A stretch of 61,426 nt of DNA, counting the filler, from Dugesia japonica (Eukaryota), in NCBI GenBank assembly GCA_001938525.1. It is 5 parts of 5 records of this genome, joined end to end, with 100 filler letters (N's around TTAATTAATTAA, not from the genome) between each part and the next. Parts side by side here need not be neighbours in the genome. Positions count along the whole stretch, not along the records: positions 40,794 to 52,169 come from MQRL01519543.1; 4 more parts are not named here. One strand, 5' to 3'. Within the stretch, counting starts at the first letter, position 1. The number at the start of each line of letters is the position of its first letter. Below, one piece after another: positions 1-61,426 of this stretch. The translations under genes and the position numbers were made by a program. The notes under the pieces were generated by a model. It made no database searches, was not told the origin of the DNA, and was given only the letters and a program-made list of their open reading frames with translations.

Positions 1-248
1 ATATCGAGTATTAGTTTCTCTACTATTATAAATGTTACTTCCTTGCACATCCCTGAAAGTACAACTTCCACACGTATCTTTTTATTTGTCTCCAATGAGC
101 TGTTATTAGCGCAATGCAATCTTTCTTCCTTTTCCCTAACATCGTTTCTCTGTATAAGATGTATATATATATAAGATGTATTTATGGCGGACAAATGGAA
201 CATTAGATGAACACACTTAACGAAGCATCAAATATTTACTCAGACATA

Positions 249-1268
249 AACAGCTCGTTATATAAATAACCGAATTTTATTGATATACACTAAAATACAT
301 ATGTTAACCTGAAACGATTATAATTATTCAAAATAGGTTACATGGAATTTAATACAACATTTGGCACGACCAGGTAATGCATGCATAGGTTTTCCAAGTC
401 ATTTATAGGAATATTTTTGAGCACTTGTGTGACGTCTGCTTCATTAGCTGAAACATCATCATAAAATACACCTTTCATGGCCAATTTCAGTTTTGGGAAT
501 AGAAAATAGTCGCATGGTGATAGATAGTTTGGCCTTCTGGAACAAATTCCATATGGACAATGTCTTTTGAATCATAAAAAGTAATCAACGTTGTCTTAAT
601 TCGTGATTTTGAAAACGCAATGTTTTGGTTTTCAGGTCATTTACTGACTTCCATTCACTACTTTGACGCCTGGTTTGTGGATCATATTTGAAGCATCACG
701 TCTCATCACCAGTTATTATGGAATTAATATAATCTGGATTGTTTTCAGCAGTGTTGATGAGATCTTTACAATATCCAACACGAGCTGTTTTTTGTCTTTA
801 TTTAATGCATGTGGAACCAACCTGACACTAACCTTTCTTTCACCCAAATCTTTTGTTAAAATTGTCCAAATAGAAAAGACACTTGTATTTAAATCTTCTG
901 TCAATTTCCTCATTTAAATCGTCACGACCATTTTTAAATCGTGTAAACCACGAATAAACTTGTGTAAGAGACACACAGTCATTACCGTAAAACTTTTGCA
1001 GCAATTCAAACGTCTCAGTGAATTTCTTTCCGATTTTATAACAAAATTTAATATTTGCTCTTTTTTTCATAGTAATTCTATGACATAAGTATCATATTTA
1101 CTTTTATTTAAATGCAAGTTGAATTTATACCTGTTATCAGTAGAAAATGATTTTAGATGATTTTGAAAGACGAAAGATGTACATTTAAATTAAAGATTAG
1201 TTTAAACAAATGAAACTTGTAATATATGATTTAAATCGAATGTTCGGTTATTTATATAACAAACTGTG
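249..1268 (-). mobile_element. Mariner-type DNA transposon, internally deleted and inactive
   Basis: TIRs of ~26 bp (249-274 and 1243-1268, 3 mismatches) with TA on both sides. Minus-strand transposase pieces: RANIKFCYKIGKKFTETF..WFTRFKNGR (HTH), LVPHAL, ITGDET*CFKYDP, HMEFVPEGQT joined directly to SPCDYFLFPKLK (second catalytic D region deleted), ending YFE*. Confidence 0.93.
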
Positions 1269-2974
1269 TATGAAATACTTTTTTCCAAAATAATTATGCA
1301 TAGTATCCCAACATAATACTATGGCAATCGCCTAAATGTGACTAGTTTGCACAATAAATTTGGTATATATTATAAAGTTATCATAAAATCATAATATCTA
1401 ACATAAAATCTAACTAATAATACATTATAAAGACTTATATAAATAACTTAAATTGTTGAGGAAAGCAGACATTAAGATCAAACAAATACATAAATAACAA
1501 TCATGCAAGCATGCATCACAGAACACAAAAACACACAAGGAACAATAAACTCACATCCAACCTTCGATCAATCCAAGCAGGAAAACCCAACCGAATAAAT
1601 CAATTTTACCAATTTATAATTCACAATCAAATTTTGACTCATCTATGATTTACATTTGATTCTATGACTCTGATATTATCTCTGACTTTACTATTGTACA
1701 AATTTTTCCGATTTATTTTTGAATTATTGTAAAATGTTTATATATATATATATATATATAATTATAATTAATTATAATTAATGCTTCTGTACAAAACTTT
1801 ATTATTGAAAATTTTGGTAAATTATTAACCGTGGAATTATAAACAATCGGAATTAATTGATTTAATCGATAAACAATGGAATATTGAAAAAATTCTCGTA
1901 TGTATTTTATTATTATTATGAAATTTTATATTTTTATGGTAAATTTTCATGCGCACTTCATAAAAAATATGGAAATTTTTTATTTTTGCATGATCGTTTT
2001 AGCGAATATATTTTATATTTTAAATAAACATAAACACATGTGGTGGACAATCGCTAGTATAAATAGCGATATAATTCTCATTTCAATCAACCGATAAAAA
2101 ATCTTTAAAAAGGTCTTCTATAAAGACTTCTATAGTTACTGACCAAAAGATAAAAGTCATAATGCTTGTATCGTATTATTAAACTTGAATAAACTTGTTT
2201 AAAAAGTAATCTTTTATTTTAACAATTAAGGGCGACTATATAATATATTTATCAATATTGTTGTTTTTATATTAAACATATTTAAGAACTAGGCAAAACG
2301 TACAATATTTATTATACCTATCGGTTGGATTTCAATTTTCTTTTTCAAAATCAAATTAAACTCACGATATGGTTGATTTTCCTTCGTGAAATCCTAAAGA
2401 CATCTCAACAAAATAATACAGTAATTAAAAAACTTTAATTAAAATTCCTAAATTAAAAACCTTAATTAAATATTTATTACAATTCATTAATTAAAATTCA
2501 ATATTTAAAAAATAACGGTTATCATCACCAACAGAAACCGGGCCCGGAGCATTCATCATTTTCTTCATCATAGAATTAATTGTTGTCATATTATTTATTT
2601 TCTAAAAATCTAAATTATAAAATATCTAAAATTATTTATAAAATTTTTATTTATAGTTTAGAGTAAATTGTACCTATTGATTGTTTGTTTATAGTAAATT
2701 GCAAAAATAATTTGAAAGTAATTGCTTTTTATTTGTGTATCACATTTTCCTTTATTTTATCTATTTGTATTGTATTTGTCTCTTTTATCTGTGTTTATAT
2801 ATCATTAATAATTTTAAAATACCGCAACATAATATATTTACAAAATTATTAGTAACAGATGAAATATAATCAATAACCACTTTAAATAACAACAAATGAA
2901 AACAGGACAAATTTTTTAATATATTTATTTTCGTACATCACATCAATGTACATTTTCAACTACAATGTTAATAT

Positions 2975-3231
2975 TTCTACCAAAAAAAGCAATGTTGTCC
3001 ACAGGTTTTTGTAAATCATTCTTAATATAGAATTCTGTTGTAGACAATGGGGTTTGATATTCTCGATAGATGCGATATCAACATTGACGGATTATAACAT
3101 CTAAACGAATCGAATACCAATATCTTTGATGGTTTATTGTAAACAGATAACCATTGTTCTCCACCTATATTAGATGAATGAATATTGACAATTAAGGATT
3201 TATTTACTGGAATATATGGAAGCTTATCCAT
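2975..3231 (-). pseudogene. Polinton adenain-like cysteine protease, degenerate
   Basis: IVNIHSSNIGGEQWLSVY..VFDSF..IVYNRILY*E*FTKTCGQHCFF resembles the N.D...GxHW / YFDSFG / Q...CG..C pattern. Catalytic His is replaced and there are in-frame stops. Confidence 0.8.
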
Positions 3232-3359
3232 TGAACAGATCTAGTCATCCTGATCCAAGCCACTTTGATCTAATCCGATTATTTGAATAGAACTAATAAA
3301 ATAAAAAGCAATGATGCAATAACACTTACTTCATAACATATATCGAATATACAAGATAT

Positions 3360-4740
3360 TGTTTGAACTAATACTGTTCTGTTGGCATTAATTTGAATTT
3401 CTTATACAAATACTCGATAAATTATGACATGCTGGTGCAGTCAAAGCCTTTGCAAACTTAATATCTAATCTCAAATTTCTTTGTAGTGGTAATTAGTTCT
3501 AATGTATATCGAAATCCGGTGCAAACACAAATGTAAACAACAGGTATTTGGTCTTGAATTCCTCAAGTGTTATTTCACAATTCAAATTCTTTTCCAAATA
3601 TCCCATATTTCTAAAAAGCTATTGCATATATGTTTTGCTGTAATTATCATTTTCAAAATCTTGAGTATATACAGAGTGTGCGTGATAAATTGACAAAATT
3701 ATCGAAAAAAAAAAACAAATTACAACAAAAATCTTATATTTTAACTGAAATCAATTTTTATTTAAAATGTAGAGAAACACAGTCATAATCTTTTGAAATG
3801 TTCAAAGAAACCTCCATTTGCTGTAATTATCAATTGGGTACCACTTCGAAATCTAAAGCATGATTTCCATAGCCTTTCTTTATCCATGGACATCATAATG
3901 TTCTTAATTTTAATTTTTATATCTTCTTTATTAGAATGAGGTTGTTTATTAACTCTTCTCTCACAAATGCTATACACATAATAATCTAAATAATTTGCAT
4001 CTGGTAAACTATACGGCTAGATCAGCATTATACATTTTCTTAACGTTGTAGACTGTTTGTAAAGCGATATCATTAAGGTTTGTAATTTCTTTGAAGTTTG
4101 ACCTGCAAGCAGACCAGAGATAATGATTGGTCTTATATAAGATTAATTCGGCATAATGGCTTATTTTTTGAAAATGATTTTTTATATATAAAATAATAGA
4201 TCTTTAATTTTAATCAATAAGAAATATTTTTCAAATTTTATAAATAGCACTTGAAAAAAGAAGGCACAAAATCAATGCCAATTTATCATGCCTACTCTGT
4301 ATTTCTCGCTAATCAGTGTTTTTTTATAGTGGAAAGGAAGTAGCATTTAAAGGCTGAAATGATGAGCTAGATCCTTTATGATCAACATTCTTTATTTTGA
4401 AATGTTACCAACAGAAACCTAGGCAAACAGCAATTATTAAAGATTTGCTTCTTATACAATGATGAGCTACCTTTACTAATTGCAAACAGTTACCTTGGTT
4501 CGAATAAATAAAAATTTGCTTACTTAATCCTATTTGTTATCCTAAATATACTAAGATTTCAATATATACACGTCTAACTATTAACTTTGCATCCAACAAT
4601 GCTTACTTAGGCTAATTGTTAGCAGATTCCAACCATATTCTAGGGTTTGCTCTCTTCAATCGAATGTGTACGTATATACTTGGAATAAAAGAATTTTGTT
4701 GATTCATACAGTCTAGTTACAATGACTCATATAGATACAA
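3360..4740 (-). pseudogene. Polinton major capsid protein (F54H12.2-like hexon), C-terminal half, split by maT insertion
   Basis: Manual translation: LDCMNQQNSFIPSIYVHIRLKRA..LLDAKLIVRRVYI..LSKQ; FAISKGSSSLYKKQIFNNCCLPRFLLVTF; after the insertion DFENDNYSKTY..LFRNMG..ITLEEFKTKYLLFTFVFAPD..NLRLDIKFAKAL..IQINANRTV. Many stops. Confidence 0.82.
3672..4299 (-). mobile_element. Tc1/mariner superfamily (maT/DD37D-like) deleted element
   Basis: 24-bp imperfect TIRs CAGAGTGTGCGTGATAAATTGACA (3672-3695 and 4276-4299) with TA TSD. C-terminal transposase fragment PYSLPDANYLDYYVYSICE..CFRFRSG..ANGGFFE. Confidence 0.88.
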
Positions 4741-4815
4741 TGGTTTAGATAATTTAATAGATTTTTTCCTATATACAAAGGTAAAATTCATCATGACTTT
4801 TTCTATTGACTTTTT

Positions 4816-4911
4816 CTATTGAAGCTCAACAATGAAATTGCTACCATAATTATTAGGATGAACAAGCGGACTACTATCACTCGGTAAAAGTGTAAAGAAA
4901 TTATTTCTCAT
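4816..4911 (-). pseudogene. Polinton minor capsid (penton) N-terminal fragment
   Basis: MRNNFFTLLPSDSSPLVHPNNYGSNFIVELQ resembles the F..TLPS.SS...P.N....F...L start of Polinton penton genes, and sits directly downstream of the integrase. Confidence 0.7.
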
Positions 4912-4949
4912 TATTGACTATTTGAGATGCTGATATATAAGTAAGTTTT

Positions 4950-5625
4950 TCTTATTCATGCTACTTTACATAACATTATTTATTCTCTTTTGTTCCTTTT
5001 GATCTGTAAATTTTTTTGTATTTTAATTACGGTTGGCGGTACTATCACTTATAATTCTTGCTCATANAAATTTNCGACTACGATATTATCTTCACAATCT
5101 TTAATCATATACGTAAATTTATTGTTTTGTATTGCTTTGGATATTTGAAACACCTTTTCATTGCAATTACTATCGAAATTTTTAATGAATAGGGAAGGTG
5201 ATATCTTTAAGAATCTAACATGATCACCATCGTTATATTTCAGTTTCTTTATTGTTTTCGGCTGTTGCCGTCGCAATCATAACTTTATTTGCTTGTTTGA
5301 GCATACATAAACTGGTTTTGCTCCATTAAGAACTTTATGAGATGAATGACAATAGCTATAAATGATTTTAGCAACACATGTATCCAGGTTTTATTACTAA
5401 TATGCACAAAGTATTTCTCATTGTAAGATTAATTATTAAAATATTGATTCATTATGCCGTCTTGTACTGTGAAAATACAGTATAATAGTTTATTTTTGGA
5501 TGCCTAATAAGATATTTGACCTTGGCGTTGTCAAATTTCTTACCAAAATTTGCAAATTATATGGATGTCAGTCTTTGAACATTGACTTGATTGCAGCTTC
5601 CATATTATTAGGTATTTCTTAAAGA
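4950..5625 (-). pseudogene. Polinton retroviral-like integrase (F54H12.3-like), C-terminal part
   Basis: PYNLQ..FGKKFDNAKVK..INYYTVFSQYKTA; EKYFVHISNKTWIHVL; KYNDGDHVRFLK..FDSNCNEKVFQI..TYMIKD..YEQEL. Frameshifts and stops throughout. Confidence 0.85.
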
Positions 5626-6009
5626 GTAAATTTTTTAATGTTTTTATATATAAAATTGAAAATTATAAAATTAAAATTTTAAATGTAAATTTGTAATTTA
5701 AAATTTTTGAATTAATCGAAAGAATTTTAGATATAAATAAGTAATGTAAAACTTTTTATAAAAATTTATAATTTGAAATTGGATTTAATGTAAATGTAAA
5801 ATTTAATTAAAAATTTGGGAAATTATTTTTAAAATTTTAATTGTTTAATTTTTAAATAATTTAATGTTTTAAATAATTTAAATAATTTAATAAAATATAT
5901 TTTGTTAAGAATTTGTTTAAATAAATTATTTAAAACACAAATTGCATAAGGTAATTTTGGGAAGAAACGTTCAGAAAGCAAAAACAATTTTATAGAAGAA
6001 TTATTTGTG

Positions 6010-9000
6010 GTTTTCAATTCGACGATCTTCCCACAATCTACATGTATCTCCTTTGGAGCACCAAATCTTAGTATCCATTTATCCATAATCGTTTTCTNNN
6101 NNNNNNNNNNNNNNNNNNNNNNNNNNNNNNNNNNNNNNNNNNNNNNNNNNNNNNNNNNNNNNNNNNNNNNNNNNNNNNNNNNNNNNNNNNNNNNNNNNNN
6201 NNNNNNNNNNNNNNNNNNNNNNNNNNNNNNNNNNNNNNNNNNNNNNNNNNNNNNNNNNNNNNNNNNNNNNNNNNNNNNNNNNNNNNNNNNNNNNTTGTTC
6301 TTTTGGCACGCTGTACATTCTTTAATTACTTTTGACACAGTTTCTCTTAACTCTTCCATATCATATTCGTTTATCAAATAATTTCTGACTTTTCCCGTGA
6401 CTGCGTGCACCAATAATTTATGGATTTCTTTTACCATTTGAATTTTCTTTTGTTTTGAATGTTTTTGTTTTTATTATTTCTTCTATTAATTGAAACTTTT
6501 TACATGTTTCATTTTTCATATCATTCTTTATCTGTTCAGTTTTTTCTACGTTACTTTGTCGGGAAAATCCAATATCGGTGCTTTTGTTATTGCCTCTTTC
6601 ATATCATTAAAAGCTTTATCACAACTTTCCGACCACACAAGTTTTGTATTATTACTTCTACATAGCTCTTCCAAGTTTCTAGCATTCTTTGAGTAATTAT
6701 TAATAAATTGCTAAAGTAATTGCATATTCCCTAAAGGTTTCTCAAGTTCTTTACACATTTATGTCTTCCGAAATTTTTTATCGCTTCAATTTTCATTGGA
6801 TCAGTTCGAACTCCATTCTTGTTTATGATATGTCCTACAAATTTGACTTCTGCTCGNAATAAATGACATTTTTCCGGATTAATTCTAAATCCTGATTCTT
6901 AAATTTTTTTAAAAACTTGGTCTAAAATTCTAAAGTGCTGCTTTAGATTTTCTAAAAATATCAATGTATCATCCATGTATACGATTGTTCCTCTCAATTT
7001 TCCTAATTATTTTGATATTAATTCTTGAAACGTTCCAGTTGCTGCTGCTATACCAAAAGGCATTCTTGTGAAACAATACTGTTCATTTTTTCGTAGAAAA
7101 TGCTGTTTTCTCTGGTGAATCTTTATGTAACGGAACTTGATAATATGCAATACTCAAATCAATAGTACTAAAATATCTTGCACCACTCAAATTGTTTAGT
7201 AATTCCTCTACATTAGGCATCGGAAATGCCTGCCTTTCTGTGATTGTATTCAGTTTTCTAAAATCAAAACATAATCTAACGTCTTTCCTTTCTTTTTTCC
7301 AAACACATATTAACGGAGTGTTCGATTGCAAATTACACTTCCTAATAATGCCATTGTCAAATAAATTCTTAATAGCTTCATCGATTTTATTCTCTAAGTG
7401 GATTGGTTGTCTATGGTTTCGTATTTATTGGTTCTCCATTTGTGATTATTTGATGTTTTGCCATTGTTGTTCTGCCGATATCTCAGTTCTCTGCCATGAA
7501 TATTCATTTATGAATCATTATAACTTCCTCTAAAGTCTCATTTGGCNTGTTAATCAATATTTTTATTGCTCTCTGTACTCTCTCTTCATATGTTGTACTG
7601 CATCCATACTTTACTTCTATATTACAAGGATACATTTCATTATCCTCACATTTAGTCTCTCTCAGCTGTTAGAATCCAAACTGTTTCTATAATTCTATTC
7701 CTCCAATTAGATCTGGGTGTATCTTTTTCTCCAGTGTGTAACAAGCAATCAATTTTTACGCCATGTATTTCAACCGTTATACTTGGTATACCTTGCATCT
7801 TGTCATAACTTATTTCTTGTCGCTTTATCTCTTCTATCGTCAGAATTTAACAATCATCTTCTCCATTTATATCATTGATAATCTCCGGCTGGCTTCTATT
7901 CAATTATTTCTTTACGAACTAGTAAACGTTTTCTTTTACATCATTGTAATCATCTACTCGTTTNNNNNNNNNNNNNNNNNNNNNNNNNNNNNNNNNNNNN
8001 NNNNNNNNNNNNNNNNNNNNNNNNNNNNNNNNNNNNNNNNNNNNNNNNNNNNNNNNNNNNNNNNNNNNAGCTTGGCCATTTGGGTATTCATCTTGATAAT
8101 TATTTGACCCGTCATTACAATAGTGACCTTTATCTTCTCTACATGCACAATATTTCCCATTTTCCTCAATCAAATTAACGTGATTTCCATTCATCTTTAT
8201 ATAATTATTCGTAATATTTGAATAATATCTTTGTTTGTCATTTCCGAATTCTTTTCTGGTCTGTTCAATTTTATTTTGATAGCTAAACTGTCTGTTCATA
8301 TTTGTTCAACAGTCCTTTGCGTAATAACCTTTCTTGTTACATCTTGAGCAACAAAATTTGGTACAGTCTCTTCTAAAATGCTGTTCAGATCCACAATCAT
8401 AGCACTTTCTTTTTCTTTCTTGACAATTTCTGCTTACATGACCTATTTTGTTACAGGTCCAGCACTTGATTTCTCCTCTTTCCTTATTTCTGTTCTGTTG
8501 CATTTCTTCATTAAGATTCATTTTGAAATTTCTTTGTTCTGGGCTTCTGCGAACTACATTTATTCCTTCAGTTTTTACTTCTTCTTGTATGTCTTCCCAT
8601 TCTTTTATTGCTTTAAATACAACGTCTACTTTTTAAATTTTTCCTGATTTGATTTTATGTTTAATCTTTCTGTCGTTGCAACTATTCATTATTAGCTCTT
8701 TTGTTAAGTCCTCTTTGTTCTATTTATGAGCCATTAACTTTTCTACCAATCCTTCAATCTTCTTCTTATAAATATTTATGTGCACTCCATTCCTTCGATA
8801 ATTTAGAGCTTCCTCAAAGTCTTATATCATTGTTGATGGTCTAAAGAAAGCCTTTCTGAATCTTTCTTCAAATTCCAGTGATTCGTCTTCATTTTCATAG
8901 ATTTTACGCAGTTCTTTATCTATGAAAGAAACTATAATCAAACTCCTTTGGCCTTTATTTCGGTTATATCAAAATATTTCGTTGTCTTCAAAATAAATTT

Positions 9001-9170
9001 TTCGACATCATCGCCTGATTTGAAAATTTCAGGGCTCGTGGCTTCTTTTAGTAAATCCAATGATGCGTTGGTCACCATATTAATTAAATTTAAAGTCTCA
9101 CAAGTCTCCATAAATTGTTTATTGATTATTACAAGTCTTTTATTAAAATTAAAACTATAAAATAACAATT
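6010..9170 (-). mobile_element. Ty3/Gypsy LTR retrotransposon internal region, decayed
   Basis: Gag start (PEIFKSGDDVEKFI); three CCHC-type knuckles at 8306-8521; RT motifs RLCFDFRKLN, FSTIDL, KTAF, MPFG, YMDD (~6970), KFVGH; integrase HHCC and FGAPKEIHVD. RNase H appears deleted. No LTR pair seen. Confidence 0.93.
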
Positions 9171-10978
9171 CACAAATTTCAAATAAATAATCTGAAAAAT
9201 CTTAAAATACTTTTCAAAAATGTTGATTTTTTCAATTCCAAAATACTTTTATATTTAACTATTTTTAAACCTAATTTTACCAAATAATTTTTATAATTTT
9301 ATAATTTAACATAATATAAATATTGACTTTAATTTTTTTTATTAACTCTAATATAATATAAAGACTTTATTCAATTAATTTGTATTTTTAAAAAACCAGT
9401 TTTATTATTATAAATAAAAATTAAAAAATCTCAGATATTTGAAATTCATGAATCGATACTCACAGTCACATTGCAATATTTCGATATCTTTGTAAATACA
9501 CTGTTAAAATTCTTTCCTTGTTTACCTCGTGATACAGGTCATCTATAATGATTACATCTGCTTGTTTCAATTTCTTGCTCCAGTTTTATCAAATCCATTT
9601 ATAATTATCAATTTTATATTACAAAATTCTGATTGTGTTAATATATGCTTCTTATTTGCCCTTCTGTACCAATATGTCTTGTTAAATTTTGATTGAAATA
9701 AATCTGATTTTAAATATTTATATACAAGCAAAGTTTACCCCTATCACTTGCGTCAACATTTCGATAAACAACATCATTTATTAATTTCTTCATTTTATAT
9801 GATAACATTTGACACGTTGTTTTCAGTAATTGCGTGTGCAGGTGTGTTCTCTTACATAAATATTTCAATAGCAATACATAGAGGTCAGTACAAACTACTT
9901 AAAAGTCATTAGTGTGAGGCATAAATACCTCAGAATTATCTAAATTCATATTAAGAATTATTGTAAATTTACAGAATTATTTATAATATTTATTACACAA
10001 CAATTATTAAATAATTTACAAAAAATTTTTTACTACAGATTTTACAATTTATAACTTTTCAAATTACAATTTACCAAATACAAATTGTTTAATAAAAATC
10101 ACAAATTAGTAAACAAATTTTACAATTTCTAAATTTACCAATTACAATTTATTAAATAGATATTGCTTAAAAAATTACATCTTACAATAAATAAAAATAA
10201 CTTAAAAGCAATTGATGAAAATCGTCATTACTGAATAAAAATAAATGTTGGTAATTTAAATTTCCTTCTTTCTAAATTTTGCCACTTAAATAAATCTAAC
10301 AATTAACACATTTCAACATTTTCTTAATTATTAATTTTCGTCACAATTAAAATTTTCAAAAATTACAAAAAATTGTATATAATCCACCAAGGTTTTCAAA
10401 TCCCCTCGAAAAAATAAGGAAAATAATTCAAAAATTACATAAAACTATTTAAAAGTATATAAAAGTAAATACAAATTACATTGAAATCAATAAACATTAC
10501 ATAGAAGTCAATGCAAATTTACAATTATACCAAAGTAATTGTGTGTGGTAGATATTTTTTCCATATTTCATTTGCAATGTGCAGCATAAATGCATGTCAA
10601 ATTTTTCATAAACATTTTAAAATTAATTTAATGTTTACAATTTTTAAGTAGCTAATTTACTTATTTTTTATTTCAGTTTAAAAGTTTACTTGGCTAATAT
10701 ATCGCAAAGTATTCGTCAAATTAATTTTAAAATGATAGTTATTTTCCGATTTTAATGATCTCAAGTTTGATACAGTTTGATTTAAAACAGATATAAAAAG
10801 TCCATTCTTTAAAGATTTTTAAAAAGTTCTTTGTTTTATGATTTTTTTGTAAAGCCTGAATTTTTCAATAGATAGATTTTTCTTTAAACAATGTTTAACG
10901 ATTGACTGAACCCACTGAATTATACGATCAAAGTCTAATCCGAAAAAGTTTCTGTATATGTCGACAATACAGTTTGTT

Positions 10979-11205
10979 AGAGGGAGGAGTGGTGTAAAGC
11001 GCTACTATCTATCTACTAGCTTATGAATACATTTCGAAGTAATGAGAATTAATAGCAACTTGAAATAGCAGCTTCTACACTTCAGAAATAATTCAATAGT
11101 AAATCAGAATATACAGGTACTGCTAGTTAGTCTCCAGAAGTTAAAAAGTAGCTGGTAAAATAGTGTATTTTTTATGAAAATAAGGTCCCTCAGTATAGTA
11201 TTACT
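10979..11205 (+). mobile_element. Possible polypurine tract plus 3' LTR remnant
   Basis: AGAGGGAGGAGTGG immediately followed by TGTAAAG, the usual PPT/LTR junction. No partner LTR found and the end is approximate. Confidence 0.35.
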
Positions 11206-12489
11206 TTAGATTAAATAAAATTTTTGATAAAAATAAAGATAAAAAATCAACGTAATTATCCTCATAAGTTTGATTTTTTTTAACTTCAAAAAAATTAGTT
11301 TCTCAAATTAATACCAAAAATTAATCATCTTATAAATTTTGCGCTTTAATTTATTTCAATAAAACACTTCTTTTAAACTTAATATTATCCTCTTAAAATA
11401 ATATCTTTTGAAGTATGTAGATTGTGATTATCTTTCTAATGCCTTCTTTACAACATAAATTTACTTTAAATTGTTGTATTGAACTTTTTTTGATACTATA
11501 ATTTTCAACGCATAATTTTTAAAGCAATTAATAACAAACAAAATTTTCAGAATATTTTAATTATTCTAAAAATAACACCACCTATTTTATAGTTAGTTAT
11601 GTTTTCAAGATTTACTCATGCATTTCAATCATTTAGTTAATTTCATAGCAAAATGACATAGTTTGGCGTATTACAATTAACAGTTCAAATAGATTTGATA
11701 ATTCGGACAAATGACTACTTAAGACCCTAACCGATTATGTTCAATAACATTTTGTTCAGTATTAATAAATTATGAACTCACTTTTAACCAAATGAATGTT
11801 ATCAGATTAAGATGTATGCTTACAAAGCAAGTATATGATTGAATACAATCAATCTGTATTAGTATATCATTATTTAAAAGCAACTAATAAAAAATAAGAC
11901 ATTGAATCAATAAATTTATTACAATGGTGACGAAGAAATCACCTAATCCGGTTCATAAACCATTTCAATTCATAATTAAATTATATTTTAGGAAAAACCA
12001 TTTTTCGAGATCTAATCAATGTAAAAATTGATTAACATATTATGATATCAAACCAAATTCGTAAAGTCTACTACAAATTAAATTATTTTAATCGATTTAA
12101 ACAATAAAAAATGGTTGCCTTAGAAAATGTCAAATGATAATGAAACCAATGAAATAAGTAAAATTAAATAATAACAATTTTCTTGTAATAGGTGAAAATA
12201 TTAATACGAAGCGGTAGGAAAAATTTTCTTAGTATATAATAAAGTAAAACTAAAGATTTGAATTGTAGTCATTTATTTCAATGGCTGAAATTAATAAATA
12301 AATACTTCAAGTTGAATTTTTTTTATAAAAATTAAAAATAAAGCAAAACATCACTTCGATTCAGTAACTTAATCAAGTGTTGAGTAAAATTACAGACTAA
12401 TGGACTATATTTAATTAAAATAGAAATGTAATAGCGATAGTTTAATGCTACGTAAAGTACATGAAACATGATTTAAAAATATACAGAAA

Positions 12490-13473
12490 TTATCCAATGA
12501 CTGATTCCTTGGCTGAAACAGAATTGTTTAAATTTATTTCCTCGGATTTGTTCAAAGTGTCACAATTCATTTGTGGGGGATTATTTGCGTGATTTTCGCC
12601 AACAACTGGTTTAGAATAATTAATTTCGCCTTCTGGTGATTTTTCATGCTTAATTTCATTTTTAATTACATCCTTTTTAATTTCATCTTCAGCATCACCA
12701 ATTTCCTCAGCTTCTTCATCATATTCCTCATCATCTTCCAAGTCTTCATCTTCATTTACGGGGGCATCAGTAGAAACAGCGGTAGGGTCTTCAGTACTGG
12801 AACTTCCAGCTACTAATGCGCTCCCATTAGAATCAGCCCGGGGTCTTTTAACTGGAGGAACATATTGTCCAGCTCTGAATTGCGACATTTGCTAAAATTG
12901 AGAAGCGTTATTATCTATTAAATACTTAAACATTAATACTTCTTCATATCTTTGTTTATCAGCTTCTGATTTCTTTTCATATTTTTCTTTATCTGTGCAA
13001 GATTCCCATAATCTTCCTAATTCCTTCGCAATATTTCCAACTCTCCAATCAGGATGAGCTTCTCTAACTTTTGGTCGATATTCGTCACAAAAAAAGAAAA
13101 ACGCTGACCATGCTCTTTTAGGCTGTCCAGGTTCTTTTATGCGCCTTCGCTTTCTTCTCCGGCGTCCACTTTCACCGGTTGGTTGATAAGTATTCATCTC
13201 TCTATTAAACCTATCTTTGTCACTTGCGGCCATTTCTTCAAATCTTTTCTTCTCCTTTGGAGTCATTAACTAAATATAATACGCAATTACGAAAGTTTTA
13301 AAATAACACTATATAACCTTCCATTTCTCCGCACATTTTTTGGAAAATTCACTGAATACTACTTGTTCGCCTGGATGCTTTCGTTTATGTTCTTCTCGGA
13401 TAACTTGAACAAAATATGCATAAGCTGACATGGCTCCCTTCGGTCTTGGTTTTTCTTTATCTTGAACAGACAT
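12490..13473 (-). CDS. HMGB: High mobility group B protein (two HMG boxes plus acidic tract), 295 aa; exons 13473-13318, 13269-12940, 12891-12490
   Basis: Box [38 protein letters not shown]; box [30 protein letters not shown]; acidic run [17 protein letters not shown]. Two GT-AG phase-0 introns of 48 nt each; frame intact. Confidence 0.96.
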
Positions 13474-13517
13474 TAAAATCAATTAATTTTAATTGTTTAA
13501 ATCGAATATTTCAATAG

Positions 13518-13536
13518 CAATGGCGGCTGACCAATC
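13518..13536. promoter_or_regulatory. Candidate HMGB proximal promoter (YY1-like ATGGCGGC plus CCAAT box)
   Basis: CAATGGCGGCTGACCAATC lies 45-63 nt upstream of the HMGB ATG in otherwise very AT-rich DNA. Motif match only. Confidence 0.35.
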
Positions 13537-15186
13537 AAAGAAACTATGACTTTCAAGTAATGTTTCTATAAATAGTTTATTAATAAATTAACAAAATTAA
13601 ATTAATAAAATAAAAAAAATATAAAAATTCTTACTTTATTTACGAAAAGTAAAATTTTATTTCAAATAACAAATATGTCCCGGCTTTGCAAAACTAAAGG
13701 CATAGCATAAAACTGTGACTCTTTAATATAACCTATATTAACTTAGCTAACATATAGGCAATTGCTGTGTTCTGTATATGTAGCTAGATAAGGATTATGA
13801 TTTAGAGCTAGACACTGTTAGCTATAGCTTGTGTAATATAACTAACGCTGAGCTGAATATAAGATACTGGTTTATTAAACACATTCTATCAGGGCATGTG
13901 GACGTTTTGCATACCAAGCCAACACACCAATCAACCAACAAATATATGTATGTGTATTTTATACACTCGCAATTTAACTCTATCCCTTTTGTTACCCATG
14001 ATTATTTAAATGAAGTACAAATCAACACTAGTGAGTGTATGCGCAATTTTATGATGTTAATTATCTGTGTCATACGAACAAGGTATCTGCTTCTACTCTA
14101 AAATGGTTTTAATGACTAATCATAGATTGTTTCAAATTTTTTAAGTCAGGGAAGGACATTTTTCTCATTTACTGTATGCGAAAGAAAATCATTAATTAGC
14201 AATTTTCTTTCAATCTGAGCATTAATTGATTTTATATTTTATTTAAAATATTTAGCCATTGCATTTATTTATACAAAAAATATTTCTTTTATATTTTACA
14301 TTATGATATTACCAATTAAAAAGTATAATGTAAATAACATTTATTAAAATAATAAAAAATATCATTGATTTAATCGAACACCTTCTTGTAAAGCTTTGAT
14401 TCGAGGAAGTATTTCATCAATTGACGATAAACCTAAAAAAATGGCTTTTAAATATTAAATATTTTAATAATTTTATCTACTAATTACTTTAAGTAGATCA
14501 CTAATGTTTTAAAATATTTTTCATTTTATTGAAAACTAAGTGCATTTAGTTAAAATTTTAAGTGGCATCAAATAAATTAGTCTAAAATTTATTAAAAATT
14601 CGATAGTAAATAAGTTCAATACTATAAAAGAAACTTTTTTTGGTTCACATTGGACATGTTATTTATAAGATAACGAAATGCAAATGTTTATTAACTTAAA
14701 AAGTAGGATAAATATAAATATAATTAATTTAAGTATTGTTTAACAAATTTTAATATTAAATTTAAACCATTTTGTAAGATCATGAAAATTTTACGATGGG
14801 TTGCTAAATACAATTTCCTTTAGCTGTTGATGTGAAATTACTAACATTGAAAATAAATGTAAAATGAATGGAAATTATCTTTTAGGTATATATAAACACT
14901 GAAGTCATTAGTGTTGAAGAAATGTTATAAAAAATTCGAAAATGTTATTACTTATATATAAATTTAAAGTCACTATACATTTGACCAACTAAATTAATTC
15001 CAAAAATTCTAATTCAACAAATTGAAATGGAAAAGTATCAAAAATTTGTATTTAAGAAAAAAAGAACAAATTATGTTGCTATAAGCCGAATCTTGAATTA
15101 AATTGGTAATTACAGATTTAAATTGCAATGAATTAAATTAAATTTAGATTTGATAAGCCAAATAACTTATAACAAATAACTTTTAC

Positions 15187-16650
15187 TGTCAGCAAGTGGT
15201 TAGTGGCGCACTGGAACACCAAAACTCTCAGTGAATGTTCAAATTTTCAAGGTAATGTGTTTTAGTATACTCGATTTTGATTGGTCGAAACATTCCAAGG
15301 TAAAAAAAAATGTAGGTCAATGTCGTTTCCATGGCAGCAATTAGAAGGCTAATGTCACTTTACGGCACTTAAATTTTTATAATTTTACATTACATTGCAG
15401 GTAAAGACTTCAATTACTCGACGTCTCAACTGCTCGAGTATCGAATAGTAAAATTTTTAAATACTCAGGTAGTTTTAGATGTACCAGAATAGCAATTAAT
15501 AATTAAAATTCGTGTGTATAAATACATGATAAATAAAAAAATAATAGAGAATTAAAGGTCTAAAATTTCAAATCCGTGCGTAGTTTTGTTTTTATAATTC
15601 CCGCAGTAAAAAAAACTCTTTGTTGCTGTGGAAGTCGGTTTTATTGTTATCAATGAATTGAATAATGGATCCAGTTTTCCGTCCATTGTTTAAATGATTG
15701 TAGCTTTTTAAAATCTTCTTTTAAATTTTGGCAACAATCATTTTTATGAGATACATTTGGTTTTGGCCAGTCGATGAAATGGCATTTTTCAACTATTGTT
15801 TTATATGATAAGGGTCTGCTGCAATTAATGTGCAATCTGTCTTCCGATTCCTGTGAAGCATCTAGAGTAATTGTCTAAATAAACATTTCTGGGTATTTTT
15901 TTTAATAATTTCCTGGGCCAAGGAAATTGCCATGGTTTCAGAGAAATGTTTGAAGTGTGTATATGAAATTATAAATATAACGGAAAAATTATAACGATAA
16001 ATATATAAATGATATTTACTTATGAGTTTTATTTATCAGATCTCAGTCAAGTGTTTAGAATGCAGGGTTTTCAACGTTATGAATTTTTTTTTACGAGTAT
16101 TACTCTAGTATTTTGAAAAATGGATAAATATACGCATGTATCGAAAATTCGATACTCGAATTGGAATCTTTAATTGTGGACCTAATGAGGACCAATATAC
16201 GTTCTCACAATAATTATTCATTTACTTCATTAATCTTATCGTTCTTTGAATTAAATAATGACATGCACGGACTAAAACTCTATATTTTACCGCTTCCATT
16301 GTTTTGATAGAAAATGAATAATTTATATCATTATATTCAACTATATCATCTATTATTATGTATTTGTTTATGTTTCGTAATGCAAAATAAATAAATGAAT
16401 TATTTATTTTTATATAACCTACCCCAATAAATATTAATTTTGTTGATAAAAAACCAATAACACAATTTATGTATCGGGTTTCCATTTATTTAAAAAAAAT
16501 AAATAAATCACGGTATTTTTTCGAACTCTAGAGGTTACTAAAACATTTTTTTACCCTGAAATGTTTGACTAATCAGAATCGAGTATACTAAAACACTTTG
16601 ATTTTGACAGGAAGTCTTTGTTCCAGTGCGCCACTATCTACCTACTAACA
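15187..16650. mobile_element. Non-autonomous TIR element with ~120-bp imperfect TIRs (TGTCA..TAACA termini, possibly Ginger-like)
   Basis: TAGTGGCGCACTGGAACA..GTGTTTTAGTATACTCGATT..GGTAAAAAAAATGT at 15187-15313 is inverted at 16540-16650. No clear TSD; superfamily uncertain. Confidence 0.7.
15402..16172 (-). mobile_element. Deleted hAT element nested in the TIR element
   Basis: Short TIRs TAAAGACTTCAATT / AATTGGAATCTTTA; partial 8-bp TSD (ATTGCAGG vs ATTGTGGA); hAT dimerisation-domain remnant LDPLFNSLITIKPTSTAT..FTAGIIKTKLR. Confidence 0.7.
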
Positions 16651-17013
16651 TATTTTCTCTATTTAATGATGTATTAATTCTTAAATTAATAGCTAATTAA
16701 TATAATAAGTAGTAATATATTTTGTTAGGAAATCATTTTTCCTATTTAAACTGATAGTTGTACTAAATCTCCATAATATGACTATTGGAAAAAGTGTCAA
16801 ATTGATAAAAATCAGTTGAGTATTTATAATAAATTTTGTCAAAGGTTGATTAATAACTTAAAATAAAAATAGCAATTATCATATAATCAAATAATTCTAA
16901 TTGTGTAAATATATTATTAAACTTTTATTTATTGGAAATTCCACGGATAATGAACGTGTTTTACTTTTCAATCTTATAATTCATATAGATTGATACGACC
17001 ATTAAAAACTTAA

Positions 17014-17393
17014 TTATATTATTTCAATACTTAAATTAAAAGATTCTACGCGAACAATAATAATATTAATAGTAATAATAATAGAAATATAACTACCCAA
17101 TGAAAGCATTATATCATCTATTAAACATTCAAATTCTGGAAAGAAAGTTTCGTATCTTTCCAATTTTTCTATTAGAATCTCTATATCTTTCGAAAACCCA
17201 AATTGTTCTACTTCTTTTCGACATTTAGAATTCACTAATTGATCCAAAGCATCAACCTCAGCCACTAAACATGCCAATCCTCGCTGATCTTCTAAAGTAA
17301 ATTAAAATAAAATTTATAATTACTTAAGTTGTACAAAATGTAACCAACACGTCCACAAAGACCGTATTTTTGTAAGTCCAATCTATAATCTTT
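17014..17393 (-). CDS. 3' part of an unknown host gene; exons 17393-17324, 17291-17097, 17045-17014
   Basis: GT-AG introns of 32 and 51 nt join into the open frame KDYRLDLQKYGLCGRVGYILYNLKDQRGLACLVAEVDALDQL..LSLESFNLSIEII*. The 5' part is lost at the gap. Confidence 0.6.
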
Positions 17394-17493
17394 NNNNNNN
17401 NNNNNNNNNNNNNNNNNNNNNNNNNNNNNNNNNNNNNTTAATTAATTAANNNNNNNNNNNNNNNNNNNNNNNNNNNNNNNNNNNNNNNNNNNN
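17394..17493. other. Artificial assembly spacer (44N-TTAATTAATTAA-44N)
   Basis: The identical 100-nt construct occurs four times; the 12-mer gives stops in all six frames. Confidence 0.95.
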
Positions 17494-17782
17494 TTCTTTT
17501 GTTTATTGCGAGAACTTATTTCTTTATATTTGTTAAACGTTTCTTGATCTACTTTATTAAGAGGAAAGGTAGAAGTTTATTTTTTAGCAGAAAATTAATT
17601 TTATTATAAAGTTTCTTTCGAATAAGAGTCAAAGTTAAGAATTTTTTGCATCATTAACTTTGGACATTTGTTCAACAATTGAAATTCCTCTTTCTAAATC
17701 TTCAGTCTTCGCCGAAAATTCTTTTTAAAATTTATCAAAAATTCCTGAAATTAGACAAGAAATATTTGTAATAAATTTGTAG

Positions 17783-18130
17783 ATCAAAAGCTTATAAGAA
17801 ACTTGCTAAATAATACTATGCATTTTTGGCTTCGGATTATGTAATTAAGCAAATTACAAGAATTTTCGTTCCAAGTTTGAACAAAGCTGGCAAATTTTCC
17901 ATCATGATATCTCACGGTGAAAACTTGGTCCAAAATGTTGAAGACTTGAAACCTACCATCAAATTTCAAATGAAAAACGTTTTATGTCTTGAAGTTGCAG
18001 TTGGAAATGTAAAAATGACACCATATGAATTTTCTCAAAATATTTCTGTGTCGATTAATTTTTTGGTTTCATTATTGAAAATTAATCATGATATATTAAG
18101 TTGCATTACATCAAAAATCATGTGGGGACT
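17783..18130 (+). pseudogene. RPL10A: 60S ribosomal protein uL1/L10a pseudogene fragment (C-terminal half)
   Basis: [61 protein letters not shown]. Has a stop, frameshifts and non-conservative changes. Confidence 0.9.
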
Positions 18131-19075
18131 GAATGTGTGTTGGTACAGTCCGCCAGTATCTACCTACTAATGAAAGGCTTTCTAAATTAATCTCATGACA
18201 TAATTTGTGTGGAAAAGATTTTCCCAACTTAATACGCAGGAAAAAACAACCTCTCTGACATAATATTACTTAATATGATGTCATTTTTAATTTCCCAACT
18301 AAATGCATTAGATTGAAGTTTCATTACATCACTAATATGGATGGAGGGGGGTACTGTATGTGCGCAGAGGTTGACCACCACTATCTACTTAGTAGAGTGC
18401 TCTTCATTATCTTTCTTCGAATCTTTGTGTTTCATCTGCATTTTTTTAAATTTTTCGTAGTTCTTTATCGATAAAAGTCACTAAAAATATGCATTTTAAA
18501 CTTTTCTTTATATCTGAAAATTCCAAATATTATTTAATCTTTTTAATAAACATTTTACATAATCCCCTTTCTCAAAGATTTTGAGTTTTATTACGTCTTT
18601 AAACTAACCCTTTATTGCGTTGGTCCCCATATAAGTTACATTAAAACTCTCAAAATTTTCCATTTCAAAATTTATATTTTAAAACAATTTGTTTCTTTCG
18701 ATTTCTCTTTAATCTATGTGTACTTTTACCATTAAAATTGCTCTTTTACTTTTTTACCCCAAAAATAAGTAAATAAGTCAAATATTAATTATGCAACATA
18801 CAATTTTAATGAAATCTCAAATGCGATCAATGGTTAAGTCCAAAATTTATTCTCACAATAATTGTAATTATAAAAATCTTTAATATGTGCAAAATATCTT
18901 TACAGTCGTATTTGACAATTATTTGTTATTATCAAAGTAAGATTGTGATTATTACTTGTTATTATTAACGTATATATGCCTTCATTATTTCTAAAGTTAA
19001 GCGGATTCAATAAAACCTTAATGGTTGAAGATTGAGAAAGAATATTAAAATCATTTATCATTATAAAATTAAGCT

Positions 19076-19357
19076 GACTTCTGAGAGGAATAAACAGCAT
19101 TTATCTAAATGAAAAAGAGCAATAACAGGTCTGTGATTCCCTTACATGTTCGGGGCCGCACGCGCGCTATAATGGCAGTAACCACGAGTTTAATTCCTAG
19201 CTAGAAATGGCTGAGTAACCTGCTTAATCACTGTCGTGTCAGGAATAGTGGATTAAAATTTTTTCACTTGAACGTAGAATTCCTAGTAAGTGCAAGTCAC
19301 TAGCTTGAGCTGATTACGTCCTACTCTTTGTACACACCACCCGTCGCTACTACCGAT
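19076..19357 (+). rRNA. Dispersed, mutated 18S rRNA 3' fragment (pseudogene)
   Basis: GAGCAATAACAGGTCTGTGAT, GGGCCGCACGCGCGCTA, GAATTCCTAGTAAGTGCAAGTCA, TTGTACACACC(A)CCCGTCGCTACTACCGAT. Several conserved positions are changed and the flanks are non-rDNA. Confidence 0.92.
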
Positions 19358-19621
19358 AGAATTATGTATCAAAGATAATTATAGTAGTATATAACATAAA
19401 AATAAGAATAGATATATTAATAATTAATGTAAAAATGATAACAAACGGGTATAATAATAATTTAGAAATTTATAATATAACCTAAAATTTAAATTTTTTT
19501 ATTGAGCTTTGTCTCAATGAAATTATTAATAATTAAATAATAAATCACAATAAATAATAATATTATATAATAAATATAGAAATAATAAATAAGGAAAATA
19601 AAATAGTAATAAAAAATTCCA

Positions 19622-19650
19622 TAATAATAATAATAGAAAAATAGAATAAT

Positions 19651-19700
<50 letters not shown>

Positions 19701-19750
19701 NNNNNNNNNNNNNNNNNNNNNNNNNNNNNNNNNNNNNNNNNNNNNNNNNN

Positions 19751-19800
<50 letters not shown>
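19622..19800. repeat. (TAA)n microsatellite containing a gap
   Basis: Direct inspection. Confidence 0.95.
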
Positions 19801-19801
<1 letters not shown>

Positions 19802-19949
19802 TAATAGAAATGAAAAACAATAAAATAATGATAATAATTTTTAATTGGGTTGTTTTAATTGAGCCTTGTATCAAATTCAGACAAGTGACTCATTATTAAT
19901 TTATTGTTGTAAATAGAGTCGCAAATGTTCAAATTTGTTTATTTATATG

Positions 19950-22900
19950 ATCATTTGAAATTCATCTAATTTGGACATGTGTAATTTGACGGGTTAACAG
20001 TTAGCATAAATAATAACCAGACAGTCATTTGAAGCGAAGATCAAATTTAAAGTTAAATTGATAGTTGTGTTAGGGTCCCACCTGAGTTTGTGGTAGAAAA
20101 AGCACGGCTGGGGAAAAACAGCCCTCAGGGTCCCATTCAAGAATTTAATCTAAAGTTCCTATTTAGATCTTCGGTATAGAGCGGTTGACCTCCAACATTT
20201 ATTTGAGGTGCACACTTCTATACCTTTGATTTTGGGTTCATTACTTTTCCCTTATTTATAATCGTTCAATAAACCAATGAATCTTTAAAACTAATATTCA
20301 TTATCCTTTGTTTACATAAATCGAGAGCACCCAGGTCTAACCACTGGGTTGGCTCTTCTGATGTGAAGCCAAAAGCTGCTTCATCATCCTCACTATTTCA
20401 GCACGTCCACGTTTCCTGTTCTAATTATTGGGAGAGGTCTGCGATGTACTGCTCGAGAAACGCTATTTTATGTGTGAGTCTGTGTTTAGTCAGTTCTGAT
20501 AATTCGGCTTGTTTCTTTACAATCTCATCGAGCTTCTTAATGAGGCGGTTTCTTTGCNNNNNNNNNNNNNNNNNNNATTTTGTCGTTTTATGTGTCTTTC
20601 TAATAATAATTTTTGGATTATTCGATGGTACCTACGAAGACTGGTAGGGAAACGAATTTGGGGTACTAAAATAAATTACGTTAATTTAAATACAAGAATA
20701 TGAAATAATCAGTTAATCGTTTTATAATCAGTTGACTAAGGAGAATGAGCAGAGGTACAACATTTGAATAACAACTTTTATTTATTAATATTATTAATAT
20801 TGAAACACAACTAATAATGATAAGATTAAGTAGCACTTAGGATAATTTAATTGTCAATCTGAAGGGGCATTTTCGGAAGTGCCACCATCATCATTATTTC
20901 ACAACTCCCATAGAGTATTCGTTACGAACTCCCTTAACCCGGAGAAAGATGGTAGATGAGCCGACGATATTGGTATTACCCAGGGGCCGCCTCTCCACTC
21001 ATTCGTAGTCTGTAGCTCTTCGATGCTAATGGGGAGAAGGCCGTAGCAGTGTGGTAGACCTCTCGCGTTTGATCGGGTCCGTTCCACTCGTAATATGCAC
21101 GCCGCTCGGCCGCGTCCCATTCTCGTTCATTATCGGGATCTTTCTTGGACAGATTAGCATAATCCGCGAGCATCCCGGCATCTGGGTTATGGAGGTTCCC
21201 ATATCTTTTGAAGATCAACCTACCAGTGCGTCTATCCAAAAGTGTCTCCCACTTATATTTTATTTGTATACTAAAATAAAGGAAAATAACGACAATAAGT
21301 TATTAATTACATAAACCAGAATTGTCAAGCAATGTATATTTAATTCAATATACAGCGAAAACTTATCAGAAGTTATTTATCATCATCTATATCAACTGGA
21401 TACTCCAAGGGGAACATCTCAACGAAACATTGCAAGTCAGTNGCCTTCGAAGAGAATGTAAGCTAATAGCTGTTTACTCCGGACCTTACGCCTCTCCTGC
21501 CGAATCAGTTTTAATGTTTTTGACAGAAAGTCGGACATGAGTAGTCTGAATTAAAGTTAATCATTATTTTATAACGTACTGGATACTTTACTAAATGGAA
21601 GCATAAAAAGGACCTATGAAGTCAGTTCCTCGACTACAATACCGGTAAAAAGGACGCTAAAGTACATTAACCGGTGCTTGCTTGGACAAATGATTTATTT
21701 ACGATTAGTAACTGTTATTTCTAATAACAAAAATCCAAATGGTAATAATATTATAGAAAACAAATGAGAATAATCACGATCATAACACCAAAATTTAACC
21801 CATACTATGTAAGTGCTTTTCAAATCGGTAGTCGTAATTTTAACGAAACCATGAAAAATCATAGAGTTACGGATAATGTTAGCGGTTATAATGTAACATG
21901 CTGAATATATAAAGTTAATCCTTAGCTATCGACAAAATAATAATTGGTAGTAATATACCAGAACAAATATGACAATAACGCTCATTAAAAAATAATCATG
22001 TTAATAATAATAATAATATCACTAATAATAACAATTACTGCAACAATGTTAATAATAATAGGGATAGTGACTATCGTGTTCCTCATTGGTCCTTACATAA
22101 CACTCTGAGCATATAATCAGACAGCAATTTTCTTAAGTAACACATTGAGTATGCACAAATATATCTTATTAAGGCTCGTGTGAGGAATAGTTAATGAAAT
22201 TATTGATAATAGTATCCTCAAATATAACAATAAAGATAATAAACCTATCACTATTATCATGAGATTAATTTTAATTAAAGCATCATGGTAATATCCATGC
22301 CAATAGCATTAAACGACACACTCCCACTTCTTTTGACGCTAACTCCCATGTGTAACAACTGAGCAAGAAAAAAAAAGAGATGGCGTGATGTTGTCATTGC
22401 GTGCCTTAATGATGTTGTAGTCATAATCGTCGTGAAGAATTTGTGCCTGTGTGTTTAATGTTGCGATGACAGTTAAGCAAAACTATGTAATTACGTGAAT
22501 GCCACCTGTCGTATATAGGTATGTACTTTTCCAGGAGAGTGTGTGTTTCACATTGTAGAGTGGTTATGCCATCAATTGAAGTGATTTTAGGTTTGTTCGT
22601 GAATAGGGAGTTGGCTACTGTCAAGTACCGAGATCGCACTGGTGTTTCATCTGGAAGGGAAATTTTGTTTGTAATTAAAAATTGGAATAGTATTCAGATT
22701 GTCTAATAGATGTTTTTAAGCATCAGACTCTAACTGTTGAAATTTATTTGATGACATTACCGACAATATAAAATCAATGTGGTTACAATTTACTGTGTTC
22801 TGGGTGATTGCCTATCCGGTTATTGTCAACTGTAAATATCTATTTATCACAATATATGTAGAATTAAACAAAGAAGCACTTATAGAAATACTTTTATTAA
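19950..22900 (-). mobile_element. Unclassified retroelement-like remnant (possible BEL/Pao-type integrase Zn-finger, TTA-rich spacer, exon-like ORF blocks)
   Basis: LLNCHRNIKHTGTN at ~22440-22485 resembles an integrase H-x4-H-xG motif. GC-richer ORF blocks follow polypyrimidine-AG sites. A diverged relative lies at 50.7-52.2 kb. Confidence 0.45.
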
Positions 22901-24831
22901 TAAGTAAAAATTAAACACATTTACTGCAGTAATAAATATAAAATAACGCATGCTTACTCGTAAGTGAAATTTTCTTCTTGCAACGGCAATAATGATAATA
23001 GCTGAGTTCNNNNNNNNNNNNNNNNNNNNNNNNNNNNNNNNNNNNNNNNNNNNNNNNNNNNNNNNNNNNNNNNNNNNNNNNNNNNNNNNNNNNNNNNNNN
23101 TAGACCACTGAAAATGTGTGTTGATTTCGTTTCCTTTTCAAGATAATCCGATTGTTTTTCCACTATGATTTATTTCACGAAAGTTGATGTGCTAGTTTTA
23201 CGCAATTACTGACACTGATTTAATAAAAATTTTATACGTATTTCGTCTAAAATTCAGGGGGTTTTATATAATTTTCCTATGCATCTCGGCACCATCGCCA
23301 TTGGCTTCCTATTTTTAATTTGAATCTTGTTTCTGATTGGTGATGGTGCCAGTTTTCAGATTTTTCAGAGGTTTTTAGAACTTCCATTGGTAGCTATTTT
23401 TAAGTCACCATATAATTTTCTGTTCTTTGTTTTATTTTTGTTTTCTGGATTACAATTGGTGGAAATTTAAAAGTCTTCTCAAGACCCTCCTGGTAATTAT
23501 AAACTTTTCTTGTTATGAAAACCTATTGCCCTGCATTCATTTTCTTCTCAGATTTTCTTGCCCCAAGTCTCCATGATTTTTCTGAGCGGTTTTATCTTCA
23601 GAAAATCGATTTTGGCTTAATTTATTTTCTTTTTTTGTTGCAATTAATTAATTATTTTTTGATAATTAAATATTTGTTTTGATGATAATTTTCTTGTTTT
23701 TTAACAATATTTTATTTTCTTTTAATTATTGAACCTCACTTTTAGAATAATATTTCAGCCATCTGATATCCTAATTCTTGTTTCCCTTCTTAATCCGATT
23801 TTTTATTAGTTATATTTGTAATTTCCTTGCCGAACCGATGATAAATTCTAATTTGCCTCCTTCTTGTCCCCCCCTCTTTATTAGGTTCTGATTTCGGCCT
23901 TGGGTCTAGATTTTCTTCTAAAGTCGGGTGTTTCACCCCAACAGTTGATTTCAGAGAGAAAATTTTGGCAATTAGTTAAAGTTAATTTGTCCAGAGGTAA
24001 ACTTTATTTTGTTAAGATCCACTAAAATATTTTCGGTTTTATTTCAATCTATTTTGCAGATTGTAAAATAAAATCTCTTGATTAAAAAAAACCAAGTTAA
24101 GGTCCAAAATAAATCGAAATAAAATCTAAAAAACAAAGCAGAATTTTACAATCAGGGTGGTAGCTTTTAGTTAATAAAATTTTCCCATTTATTCATTGAT
24201 TTTTGAAAGTGTTGATCCAAAAACGGTGAAGGGCAACGTTTGGTTATTTTTGCAGATTGTTGGGCATCCTAGTATTTAATCATTCTGGTTATATATCCCA
24301 TTTTAGAAGATATGTAAATATATAACGCCCAACAATCTGTAAAATTTACTCATAACAATAATGAAATAAATTCTAAATAAAAAACCCATTGGTTAGGTGT
24401 AATTTATAAAAACATTAAAAAAAAATTCAATTTAAACAAACACAATTCATCTTTATTAAAGCAAAATATAAACCAATTTCAGCATAATATCAATTTATAA
24501 AAACATTAGTTAAATTATTATTCTTATTTAATTTTTTCAAAAATAAAGCAGATTAGTTAAATGTTATTTCCATTTTGTCTTGTAATAAAACTCAAAACCA
24601 ATCACCAAAATTTCAAGCCAAATTATTACATTTTTATCAAAAACATTAAAATAAATTCAATTTAATATTAATCTAAACCAATTCTCTTAACTTCTCTTCA
24701 CCTCCATTATCTTCTCTTCCACTTCTTATGACTCTTTAATTGACTCTTTTGACTCTTTAATTAACTCTTTACCTCTTTTTTACATCTTTACATCTTTAAA
24801 AATTCATCTAATTAATTACCAAATACTTAAA

Positions 24832-25910
24832 ATGGCTATTAGAATCGAAAAACTCAAAAAACAATTTTCATTTGTTGAAATTTATTTTTCAAGAATTAAA
24901 CCCGCTTCAATTGAAATTCTTAAAACAAGTTTAGATCTTATTATTAATGAAATTGTAACAGATATTAAAACAGAACAAGTAGAAACTAAACTTGAAGAAT
25001 TAGAAACTAAACTTGATAAAATTGAAAACGAATACTCGAAAGTTTCTAGTTCTGAAATAGAAATTAATATTGAAGATTCAGATTCTGATTCAGAATCAGA
25101 TCTTGAAGCTTTAATCAATAAAAAACTTGAAGCTGGTTTCGAAAAAATGAAACTGAAAACGTTAAATTTAATCTATCATTTTCCGAAAAAAGTCAAATAG
25201 TTGTAAAACAAAATATTGAAGAACAAGTTGATGAAGTTTTACAAAGACCATTTTCAAAACCAATCATTGAAGAACCTAAATCAGAAGTTGAAAATGAAAG
25301 TTCATCAGAAGTTTCAGTAGAAGCTGAAATTACTCCAGTTAAAATTCAAAAAGTTCAAAAAGAAATTCCATCAACTTCACAAAAATTAATTAAAAATAAA
25401 AAAATGGAAATCCCAAAAGGTTCCATTAAAAATAAAGTTCCAGTATTAAAACAAAAAGGATAAAGTACAATAAATCAACAAAATAAAATAACTCCTTTTA
25501 CACAATTAGAAAAAGATGTTATCAAAAGAGGAAAACTCGATAGAAAAGAATATGTTCCTTCAGAAAATGATGATGATATTGTTCAAAAGGTTTCAAGTAA
25601 ATTAAATTTCAAACAAGAGTTTTTAAGATCTTTCAATTCTCCTCCAGTTCATTCAGTTATTTTAAAACAAGAAGCAAATAAAAAAGTATTGAGTGTTTAT
25701 GAATTTTCAGAAGATACTTATAAATCTTTCGATAGAAAAAGAATTACTGAAGAAATTTATTATTGGAATGAAGTTGTAAATAAAAGCAAACAAATTAGTT
25801 TAATTAGTTATTCAAAATTGGGTAAATTATTATCAATATTAAAAACGTAATTTAATAAAAATTCTGATTTTATAAATTATTTATCTGGAAGAGAAATTCG
25901 TTATTCAATA
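24832..25910 (+). pseudogene. Homologue of the Polinton B accessory gene at 59160-60300 (coiled-coil, acidic, helical C-domain)
   Basis: Reading continues past a frameshift near 25165 and two stops to ENDDDIV..NFKQEFLRSF..VYEFSE..YYWNEVV..LISYSKLGKLLSILKT*FNKNSDFINYLSGREI, which aligns by eye to the 59.75-60.1 kb protein. Confidence 0.7.
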
Positions 25911-25940
25911 ATATATATGTATATATATATATATAAATTA

Positions 25941-26040
25941 NNNNNNNNNNNNNNNNNNNNNNNNNNNNNNNNNNNNNNNNNNNNTTAATTAATTAANNNN
26001 NNNNNNNNNNNNNNNNNNNNNNNNNNNNNNNNNNNNNNNN
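25941..26040. other. Artificial assembly spacer
   Basis: 44N-TTAATTAATTAA-44N. Confidence 0.95.
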
Positions 26041-27645
26041 TGAACAGATGCATTTTTGGAAGCACTAAAATCTAAAATATGTTTATTATTTGGTAAATTT
26101 TTTTTATTTTAAACTCCAGTTCAAATTATTTCCTTTTAATTACTTATGAATAAAATATATAGTTTACACTTTATTCATTTAAATACCTAAATTAATACAT
26201 TAATTAATCGGGTCAATTAATAAGCCAAATGTTCATATACCCAACAAATCTCTTATGTGACATGTTCTTAATATGTAATTTAAATTCTTTAATTTCTAAA
26301 ATAACAATAAAAGATTTATTCTATTTCAGAAATAAACTATTAATAATAAAATAATTGTAATTAATATTACCATTATTTATTTTTATATATTTATTAAATT
26401 GCAAAAAGTCAACATGTTCATTTTATATTATGATCCTTATTACATACACACGCAATTTTCTGAACATATGCAATCACATATTTATTCAACATAAATACTT
26501 GAAATGGAATATATTTGACGGATAGAAATAATTGTGGGTAGTATTTCTGTTGAAGTTAATTTAAAGAAGTTATGCGCAAGTCAAGAGAAAACGAATTTTA
26601 AAAAATATGCCAACACAATTATCAAATCAAAATCACAGCGGAAAATACGCTAAATATATTTTCTACAATATCTCAAATGAACTAATTTTTCTAAAAAATA
26701 TGTTAATTTAAAATTAATTCCGCTAAACCTTTTCTACTGAAAATACTAAAACTAATTTATTCGAGTTGTTTCCAACTTCGCTTCGAAAAATTTTATTTCG
26801 AGTTTCCCGTTTCCGTTGGTCACACTTAATGAAAGAAAAACTATCCGCCTACAATATAGCAAATTAAATTTACATTAATTATATTTATAAATCTTCTAAG
26901 TAATATCAGATTTTCAAAATATAATGTGAGAAATGCTTTTAATTTTAATAGAATGTGGTCATATTTTATTCACAGCTTTAGTATATTTTTCAGTTCGACA
27001 AACTTGATGCAATCATAAAGTTAATTTGATTATAAACACATTAAATAAAAATTCATTAAGCCTAAAAAATACTAAAATTTTAACAAATTGTTTTGATTTC
27101 ACTAGTCCATGAAAAATTTCAATATATAGAATTGATTTTCAATATTATTATTATTCGACACATTTTAATATTGGAACAAAACCGTGTTTCTACATTACCT
27201 TTTCAAACGTTTCGCAATATACCCATTATAAATTATACTAAAACCTACTATAATTCAATATACTAGTAAAGTGTTTTCAAAATGTTCTTATATGAATAGT
27301 TATATGATACGGTTTAATTATATTAGGAGATTGAAATTTACCGACATATTGTTAAAAATTTCAAATAATTGGCAAACAAATGAAGGTAAAAATTCTTACA
27401 ACCAACTTAATAGAGTTCGCTATAGTATATTTAAAATACATTGTATATTGATAACTACTAAATTTAAATTCTATATTACAATTTCAAATGACATGAAAAT
27501 TGAAGTGTTTTCGATGGTTGTTTTAGTTCTTAACTATCAACTGATTGATTTATCATTTTTAGTAATTTTTAATAAGTATGTTTCATGCCCCCGCGGGAAC
27601 ATGTTAATAAAAGTAAATTCTTATTAAATACAGGTCATTATCAAA

Positions 27646-27673
27646 TAATAATAATAATAATGATGAAGATGAA

Positions 27674-27709
<36 letters not shown>

Positions 27710-27924
27710 NNNNNNNNNNNNNNNNNNNNNNNNNNNNNNNNNNNNNNNNNNNNNNNNNNNNNNNNNNNNNNNNNNNNNNNNNNNNNNNNNNNNNNNNNNN
27801 NNNNNNNNNNNNNNNNNNNNNNNNNNNNNNNNNNNNNNNNNNNNNNNNNNNNNNNNNNNNNNNNNNNNNNNNNNNNNNNNNNNNNNNNNNNNNNNNNNNA
27901 TAATAATGATAATAATAATAATAA
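27646..27924. repeat. Compound (AAT)n/(GAT)n microsatellite containing a gap
   Basis: Direct inspection; source of the spurious poly-M and poly-H ORFs. Confidence 0.92.
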
Positions 27925-28783
27925 TTTGTTAGATTTTTAATAGAAACTAATAGAAACTTAAATAGTACAAAACGCATAAAAAATCCAATCGAATGAATAA
28001 TATTAAGCACAGTGATGACGTATCTATTTTCAATCCATAATTATCCACCATTATACTTAATACAATACTTTACAAATAAAAATAACTCATTTATTTTATA
28101 AATAATAGAATAAAATGAATTTTTCAAAAAAATTTCATAGGTTTCGTCTAATTGTTTATTATATTCCATGTAAATTTCAAGGTTTCACCAATTTATTAGA
28201 TCCCTAAAGGGTTTCTTTTAATGATAATAATAGAAAAATTGATACGTGCTCAAAATAAGGGCGGCATTTTCAAATAATTATCTTTCAATCACTCATTTTC
28301 TGCGATTTACTTATAATCAAATTAAAATAAATTTATAACATAATTTATAAATTATATAACATAATTCATAATATAATTCATGACATATTATAAAAAATGA
28401 TAATGAATTCAGTTTCTATTTGAAACAGGAAAAAAAGAAATCAAAGCATATAATACTTATATACAAAATGAAATACAATTTTATTTTTCAAGATATTAGT
28501 TGAAGAATTTTTTTTTAAATATTAAAGAAATAATTACAAAAAATATTATTTTAAAAAAATAAACAACTAGTTTCCAAATACAAAAAGTAGATATTAGTGA
28601 TTTTAAAATATTTAAGTAGTAGCCAAACTTTACAGAGGAACTTTTATAATATTTACACGAAATTTCCAAAAACTTCAAAGTGGAAAACATCTAGTTATTC
28701 AACAAGATCTTTAACAGTGTTTTCAATTGGAAATATTTATATGCTAAAATTAAATATAAAACTATTACGATATACAACTAGAC

Positions 28784-29217
<434 letters not shown>

Positions 29218-30959
29218 TTAGAAAAAATTGATTTTCGCATACAGTAACATTTAAAACAATAGTATTTAGATATCTGTGCTATTGTTAGAAGACTGTTTAA
29301 CAATCATAAGATTTATTAAGGAAAATCTAGAAAAGGAGAAATAAATATATGTAATTATGATTATAGCAATCAATATACCTGATTCAGCAACCAAACACTG
29401 ATCTATTATGCAGCATTTTATACATTTGAACTCACAGTCAAATATTAATTATGCAACATACAATTTTAATAATTATTTATAATATAATTCAATAACCATA
29501 GAGTTAGAATTAATAATAAATAAAATTTATAACGAATAAATGTAGCAATAATATTTCTATTAAATGAAAGTAAAATCATACAAAAAGTGTACTCATTAGT
29601 TTTGATTAGTGTGAAGAATGTATTTTCAAAAATAAAATAAATGAAATAAAATTTTTTTTTAAAAAAATCCAATAATAAAAGCCAAGACCGTTTAATTTTT
29701 CCAATTTAACTTAGAACTTCATTTAACTATTTATATAAAGAAGACACTGTTGACCGACTCTATATATAAATATATCGAAATATTCTAAACTTTGAATATA
29801 ATTATTAAATTAACAGAAAATTGATGTTATTTAATTAAAAATTAACTAATAAAATAAATATAATTTACGAAAGACAAGGAAGACGAATAATTCTATACTA
29901 AAATTGTAATATGATTAAAATTATTATTAAGCAACTTATTATTATTATATTAATTTAGTAATTTAAAGTTATAATTAATTAAAATTCTCCACACAATAAA
30001 AATATGTTAATAAATTAGATTTAAAAAAATATTTAACTTCATTATTTGTGCGAATAATAATTTTCTGATCAAATTTGAAAACTTCCAGCACTTAAAATAA
30101 TCCTTCAAATTTTTGTTTTAATTATATTTTATTAGTAAAATCGTTTAGATCATGATGGGCAAACCACGACATGCTTAAAGGCCCAATATGGCTCGCTGTG
30201 CAGTTTTAGTAATATGGTAGAAATTGATATAATTAAAATAAGATAAGTGAATATCTATTTATTAAAAATGCAATGACTTTCAGTTAAATTAACATTGTTT
30301 GATAAGAATATAATTATAAAAATTTATTTGAAATTGCTTTAAAAACTATTTAGTATAATAAAGTCTTGTTAAAATGACAAATATACTCTAGTGCTCTTAA
30401 TTAATTTTAAATAAAATATATTTTCTAAAAATTTTTTTTACTTTTTTTCATAGACCAGCTCCTAGAAAGATTTTCACATTACTGATAAAATAAATTTCCC
30501 TATTTAAAGTAAATACAATAAAATGTTTTAATAAATTTATTTATTGATAATTTCATATTTATGTTAAAAACAATGGTAAAAATTTTTAAAATGCCATTTA
30601 AAATACAATATTTTATTAATGTAATATATTTCGATCGATCAACTATAATCATCAGGCGAAATGTAATATTTAATATTTAAATTAATATTCAATTAAATTT
30701 AATAACATTTAATTTTAAAATATTTTCTTTAATAAACTATATTTTAAAATAAAGAAATTGCGTATATTTTTTCACACCATAACAATATTTAAAGCAGACT
30801 TAGTTAAAATATCTTTACATCTTATATACAACATTAAGTTTCCATATCAAATTAATAAATTAACGAAAAATAACAATAAATTATTTTATTAAATTAAAGC
30901 TTCGATTTCATTAAAATAAAAAGCTTCGATCAAAATTTGATCGAAGCTTTTTCTTTATT

Positions 30960-33200
30960 TTAATGAAATCTCAAATGTGATCAATGCTTAAGTCCAACAA
31001 TTATTCTGGCAATAATTGTAATTATAAAGCTTCCATATTTTTGTTTTTTATTTATTTTTTAAAATGTTTTAGTTGTTAGTATTTCGAATAAAAATTGTTA
31101 TTAATTTATAATGAAATTGATATTTAAAATTTACATTTGTTGTTTAAATTTTATTTAGAAAATCACAATAATCAAAAAATACTTAAAAGTACGAATGTTT
31201 AGTAAGCACGTGATCTATTTAACAACAAATAGTTCATTTCTAATTATATCACAAAATAGATCTTGAAATCTGCTCAAATAATTTAACATGGTGTATATAG
31301 AATATTTTTATAAATAATGTTGATATGAAGGATTTTAACGCATAATATTTTTCTTTAACTGTTTTATTATGCAATAATGAAGTAATTGCTCGATAAATAA
31401 GATCAAATATTGCAACATGAAAATCATTTAGAAATAATAAAATTAATTATATTATTTCATATTGTCATTGTTTCACATTTTAAAATATATTTCCAGGCAG
31501 TCAATAATGCAATTACTTGAAAGTTACAATTTACTTGAATGTGTTAACATCAATAAATCACAATATTTAATACTAAAATCTAATAACTAAATAGTGATTA
31601 TCATTATCTGGGCATGGAACATCAAAGTGTTAATAACATCTTCAAGAATTAACTTGGTATTCTAACTGACATTCATTATCACATTTCTAAGGTGTTTCTT
31701 GACAAATATGATATTACCAAAATCTGTAAATTGAACAAACCAAATATAATCTATTTCGATATTGGGTTGATGCAAAATTTCCTTTCACGAGAGATATGTA
31801 AAATTTAAGACGTCATTTATAAACAGTTTCATCTTAATCAAATAACAGTAAAGTTTATTGTAGATATATTTCTAAAGAGATGGTTTTCCAAATAAAAATT
31901 TATAATATAATCAAAAATAATCCATATATCTGCAAATTATTATTAGAAAAATAAATTATTTTCTTTATTAAAATATAATGATTGCGGTGAAAAATCGATT
32001 GACAAGTTACAATTTAATTCGCAGTAATAAATTATGTATTATCAATAATATGAGTTTTAAGCTTTTCCCTTTATTATTTTATCACAATTATTTATCTTTT
32101 GATATTTTTTTATTAAAAAAAACTGGTTATAACTATACTGAAGAAAAATTTGTTTGTGACATTCAGCTACTCCTTCGAATTTCTACGCAAATAATTATTG
32201 CAAGATGCAATTATATCAGCAATGTCTATACTGAATTTTCCACTGTTATAAATAATTATTGCTTTAGGCTTCGTAATTAGTTTTCTTTTAATATCAATAT
32301 CAACCGTTTCATTTGTGAGATAGTCAGTTCATGCTTAGTTCAGCATTTTATGAATTTAAAATATTCATGTAATGAATGAATTTTATATTCATTGAAATAT
32401 TGATCCGAATATATTTATACAGTTTCATAGTTAAATACTGTGATATAAATTAATTTCGCTTGACTAAATCTTAAATAATACTATAATAGATAATATTTAA
32501 CAAGTGTAATACAAATCCTGGATAAAAATATTACTCATCAAAGTAAAAGCCATCAAATAAAACAAATGGTACAATTTATAGTATATATATATATATATAT
32601 ATATACTATAATATATACTATAATATATATATACTATATATATACTATTGATAAATAGTGTTAGAATATGAATGACATCAAATATACAATATCTATTAGA
32701 AATTACACAAATTTAGTAAAGTAAATAATTAGATATATTTCAAAAAGATTTTTAAAGAGTAATTGTGGTTGAAATTTCAGAAAAAAATTTAAAAAGTATT
32801 GGCATTTTACCGTAAAAGATAATCATAGATTATACAAGTTATGTGTATAATATCAAATATTTAAATTTATGTAGAAATAGGAATGAAATGGATAAAAACT
32901 AATAAAGAAATTAATGTGAAATTATTGATAAATGAGATTTGAAGTTTTGATTGAATTCTAAATTAATCAATTCTGTATTAACGCTGTAAAATTAGAGATA
33001 AAAATATGAAATATAAATATAATTATGGAAATTGATTTATCGGCAAATCAAAAGTATCTAGAACATCAGCTTTGAGAACTCATAATAGCAAAAGTAATAA
33101 AAGTATGAAAAAATGAAATCAAATTACAATAAGTTCTTTAGTAAAGATAAATTAAAGAAATTGAATGAAAGAAATATTTTATTGTTAATTCCTATACATG
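30960..33200 (+). mobile_element. Possible very old non-LTR (CR1/L2-like) remnant
   Basis: Only weak coding-like traces (e.g. YWVDAKFPF..RRHLYK, MEIDLSANQK..IIAKVIK). A related repeat at 18.8-19.0 kb includes an IINVYMP endonuclease-like motif. Confidence 0.25.
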
Positions 33201-34976
33201 TGTATATAAAATTAAAAACTGACCAAAGCAAACAATATAGTGCCGAGCTGAATTTTTCATACGTTATACAAGAAATAAGCTTTGAAAAATATAAACAAAT
33301 AAATATTTTATTTCATATTTATTCTAAATTTTAATAACTCAATTTTTTCAGGTCTTTTTTAATTCTCAAAAATCTACAACTTAAGTAATTCTATGCTGGC
33401 AAGATGCACAAGTGACAGCAGGAGCATGAGTGAGTACATTATGTTAAAAAGTTCATGAAATAATATAAAATACATTACTATTAATTACAATTGTCACATT
33501 TCCAAAAATAATGAAAAACGAAAGAAAAATAAAAGCCAGATTAAATTTGACTAAGAACTTTTAAGTTGTTAGAAACTAAAAAATACATATTAAAAAAGAG
33601 AGAATAGAAACTTAATTTCATCATTATCATTATTATTATTANNNNNNNNNNNNNNNNNNNNNNNNNNNNNNNNNNNNNNNNNNNNNNNNNNNNNNNAATT
33701 AAAACACATTTTTTGAATAATAGAGATTTTTTAAATGGACATACTTAACTTTCCTAACTAGTAATGTTTCTACTGAATAAATAAAAAATTGCGCTAGTAA
33801 ATAGCAATTAGAATCTCTTAATTATTCTTTTGAAAAATTCTCTTTGATTTAAAATTTCGAAGCATTTGGACAATGACTCATGAATGAATCGATTCATAAA
33901 TTGTTTCACAAATTGTACAATTAGAAACTGACACTTCTTCATTATTATATGTTTACAGACAATAATTTTATCTTTGTAACACAATTGAAAATTTTATTTA
34001 TTTCTTTATGCTATTTCTCTTAATCGCGATAGAAATTTCATTTATATTTGATGTTTTATTTGACTTTACATTTCGAGTGTAAAGTATTAATTTAGAATCG
34101 CTATCGTTTCACAACTTTAGGATAACATATCCCAGTGGAATTGATAATTATTCTAGGTCTTGGTTATGTAGTAGTAAAAATGTGATCGAATCTGTCTGAA
34201 ATTTGAATTTTTCAGTGAAAAGAAAGATTACAAATTGCCATTAGATTATTGAAAAAGTTTACATTTTATATTTAGAACACAGAGACTTTGTTATTATATA
34301 GTGAAACCAAAAAAGCGGAGATTTTGTAAAAGAAAAATTAAATAGACTGAATTTCTATTGATATTAAAAATAATCCAAATAATTTTCTTGTTAAAAAAAT
34401 GATTTAGTGAAAATGAAATTTTTTAGTGATCTGAATATTTTTAAAATATTCATACCATTATTATCTGAAAAAGGCTAGGTTTAACTAATTTCAACACCTG
34501 AAATTTGTAAAATTACATTAATGGAACATTCCTTAAAAATAATACAATAAATAATCAAAATAAATGAATTACTTTACAACGCTGTTTCTCAACAGCTGAT
34601 TTCCAAGAAAGTTTCAGTAGTCTGCAAAACAGACTTATTCATTATTATGCTTTTGTAAACAAAAAAAATTTTAACTAAACTTTTAATAACTTTTTTAATT
34701 TAATTCAAATTAATGTTATTTGTGCTTTTATTACATAAGATCATTGACTATCTACTTAAATCGTCATCTCCTCTGTAAATCAATAACGAGAAATCAATAG
34801 AAATTTATAGCGATTTTCTACAAATAAAATAAATGAATTTATTAGCAGATTAAATCTATTTGTTTTCATTAAAAATGTTTTATTACAATTATTAGTCCCC
34901 ATTAAGAATTATATATGTGTACGTGTGTGTGCATAATAATATTTCTCTCCAACACATTTCTTTAATAATTACTTAC

Positions 34977-35193
34977 TTAAATATGTTTCATCTGAAGGAG
35001 GAATAATGGAATATCCTGTTTGTTGCAACGCCTTTAAAACTACGACTAATGCAACTGAGCTGGCCTTGAATCGAAGATGCTGAGGTCTAATACATAATTC
35101 TTGATCACATGTATGCACCATTATATTTGTATCAGTACTGGACATTGGCATACCATGAAACATCATACCAACAATAGTATCCAGTCGCCATAC
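34977..35193 (-). CDS. NFI: Internal exon of a divergent Nuclear factor I (CTF/NFI) DNA-binding-domain gene
   Basis: AG|VWRLDTIVGMMFHGMPMSSTD..CDQELCIRPQHL..|GTAAGT matches NFI [32 protein letters not shown]. 217-nt open exon with canonical splice sites; no other exon identified. Confidence 0.82.
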
Positions 35194-36110
35194 CTTAATA
35201 AACAGTCATTTAATTTTTTTAGATTTAAAATATAAAACATCCATTTTTCAATTTGCAAATAAATAAATTATAAATTCAATATAAATAATTTTCATAATGG
35301 TATAAAACAGAAAAAGAAGCCCTATTTAATTTCAATTATTTGTTGTCAATATAAATGAAAAAAATAAATTACATTATAAAATATACCAATAAAATTTTAA
35401 TTCTTAAAATCTAATTGAATTTTTATATATTTGAAAGAAACTGGAAAAAATAATTTTATATTGGTTTTTTAATCATTATCTCTCTTTAAAGGGAAATAGA
35501 AAATTTACAGATTGAGAAAAAATATTTTCTTAATATTTTCTACCGCAGTAAATTTGAATTAGGTTATGTATTTTAATATTAAATTCAGCCATAATTGAAC
35601 ACTGAATCATTGGTTGATTAAGGATAAATTGATGTTTTTAAAGTTTTTGATTATTTTCATTTCTATTTTTTCTTACAAATCAATAATGAAAAATATTTCA
35701 ATTTCAAAATTGGAAAAAAAGTAAATAGCAAAGATAATGGATTAAATAAAATGAAAAGCATAAAAAGCTAAAATTAAGTATAAATAGTAAACATGAAAAA
35801 AATGGTTTTTAAAATTTCAATCAATTAAAAAGCTTAGATCAAATAATAGTTCACTTTTAAATAAAATATTAATATGAAGATTGCTAACAATATGAAATAT
35901 ATCATACATATTTTGAAGGACTAAGTTATTTATTTAAATATTAACAGTAGTTGAACAAAATTTAGATTTTCATATCATGGATATTTCACAGTATTTAATT
36001 TTTTATTTTATATTTTTTAAAATAATTCTATCATAATTCTATAATTCTAATCTTACTTTTATTAAAATTATTTTAAAAAATCTTATGAATTTTTAGTGAT
36101 ATATAAATTA

Positions 36111-36158
<48 letters not shown>

Positions 36159-37564
36159 CTATCAATTAATAAAAATTTCAAAATCAAATATATTTAAATT
36201 AAAGAAATCCTTTTTCATTAAATTGAAATGAAATATGAATTTGATAAAATAAAAATATAAATCACGCTTAAATTACGAAAATTTAGCTGCAGGTCATTTA
36301 TTACACATGTTCATGGAAAAAAAATCTTTATTTTATTAAATTTACACTATTTGTATTTTAAAATTTTGTATCATTGCAATTTACAATATTATACGAGTTT
36401 TTCTTAAATTTCTAACTTATACATTGGAAAAATTGATGAAAATGTAATTTTAACTGACTTTCCAATTTACATGGAAATTCCATATGTAAATCTTCACAAT
36501 TTAAAATAAATATCAATAAATTATTTATCAAACTAGTTTTTCTATTTAGTATTTCAAACATTGAAAATTTTCCTTTCTGTTTGATAATGCAAAGAGCTGT
36601 TTACATGAGTAAGAAATATTGCAAAAAAATTTTTTTTTCAATGAATCAGAAGATCTGTGTATTATTTTACAACAACAGTGGATAAGTTAGATGTTAGAAT
36701 ATCAATCTCTAAGGAATATAAATCCATAATTTTATTTTCACCATTATGTTTGCATTGAAGTTTATTATGTCGATAATAAATCGATATGTCGTTGCTTAAA
36801 TTTCAATATTTCTTTTATTAAAATATATTTTAATAATTTATAAATTTTATTTTTGAGTGAATATCAAACTTAAGAATATGATGATAAAATAAATAATATT
36901 TTCAGGTTCGATAAAAATATCTTTAAAAATATTCTATTCAAAATATAAAATATATTGGGTGCAAATTAAAATAAATATATAAACAAAATTGCTTTAAATT
37001 TCAAATTAATAATCCGCAAACCCTGTGTCGTGATTTAAAATTCAATCATAAGCAATTTTTATTGATTTTCATCCGAGTATATTGTTAATTGAAAAATTCA
37101 ATTTCCATTTAAAATGAAGAAATTTATTAATCTTTTAATTAATAAGAATCCTACCAAATTGATTTGAATTGATTGAAAGTTTTATTAATTAATATCACTC
37201 ACGATGTGATTCATGTTTATTAAGTGATTAAATGAAAATGTTAAAGCAAATAAATATATGCCACAAAATTACAGAAAATTATGAAAATAATCGTAACAAT
37301 ATTAATTATATTCTGAGAGAAAATTAAAAAATAAAAATTTACAAGATTCTGATATTTTCAAAGATATATTCAAATTAAAATTGAAAAGAAAATTTTCCAA
37401 AAAATTGGTTGGTTTTGATTATTTATGATTATTACGTATGATCACCGAGACATTTCCGAGCTCGTTCCGTATTCTGAAAAATTATGTAAATGCCACGATT
37501 ATCCAAAATTGTACCTATTTTATCACAATTTTACATGTAAACCTATTGAAATGTTATATATATA

Positions 37565-37870
37565 TCTTTAATATAATTACCCAATTCACTGACTGACTGA
37601 CTCACTCTAGAACGCTTATAAATTCTATTAAGCTAATAAATTTTAAGCTTATAAATATGTAGCTTATAATTTTTACTAAATTTAACAAATTTTAGGATTT
37701 TAAATTTTAAGCTTATAAATATTAAGGTTTTAAATCTGAAGCTTTAAAATACAAGCTTATTTCAAGAAAAATATTTCAAATATGCAAAAATTAAAATTTA
37801 TTTTTATTGTAATAAAAATAAATTGAATTGCCGTATTTTCCCATCGATAACGCCTGGGTTATCTATTCTA
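37565..37870 (+). mobile_element. Possible non-autonomous Helitron/Helentron-like element
   Basis: Follows (TA)n, has (GACT)n near the 5' end, AAGCTT-type subrepeats and a 3' CCCA..AACGCC.TGGG hairpin-like end. Degenerate. Confidence 0.3.
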
Positions 37871-38303
37871 TGAAGAGTATGAAGATAAAAATGACCAGTG
37901 AGCGAATAAATTTACCATTACCTTATGCGTCGCTTATTGTGATCACTGGTTATTATAATCAGCTGCTTTATAGAATCAAATTCAAAAGGGCCGTTTTTTC
38001 CACCTTACGGATTTGATATTTCCCATTTTCGATTAATATAATAACCGACCAATTTTAAATTGACAAACATGATCACAATAAGCGGTACTTACTGTATACT
38101 AGATGCATGTTATCTAAAAATGTAATAAAACAATAGATCCCCGATAGACATAAGATGCCCTTTATTAATGTGAAAGTACGGTACTTTTTATTTTTCTTGT
38201 GTTTATTTAAAGAATATCATTTTCAGAAATTTCGTATTTTTTTATTTTGTACCGATTGGTCAGGTTCAAAATATTGTCATGTTACTATTATTAGATTTAT
38301 TTA

Positions 38304-38341
<38 letters not shown>

Positions 38342-40468
38342 CATAATTTTTAGGGAGCGGGTTTCCATACCCATTATTAAGAACGATTTCTTTTTCTTCT
38401 AAAGAGAAAGATAAAACCTACAACCGTTAAGTACAATGATAATTTATAAACAATTAATACAATTAACAGTAAAAAAATCAATACAAGCTGACGGTTTCTT
38501 GATAAATGAGTTTAAATAAAACTGAAATAATCCCAACGAAATGTTTCTTAATAACTTGAAAAAATTCTGAATGTCGATAATGAATATTTTTAATTAAAAA
38601 TTAACTTCTAATTTAAAATAATAATACTAAGATTGAACAAAATATTGAAAATCTAATAACGCAATTGTCGTTGATAATGAGTATTTCTGGCTTCATTTTA
38701 ATTTTGGATCTATTTTACCAAGAATTAAAATAGTACCAAAAATTTAAAACTACTATAATATTTAACAAATTCGATATCATTACTCGTGGAACTGAAGTAT
38801 AGGTGGAAAAGTTAAGATCATTTTAAAAGATAAACTGCTTATTTTGAGTGCTTCAATAAATTTCTATTGATAAGATTGACTACCTCTTTCATAAATAAAT
38901 TTTTGGTTTCAAATAAGCCTTATTTCAAAGAAATTTAAAAGCTAAGTTTTTCAAATCTATTAAGAATGTTTTATTACCACGAAATAAACAAATAATATCT
39001 CTAATTAATGATCATTTTACCCATTAAAAAAGAGTTAAACTGATTTTCTGAAAATATATAGATATCATAATATAATATAACAAAATAATGACATTTATTA
39101 ATTTATAATGATNNNNNNNNNNNNNNNNNNNNNNNNNNNNNNNNNNNNNNNNNNNNNNNNNNNNNNNNNNNNNTAATAATCGAATATTTTATAAAACATA
39201 ATTGAGACAATGCCACAAAACATTCCTATCTTATGCAAATTTTAGCTAAAAGTTAAATTCAAAATAAATCGAGAAATTATTAAACATAAATTAATAGAAG
39301 TACTAAACATAAAAAATACTTAAAAAATTTTAAATTACAATTCATTTTCAACAAATTTCAAAATGCAAAATAAAAAAATATAAGTTCAAAAAAAACAGCG
39401 ATTTTTCTTCTATAAAATAATTAAAAGATTACGTGATATATCTGTTTTGTAAATACATTTCGCTGAAAACAATGTGTGCAAAATCAAATCTTTTTGAGAC
39501 ATCGGTGATAATTTTTCAGCGCTGTTTTTGAATAAAATAAATTGTAGGTAAGTTTAGAATTTTGAAATAGATAGTAGGAAAATTCGAGAAATTTTATGGA
39601 TAATTTTTCTTATACGACTAAGTAGAAAAAACATTGCGTATTTAAAATTTTAAATCAAAATTATGTTAGAAAACAGTTATTGACCGTAAAGTATATAATT
39701 GGTTACTCAAAACATCAAAGCAACTGTGGTTGTACAAAGCATTTTTTNNNNNNNTGAATAAACACTGTAAATTGGATATTGATTTCTAATTATAAAGTCA
39801 TTAATTTATCGATTTTAATTATTAATAATTATTTATTGATTTAATTAGATTAAAATCAATAAATTTAAGAAACACATAAAAACATGAAAATATCAGTGTT
39901 CGTAAAAAGTAATTCATAAACAAAAAATCATATCCATTATGATTTCATGTGATATAAAACTGAATAATTAATAAATTATTTATTTTACAAATTAATTCAA
40001 TTACTCAGTGCAAATGTCATGACGTGATCAAACATTTCAATTGAAAAATTTTGTACAATTTTTATACCCATTATCTTATAATTAATCATATTGTAATTTA
40101 TGTATAATTGATATGACATATTACTAATTAAAACAAAAACTGAGTTTTCGTTACAAATACAGAAGGTAAAGTATTTAAATGACAGAGAAGCTGTGTGGAA
40201 AATAATTTCAAAATGTCATGATAAAATTAGCAAATAAAACAAATATTCTTGATTTTCTTAATAAATAAATAGAATATTGAGAATAAACACTACATTTAAC
40301 TTATTTTATACCAATAGCATTTTAATGGAATAAAATAAATTTATTATTCTATGATTAATTTATTAACTCATTTTCACTGAAATGATCATTGCATTTACGT
40401 TAGAAACCAAGCATATATAATGATACTAACATATTATAATTTTATATATATATATGTGTGTGTGTGTG

Positions 40469-40693
40469 TGTAATGGATGTAATGTCACATACATTGGAGA
40501 GACTTCCCGTCATCTGTGTACAAGAATTCAAGAACATCGTCGAGTTGGTAGTGGAAGTAATATTTTTGAACATTGTAAATCAGTTATCAAGATAAATAAT
40601 TTTAAAATTTTGTGCAAACACTTTAAAGATTATTGGGAGAGAGTTGTGTGAAGCATTGATGATTAGATCAATTGATCCAAAAATTAATGTTCA
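40469..40693 (+). mobile_element. Penelope-like element GIY-YIG endonuclease fragment
   Basis: CNGCNVTYIGETSRHLCTRIQEH..IFEH..FKIL..EALMIRSIDPKINVQ. Confidence 0.9.
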
Positions 40694-40793
40694 NNNNNNN
40701 NNNNNNNNNNNNNNNNNNNNNNNNNNNNNNNNNNNNNTTAATTAATTAANNNNNNNNNNNNNNNNNNNNNNNNNNNNNNNNNNNNNNNNNNNN
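40694..40793. other. Artificial assembly spacer
   Basis: 44N-TTAATTAATTAA-44N. Confidence 0.95.
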
Positions 40794-40899
40794 AAACAAG
40801 CACCCAAGCGTATTTAATTAAAATTAATAATGTATGTTGAGAACATATTATTTTCATGTTTATTTTAAACTAAATTAAAAAACTCAAAATACATTGGAA

Positions 40900-40990
40900 A
40901 TTTTTTTATAAAAATAAATGAACGCAATTTCATAAAAAATATTTATTTACTGCAATTAATTTCGATGGAATAGCCATCATTGTTAGATGA
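40900..40990 (-). repeat. Penelope pseudo-LTR fragment with degenerate hammerhead motif
   Basis: Reverse complement matches 42080-42160 (GATGG CTATT CCATC GAAA TTAATT GCAGTAAATAAAT..). Confidence 0.75.
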
Positions 40991-41564
40991 GTTTTGAGAA
41001 CTCGGATTATCAACANNNNNNNNNNNNNNNNNNNNNNNNNNNNNNNNNNNNNNNNNNNNNNNNNNNNNNNNNNNNNNNNNNNNNNNNNNNNNNNNNNNNN
41101 NNNNNNNNNNNNNNNNNNNNNNNNNNNNNNNNNNNNNNNNNNNNNNNNNNNNNNNNNNNNNNNNNNNNNNNNNATCAAAATAAAATGTATTTGTAAAGAA
41201 ATTCAAATTTTTGACAATTGTCTTATTCAGGAATTTAAATTAAAACTTCGAAAAAATAAGAAAATAATTATCTGTTATCGAAATTTCATTTAAAAACTTT
41301 CACAAAATTTCAAACCAAAACATCACTCGCTACTAAAATATTTAATTTTTAATTTTAAAAATTTTGAAACTATATAAATATTCTTTCATAAAAGAAAATT
41401 TTAATTAATCCTAAACTACACATAATTTTCGTAGCAAAATTTAATTTAATTTATTTTAATTTCTTAATTAATTTGTGGCTTACAATTTATCAAATAAGAG
41501 ATTTTTAAAAAAATAATTCCCAATCAAAGCACAAAAATTTCCACTCGCTTCAAAACCACTAACA

Positions 41565-42160
41565 GTCATCATCAAACATTTAATGATTATTAAAACAAAC
41601 TATTTATACAGTTTAAATGATTATATAATTTAAATTATTCAATATCAATAAATAATCAATAAAATAATTTAAAGAGCGATGTTGAATCCGTCAAATAAAC
41701 ATTAATTTTAGGATTTAATGCCCTTATTAACAAAGATTCACACATCACTCTCTCCCAATAATTAATGATTTTATACATTTTCTTCGATGCTCAACACGAT
41801 TACTATTTCGACTGTGCTCTTGTACTCTGGTGCAGAGATGACGGGAAGTCTCTCCGATGTATATTGCGTTACACCAATTAAATTTAAGTTGATAGACCAG
41901 ATCAGAGCAAAAGCCTAAAGGGGTTATAGATTTATTATTCAACATATTTATAACCTTATAAGATTGAGATACAATTTTGTGATAAAATTATTTTATTGAT
42001 TATTTATTGAGATTACAGTATTGAAATTTTATAATCATTTAAACTTTATAAATAGTTTGTTTTAATAATCATTAATTTCCTGATGATGACGGTTATTCCG
42101 TCNAAATTAATTGCAGTAAATAAATATTTTTTGAAATGGCGTTCATTCATTTTCATTAAA
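41565..42160 (-). mobile_element. 5'-truncated Penelope-like element with inverted pseudo-LTR
   Basis: GIY-YIG fragment SDLVYQLKFNWCNAIYIGETSRHLCTRVQEH (41945-41700), flanked by an inverted repeat pair at 41565-41660 and 41985-42095, as expected for PLE insertions. Confidence 0.88.
42072..42119 (+). ncRNA. Minimal type I hammerhead ribozyme motif in the PLE pseudo-LTR
   Basis: CTGATGA-T-GACGG-TTATT-CCGTC-(n)AAA-TTAA-TT-GCAGTAA. The n is G in the 40.96 kb copy. Stem III is a short palindrome; stem I is partly mutated. Confidence 0.7.
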
Positions 42161-42431
42161 TTTGTTTAAATTTCAAAAATCTAACAGGTTTTATTATATT
42201 TTTAGAGTAGATAGAAAGAAGGCCTCTTGCTCAGGGGTAGCGGTTTCCATAGCAACGATGGAATGGAAATTATGTAACTGTTGTATAATTATTGTATCCG
42301 TTACGAAATCATTACGTCACTGGTGTCGTGGTAACCGTCGCGCTAGAGTTTATCTACTTTATCCATTTTTCAGTGAAATTTATTAAAACTAAAATGAATA
42401 AATAAATTACAACACGACATAACAAATTCAC

Positions 42432-43157
42432 CTTAACACAATTTCAATGATATATTCGTTATCAAAGCTATCTTCATCATTTGATTTGCGATCTGGCATG
42501 ATGCAATATAACTGTTTCATGTTGACTTTAAATATTGTTGAAATGGCATGTTTTGCTTCGATTATTGTTTTCGGTTTGAATGTAATGAAACAGTGTTTAT
42601 CTTNTCTGTTAATTTTGGTTTTGATTCGGAAATTCCTGGCTTTCCTGAATGAATACAATCAATAATTCATAAATTTATTCAATCAAATATCACCATTTAT
42701 CAATCCTCGTATTCAAATCAATATCATTGGGTAATTCCAATAAATGTCGACTAATAAATCTAAATGAAAATATTCATCATTGAAATATCTCACAAATATC
42801 AACTCATCTTACAATTTCAGCCAATATTGCCAATCATTGTTGGAATCAATCAGATATTTCATGAAATAATTCAGAGAATCGATTCTATTAAATGATATCA
42901 AAATAATTAATCAAAAAATCATTTCAATTTACATTATGCTGCGTACTGATTTATTTATTTTATTTTTATTGTGCAGCTTGAAATGAAAACAACAATTGTT
43001 GAAATAATTTGAAAAATTGATATAATAATTAAGCACAATAGATCTACAAAACAACAAAATAACTAATTAATAAATTATTTCATCTTACCCAATGCTCCAT
43101 TTTGATGTATTTTTGTTGTGTTTTCTGCTATTAGAATAATCCCATAATGCAATACGT
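42432..43157 (-). CDS. Probable downstream exons of the ubiquitin-like-domain gene (43157-43089, 42884-42813, 42644-42432)
   Basis: Three open AG/GT-bounded phase 2-2 exons. The last (NFRIKTK..TIIEAKHAISTIFKVNMKQLY..DEDSF..IEIVLR) looks beta-grasp-like. One intervening exon (~42700-42760) is out of phase; linkage to the upstream exons is inferred. Confidence 0.5.
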
Positions 43158-44282
43158 CTGGATTACACAAATCAATTCATAAAATCAATATTTTCCAATT
43201 AAATATTATTTTTAGTTAATATCTACTTTTATTTTTTCATCAATTATTATATTATATCGATTTATGAAAACATGAACATATATATACATTAATTAATCTG
43301 CAATTGATCAAGTATTATTTGATCAATAAATATATATAAAGAAAACGCAAATTAAAAATTGTTGTGAATCTTTTAAAGATAAAATACAAAAATTTGATAA
43401 TTAATGCTGAATGAATGATTACTGAATTAATTTAGCTATGGTATTAATTTAGCCTTTGTTTTAATTTGAATTGATTAATTATAATTCAGTATTTTTATTG
43501 GAATTGCATGACTGCTCAAATATTTCTTCATTCAATTTTAATAAAAGTGATTCTAACGCTAATTTTGGGAAACATGAACTATACAATTATGAAATTAGAG
43601 GTCTCGGAAAAAATTCCACAGAGTCTTTAGAAATTGTCTGCTTCAGATGTTTAACAACTTCGGTCGAAAAACAAAAACTTTAAATATTAATCACAATAGA
43701 TATAAAATCTTCAAATATTCAGGTTCATTTAATATTCATAATATTTATTCATTAATATTTTATTCATAAGTACTTAAAAATTCTTTATTTTCATTTTTTG
43801 ATATGCACTTTCAAATTCCTATTGCATATCACAAATGCAAAATATAAAAAATACAATAACTAAATTAATTCAAATGAACTCCTGAAATGATAATAATTTT
43901 TCATTGGTCATAAATAGAATCAACACCATTTCAATTACAACAATCAGTGGTGAATAATCCAATTAAAAAATAAATTATGGCAAATAGAATGATATATGTT
44001 TCGTTTTCTGTTAGAAATTATTGATGATGTTATATATATATATATATATATACTTGTTAAAACACTGAATTTATTTTGTTTTAATTAATGAAAGCCAATA
44101 AAAAAATTTGAATGAAAGAAATTGACGAATTTAATAAGCAAAAGTAAAATTAGAATGATAATTGTGGCTGCAAAAATCATTTGATAAATAATATTTTACA
44201 ATTATATTTATGATTGATTACGTTAGATTCAAATCAATAATGTATACTGTAGTGCCTTCGTCATTTATTCAGTAAAACTTAC

Positions 44283-45362
44283 ATTGCAAAGTGAAAATAT
44301 TGATCAAATATCGCTGACGATAAAACACTAAAAGGTTAATCGGTAAAAATCAACTGTCATAAAAACATTAATCTCACTCGTTGTCACATTTTTTCATTAA
44401 AATTTCCAAATAATCCTTACAAATATCCTCAATACGTTTTGTCATATAGATGCAAAAGAAAATTGTCGAATTCAGAAACGGTGAAGGTAAATCTGATAAA
44501 TTTTGATTTAATCTGTCATCCATTGTATCATTTGATGAAATAATTTGTCTGCGACAAATTATAATTGATTAATTTTGAATTATTTAAAGAAATCACTTCA
44601 TTTCTTCCATTACATTTATTAATTTTGATTTTGCTGATTCAGTTTTGTTATCATCAAAAATCGGGGTATCACTAAATTGGAAGTAATCAATCAATAATCA
44701 CAATTTCACCAATGCTCACAAGAAATATTGATGCACCCAAAGTATGTCATACAAGTATTTGCAGTAATCAAATGTATTGCACCACTTATTTCCTCCTTTA
44801 TCATCACATCTAATTACAAATTAAATTAATCGATATTCAAATTCACCTAATGATTAATTTGTAGTCCCCATTTGGGTCAATCTCAGTGATATTTTGATAA
44901 TTTTTCATTTCTTTGCCATCTATATTCCAAATATTAGTTATTTCAGAATGAATTCTTTCTATTATTGCTCTGATAATTGAAATGGTATCATTTATTTTAA
45001 TTACCAAATATTCACCACCACACCTATCATCTAGAACGTTAAACACATAAACAATAGCGTTGTCTCTGCAATAAATGAAATCAATCAATAATATTGCATT
45101 TGTATTAATTGATTTACTTTTTCAAATAATTCTCAATTATACCAAACTCAATTTCATCATTTTCACGTAATTTATAATGATTTATCATATTATTGCCACG
45201 TAAAATAATATTTCCATGAAATAATTTATATTTCATAAATTTTCCATTTAAATATAGAATATCTTTTAATTTATTTTCTAGATTTTCCACAGTTGAATTA
45301 TCGTCAATCTGAATTTCTATTTTTTCATCATTATTTTCTTTATTTATAATAAAAATTTTCAT
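44283..45362 (-). CDS. Unknown multi-exon protein with N-terminal ubiquitin-like domain(s); exons 45362-45118, 45065-44847, 44809-44720, 44671-44597, 44548-44378, 44327-44283
   Basis: Five GT-AG introns (52, 37, 48, 48, 50 nt) splice into one open frame. Exon 1 MKIFI..KIEIQIDDNSTVENLENKL..KLFHGNIILRGNNMINHYKLRENDEI has the ubiquitin-fold pattern; exon 2 has a weaker second copy. No C-terminal GG. Confidence 0.75.
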
Positions 45363-48300
45363 TTGTTGGTGTTAAATAATCTGAAAAAATCAATTCAAAT
45401 TTAATTATTAATAAAAACTTAATTTAATTTATTTAAATAATTATATAATTAATATAATTAATAATTATATTATTATTGGTGTTAAATAATCGGAAATATT
45501 TATAATTTCACAATTAATAAAATATTAATTTAATTTATTTAAATAATTATATAATTAATTGATTCAATAAAACTGATGGAATTTCTACTATTTTTAAATT
45601 ATAAAATAAATGATAAATTTGATAATAAATATCAAAATATAATTAATTTAATTTATTAAAAATTATTTAATAATAATCGATGAAAACTTACAAATATGTT
45701 AAAATCTTTAAATATTATTATTTTCTTGTGTATAGATATAATTGATTCATTAAAACACTGAAAGATTTTTTATTTTAATTTCTTTTGATTGGCAAAAATT
45801 TTAACCATAAGTACTAAAATTGTAAATCATTGACAATAAAATTCTAAAAATTAAATTTTCTTTTGTTCAAACTATANNNNNNNNNNNNNNNNNNNNNNNN
45901 NNNNNNNNNNNNNNNNNNNNNNNNNNNNNNNNNNNNNNNNNNNNNNNNNNNNNNNNNNNNNNNNNNNNNNNNNNNNNNNNNNNNNNNNNNNNNNNNNNNN
46001 NNNNNNNNNNNNNNNNNNNNNNNNNNNNNNNNNNNNNNNNNNNNNNNNNNNNNNNNNNNNNNNNNNNNNNNNNNNNNNNNNNNNNNNNNNNNNNNNNNNN
46101 NNNNNNNNNNNNNNNCAATATCGTCATCTAGTTTAGGAAATATATCAAAATCTACTTCCTCGGGAATAGGAATTTTCAGACACTTATTTAGTGATTTTCA
46201 CTCACTTCTTTGTTATAACTCAAACCTGAAATTTCATGAGGTCTTAACTGAATCAATAGTGACAGTTTCAAAATTTTCGCGATCTAATACTGATGAATCT
46301 AACAAATTTGATAAAAAGCCAACATTTTCATCATATACCTTTAGATATTTGACAGTCAATTTACTCTTGAAAATGATGACACTATATTGTATGATGTTTG
46401 GCAAAACAAATGAAATTAAAATTATATAAGAGCTAGTACCCGAAAAAGATAGTAATGAATTTNNNNNNNNNNNNNNNNNNNNNNNNNNNNNNNNNNNNNN
46501 NNNNNNNNNNNNNNNNNNNNNNNNNNNNNNNNNNNNNNNNNNNNNTTTGTGCGAATTGGTTGAATTGTAACAAATAAATATTATCACTAGTTAATAAAAA
46601 AATCTTCAATAAATTTTTATTCAACAAATATTTGACAAAATGTTTTCTTTTTTTCGGAAATTTTGCAAATTTTTAATAAAACTGAGCTTATTTAGATAAT
46701 AGTCGATGCATACAAACAATTTGACTTTGAACCAAAATATCCAATAAAATACATCACCGATTAAAAATAATAAATGATTCTTTTTCTAATTTTGTCAATT
46801 TACCAATTGAATGATTCGGCCACATTTAGATTTCTTTGGTCGCATGTCAACTTTTATTTTTTATTAACAACAAAAGGGGTTGGGATTTAGTCCCTTAAAA
46901 TTTATTTTAAATTAATTTTAATAAATTAATTTTTTAATAAATTAATTATTAAAAAATTATTAATAAAAAATAATTAATTATGTATTAAATTAATAAAAAT
47001 TTTGAGTCTAAATTAATTATTTTATTTAAATTTAATTATTCAAAATTTTTTTATCATGTTTTTATTCACATTCTCATTTTACAAAAATGATTTTATTTTA
47101 AATTTTATTTACTAAAATGATATGTGATAAAATGATATGTTGTTTCCTTTTACCTTTACCATTTATTATGCTCATATTAATTATTTTTGTTAGATTATTT
47201 TGGAGTGCTCATCGAATTGAATTCACAACTTTCTTCTATAAAGGATTTATTCACAAAACAAAAACGACATCCATCACTATTTGTATATTTAAACAAATTA
47301 AAACTCTATGTTTAATTGGAAATCTTATTTTCAATTTATTAAAATTTAAAATAAAATCTTATTTTATTATTGAATTTTCAATTAAAATATTTTTAAAATA
47401 CATAATCATTCATTATTTAATTTATTAATTAAAAAATTTTCGGTATTTACAAACAAAGTCATTTTTAAAAAAATTTAGAATAAATTATGCATAAAATATT
47501 TAAACTAATCCTTAAACTAATTCTTAATTTTTGTCCAAAAATTTAATTTAATTTCTTATTTAATTTCTAACTTTTCTAATTTTAAAAAAGATTGCAATAA
47601 AAAGATTTTCAACCACACAAAAAAATTTCAACCCGCTTTTCAAAACATTTTATTATTATTTTTGGATTTATTGATTTTACTATTTATATTTACATTGATA
47701 TATACATTTGAATTTAATTATGTGATATATTAATTATTCATTTGAGCATTTTAAATAATATATATGATTTTTCTATATTATGCAATTTTTTAAATGTGTT
47801 GATTATTAACATTATTATTCTTCTATTTTAGTTAATTTTATCATTTTATTAATACTTATCTATTACATATCTAGACAGATTGAAGACTCTTAAATATTCT
47901 AGAAAATTATTCAAAACAAGAAAAAGTGTTTGTTGAAACTAATATTTTATTTTTACATTCTTTCCCGCTTTTCTTTATTCTTGATATTTCGCAAAAATGT
48001 ATTGAATTTTGCAAAAACACCTTATTTTTTGAATCATCTTATGCTTTTCTCTTAAGATTTATGTTTCATTCATTTTTATAATGATTTTATGTATAGTTTC
48101 TAAATATTTCTATTTTTTTATTAGACTTCAAATTAAAGACACAACTTTTTTATAATACTTGTTTATTTAGATAACATTATTCACAATTACTCGGATTAAA
48201 ATTCAAAAAATAAAAATGAGTGCTAAAACATATTAAATAAATGTTAAAAAAAATTAAAATTACGTAATACTTTTCATAATATAATGTTTAAAATTAAAAT

Positions 48301-48459
48301 TTGTATTGTTTATTAAATATTACTCCTTTCCGATTTCATAATTCTCATTAAGTATTTTTATATTACTCAATTTATTGATAGGTTATTTAAAATGCTAATT
48401 TAAAATTCTTAAAATTTGAAATCGATTTCCATGAAAATTTACAATTTCAAAAATCTATT

Positions 48460-48700
48460 TCCTTATTTGTGCTTTTGTGAATGACTTTCGTTTCATTAAA
48501 GGCTTTGTTATAACTTTCCTAACAAATAAACCTTGCTTTCATACTCCATTAAAATTCTTCCAAACTTTGGGCTTTCTTTGAGTAATTATTGAAGAACTAT
48601 CTATTATAATTATTTATTTCAATAAAACTCTTCAAATTCTTTACACATTTTGGTCTTTTGAAGTTTCGCTTGCTTCAATTTTTGTCGGGTCAGTTCTGGC
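48460..48700 (-). mobile_element. Gypsy RT/connection fragment related to the 6-9 kb element
   Basis: Clear nucleotide similarity to 6560-6810 (RTDPxKIEA..AAAATGTGTAAAGAA..TAATTACTCAAAGAA..ACAAAAGCAC). The decayed flanks probably extend further. Confidence 0.75.
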
Positions 48701-50699
48701 TTGTAGTATTTTCTAAACTTTTATATATTTCTTGTAATAAATGATACTTTTTGAATTTATTCTTAACCGTGATTCTTGTTTTGAGATCACAGATACGCAT
48801 AACACAATTTATAAACAAACATACACACGCAAAACATAAAAAGAGTATCAAACCATCAATCTTCAAATACAATCAATTATTCTCAATTAGACCATCAACC
48901 TTCAAATAGATCCTTCAATCACAATGTCTATTGAACAGACATTTATTTTATTTTTAATACAATTTAATTACGTATTGATTTTTTTTTGTACAGTGCAAAT
49001 TATGTTGACTTTATTTTTTCAAAAAAATATGAAATTTAATTGCAATCTGTTTAGTTTATATGTAAATCGATTAATTTAGAAATTCAATCTGTTTAGTTTA
49101 TTTATATAATTTGGAATTATTATTAAAAAAAATTATTTTGAATTATTGATTTGACTCTTGGAATTTAATGATAATTGAAAATTAAATTATTTGAACAAGT
49201 AAATTTTTTATTTATTTTGTAAAGTGTTTTTATTTTTATTGGTGAAAGGTGTTTTGCATGAGAATGAAATCAGTATAAATACTGAATGATTTCATTCAGT
49301 TTTTAGACAAAAGCTTTCAATTAGCATCCAACCTCTCTGGGTGGCATCGCTAATTTGAATTTAAAATAAGCTAATAAGGTCTAGTGTTTGTAACCATATA
49401 TTGTTTTATTCACCAAAAATAAATTATTGTAAACGGTATATTCTTGATTTATTTATGTAAGGTACCTACACATATATTACACTATTTATAAATTTCATTT
49501 AACGATATATATTATATAATATTGTGGTGACATATCAAAGGTAAAACTAACACCCGTAAATTCACAAACATATTTTCATTCAGTAGTTTTAAAATAACGA
49601 ACCATAAAATAACTTGTTGAGTAGAAATACCCAAGACAACAACAAAAACACCAACTATCAATTTGTTTGTAAACAAATTTTTAAAAAAGCTAACATTTTT
49701 ATTTAATTCTGACCGAAGTTTTTTAAAAATATACTCAAAAACAATAAATTTTAAAAATTAATCATTTTATAAAATTTTATATTTAACAAAAATATTCAAA
49801 ATTAAAATATTATAAATTTTTGAAAATTAACATTTACAAAATTTTATAATCAAAAATATTTTCAATTAAATTTTCTAACTTTATTACATGAAGTTAATTT
49901 AATTATTTATTAAACTATTTTCGTTAACCATTTCGGTTGAACTATCAAAAAGTTTAACTGTCTGAAATCATACTTACAAAATTAATATGAAAAAAATTAA
50001 AGGTAGTGAGAAGAGCAATAAGTGACCATCCATAATAAAGAAATATTATAAATTATAATTGAATTAATCAAAATCTTGAGAAAATAAAATGAAGAAATAA
50101 TAAGGAAAAAATTAATTAACTAAGGCAAAAAAAAGGTAATTGAGAAGAAAATCTGAAAAAGGTGAGTAACTATTCAGAGAATTGGCAAAAACCACGAGAT
50201 AAGAAAATCTGGAAAGCTCTCAATAAAAGCCGTTATGCCAGGATTAAAAAGGTATAATTTTCACGAGAGTCAAGAAGAGATAAAGAAGATTGATTCAATA
50301 AGATACCAAGAAAAATACGAAAAACAAAGATCTAAGAGTCATGGGTTACTTAAAATAGCACCCAATAAGAAACAAAGAGCATACAAAACAATTTGAGTTT
50401 TTACAAGGAAGGACCAATGAAATCATGAAAAGAAAAGTTAAAATAAAGACCCAATAAGAATAAAGTTGATGTGTAAGGAAAAGTGGTAAAAAAACCCTCA
50501 AAACGTATTATTTTCAGACAATAAAATCTAGTTTTTGTGATAAATACCCTTGAATTATCTTAGAAATCTATTTTAATTGTTGCAGAAATGGATTATTACG
50601 AACAAGTATGAGTTTTATTTTAATTGTAATCTTGTTATTGACATATTATATTATTCAATGAAAAATTGATGTTAATATTTTTAGTTTTTGAAATTAATC

Positions 50700-52169
50700 C
50701 AGTAAAAAATTATTTGTATAAGATCAACCCGTTTTCATATATAAACTAATTACATTCCTCTCTGACCACTTTCACTGAATAAGTTCTCTGCTATTTTTTC
50801 GTATTAATCGCAAACAATTGCTTCACTTAGTTAGATGATGAGACTATCGGATAATTATGTAAACATAGATCACTCATGAATCGACTCTTCAACTAGACGC
50901 TATACCAATCATCAGTTGATTATTGAAAAATACCTAACAGCGTGACCACTTAACCAGGATGTTAAAATAAGTTGTTCTAATTCCTAACGTGTCGTGTATA
51001 TACATGCTAACTTTAGTTAGTAGAATTAACTTTAAATAAATCATTCCCACCGCGACGACATGTTACATAGTAGCGGATAAGTACTTGTTTACATAGTCTA
51101 GTAACATCACGCAATTCCAAACAAAGCATCGACACGAGTCAAATCAATTATTGTTGTCATTAGTGTTAGGCATTAAGGAATGTTGGTATGAACAAGTCGT
51201 GATCACTGTTTTCAAATGCACACCAACTGTATGTAAATAAACCCAATTAATCGCAATAAGTACAGTGACGTTCACCTCGCTTGATTAGTGCCAGTGTCAA
51301 TTAATTACATTGACAGATGGTGTGAATACAATTAGTTATTTTTAGCCCTGACAAAATATTAGATAAGAATCGCAATATAACCGATGCAATAATAATGATC
51401 CATTCATAAATAGATAATTTTGCAATAATAATTAAGATTCTTATCGTCCAATAATATATTTATTGCTATTCTTATGTTACTAAAGATATTATGCTTTGTG
51501 AGTAAAGTAGTTTTATACCCAAGATTTATATTATTATCATTAACATTGTTATTCCGAGCGTTATTATTCTTTTCGTTATCATTACTAACAAAATCAGCAT
51601 TAAAATTACCCTTATCATCATTAGCGTTATTACTCTCGTTTTATTTAATTATTATTGCTATAGCTGCTAACGATTATTTTCCCCATTATTATTATGTAAT
51701 ATTGTTTTATACCTGAATTCCGTTGGATACCATGACAATTATTATTACTGATGTGATTATTTGCCAGAAAACTCCCGCATTATTGCGCCGTACGCTCGTT
51801 ATTGCGGCACTATCATTTCCGTAACGCCCCACGCTTCTAATCGCATTCCGGTTATTAACAATGCTAACATGATCGATGTCCAAATTTTAAAGTGAACAAA
51901 ATGGACGTTCTAAGTAATCATGGTTGTCTTCGTTGCATCAATTAAGTAGGTATCAAACACATTATTCGTTCATACTGATGGTGTAATGAAATCTTGAACT
52001 TATATTTCTTTTCTCATTTTAGTGAATCCAAGTTCGAGTACGATGACCGGTTGGAAATTATACCATCTAAATGATGGTTACACCGTAGACAAACCGGTGA
52101 GATTTCGTTTAAGTGAGAGTACTGGCATATTAGTAGAACGTACTGATATGGCCCCTATCTTCCAGGAAA
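50700..52169 (+). mobile_element. Diverged relative of the unclassified 20-23 kb element
   Basis: Same layout: YIVADKYLFT..IT vs YLTVANSLFT..IT; TTA-rich block sharing ATTAACATTGTT and GAGCGTTATT; then TTTTAG followed by an ORF block (52022). Confidence 0.45.
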
Positions 52170-52269
52170 NNNNNNNNNNNNNNNNNNNNNNNNNNNNNNN
52201 NNNNNNNNNNNNNTTAATTAATTAANNNNNNNNNNNNNNNNNNNNNNNNNNNNNNNNNNNNNNNNNNNN
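52170..52269. other. Artificial assembly spacer
   Basis: 44N-TTAATTAATTAA-44N. Confidence 0.95.
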
Positions 52270-53530
52270 TTTGTATCTGGACTCCATAAGGTTGTTTCTC
52301 ATATGGTGATACGACTGTTTAGGATTTCTGTCTCTAAATTTGTCTGGTGAAATTTTGGCCAGTTCCTGCTGGATTTCGAGAAGAGATTCAGTCGTTGTGA
52401 TTAAACCCTTCATAAGTCTNNNNNNNNNNNNNNNNNNNNNNNNNNNNNNNNCTTCCTTGATAGGTTTTTTGTTAATTGTTTTAATGTGTTCATTTACCAT
52501 ATCCTTGATTCTTAAACGGTATTCTTTAACATTTGGAAAATATAAATTTTGGTTGTTTAGGAGGCATTTTGCAAAGTGCAAAATGAAAATTTCACAATCA
52601 TTATTTTTTATCAGTAAAGGATGGATATACGATGTTTCGGAGTTTATAGAGATTTCCTCCTTAGGATAGTAGTAGTTTGAGAAGATTTTGTNNNNNNNNN
52701 NNNNNNNNNNNNNNNNNNNNNNNNNNNNNNNNNNNNNNNNNNNNNNNNNNNNNNNNNNNNNNNNNNNNNNNNNNNNNNNNNNNNNNNNNNNNNNNNNNNN
52801 NNNNNNNNNNNNNNNNNNNNNNNNNNNNNNNNNNNNNNNNNNNNNNNNNNNNNNNNNNNNNNNNNNNNNNNNNNNNNNNNNNNNNNNNNNNNNNNNNNNN
52901 NNNNNNNNNNNNNNNNNNNNNNNNNNNNNNNNNNNNNNNNNNNNNNNNNNNNNNNNNNNNNNNNNNAATATACTTCCTAAGATAAGCTTCTATGACATGG
53001 TTGCTTAGTCATAGTTGCGAGGCATCAGATTCAACGAGAATATAATTGCCAGGTATTTCCACAGGAAGAGCAATATTCTTGCAAGAAACGAGGTGTTGAA
53101 TAATATTATCGAGATTCGTACTAAGGCCACATTTGCAGAGAATGATATTATCAGTGATATTTGTGGCATCCTTAAGATAAAGATCGATATGTTCCTTGAT
53201 TTTGGCAGGATCTTAAGGATTCGTAAAGATAGAGCCACAGGTTTTTCATTGATTAAAAGTTTCACTAATGAAAATAAAGTATTGAAATTTGTTGGTACTG
53301 ATAAAATATGTCTGCTTGAACTATCATATGATTATTAATTCCAGAACTTTACTAAATACATTTTATTTTCAAGGTTTTGGACCATCTTGTATTATGGACG
53401 ATTAATGATATTATATAGATGTCACACAGAATTATGAGAACGGATGCCAAAGCCAGTTTATATTTAGAAGAATGGTTCTTTATTACAAAATTGCCAAACA
53501 AGATCCTGGAGTTATGGAATTCCCTGGGGC
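52270..53530 (-). mobile_element. 5' part of a NeSL-type (RLE) non-LTR retrotransposon with Zn-finger-like and Ulp1/C48 protease domains, decayed
   Basis: Manual translation: *KTCGSIF..KEHI, LCKCG..IIQHLVSC, (W>*)LSNHVIEAYLRKYI, gap, NNDC(E)IFILHFAKCLL..FPNVKEYRLRI. RT is not in the window, so the clade call rests on the protease. Confidence 0.65.
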
Positions 53531-54400
53531 TCAACGGTATTCACACTGAGCCCTTTTAGATCGCGCAGGATTACTTGTGTCAGTAAAAATTTGAAATAAA
53601 ATCTTTTAAAGAAAAGATATCAATCCATGGGTAAAAACTTGCGGAGCACTTAACTACACTAGACGACTTACAAGATATGAAAGACTGGTGAGACATTCAT
53701 AGGACATAAAACGTGCCGATCTCCAAAAGATCAAATTTTAATCTCATCAACTATATTAAACCTCTTTGCTCGTCATCAATATTTGTCGTAAGCATTCTCT
53801 TTTCCGACTCAAATTGTAATTCATCAGTTGGAATCTTTCTCGATTTATCATTAATAATTTAGGCGCACGATCATAGTTTTTTAGGCCTTTCGGATTATTC
53901 CTAATCAAGAAATTACATATTTATTCAATAACTAAAAATTACGTTTTTTAAAATTGATAATATTAGGGCTTCCAATAAAAAGATTAAAGGTTCTAACAAA
54001 TACTTAAGTAGATCGCCGTATTGACAATAAACTTAACATTATGCTTAGTTAATCATTATAAAAATAATAAACTTCGCCACAAAGGATAACTTTACAATTA
54101 AACAGAGAAATATTCTTTATTGATTTTAGTTACTTATAAATATATATATATATATATATATAAGTAGTGTATTAATTAATAATTTGCGCCACACTATATA
54201 CTACCGTACCGTAAAATATAGGTCAAATTAAATATGTCAAATGTATAATTTTAAAAATATATGTTAAACGAATAGCGCGAAAAAATATATGTCTAATTAA
54301 AAAAATGTCAAAGATGTAACATTTAACATGCGACATTTGACATGCGACATGTTACATGCGTGATAATATATTCACGCATTTAAGAGGAAATAAATAGAGT

Positions 54401-61426: not shown

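Follow-up and report, generated by a model that had tools for sequence, protein, structure and literature searches.

The window, by which is meant the whole stretch of 61,426 nt of Dugesia japonica DNA (assembly GCA_001938525.1) that was analysed, is a pack of five stretches, and the gene of interest, here called G, lies at the end of the second of these, on contig C601505, which stops at 25940. G is made up of a low-complexity acidic N-terminal half and an all-helical C-terminal domain of about 120 amino acids. The copy in the window is damaged by a frameshift near 25150-25200 and by stops at 25461 and 25848, and it breaks off into (TA)n about 30 bases before the end of the contig, so that nothing downstream of it is visible. 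The names G, HTH, TM, CC, GSD and U1 are working labels; the label GSD echoes a name used in adintovirus papers. Along the contig, the features of the locus are the following.

20789-23947, no strand: R1, an unrelated interspersed repeat outside the element, with a simple-repeat tail in other copies
23960-24260, no strand: fragment of R2, an unrelated non-coding repeat outside the element; no Polinton gene in any of 11 fetched loci
24248-24265, no strand: outer 18-bp arm, the mirror of 24327-24344 (17 of 18 positions complementary); its outer part overlaps the end of R2
24266-24326, no strand: conserved asymmetric core, the putative palindrome centre and hairpin loop; found in either orientation among copies; fold z -6.0 with arms
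24327-24831, plus strand: inner arm and non-coding leader, from the core to G; common to sister copies from about 24400 on
24832-25926, plus strand: gene G, a Polinton accessory gene, broken and cut at its 3' side; assigned by homology and fold models of intact relatives
25912-25940, no strand: (TA)n run and contig end; the remainder of the element is out of view

In the window the element starts near 24250. The earlier note on this DNA had remarked that the region before G is free of recognisable Polinton core genes, and this is borne out for 23101-24831, in which none was found. It had also offered, among other options, that of a satellite or non-autonomous derivative; this option fits the evidence presented below, but the reason given for it fails, the empty 1.6 kb being mostly unrelated repeat DNA. 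Two other identities for this DNA were considered and rejected: 23101-23947 is not a Polinton terminal repeat but part of the separate repeat of about 3 kb, and 23960-24260 is not a Polinton intergenic region, since a Polinton gene is absent from 11 of 11 loci. The interval 23986-24485 is reproduced without any difference in contigs of two studies, one of which may be the source of the assembly. R1, which also occurs at L009-L020, is about 3 kb long and has no long frame; R2, which also occurs at L212-L222, is abundant, and Polinton genes are absent from its vicinity. Elsewhere in the window, the start of the fourth stretch (40904-42160) contains inverted repeats of 77-111 bp that are 87-88% identical, and pieces related to these are present at the end of the third stretch (40471-40691).

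A distant homologue of G is found near 59.7 kb, in a decayed Polinton with the following features.

54445-57879, plus strand: ZnF and pPolB of this Polinton, broken (DNA_pol_B_2, E 2e-11)
59290-60301, plus strand: distant G homologue, located on a different contig and flanked by a small hydrophobic-helix gene on one side and the packaging ATPase on the other
60442-61094, minus strand: A32-like packaging ATPase of this Polinton, broken (Pox_A32, E 0.008)

Because the two homologues lie on different contigs, their nearness in the window carries no meaning. The homology itself, which had been proposed from a set of shared motifs, is confirmed for the C-terminal parts. The quoted motifs are present in the sequence at both genes, and the products of 25464-25910 and 59688-60107 align with a BLASTP E value of 3e-11 (29% identity over 112 amino acids) and, in a masked pairwise alignment in which low complexity is masked and X is placed at stops, with an E value of 3e-15. 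The Smith-Waterman score of this pair is 148, which is equalled by none of 5,000 shuffles (shuffle maximum 66), and a profile made without the 59.7-kb row recovers the 59.7-kb protein at E 2e-10. Homology of the acidic N-terminal halves is unsupported, since 55 of 2,000 shuffles reach the score of these halves.

Fold models of intact relatives of G consist of an all-helical domain (pLDDT 77.5 and 93.2). The earlier suggestion that this domain is of the DUF3102 kind (PF11300) finds no backing in the profile, whose best match, in one of 39 and one of 37 proteins, scores 16.3 bits and lies below the cut-off of 24.4 bits, or in a search of the genome, which produced no match with one candidate scored. 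Among Foldseek matches to viral folds, DUF3102 entries occupy five of the top 34 rows, all of them weak (E 0.12-2.1), and for the better model they occupy two of the top 50 rows, with all fold hints at E 0.12 or worse. Chains of ParB, KorB, SopB or VirB make up eight of the top 19 PDB fold rows for one model, with weak scores (Z 3.5-4.2) and an rmsd of 4.0-4.7 over 72-79 residues; they make up none of the top 50 PDB rows for the second model, and a Foldseek comparison of G with the PDB returns nothing at E 0.001 or better. G shares with DUF3102 and the ParB-type HTH an all-helical domain, an LG..L..LK-like helix and weak structural matches, and is unlike them in having no significant sequence or structure match. 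The predicted folds provide a weak hint of a link to DUF3102, membership of which is unsupported. A DNA-binding role is plausible for G; the prediction is of a helical protein that binds DNA and has an acidic tail.

A profile search yields 33 distant relatives of G elsewhere, none of them named, and a cluster look-up of 10 of the 33 supplies no useful name. Protein searches for relatives, which were limited in length and therefore constitute weak evidence, found none; searches of viral_contigs, metagenome_contigs, phages, PDB sequences and Rfam were without any find; no PHROGs family is common to more than two of 37 G members; and matches in the Atlas are hypothetical proteins or HTH leads that score below 0.9. 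In the roughly one quarter that was covered of each of two RNA runs, there are 28 and 26 partial reads, all less than 95% alike. The likeness of G to the PZ or PM gene of vertebrate Mavericks is one of position, beside the ATPase (PMC8097293).

Within the genome the G domain is abundant, with at least 150 matches (150 of 150 scored, from 1,364 candidates), and the type represented at 59.7 kb has at least 151 (from 150 scored of 1,060 candidates). In the analysis of these copies, a locus is termed “short” if it contains the unit composed of end, pPolB, CC, TM, HTH, G and core, and “full” if it has capsid-module, ATPase or integrase neighbours. In full Polintons G adjoins the packaging ATPase gene, near the genes for the capsid (DJR-like, E 4e-17) and the integrase (rve, E 2e-7). 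A tree of 53 G domains, the root of which is unreliable and the rows of which do not include the 59.7-kb protein, separates 19 short and seven unlabelled rows from 26 full rows and one unlabelled row with a support of 93/100, and the window copy falls on the short side. The earlier note had held that the novelty would be reduced if all copies were located in ordinary Polintons; this is true of the 59.7-kb family (10 of 10 fetched loci) and for 26 of the 53 rows of the tree, but not for the group to which the window copy belongs. Some full Polintons also have, across the ATPase, a second and shorter G-like gene, U1 (L040:2573-3175; profile E 4e-7, with high composition bias).

The layout of the short unit is a Polinton end, ZnF-pPolB, CC, TM and HTH, followed by G pointing back, the leader and the core, and it can be read in L022, L023, L025, L145 and L238. 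Three of these copies (L022, L023 and L025), which are 79-86% identical to the window, have three small genes and ZnF-pPolB on the opposite strand past G. The description of the window gene as stand-alone is consequently unsupported, since the contig end hides its 3' side and its sisters continue to more genes and pPolB, and its identification as a stand-alone gene or a MITE was rejected because the sister copies run on into HTH, TM, CC and pPolB. The pPolB of the sister copies was located by tblastn, with queries that included the 56.9-kb frame (DNA_pol_B_2); the window remnant has none. An AGTA-type Polinton end lies upstream of pPolB, about 300 nt beyond a marker position (a median of 306 over the 10 loci, out of 31, that allowed the measurement), and AGTA ends are also present in L058, L066 and L238. 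The position L025:9274 was rejected as a right end, since the L025 copy is truncated and others extend about 300 nt to the AGTA-type end. The conserved core, at the far side of G, is about 60 nt long, and the size of the whole unit is estimated from L025 and L145 at 6.7-7.4 kb.

No gene for a capsid protein (major or minor), ATPase, protease or integrase was found inside the unit when it was queried with this genome's own Polinton proteins, although CC or TM might conceivably supply one of these functions in a highly diverged form. Among 114 marker-bearing loci, which are partly redundant, 12 from six contigs also match capsid, protease or integrase queries; a reading of their maps suggests that these matches lie outside the unit, represent a retroelement integrase, or reflect one false marker match. 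The flanks (up to 1.5 kb) of the CC-TM-HTH block contain a capsid-module gene in none of 30 fetched loci. In the pPolB tree, from which three unlabelled rows were removed, short and full rows are intermixed, with seven changes among 29 rows, and a second pPolB type is found in both layouts. Given this mixing and the second type, either the replication modules of two full lineages have come to be joined to the CC-TM-HTH-G-core block, or the block has arisen from those lineages on more than one occasion. G and HTH are found in full Polintons of this genome as well.

The core search gave 34 genomic matches, all 34 of which were scored and 30 fetched, and the set used here (n=35) drops L182, which was taken as the junction of L089, and L088, which has no flank, and adds the window. 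The core is oriented one way in 19 copies and the other way in 16 (binomial p 0.74), and copies whose flanks are unrelated show both orientations too. The inverted arms that close the core are 6 to 109 bp long; the median stem score is 11 at cores against 6 at 143 random positions, and core and arms folded together give z values of -4.2 to -7.6 in five examples. By a crude measure, the similarity of the core among copies has a median of 78%, compared with 61% for the next 100 nt, and the core of the window is 60% identical to that of L025. The arm sequences differ between copies. For the outer arm of the window, its own inner arm is a better match than that of any of 29 other copies; among the 22 copies with arms of at least 12 bp, window included, the copy's own inner arm is best or tied best in only 11, and in 13 of the 35 copies the arms are shorter than 12 bp.

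Beyond the core, the flank is mirrored in 19 of the 35 copies, unrelated in 13, too short in two, and occupied by another Polinton's integrase gene in one; the mirrored class is set by a threshold, so that L161 is ambiguous and L148, although it has a mirrored gene 381 nt away, is placed in the unrelated class. The 15 non-mirrored flanks that were compared have no common neighbour, what they share being confined to arm sequence and a single common repeat, and an unfolded parental continuation is present in none of 33 informative flanks. Of 55 short loci, 7 have inverted duplications and 6 have converging pPolB pieces; among 44 full loci neither feature is seen (p 0.016 and p 0.032, respectively). 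One locus, L290, is a palindrome of about 1 kb with arms of 328 nt that are 99% identical. The arms of L142, L144 and L156 are nearer to each other than to any other copy, and those of L002, L003, L021 and L088 are not each other's nearest; misassembly may account for the 100% identical pieces of L144. The assembly consists of 648,594 contigs, and no contig contains a whole end-to-end copy.

The case in which both ends of an insertion can be seen was pieced together from two contigs, L145 and L326. In L145 the order is end, pPolB, CC, HTH and core, then the start of the leader of G and other repeats; in L326 it is end and pPolB. The two flank one site in the integrase gene of another Polinton, at which the 6 bp GAGATG are duplicated, and their outer flanks are the two halves of that gene, with the reading frame continuing across. 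Out of 68-69 loci, each arm finds its best match in the other, at 91-92%, with a third copy, L328, only slightly behind for either arm (90.9-91.1%). Ordinary Polintons have a single pPolB. Here one target duplication encloses two ends that both bear pPolB, which points to an inverted dimer whose insertion would have been carried out by an integrase encoded outside the unit. Among 37 outer ends there is one other 6-bp pair, L133 with L330, whose 6-bp flanks are reverse complements (TATCAA), perhaps by chance. Several elements lie inside or beside genes of another Polinton type (L025, L145 with L326, L238, L021, L242 and L110), twice in the integrase gene of that type, at sites separated by about 130 bp, and in further cases at its pPolB and protease; there may be a preference for that Polinton type as a target.

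In the explanation that we consider likely, the gene in the window is a decayed remnant, from the centre-side end, of an element that derives from Polintons, has its own pPolB and no detected capsid, ATPase, protease or integrase gene, and in its complete state would be a palindromic satellite of about 14 kb mobilised by full Polintons. Mirroring of the whole unit about a fixed centre of two orientations appears to be a feature of the family, as judged from fragments. Integration and packaging may take place in trans. The unit has a precise end with a target duplication and no integrase of its own, and its pPolB is common to full elements; integration in trans has been suggested earlier for integrase-less Polinton-like elements (PMC11296320).

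In the mechanism that we propose, protein-primed strand displacement would start at one end of a palindromic duplex and release a self-complementary strand. This strand would snap back into a hairpin of about 7 kb with the core as its loop, and, if both strands did so, flip and flop loops would be generated, which would account for both core orientations. A new round of initiation at the open end, with copying through the loop, would restore an inverted dimer with two identical Polinton ends. The integrase of the helper would then insert the dimer, and the helper capsid may package it; the length of the dimer (about 13.5-15 kb) is near that of a full element and would suit packaging, the full element in C604146 exceeding 12 kb, with its capsid gene running off the contig. 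The integrated palindrome would subsequently lose parts of one arm and leave remnants such as the window copy. One-sided arm loss from long palindromes has been documented in yeast (PMC4689423) and would explain the succession of core, short arm and jump. Alternatively, copies like that in the window might arise if a hairpin monomer opened and was end-joined to a break, which would look similar.

The origin of the mirrored structures can also be explained without a palindromic replicon. They may post-date integration, in which case a one-armed, capsid-less Polinton derivative with a short interrupted inverted repeat would have been folded back at a host replication fork by template switching of the ODIRA type, and one arm later deleted. 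ODIRA does act at short interrupted inverted repeats, where it gives rise to inverted dimers that afterwards undergo deletions in one arm (PMC4689423); short arms adjoin most of the cores, and some arms are 95-100% identical within a copy as compared with 89-94% to the best other copy. We nevertheless regard this explanation as unlikely, because the 6-bp duplication around two pPolB-bearing ends implies that the insertion was already palindromic at integration, because both orientations of the core are present even with unrelated flanks, because the parental continuation that a one-armed progenitor would have is found in 0 of 33 informative flanks, and because full Polintons have inverted duplications in 0 of 44 loci.

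The short loci might instead be pieces of a full-length Polinton family of the ordinary kind, one in which an invertible spacer lies upstream of G, with the capsid module lost from view through fragmented assembly and nesting. In favour of this are the presence of G and HTH in full Polintons, the pPolB types held in common with full elements, and the location of several units inside or beside other Polintons. For an internal spacer, however, one expects a neighbour that is constant, and no such neighbour is seen; the G genes of short units occupy their own side of the tree; and the flanks of the CC-TM-HTH block, over at most 1.5 kb, lack a capsid-module gene in 30 of 30 loci. This makes the explanation quite improbable in our judgement. 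Very improbable is the remaining one, that palindromes and flipped cores are artefacts of short-read assembly at hairpin-prone, AT-rich sequence. In its favour, the assembly is gappy, L144 contains duplicated arm pieces that are 100% identical, and L290 ends at matching positions on both sides; but contigs of two studies contain exactly the junction that is present in the window, differences of 2-16% are seen between many arms, the target duplication is in register within the integrase frame, and no such structures are present in the full Polintons of the same assembly.

Given a palindromic satellite, a more far-reaching proposal can be entertained as a tentative possibility that we consider somewhat doubtful at present: that these elements are satellite viruses of animal Polintons which replicate themselves, have a self-complementary genome and form a lineage that has endured. 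The replicon would be a hairpin of about 7 kb with a conserved flip/flop loop; its polymerase-and-end module would have been swapped between two helper lineages; it would be integrated and packaged as a helper-sized inverted dimer; and G and HTH would have been kept as origin-binding or helper-regulating proteins. To our knowledge, replication of Polintons outside the chromosome has been inferred and never observed.

The individual parts of this scheme have precedents, and what appears to be new is a polymerase-bearing form with a conserved two-way core. The working model is provided by hairpin deletion derivatives of pGKL1, reportedly described by Kikuchi et al. in 1985 (a work cited in PMC4443254), which are said to be protein-primed, to have one protein-capped and one hairpin end, and to interconvert with an inverted dimer. 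Those are a cytoplasmic laboratory derivative of a yeast linear plasmid, whereas the present family is chromosomally integrated and has at least 34 cores and two pPolB types. Autonomous Polintons or Mavericks (PMC8097293, PMC11296320) are similar in having pPolB by an AGT-type end, a 6-bp target duplication (seen here in one case) and, in this genome, G and HTH in common with the unit; the unit differs in that no integrase, capsid, ATPase or protease was seen in it, and, where autonomous Polintons have short terminal repeats, the whole unit of about 7 kb is apparently mirrored about a conserved core. AAV snapback subgenomes (PMC8235507) are likewise self-complementary partial genomes that keep one end and some genes and need a complete virus, but they are made afresh in each infection with varied fold points and have no polymerase gene, whereas here the putative fold point is one core conserved across diverged copies. 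The palindromes of Halocafeteria virophages and PLVs (10.64898/2026.07.28.741278) also belong to Polinton-like elements and have been proposed to act as replication hairpins; they are terminal, short (52 nt in subtype 5) and mostly unaccompanied by pPolB, while the elements considered here have an internal centre and pPolB. No description of palindromic or hairpin-centred Polintons was found in the titles and beginnings of abstracts that were searched, and passages of 10.64898/2026.10.13.758929 and PMC6431247 contain nothing on palindromic Polintons.

The gene to which attention was originally drawn is an ordinary Polinton accessory gene, and the interest of the locus resides in the element around it. 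If the proposed explanation is true, then these elements constitute fossil evidence for replication by strand displacement and snap-back and for integration in trans, and animal Polintons have satellites of their own. Such elements would have been missed by a mining pipeline that demanded integrase and pPolB on the same contig, as one did (PMC8097293), and by short-read assembly, which breaks palindromes.

The survey of full Polintons in this genome also produced several separate observations. At least four gene orders coexist (L130 with L202; L063; L040; L235). One full family has no G, yet has the same pPolB type as the short unit, and in another HTH is placed between the end and pPolB. In L040:1299-2591 a phospholipase-A2-like domain (PF08398, E 4e-7) is fused N-terminally to the frame of the integrase. 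A number of Polinton ends (L097-L125, L058, L066, L238 and L244) have a terminal hairpin, in which the outer 30 bp or so are inverted again 100-300 bp inside, and the arms of these hairpins co-vary from copy to copy.

What the first reader, a model, noticed from the sequence alone, without database searches (positions are those of the whole stretch)
42432..45362. Unrecognised multi-ubiquitin-like-domain gene built almost entirely from symmetric phase-2 exons
Seen: six exons splice into one open frame through 37-52 nt introns that are all phase 2, and three further open 2-2 exons lie downstream. Internal exon lengths 219, 90, 75, 171, 45, 69, 72 and 213 nt are all multiples of 3. Up to three exons each carry one ubiquitin-fold-like unit, none with a di-Gly end. 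Known: phase 2 is normally the least common intron phase, and symmetric exons can be skipped or duplicated without frameshift. Inference: a lineage-specific modular gene, possibly diversified by exon skipping or shuffling. This is the best candidate for an undescribed host system here.
Basis: partly seen in the sequence, partly recalled or inferred. Interest (0 to 1): 0.78.

Follow-up and report, generated by a model that had tools for sequence, protein, structure and literature searches.

The report
Orphan tandem-ubiquitin-like gene, all introns phase 2
This is a real, transcribed, fast-evolving gene of an AT-rich eukaryote whose protein starts with two ubiquitin-like domains; all 10 confirmed introns interrupt codons at the same position (phase 2), far more uniform than chance allows and so far unexplained.

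Summary
Spliced RNA contigs from two studies confirm a minus-strand gene with 11 coding exons (45362-42432). The lengths are 245 nt from the ATG, then 219, 90, 75, 171, 45, 69, 111, 72, 66 and 213 nt. There are 10 GT..AG introns: nine of 37-53 nt and one of 1125 nt. All 10 introns are phase 2, all internal exons are multiples of 3, and the frame stays open for 458 codons.

Exon 1 is a weak but consistent RAD23/DSK2-type ubiquitin-like domain. The exon 2 model matches only ubiquitin-like folds. The third unit, exon 11, is not supported. Neither supported unit ends in di-Gly.

For exon 2, 1.84 billion representative proteins yielded one true relative, a metagenome contig with the same introns and phases. 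Against that copy, exons are no better conserved than introns and dN/dS is about 0.75.

No exon-skipping isoform was seen, and exons show no similarity to each other, so the shuffling and skipping idea lacks support. Every donor is GTAA or GTGA, so any retained intron gives an immediate stop.

The protein is a new lineage-restricted UBL-domain family. The cause of the uniform phase is open.

The parts
45118..45362 (-). Coding part of exon 1 (ATG at 45362-45360; 245 nt; ends in phase 2). Encodes ubiquitin-like domain 1 (81 aa).
   Evidence: Translation. Junction 45118>45065 in an X1 contig. Pfam ubiquitin / Rad60-SLD at E 1e-3 to 5e-3, below the curated cut-offs. The two-sequence profile hits the RAD23B UBL at E 5.7e-4 and also DSK2. 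An in-frame TAA lies 12 nt upstream of the ATG (read).
45381..45389 (-). Acceptor-like TTTTTTCAG, 18 nt upstream of the ATG. It may be a 5'UTR-intron acceptor or a trans-splice acceptor (inferred, untested).
   Evidence: Sequence. L001 has TTTCTTCAG 5 nt upstream of its ATG.
45066..45117 (-). Intron 1, 52 nt, GTAAAT..TGCAG, phase 2.
44847..45065 (-). Exon 2, 219 nt, phase 2-2. Encodes ubiquitin-like domain 2 (72 aa).
   Evidence: AlphaFold2 model pLDDT 60.6, pTM 0.45. Foldseek top hits are nearly all ubiquitin, ISG15, FAT10 or NEDD8, with TM up to 0.63. In the VIA-align wide search the top 50 are ubiquitin-like or closely allied beta-grasp domains; best is FAT10 at Z 8.1, rmsd 2.1 over 66 aa.
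44970..45023 (-). Rare alternative 54-nt intron inside exon 2 (GTGTGG..ATCAG). It is also phase 2 and in frame, and removes 18 codons of UBL2.
   Evidence: Joint 44969>45024 in one X1 contig of depth 2. Low support.
44810..44846 (-). Intron 2, 37 nt, phase 2.
44720..44809 (-). Exon 3, 90 nt, Cys-containing segment, no family match.
44672..44719 (-). Intron 3, 48 nt, phase 2.
44597..44671 (-). Exon 4, 75 nt.
44549..44596 (-). Intron 4, 48 nt, phase 2.
44378..44548 (-). Exon 5, 171 nt. No family, PDB or Atlas match. High contig depth here suggests paralogues share this part.
44328..44377 (-). Intron 5, 50 nt, phase 2.
44283..44327 (-). Exon 6, 45 nt.
43158..44282 (-). Intron 6, 1125 nt, GTAAGT..TCCAG, phase 2. 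Holds a (TA)n run and repeat-like transcribed fragments.
   Evidence: Joint 43157>44283 in both X1 and X2 contigs. Separate contigs lie at 43474-43703 and 43794-44161, and a depth-60 contig with a 1-nt deletion lies at 43854.
43089..43157 (-). Exon 7, 69 nt.
43044..43088 (-). Intron 7, 45 nt, phase 2.
42933..43043 (-).
42885..42932 (-). Intron 8, 48 nt, phase 2. Spliced in the X1 contig and retained in the main X2 contig. Retention gives ATG-TAA, an immediate stop after about 341 codons.
   Evidence: joint 42884>42933 in X1; X2 record 6 runs unbroken over 42813-43043.
42813..42884 (-). Exon 9, 72 nt.
42760..42812 (-). Intron 9, 53 nt, phase 2.
42694..42759 (-).
   Evidence: joint with 'cut +1', which gives GT..AG.
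42645..42693 (-). Intron 10, 49 nt, phase 2.
42432..42644 (-). Exon 11, 213 nt. A 70-aa beta-beta-alpha-beta-beta unit containing one assembly N. Fold not assigned.
   Evidence: AlphaFold2 pLDDT 62, pTM 0.47. Best matches are ribosomal S24e at noise level, none ubiquitin. No Pfam or PDB sequence match. Atlas features only 0.81-0.85.
42346..42431 (-). Inferred only. Intron 11 (42431-42389, 43 nt, GTGAAT..TTTTAG, phase 2), then a terminal exon of about 43 nt with stop TGA at 42372-42370 and AATAAA at 42384-42379. This would give a protein of about 464 aa.
   Evidence: Both RNA contigs stop matching exactly at 42432 and carry 43 more letters that the tool did not place. Sequence read. Not confirmed.

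Best explanation
This is a real, expressed protein-coding gene on the minus strand of an AT-rich eukaryote (about 22% GC, introns typically about 48 nt, standard stop codons).

Shown:
- It has 11 coding exons and 10 GT..AG introns, all in phase 2.
- The same exon lengths (219 and 90 nt) and the same phases occur in the one relative found.
- The frame is open for 458 codons.
- Exon 1 and exon 2 each encode exactly one ubiquitin-like (beta-grasp) domain, and neither has a Gly-Gly end.

Inferred:
- The product is a roughly 464-aa intracellular protein, with no signal-peptide-like N-terminus.
- Its two fixed UBL domains most likely act as docking modules for UBL/ubiquitin receptors such as those of the proteasome. 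The remaining 300 or so residues have no recognisable fold and would carry the specific activity.
- The family is restricted to this lineage and evolves fast (dN/dS about 0.75; exons no better conserved than introns).

The uniform phase has two mechanical consequences that can be read directly from the sequence. First, any internal exon could be skipped without a frameshift. Second, because every donor is GTAA or GTGA, any unspliced intron places TAA or TGA as the very next codon, so mis-spliced messages are truncated at once. Why all introns share phase 2 is not explained by the data in hand.
For: - Splice junctions in RNA contigs of two independent studies.
- Phases, exon lengths and open frame.
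- The relative L001 has introns at the same places and phases.
- UBL1: Pfam ubiquitin and Rad60-SLD for both copies; profile hits RAD23B and DSK2 UBLs at E 5.7e-4.
- UBL2: Foldseek hits nearly all ubiquitin-like; in the VIA-align wide search the top 50 are ubiquitin-like or closely allied beta-grasp domains, Z 6.8-8.1, rmsd 2.1-3.2 over 62-70 of 72 residues.
- No other relative of exon 2 among 1.84 billion representatives (the WD40 hits are a short-motif artefact).
- dN/dS and intron versus exon identity.
- Donor stops. The general rule that GT(A/G)A donors in phase 2 give TAA or TGA is stated in PMC2809761 and PMC2911113.
Against: - UBL1 scores are below Pfam's curated cut-offs.
- The UBL2 model has only pLDDT 60.6 and pTM 0.45, and its Z values lie at the upper edge of the tool's stated noise range.
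- Two 2026 raw RNA-seq runs showed only partial reads, probably from paralogues, and no coverage of this gene. Expression is therefore conditional or low.
- dN/dS of 0.75 and the retained intron 8 are also compatible with a decaying family member.
- Function is pure inference from domain type.
Confidence: 0.6

Rival explanations
1. Stop-to-donor origin. The introns arose, or the reading frame was repeatedly rescued or extended, by turning in-frame TAA/TGA stops preceded by G into GTAA/GTGA splice donors. An intron made this way is phase 2 by necessity, so a fast-evolving gene under strong AT mutation pressure would collect only phase-2 introns.
For: - All 10 confirmed donors, and the putative eleventh, are G|TAA or G|TGA with the stop in frame.
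- The protein is weakly constrained (dN/dS about 0.75) in a 22% GC genome.
- Five of 10 introns are multiples of 3.
- A rare in-frame 54-nt intron inside exon 2 shows that coding sequence can be spliced out here.
- Seven GTRA motifs in the other two phases lie unused inside exons.
- The link between phase 2, GT(A/G)A and stops is established (PMC2809761).
Against: - Any phase-2 intron with a normal GTRA donor carries that stop, so the stops may be a consequence of the phase and not its cause.
- Five of 10 introns being multiples of 3 is not significant against an expectation of one third.
- No relative lacking an intron was found, so the ancestral state is unknown.
- Introns 1 and 2 sit exactly at domain borders, which this model does not predict.
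Confidence: 0.2
2. The gene is a modular gene assembled by duplication or shuffling of symmetric 2-2 exons, and it is diversified today by frame-preserving exon skipping.
For: - All internal exons are symmetric 2-2.
- Exons 1 and 2 each equal one UBL domain.
- The alternative 54-nt event is frame-preserving.
Against: - No exon resembles another.
- Eight of the eleven exons encode only 14-56 residues and cannot be autonomous modules.
- Both assembled transcripts contain every exon and no skipping joint was reported. Contigs do drop rare isoforms, so this is weak negative evidence.
- None of these exons was found in any other protein context.
Confidence: 0.12
3. Nothing special for this organism. 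Its introns may be strongly biased to phase 2 genome-wide, for example through donor-context or codon-usage effects. A gene with ten phase-2 introns would then be unremarkable.
For: No background distribution for this genome could be obtained. At a phase-2 share of 0.6 the chance per 10-intron gene rises to 6e-3.
Against: - No eukaryote known to me has phase 2 as the majority phase (general knowledge). Yarrowia, for instance, has 21.8% (PMC2911113).
- G, which usually precedes donors, is not enriched at codon position 2 in this gene (0.12).
- The one other candidate acceptor in the piece (52022/52023) would be phase 1 by its open frame (read; unverified).
Confidence: 0.15
4. The locus is a transcribed pseudogene or decaying paralogue, and the open frame is residual.
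For: - dN/dS is about 0.75 and exons are no better conserved than introns.
- Intron 8 is retained in the main X2 contig.
- No coverage in two raw RNA runs.
Against: - There are 458 codons without a stop in 22% GC DNA, where the other two frames carry 40 and 65 stops.
- All ten splice sites are intact and used.
- Exon lengths are conserved in L001 (219 and 90 nt).
Confidence: 0.05

Closest known systems
RAD23 / DSK2 (ubiquilin) type UBL-domain shuttle proteins
   Same: They have an N-terminal, non-cleavable ubiquitin-like domain. These are the best sequence matches of the exon 1 profile (RAD23B UBL at E 5.7e-4, DSK2 UBL). The Plasmodium Dsk2 UBL is among the best structural matches of exon 2 (Z 7.9).
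   Different: No UBA, STI1 or XPC-binding domain was detected in any exon. There are two UBLs in tandem instead of one. No sequence relatives exist outside the lineage.
Tandem di-ubiquitin-like proteins (ISG15, FAT10, OASL C-terminus)
   Same: Two beta-grasp domains lie back to back. FAT10, ISG15 and the OASL tandem UBL are the top structural matches of exon 2.
   Different: ISG15 and FAT10 are conjugated through a C-terminal Gly-Gly. Here neither UBL ends in Gly-Gly, and about 300 more residues follow. In OASL the UBLs are C-terminal to an OAS domain.
Genes of symmetric same-phase exons attributed to exon shuffling (classically phase 1-1 modules of animal extracellular proteins)
   Same: All internal exons are symmetric. 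The first two exon borders coincide with domain borders.
   Different: The phase is 2, not 1. Most exons are too small to be modules. There is no similarity between exons and no occurrence of these exons in other proteins.
Phase-2 GT(A/G)A donors as built-in premature stops (NMD visibility of retained introns; PMC2809761, PMC2911113)
   Same: Every donor here gives TAA or TGA as the first full codon of a retained intron.
   Different: In those studies phase 2 is the minority phase, 21.8% in Yarrowia. Here it is 10 of 10 in one gene.

Membership tests
Ubiquitin family domain (Pfam PF00240 / PF11976) | Score at or above Pfam's curated gathering cut-off | tested here: not met
   Exon 1 scores 17.1 bits (cut-off 25.4) for PF00240 and 18.8 bits (cut-off 23.8) for PF11976. 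L001 exon 1 scores 20.6 bits. Exon 2 and exon 11 have no ubiquitin hit. Alignments do cover the whole domain (1-72 of 72).
Ubiquitin-like beta-grasp fold | Predicted structure superposes on solved ubiquitin-like domains over most of the domain | tested here: met
   Exon 2: in the VIA-align wide search the top 50 are ubiquitin-like or closely allied beta-grasp domains, Z 6.8-8.1, rmsd 2.1-3.2 over 62-70 of 72 residues. Foldseek TM is up to 0.63. The model has only pLDDT 60.6. Exon 11: not met, best match S24e at Z 5.9.
Conjugatable ubiquitin-like modifiers (ubiquitin, ISG15, FAT10, NEDD8, SUMO) | Gly-Gly at or near the C-terminal end of the (last) UBL, exposed or exposable by processing | tested here: not met
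   UBL1 ends ..GIIENYLKK and UBL2 ends ..DYKLIIR. Both continue directly into further coding exons.
RAD23 / ubiquilin shuttle factors | UBA domain(s) C-terminal to the UBL | tested here: not met
   No UBA or any other Pfam family was found in exons 2-5 or 7-11 at E up to 10 (the 14-codon exon 6 was too short to scan). Exons were scanned singly, so a domain split over several exons could be missed.
Exon-shuffled modular gene | Symmetric exons of one phase class | tested here: met
   All 10 internal exons are 2-2.
Exon-shuffled modular gene | Exons correspond to autonomous modules that recur within the gene or in other genes | tested here: not met
   Only exons 1 and 2 equal a domain. There is no inter-exon similarity. 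No other protein carries these exons.
Alternatively spliced cassette-exon gene | Isoforms that skip internal exons | tested here: inconclusive
   No skipping joint appears in the contigs of X1 and X2. Only retention of intron 8 and a rare 54-nt internal intron were seen. Contigs drop rare isoforms, and the raw runs did not cover the gene.

The most novel reading that the evidence does not exclude
The uniform phase is the footprint of a distinct way of building or rescuing a gene. In a fast-evolving gene under extreme AT pressure, in-frame TAA/TGA stops preceded by G were repeatedly converted into GTAA/GTGA splice donors, so that each nonsense mutation or former ORF end was spliced out. Every intron gained this way is phase 2. 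The family would then be a natural example of serial intron gain by 'stop-codon intronization'.
Probability: 0.2. Interest if true: 0.7.

Novelty: new variant of a known kind. Interest (0 to 1): 0.42.

Why it matters
On the protein side, this adds a lineage-restricted family of non-conjugatable tandem-UBL proteins with an unknown C-terminal part. That is of moderate interest.

On the gene-structure side, ten to eleven consecutive phase-2 introns in a gene whose exons are neither repeats nor modules is very unlikely by chance (about 1e-6 at usual phase frequencies). The classical exon-shuffling account does not explain it. If the pattern proves specific to this family, it offers a concrete, testable case for how introns are gained: stop-to-donor conversion versus insertion. 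It would also bear on whether uniform phase is selected for fail-safe splicing. If the organism as a whole is phase-2 biased, that would itself be unusual.

Tried and rejected
- **Relatives of exon 2.** phmmer against 1.84 billion representatives gave one true hit, P0001. The other 14 hits are WD40 proteins (one unnamed bacterial protein aside) that match only the short motif IWNIDGKEM, so I rejected them as spurious.
- **Word searches.** Exons 1, 5 and 11 found nothing. The length window of that tool excludes full-length relatives, so these blanks are weak evidence.
- **JGI metagenomes.** The scan with the exon 2 alignment found no relative. An 18-mer DNA scan gave 68 loci, and none is related by tblastn.
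- **Paralogous exons in this piece.** None found.
- **Internal exon duplication.** No pair of exons is similar, and the hhalign comparisons are not significant.
- **Introns as copies of one element.** Mean z is 0.8. Only I7/I8 and I1/I3 reach z 3.8, the latter pair sharing a TTATTGATTGATT branch-site-like motif. I rejected the idea as unsupported.
- **Third UBL in exon 11.** Not supported.
- **Middle exons.** The ESM Atlas (exon 5) and PDB sequence searches (exons 5 and 8) found nothing usable.
- **RNA genes.** No tRNA or Rfam family in the piece.
- **Ciliate IES idea.** I considered whether the 'introns' could be DNA-eliminated sequences and rejected it. The ends are GTRA..YAG, not TA..TA, and the frame has no in-frame TAA or TAG.
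- **Whole spliced protein.** In some searches the exons were joined inside a script only to count stops and motifs. Nothing joined was printed or sent to a search.
- **Organism.** I could not name it. Run labels are coded and the piece holds no conserved gene.
Full report
**Setting.** The piece (40794-52169) is very AT-rich, with GC of 0.12-0.35 and about 0.22 around the finding. It is broken by assembly gaps. The candidate gene lies on the minus strand.

**Check of the observation.** I read the exons by reference. I then laid public runs of the same organism on 42300-45500. Two runs kept as contigs, X1 and X2, come from different studies. They carry contigs that skip exactly the predicted short segments, so they are spliced RNA. 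The confirmed joints give the following exons:

| Exon | Coordinates (minus strand) | Length (nt) |
|---|---|---|
| E1 | 45362-45118 | 245 (coding, from ATG) |
| E2 | 45065-44847 | 219 |
| E3 | 44809-44720 | 90 |
| E4 | 44671-44597 | 75 |
| E5 | 44548-44378 | 171 |
| E6 | 44327-44283 | 45 |
| E7 | 43157-43089 | 69 |
| E8 | 43043-42933 | 111 |
| E9 | 42884-42813 | 72 |
| E10 | 42759-42694 | 66 |
| E11 | 42644-42432 | 213 |

An 1125-nt intron separates E6 from E7. All ten introns read CT..AC on the plus strand, which is GT..AG on the minus strand. Their lengths are 52, 37, 48, 48, 50, 1125, 45, 48, 53 and 49 nt.

A script confirmed three points:
- Every intron is phase 2.
- Every internal exon is a multiple of 3.
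- The joined frame has no stop in 458 codons, with one X from an assembly N.

The other two frames carry 40 and 65 stops. Two exons (111 and 66 nt) and the long intron were missed.

Both long contigs continue for 43 letters beyond 42432 that the tool did not place. The sequence offers a 43-nt GTGAAT..TTTTAG intron, again phase 2. It is followed by a short exon with stop TGA at 42372-42370 and AATAAA at 42384-42379. This is inferred, not shown.

**Is it more than chance?** With phase 2 at the usual 20-30%, ten of ten has a probability of 1e-7 to 6e-6. Even at 50% it is 1e-3. For comparison, Yarrowia has 21.8% phase 2 (PMC2911113). I could not obtain the phase distribution of this organism, so a lineage-wide bias remains a formal rival.

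**Isoforms.** Both assembled transcripts contain all exons. Three variants appear:
- Intron 8 is retained in the main X2 contig. This gives ATG-TAA and a product of about 341 aa.
- A 54-nt in-frame, phase-2 intron inside exon 2 occurs at depth 2.
- One non-canonical joint occurs at high depth and is most likely from a paralogue.

No exon skipping is seen. Contigs hide rare forms, and the two raw 2026 RNA runs gave only partial reads, probably from paralogues.

- *Exon 1 (81 aa).* It hits several beta-grasp families over their full length but below the curated cut-offs: Rad60-SLD at E 1.4e-3 and ubiquitin at 4.9e-3. The same exon of the relative L001 hits ubiquitin at 3.7e-4. A two-sequence profile hits the RAD23B UBL at 5.7e-4, and also RAD23A and DSK2 UBLs.
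- *Exon 2 (72 aa).* It has no sequence match. Its AlphaFold2 model has pLDDT 60.6 and pTM 0.45. With Foldseek the model matches almost only ubiquitin, ISG15, FAT10 and NEDD8 (TM up to 0.63). In the Foldseek-independent VIA-align scan the top 50 are ubiquitin-like or closely allied beta-grasp domains. Best are FAT10 at Z 8.1 and rmsd 2.1 over 66 residues, and Plasmodium Dsk2 UBL at Z 7.9. I take exon 2 as a second UBL with moderate confidence.
- *Exon 11 (70 aa).* It folds as beta-beta-alpha-beta-beta (pLDDT 62). It best matches ribosomal protein S24e at Z 5.9 or less, within the tool's noise range, and ubiquitin does not appear. The Atlas feature search gives only sub-threshold leads. The third UBL is not supported.
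- *Exons 3-10.* They have no match in any tool used.

Neither UBL1 nor UBL2 ends in Gly-Gly. The N-terminus is not signal-peptide-like (read).

**Relatives.** phmmer of exon 2 against 1.84 billion representatives found one true relative, P0001, an 82-aa ORF fragment with 63% identity. The other hits are WD40 proteins that share only a nine-residue motif. P0001 lies on an 819-nt ENA metagenome contig, L001. L001 carries exon 1, intron 1, exon 2, intron 2, exon 3 and intron 3 of a homologous gene. Its exon lengths are identical (219 and 90 nt) and all three introns are in phase 2. The architecture therefore predates the split of the two copies.

Word searches with exons 1, 5 and 11 and two scans of JGI metagenomes found nothing further. 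High contig depth over parts of exons 2, 5, 9 and 10, together with loose ends, indicates paralogues in the same organism.

Between the window and L001 the identities are as follows:

| Segment | Identity |
|---|---|
| Exon 1 | 74% |
| Exon 2 | 77% |
| Exon 3 | 69% |
| Intron 1 | 78% |
| Intron 2 | 86% |

dN/dS is about 0.75 over 182 codons. This is a fast-evolving protein.

**Origin of the uniform phase.**
- *Exon duplication* is not supported. No two exons are similar, and most exons are far too small to be modules. The first two exon borders do coincide with UBL borders.
- *A shared mobile origin for the introns* is not evident.
- *Donor stops.* What the sequence does show is that all donors are GTAA or GTGA. 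In phase 2 the first full codon of a retained intron is therefore TAA or TGA. This is a known consequence of the GT(A/G)A donor (PMC2809761; PMC2911113).
- *Possible reversal of cause.* In-frame stops preceded by G may have been recruited as donors, which would force phase 2. This is attractive for a weakly constrained gene in a genome that mutates towards AT. The present data cannot separate cause from consequence. I give it about 0.2.

**Conclusion.**
It is a lineage-restricted gene with two, not three, ubiquitin-like domains, built of symmetric phase-2 exons.
- There is no evidence for exon skipping or shuffling.
- Function is inferred only from the domain type: a non-conjugatable UBL adaptor.
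- The oddity worth following is the 10 (probably 11) consecutive phase-2 introns. The decisive tests are a genome-wide phase tally and a paralogue survey in organism A.

Noticed in passing
window 41560-42095 (arms 41560-41670 and 41985-42095); outer pair 40934-40980 / 42086-42132: MITE-like element just downstream of the gene. It has 111-nt terminal inverted repeats (88% complementary) around 314 nt. It is nested within a second inverted pair of 47 nt (91% complementary).
   Followed up: partly
window 42203-42361: GC-richer imperfect foldback of about 155 nt directly 3' of the gene, with ends GAGTAGATAG.. / ..CTATCTAC-like. RNA fold is -46.2 kcal/mol with z -2.3. No Rfam or tRNA match. Possibly a small foldback transposon.
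   Followed up: partly
window 43474-44161 (inside intron 6), (TA)n at about 44030-44052: The 1125-nt intron holds separately assembled RNA contigs at 43474-43703 and 43794-44161. A depth-60 contig with a 1-nt deletion lies at 43854. This suggests a repeated, transcribed element whose insertion may explain why this one intron is more than 20 times longer than the others.
   Followed up: no
window 45364-45661: AT-rich tandem repeats of about 106 nt lie upstream of the gene. The 16-nt leader segment TTGGTGTTAAATAATC next to the start codon (45366-45381) recurs at 45476-45491, so part of the 5' leader or promoter is duplicated.
   Followed up: no
window 42885-42932 and 44970-45023: Splicing variants seen. 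Intron 8 is retained in the main contig of run X2 but spliced in X1. A rare 54-nt in-frame, phase-2 intron would delete 18 residues of UBL2.
   Followed up: partly
window 52023-52168 (+): An open frame of at least 49 codons runs into the edge of the piece. It is preceded by a TTTTAG acceptor, and by its frame the intron would be phase 1. No Pfam match. It is probably an exon of a neighbouring gene.
   Followed up: partly
L001 727-818: Intron 3 of the relative is 92 nt instead of 48. The difference comes from three tandem copies of a 22-nt unit of the form (T)ATATCGTGATTATTGATTGAT, containing the same TTATTGATTGATT motif seen in window introns 1 and 3.
   Followed up: no
window 45296-45402: Raw RNA reads of run X22 match here only in part. 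They carry T>C at 45340 and 45341 and have unlike continuations. They probably come from an expressed paralogue, while this copy itself is not covered in that run.
   Followed up: no
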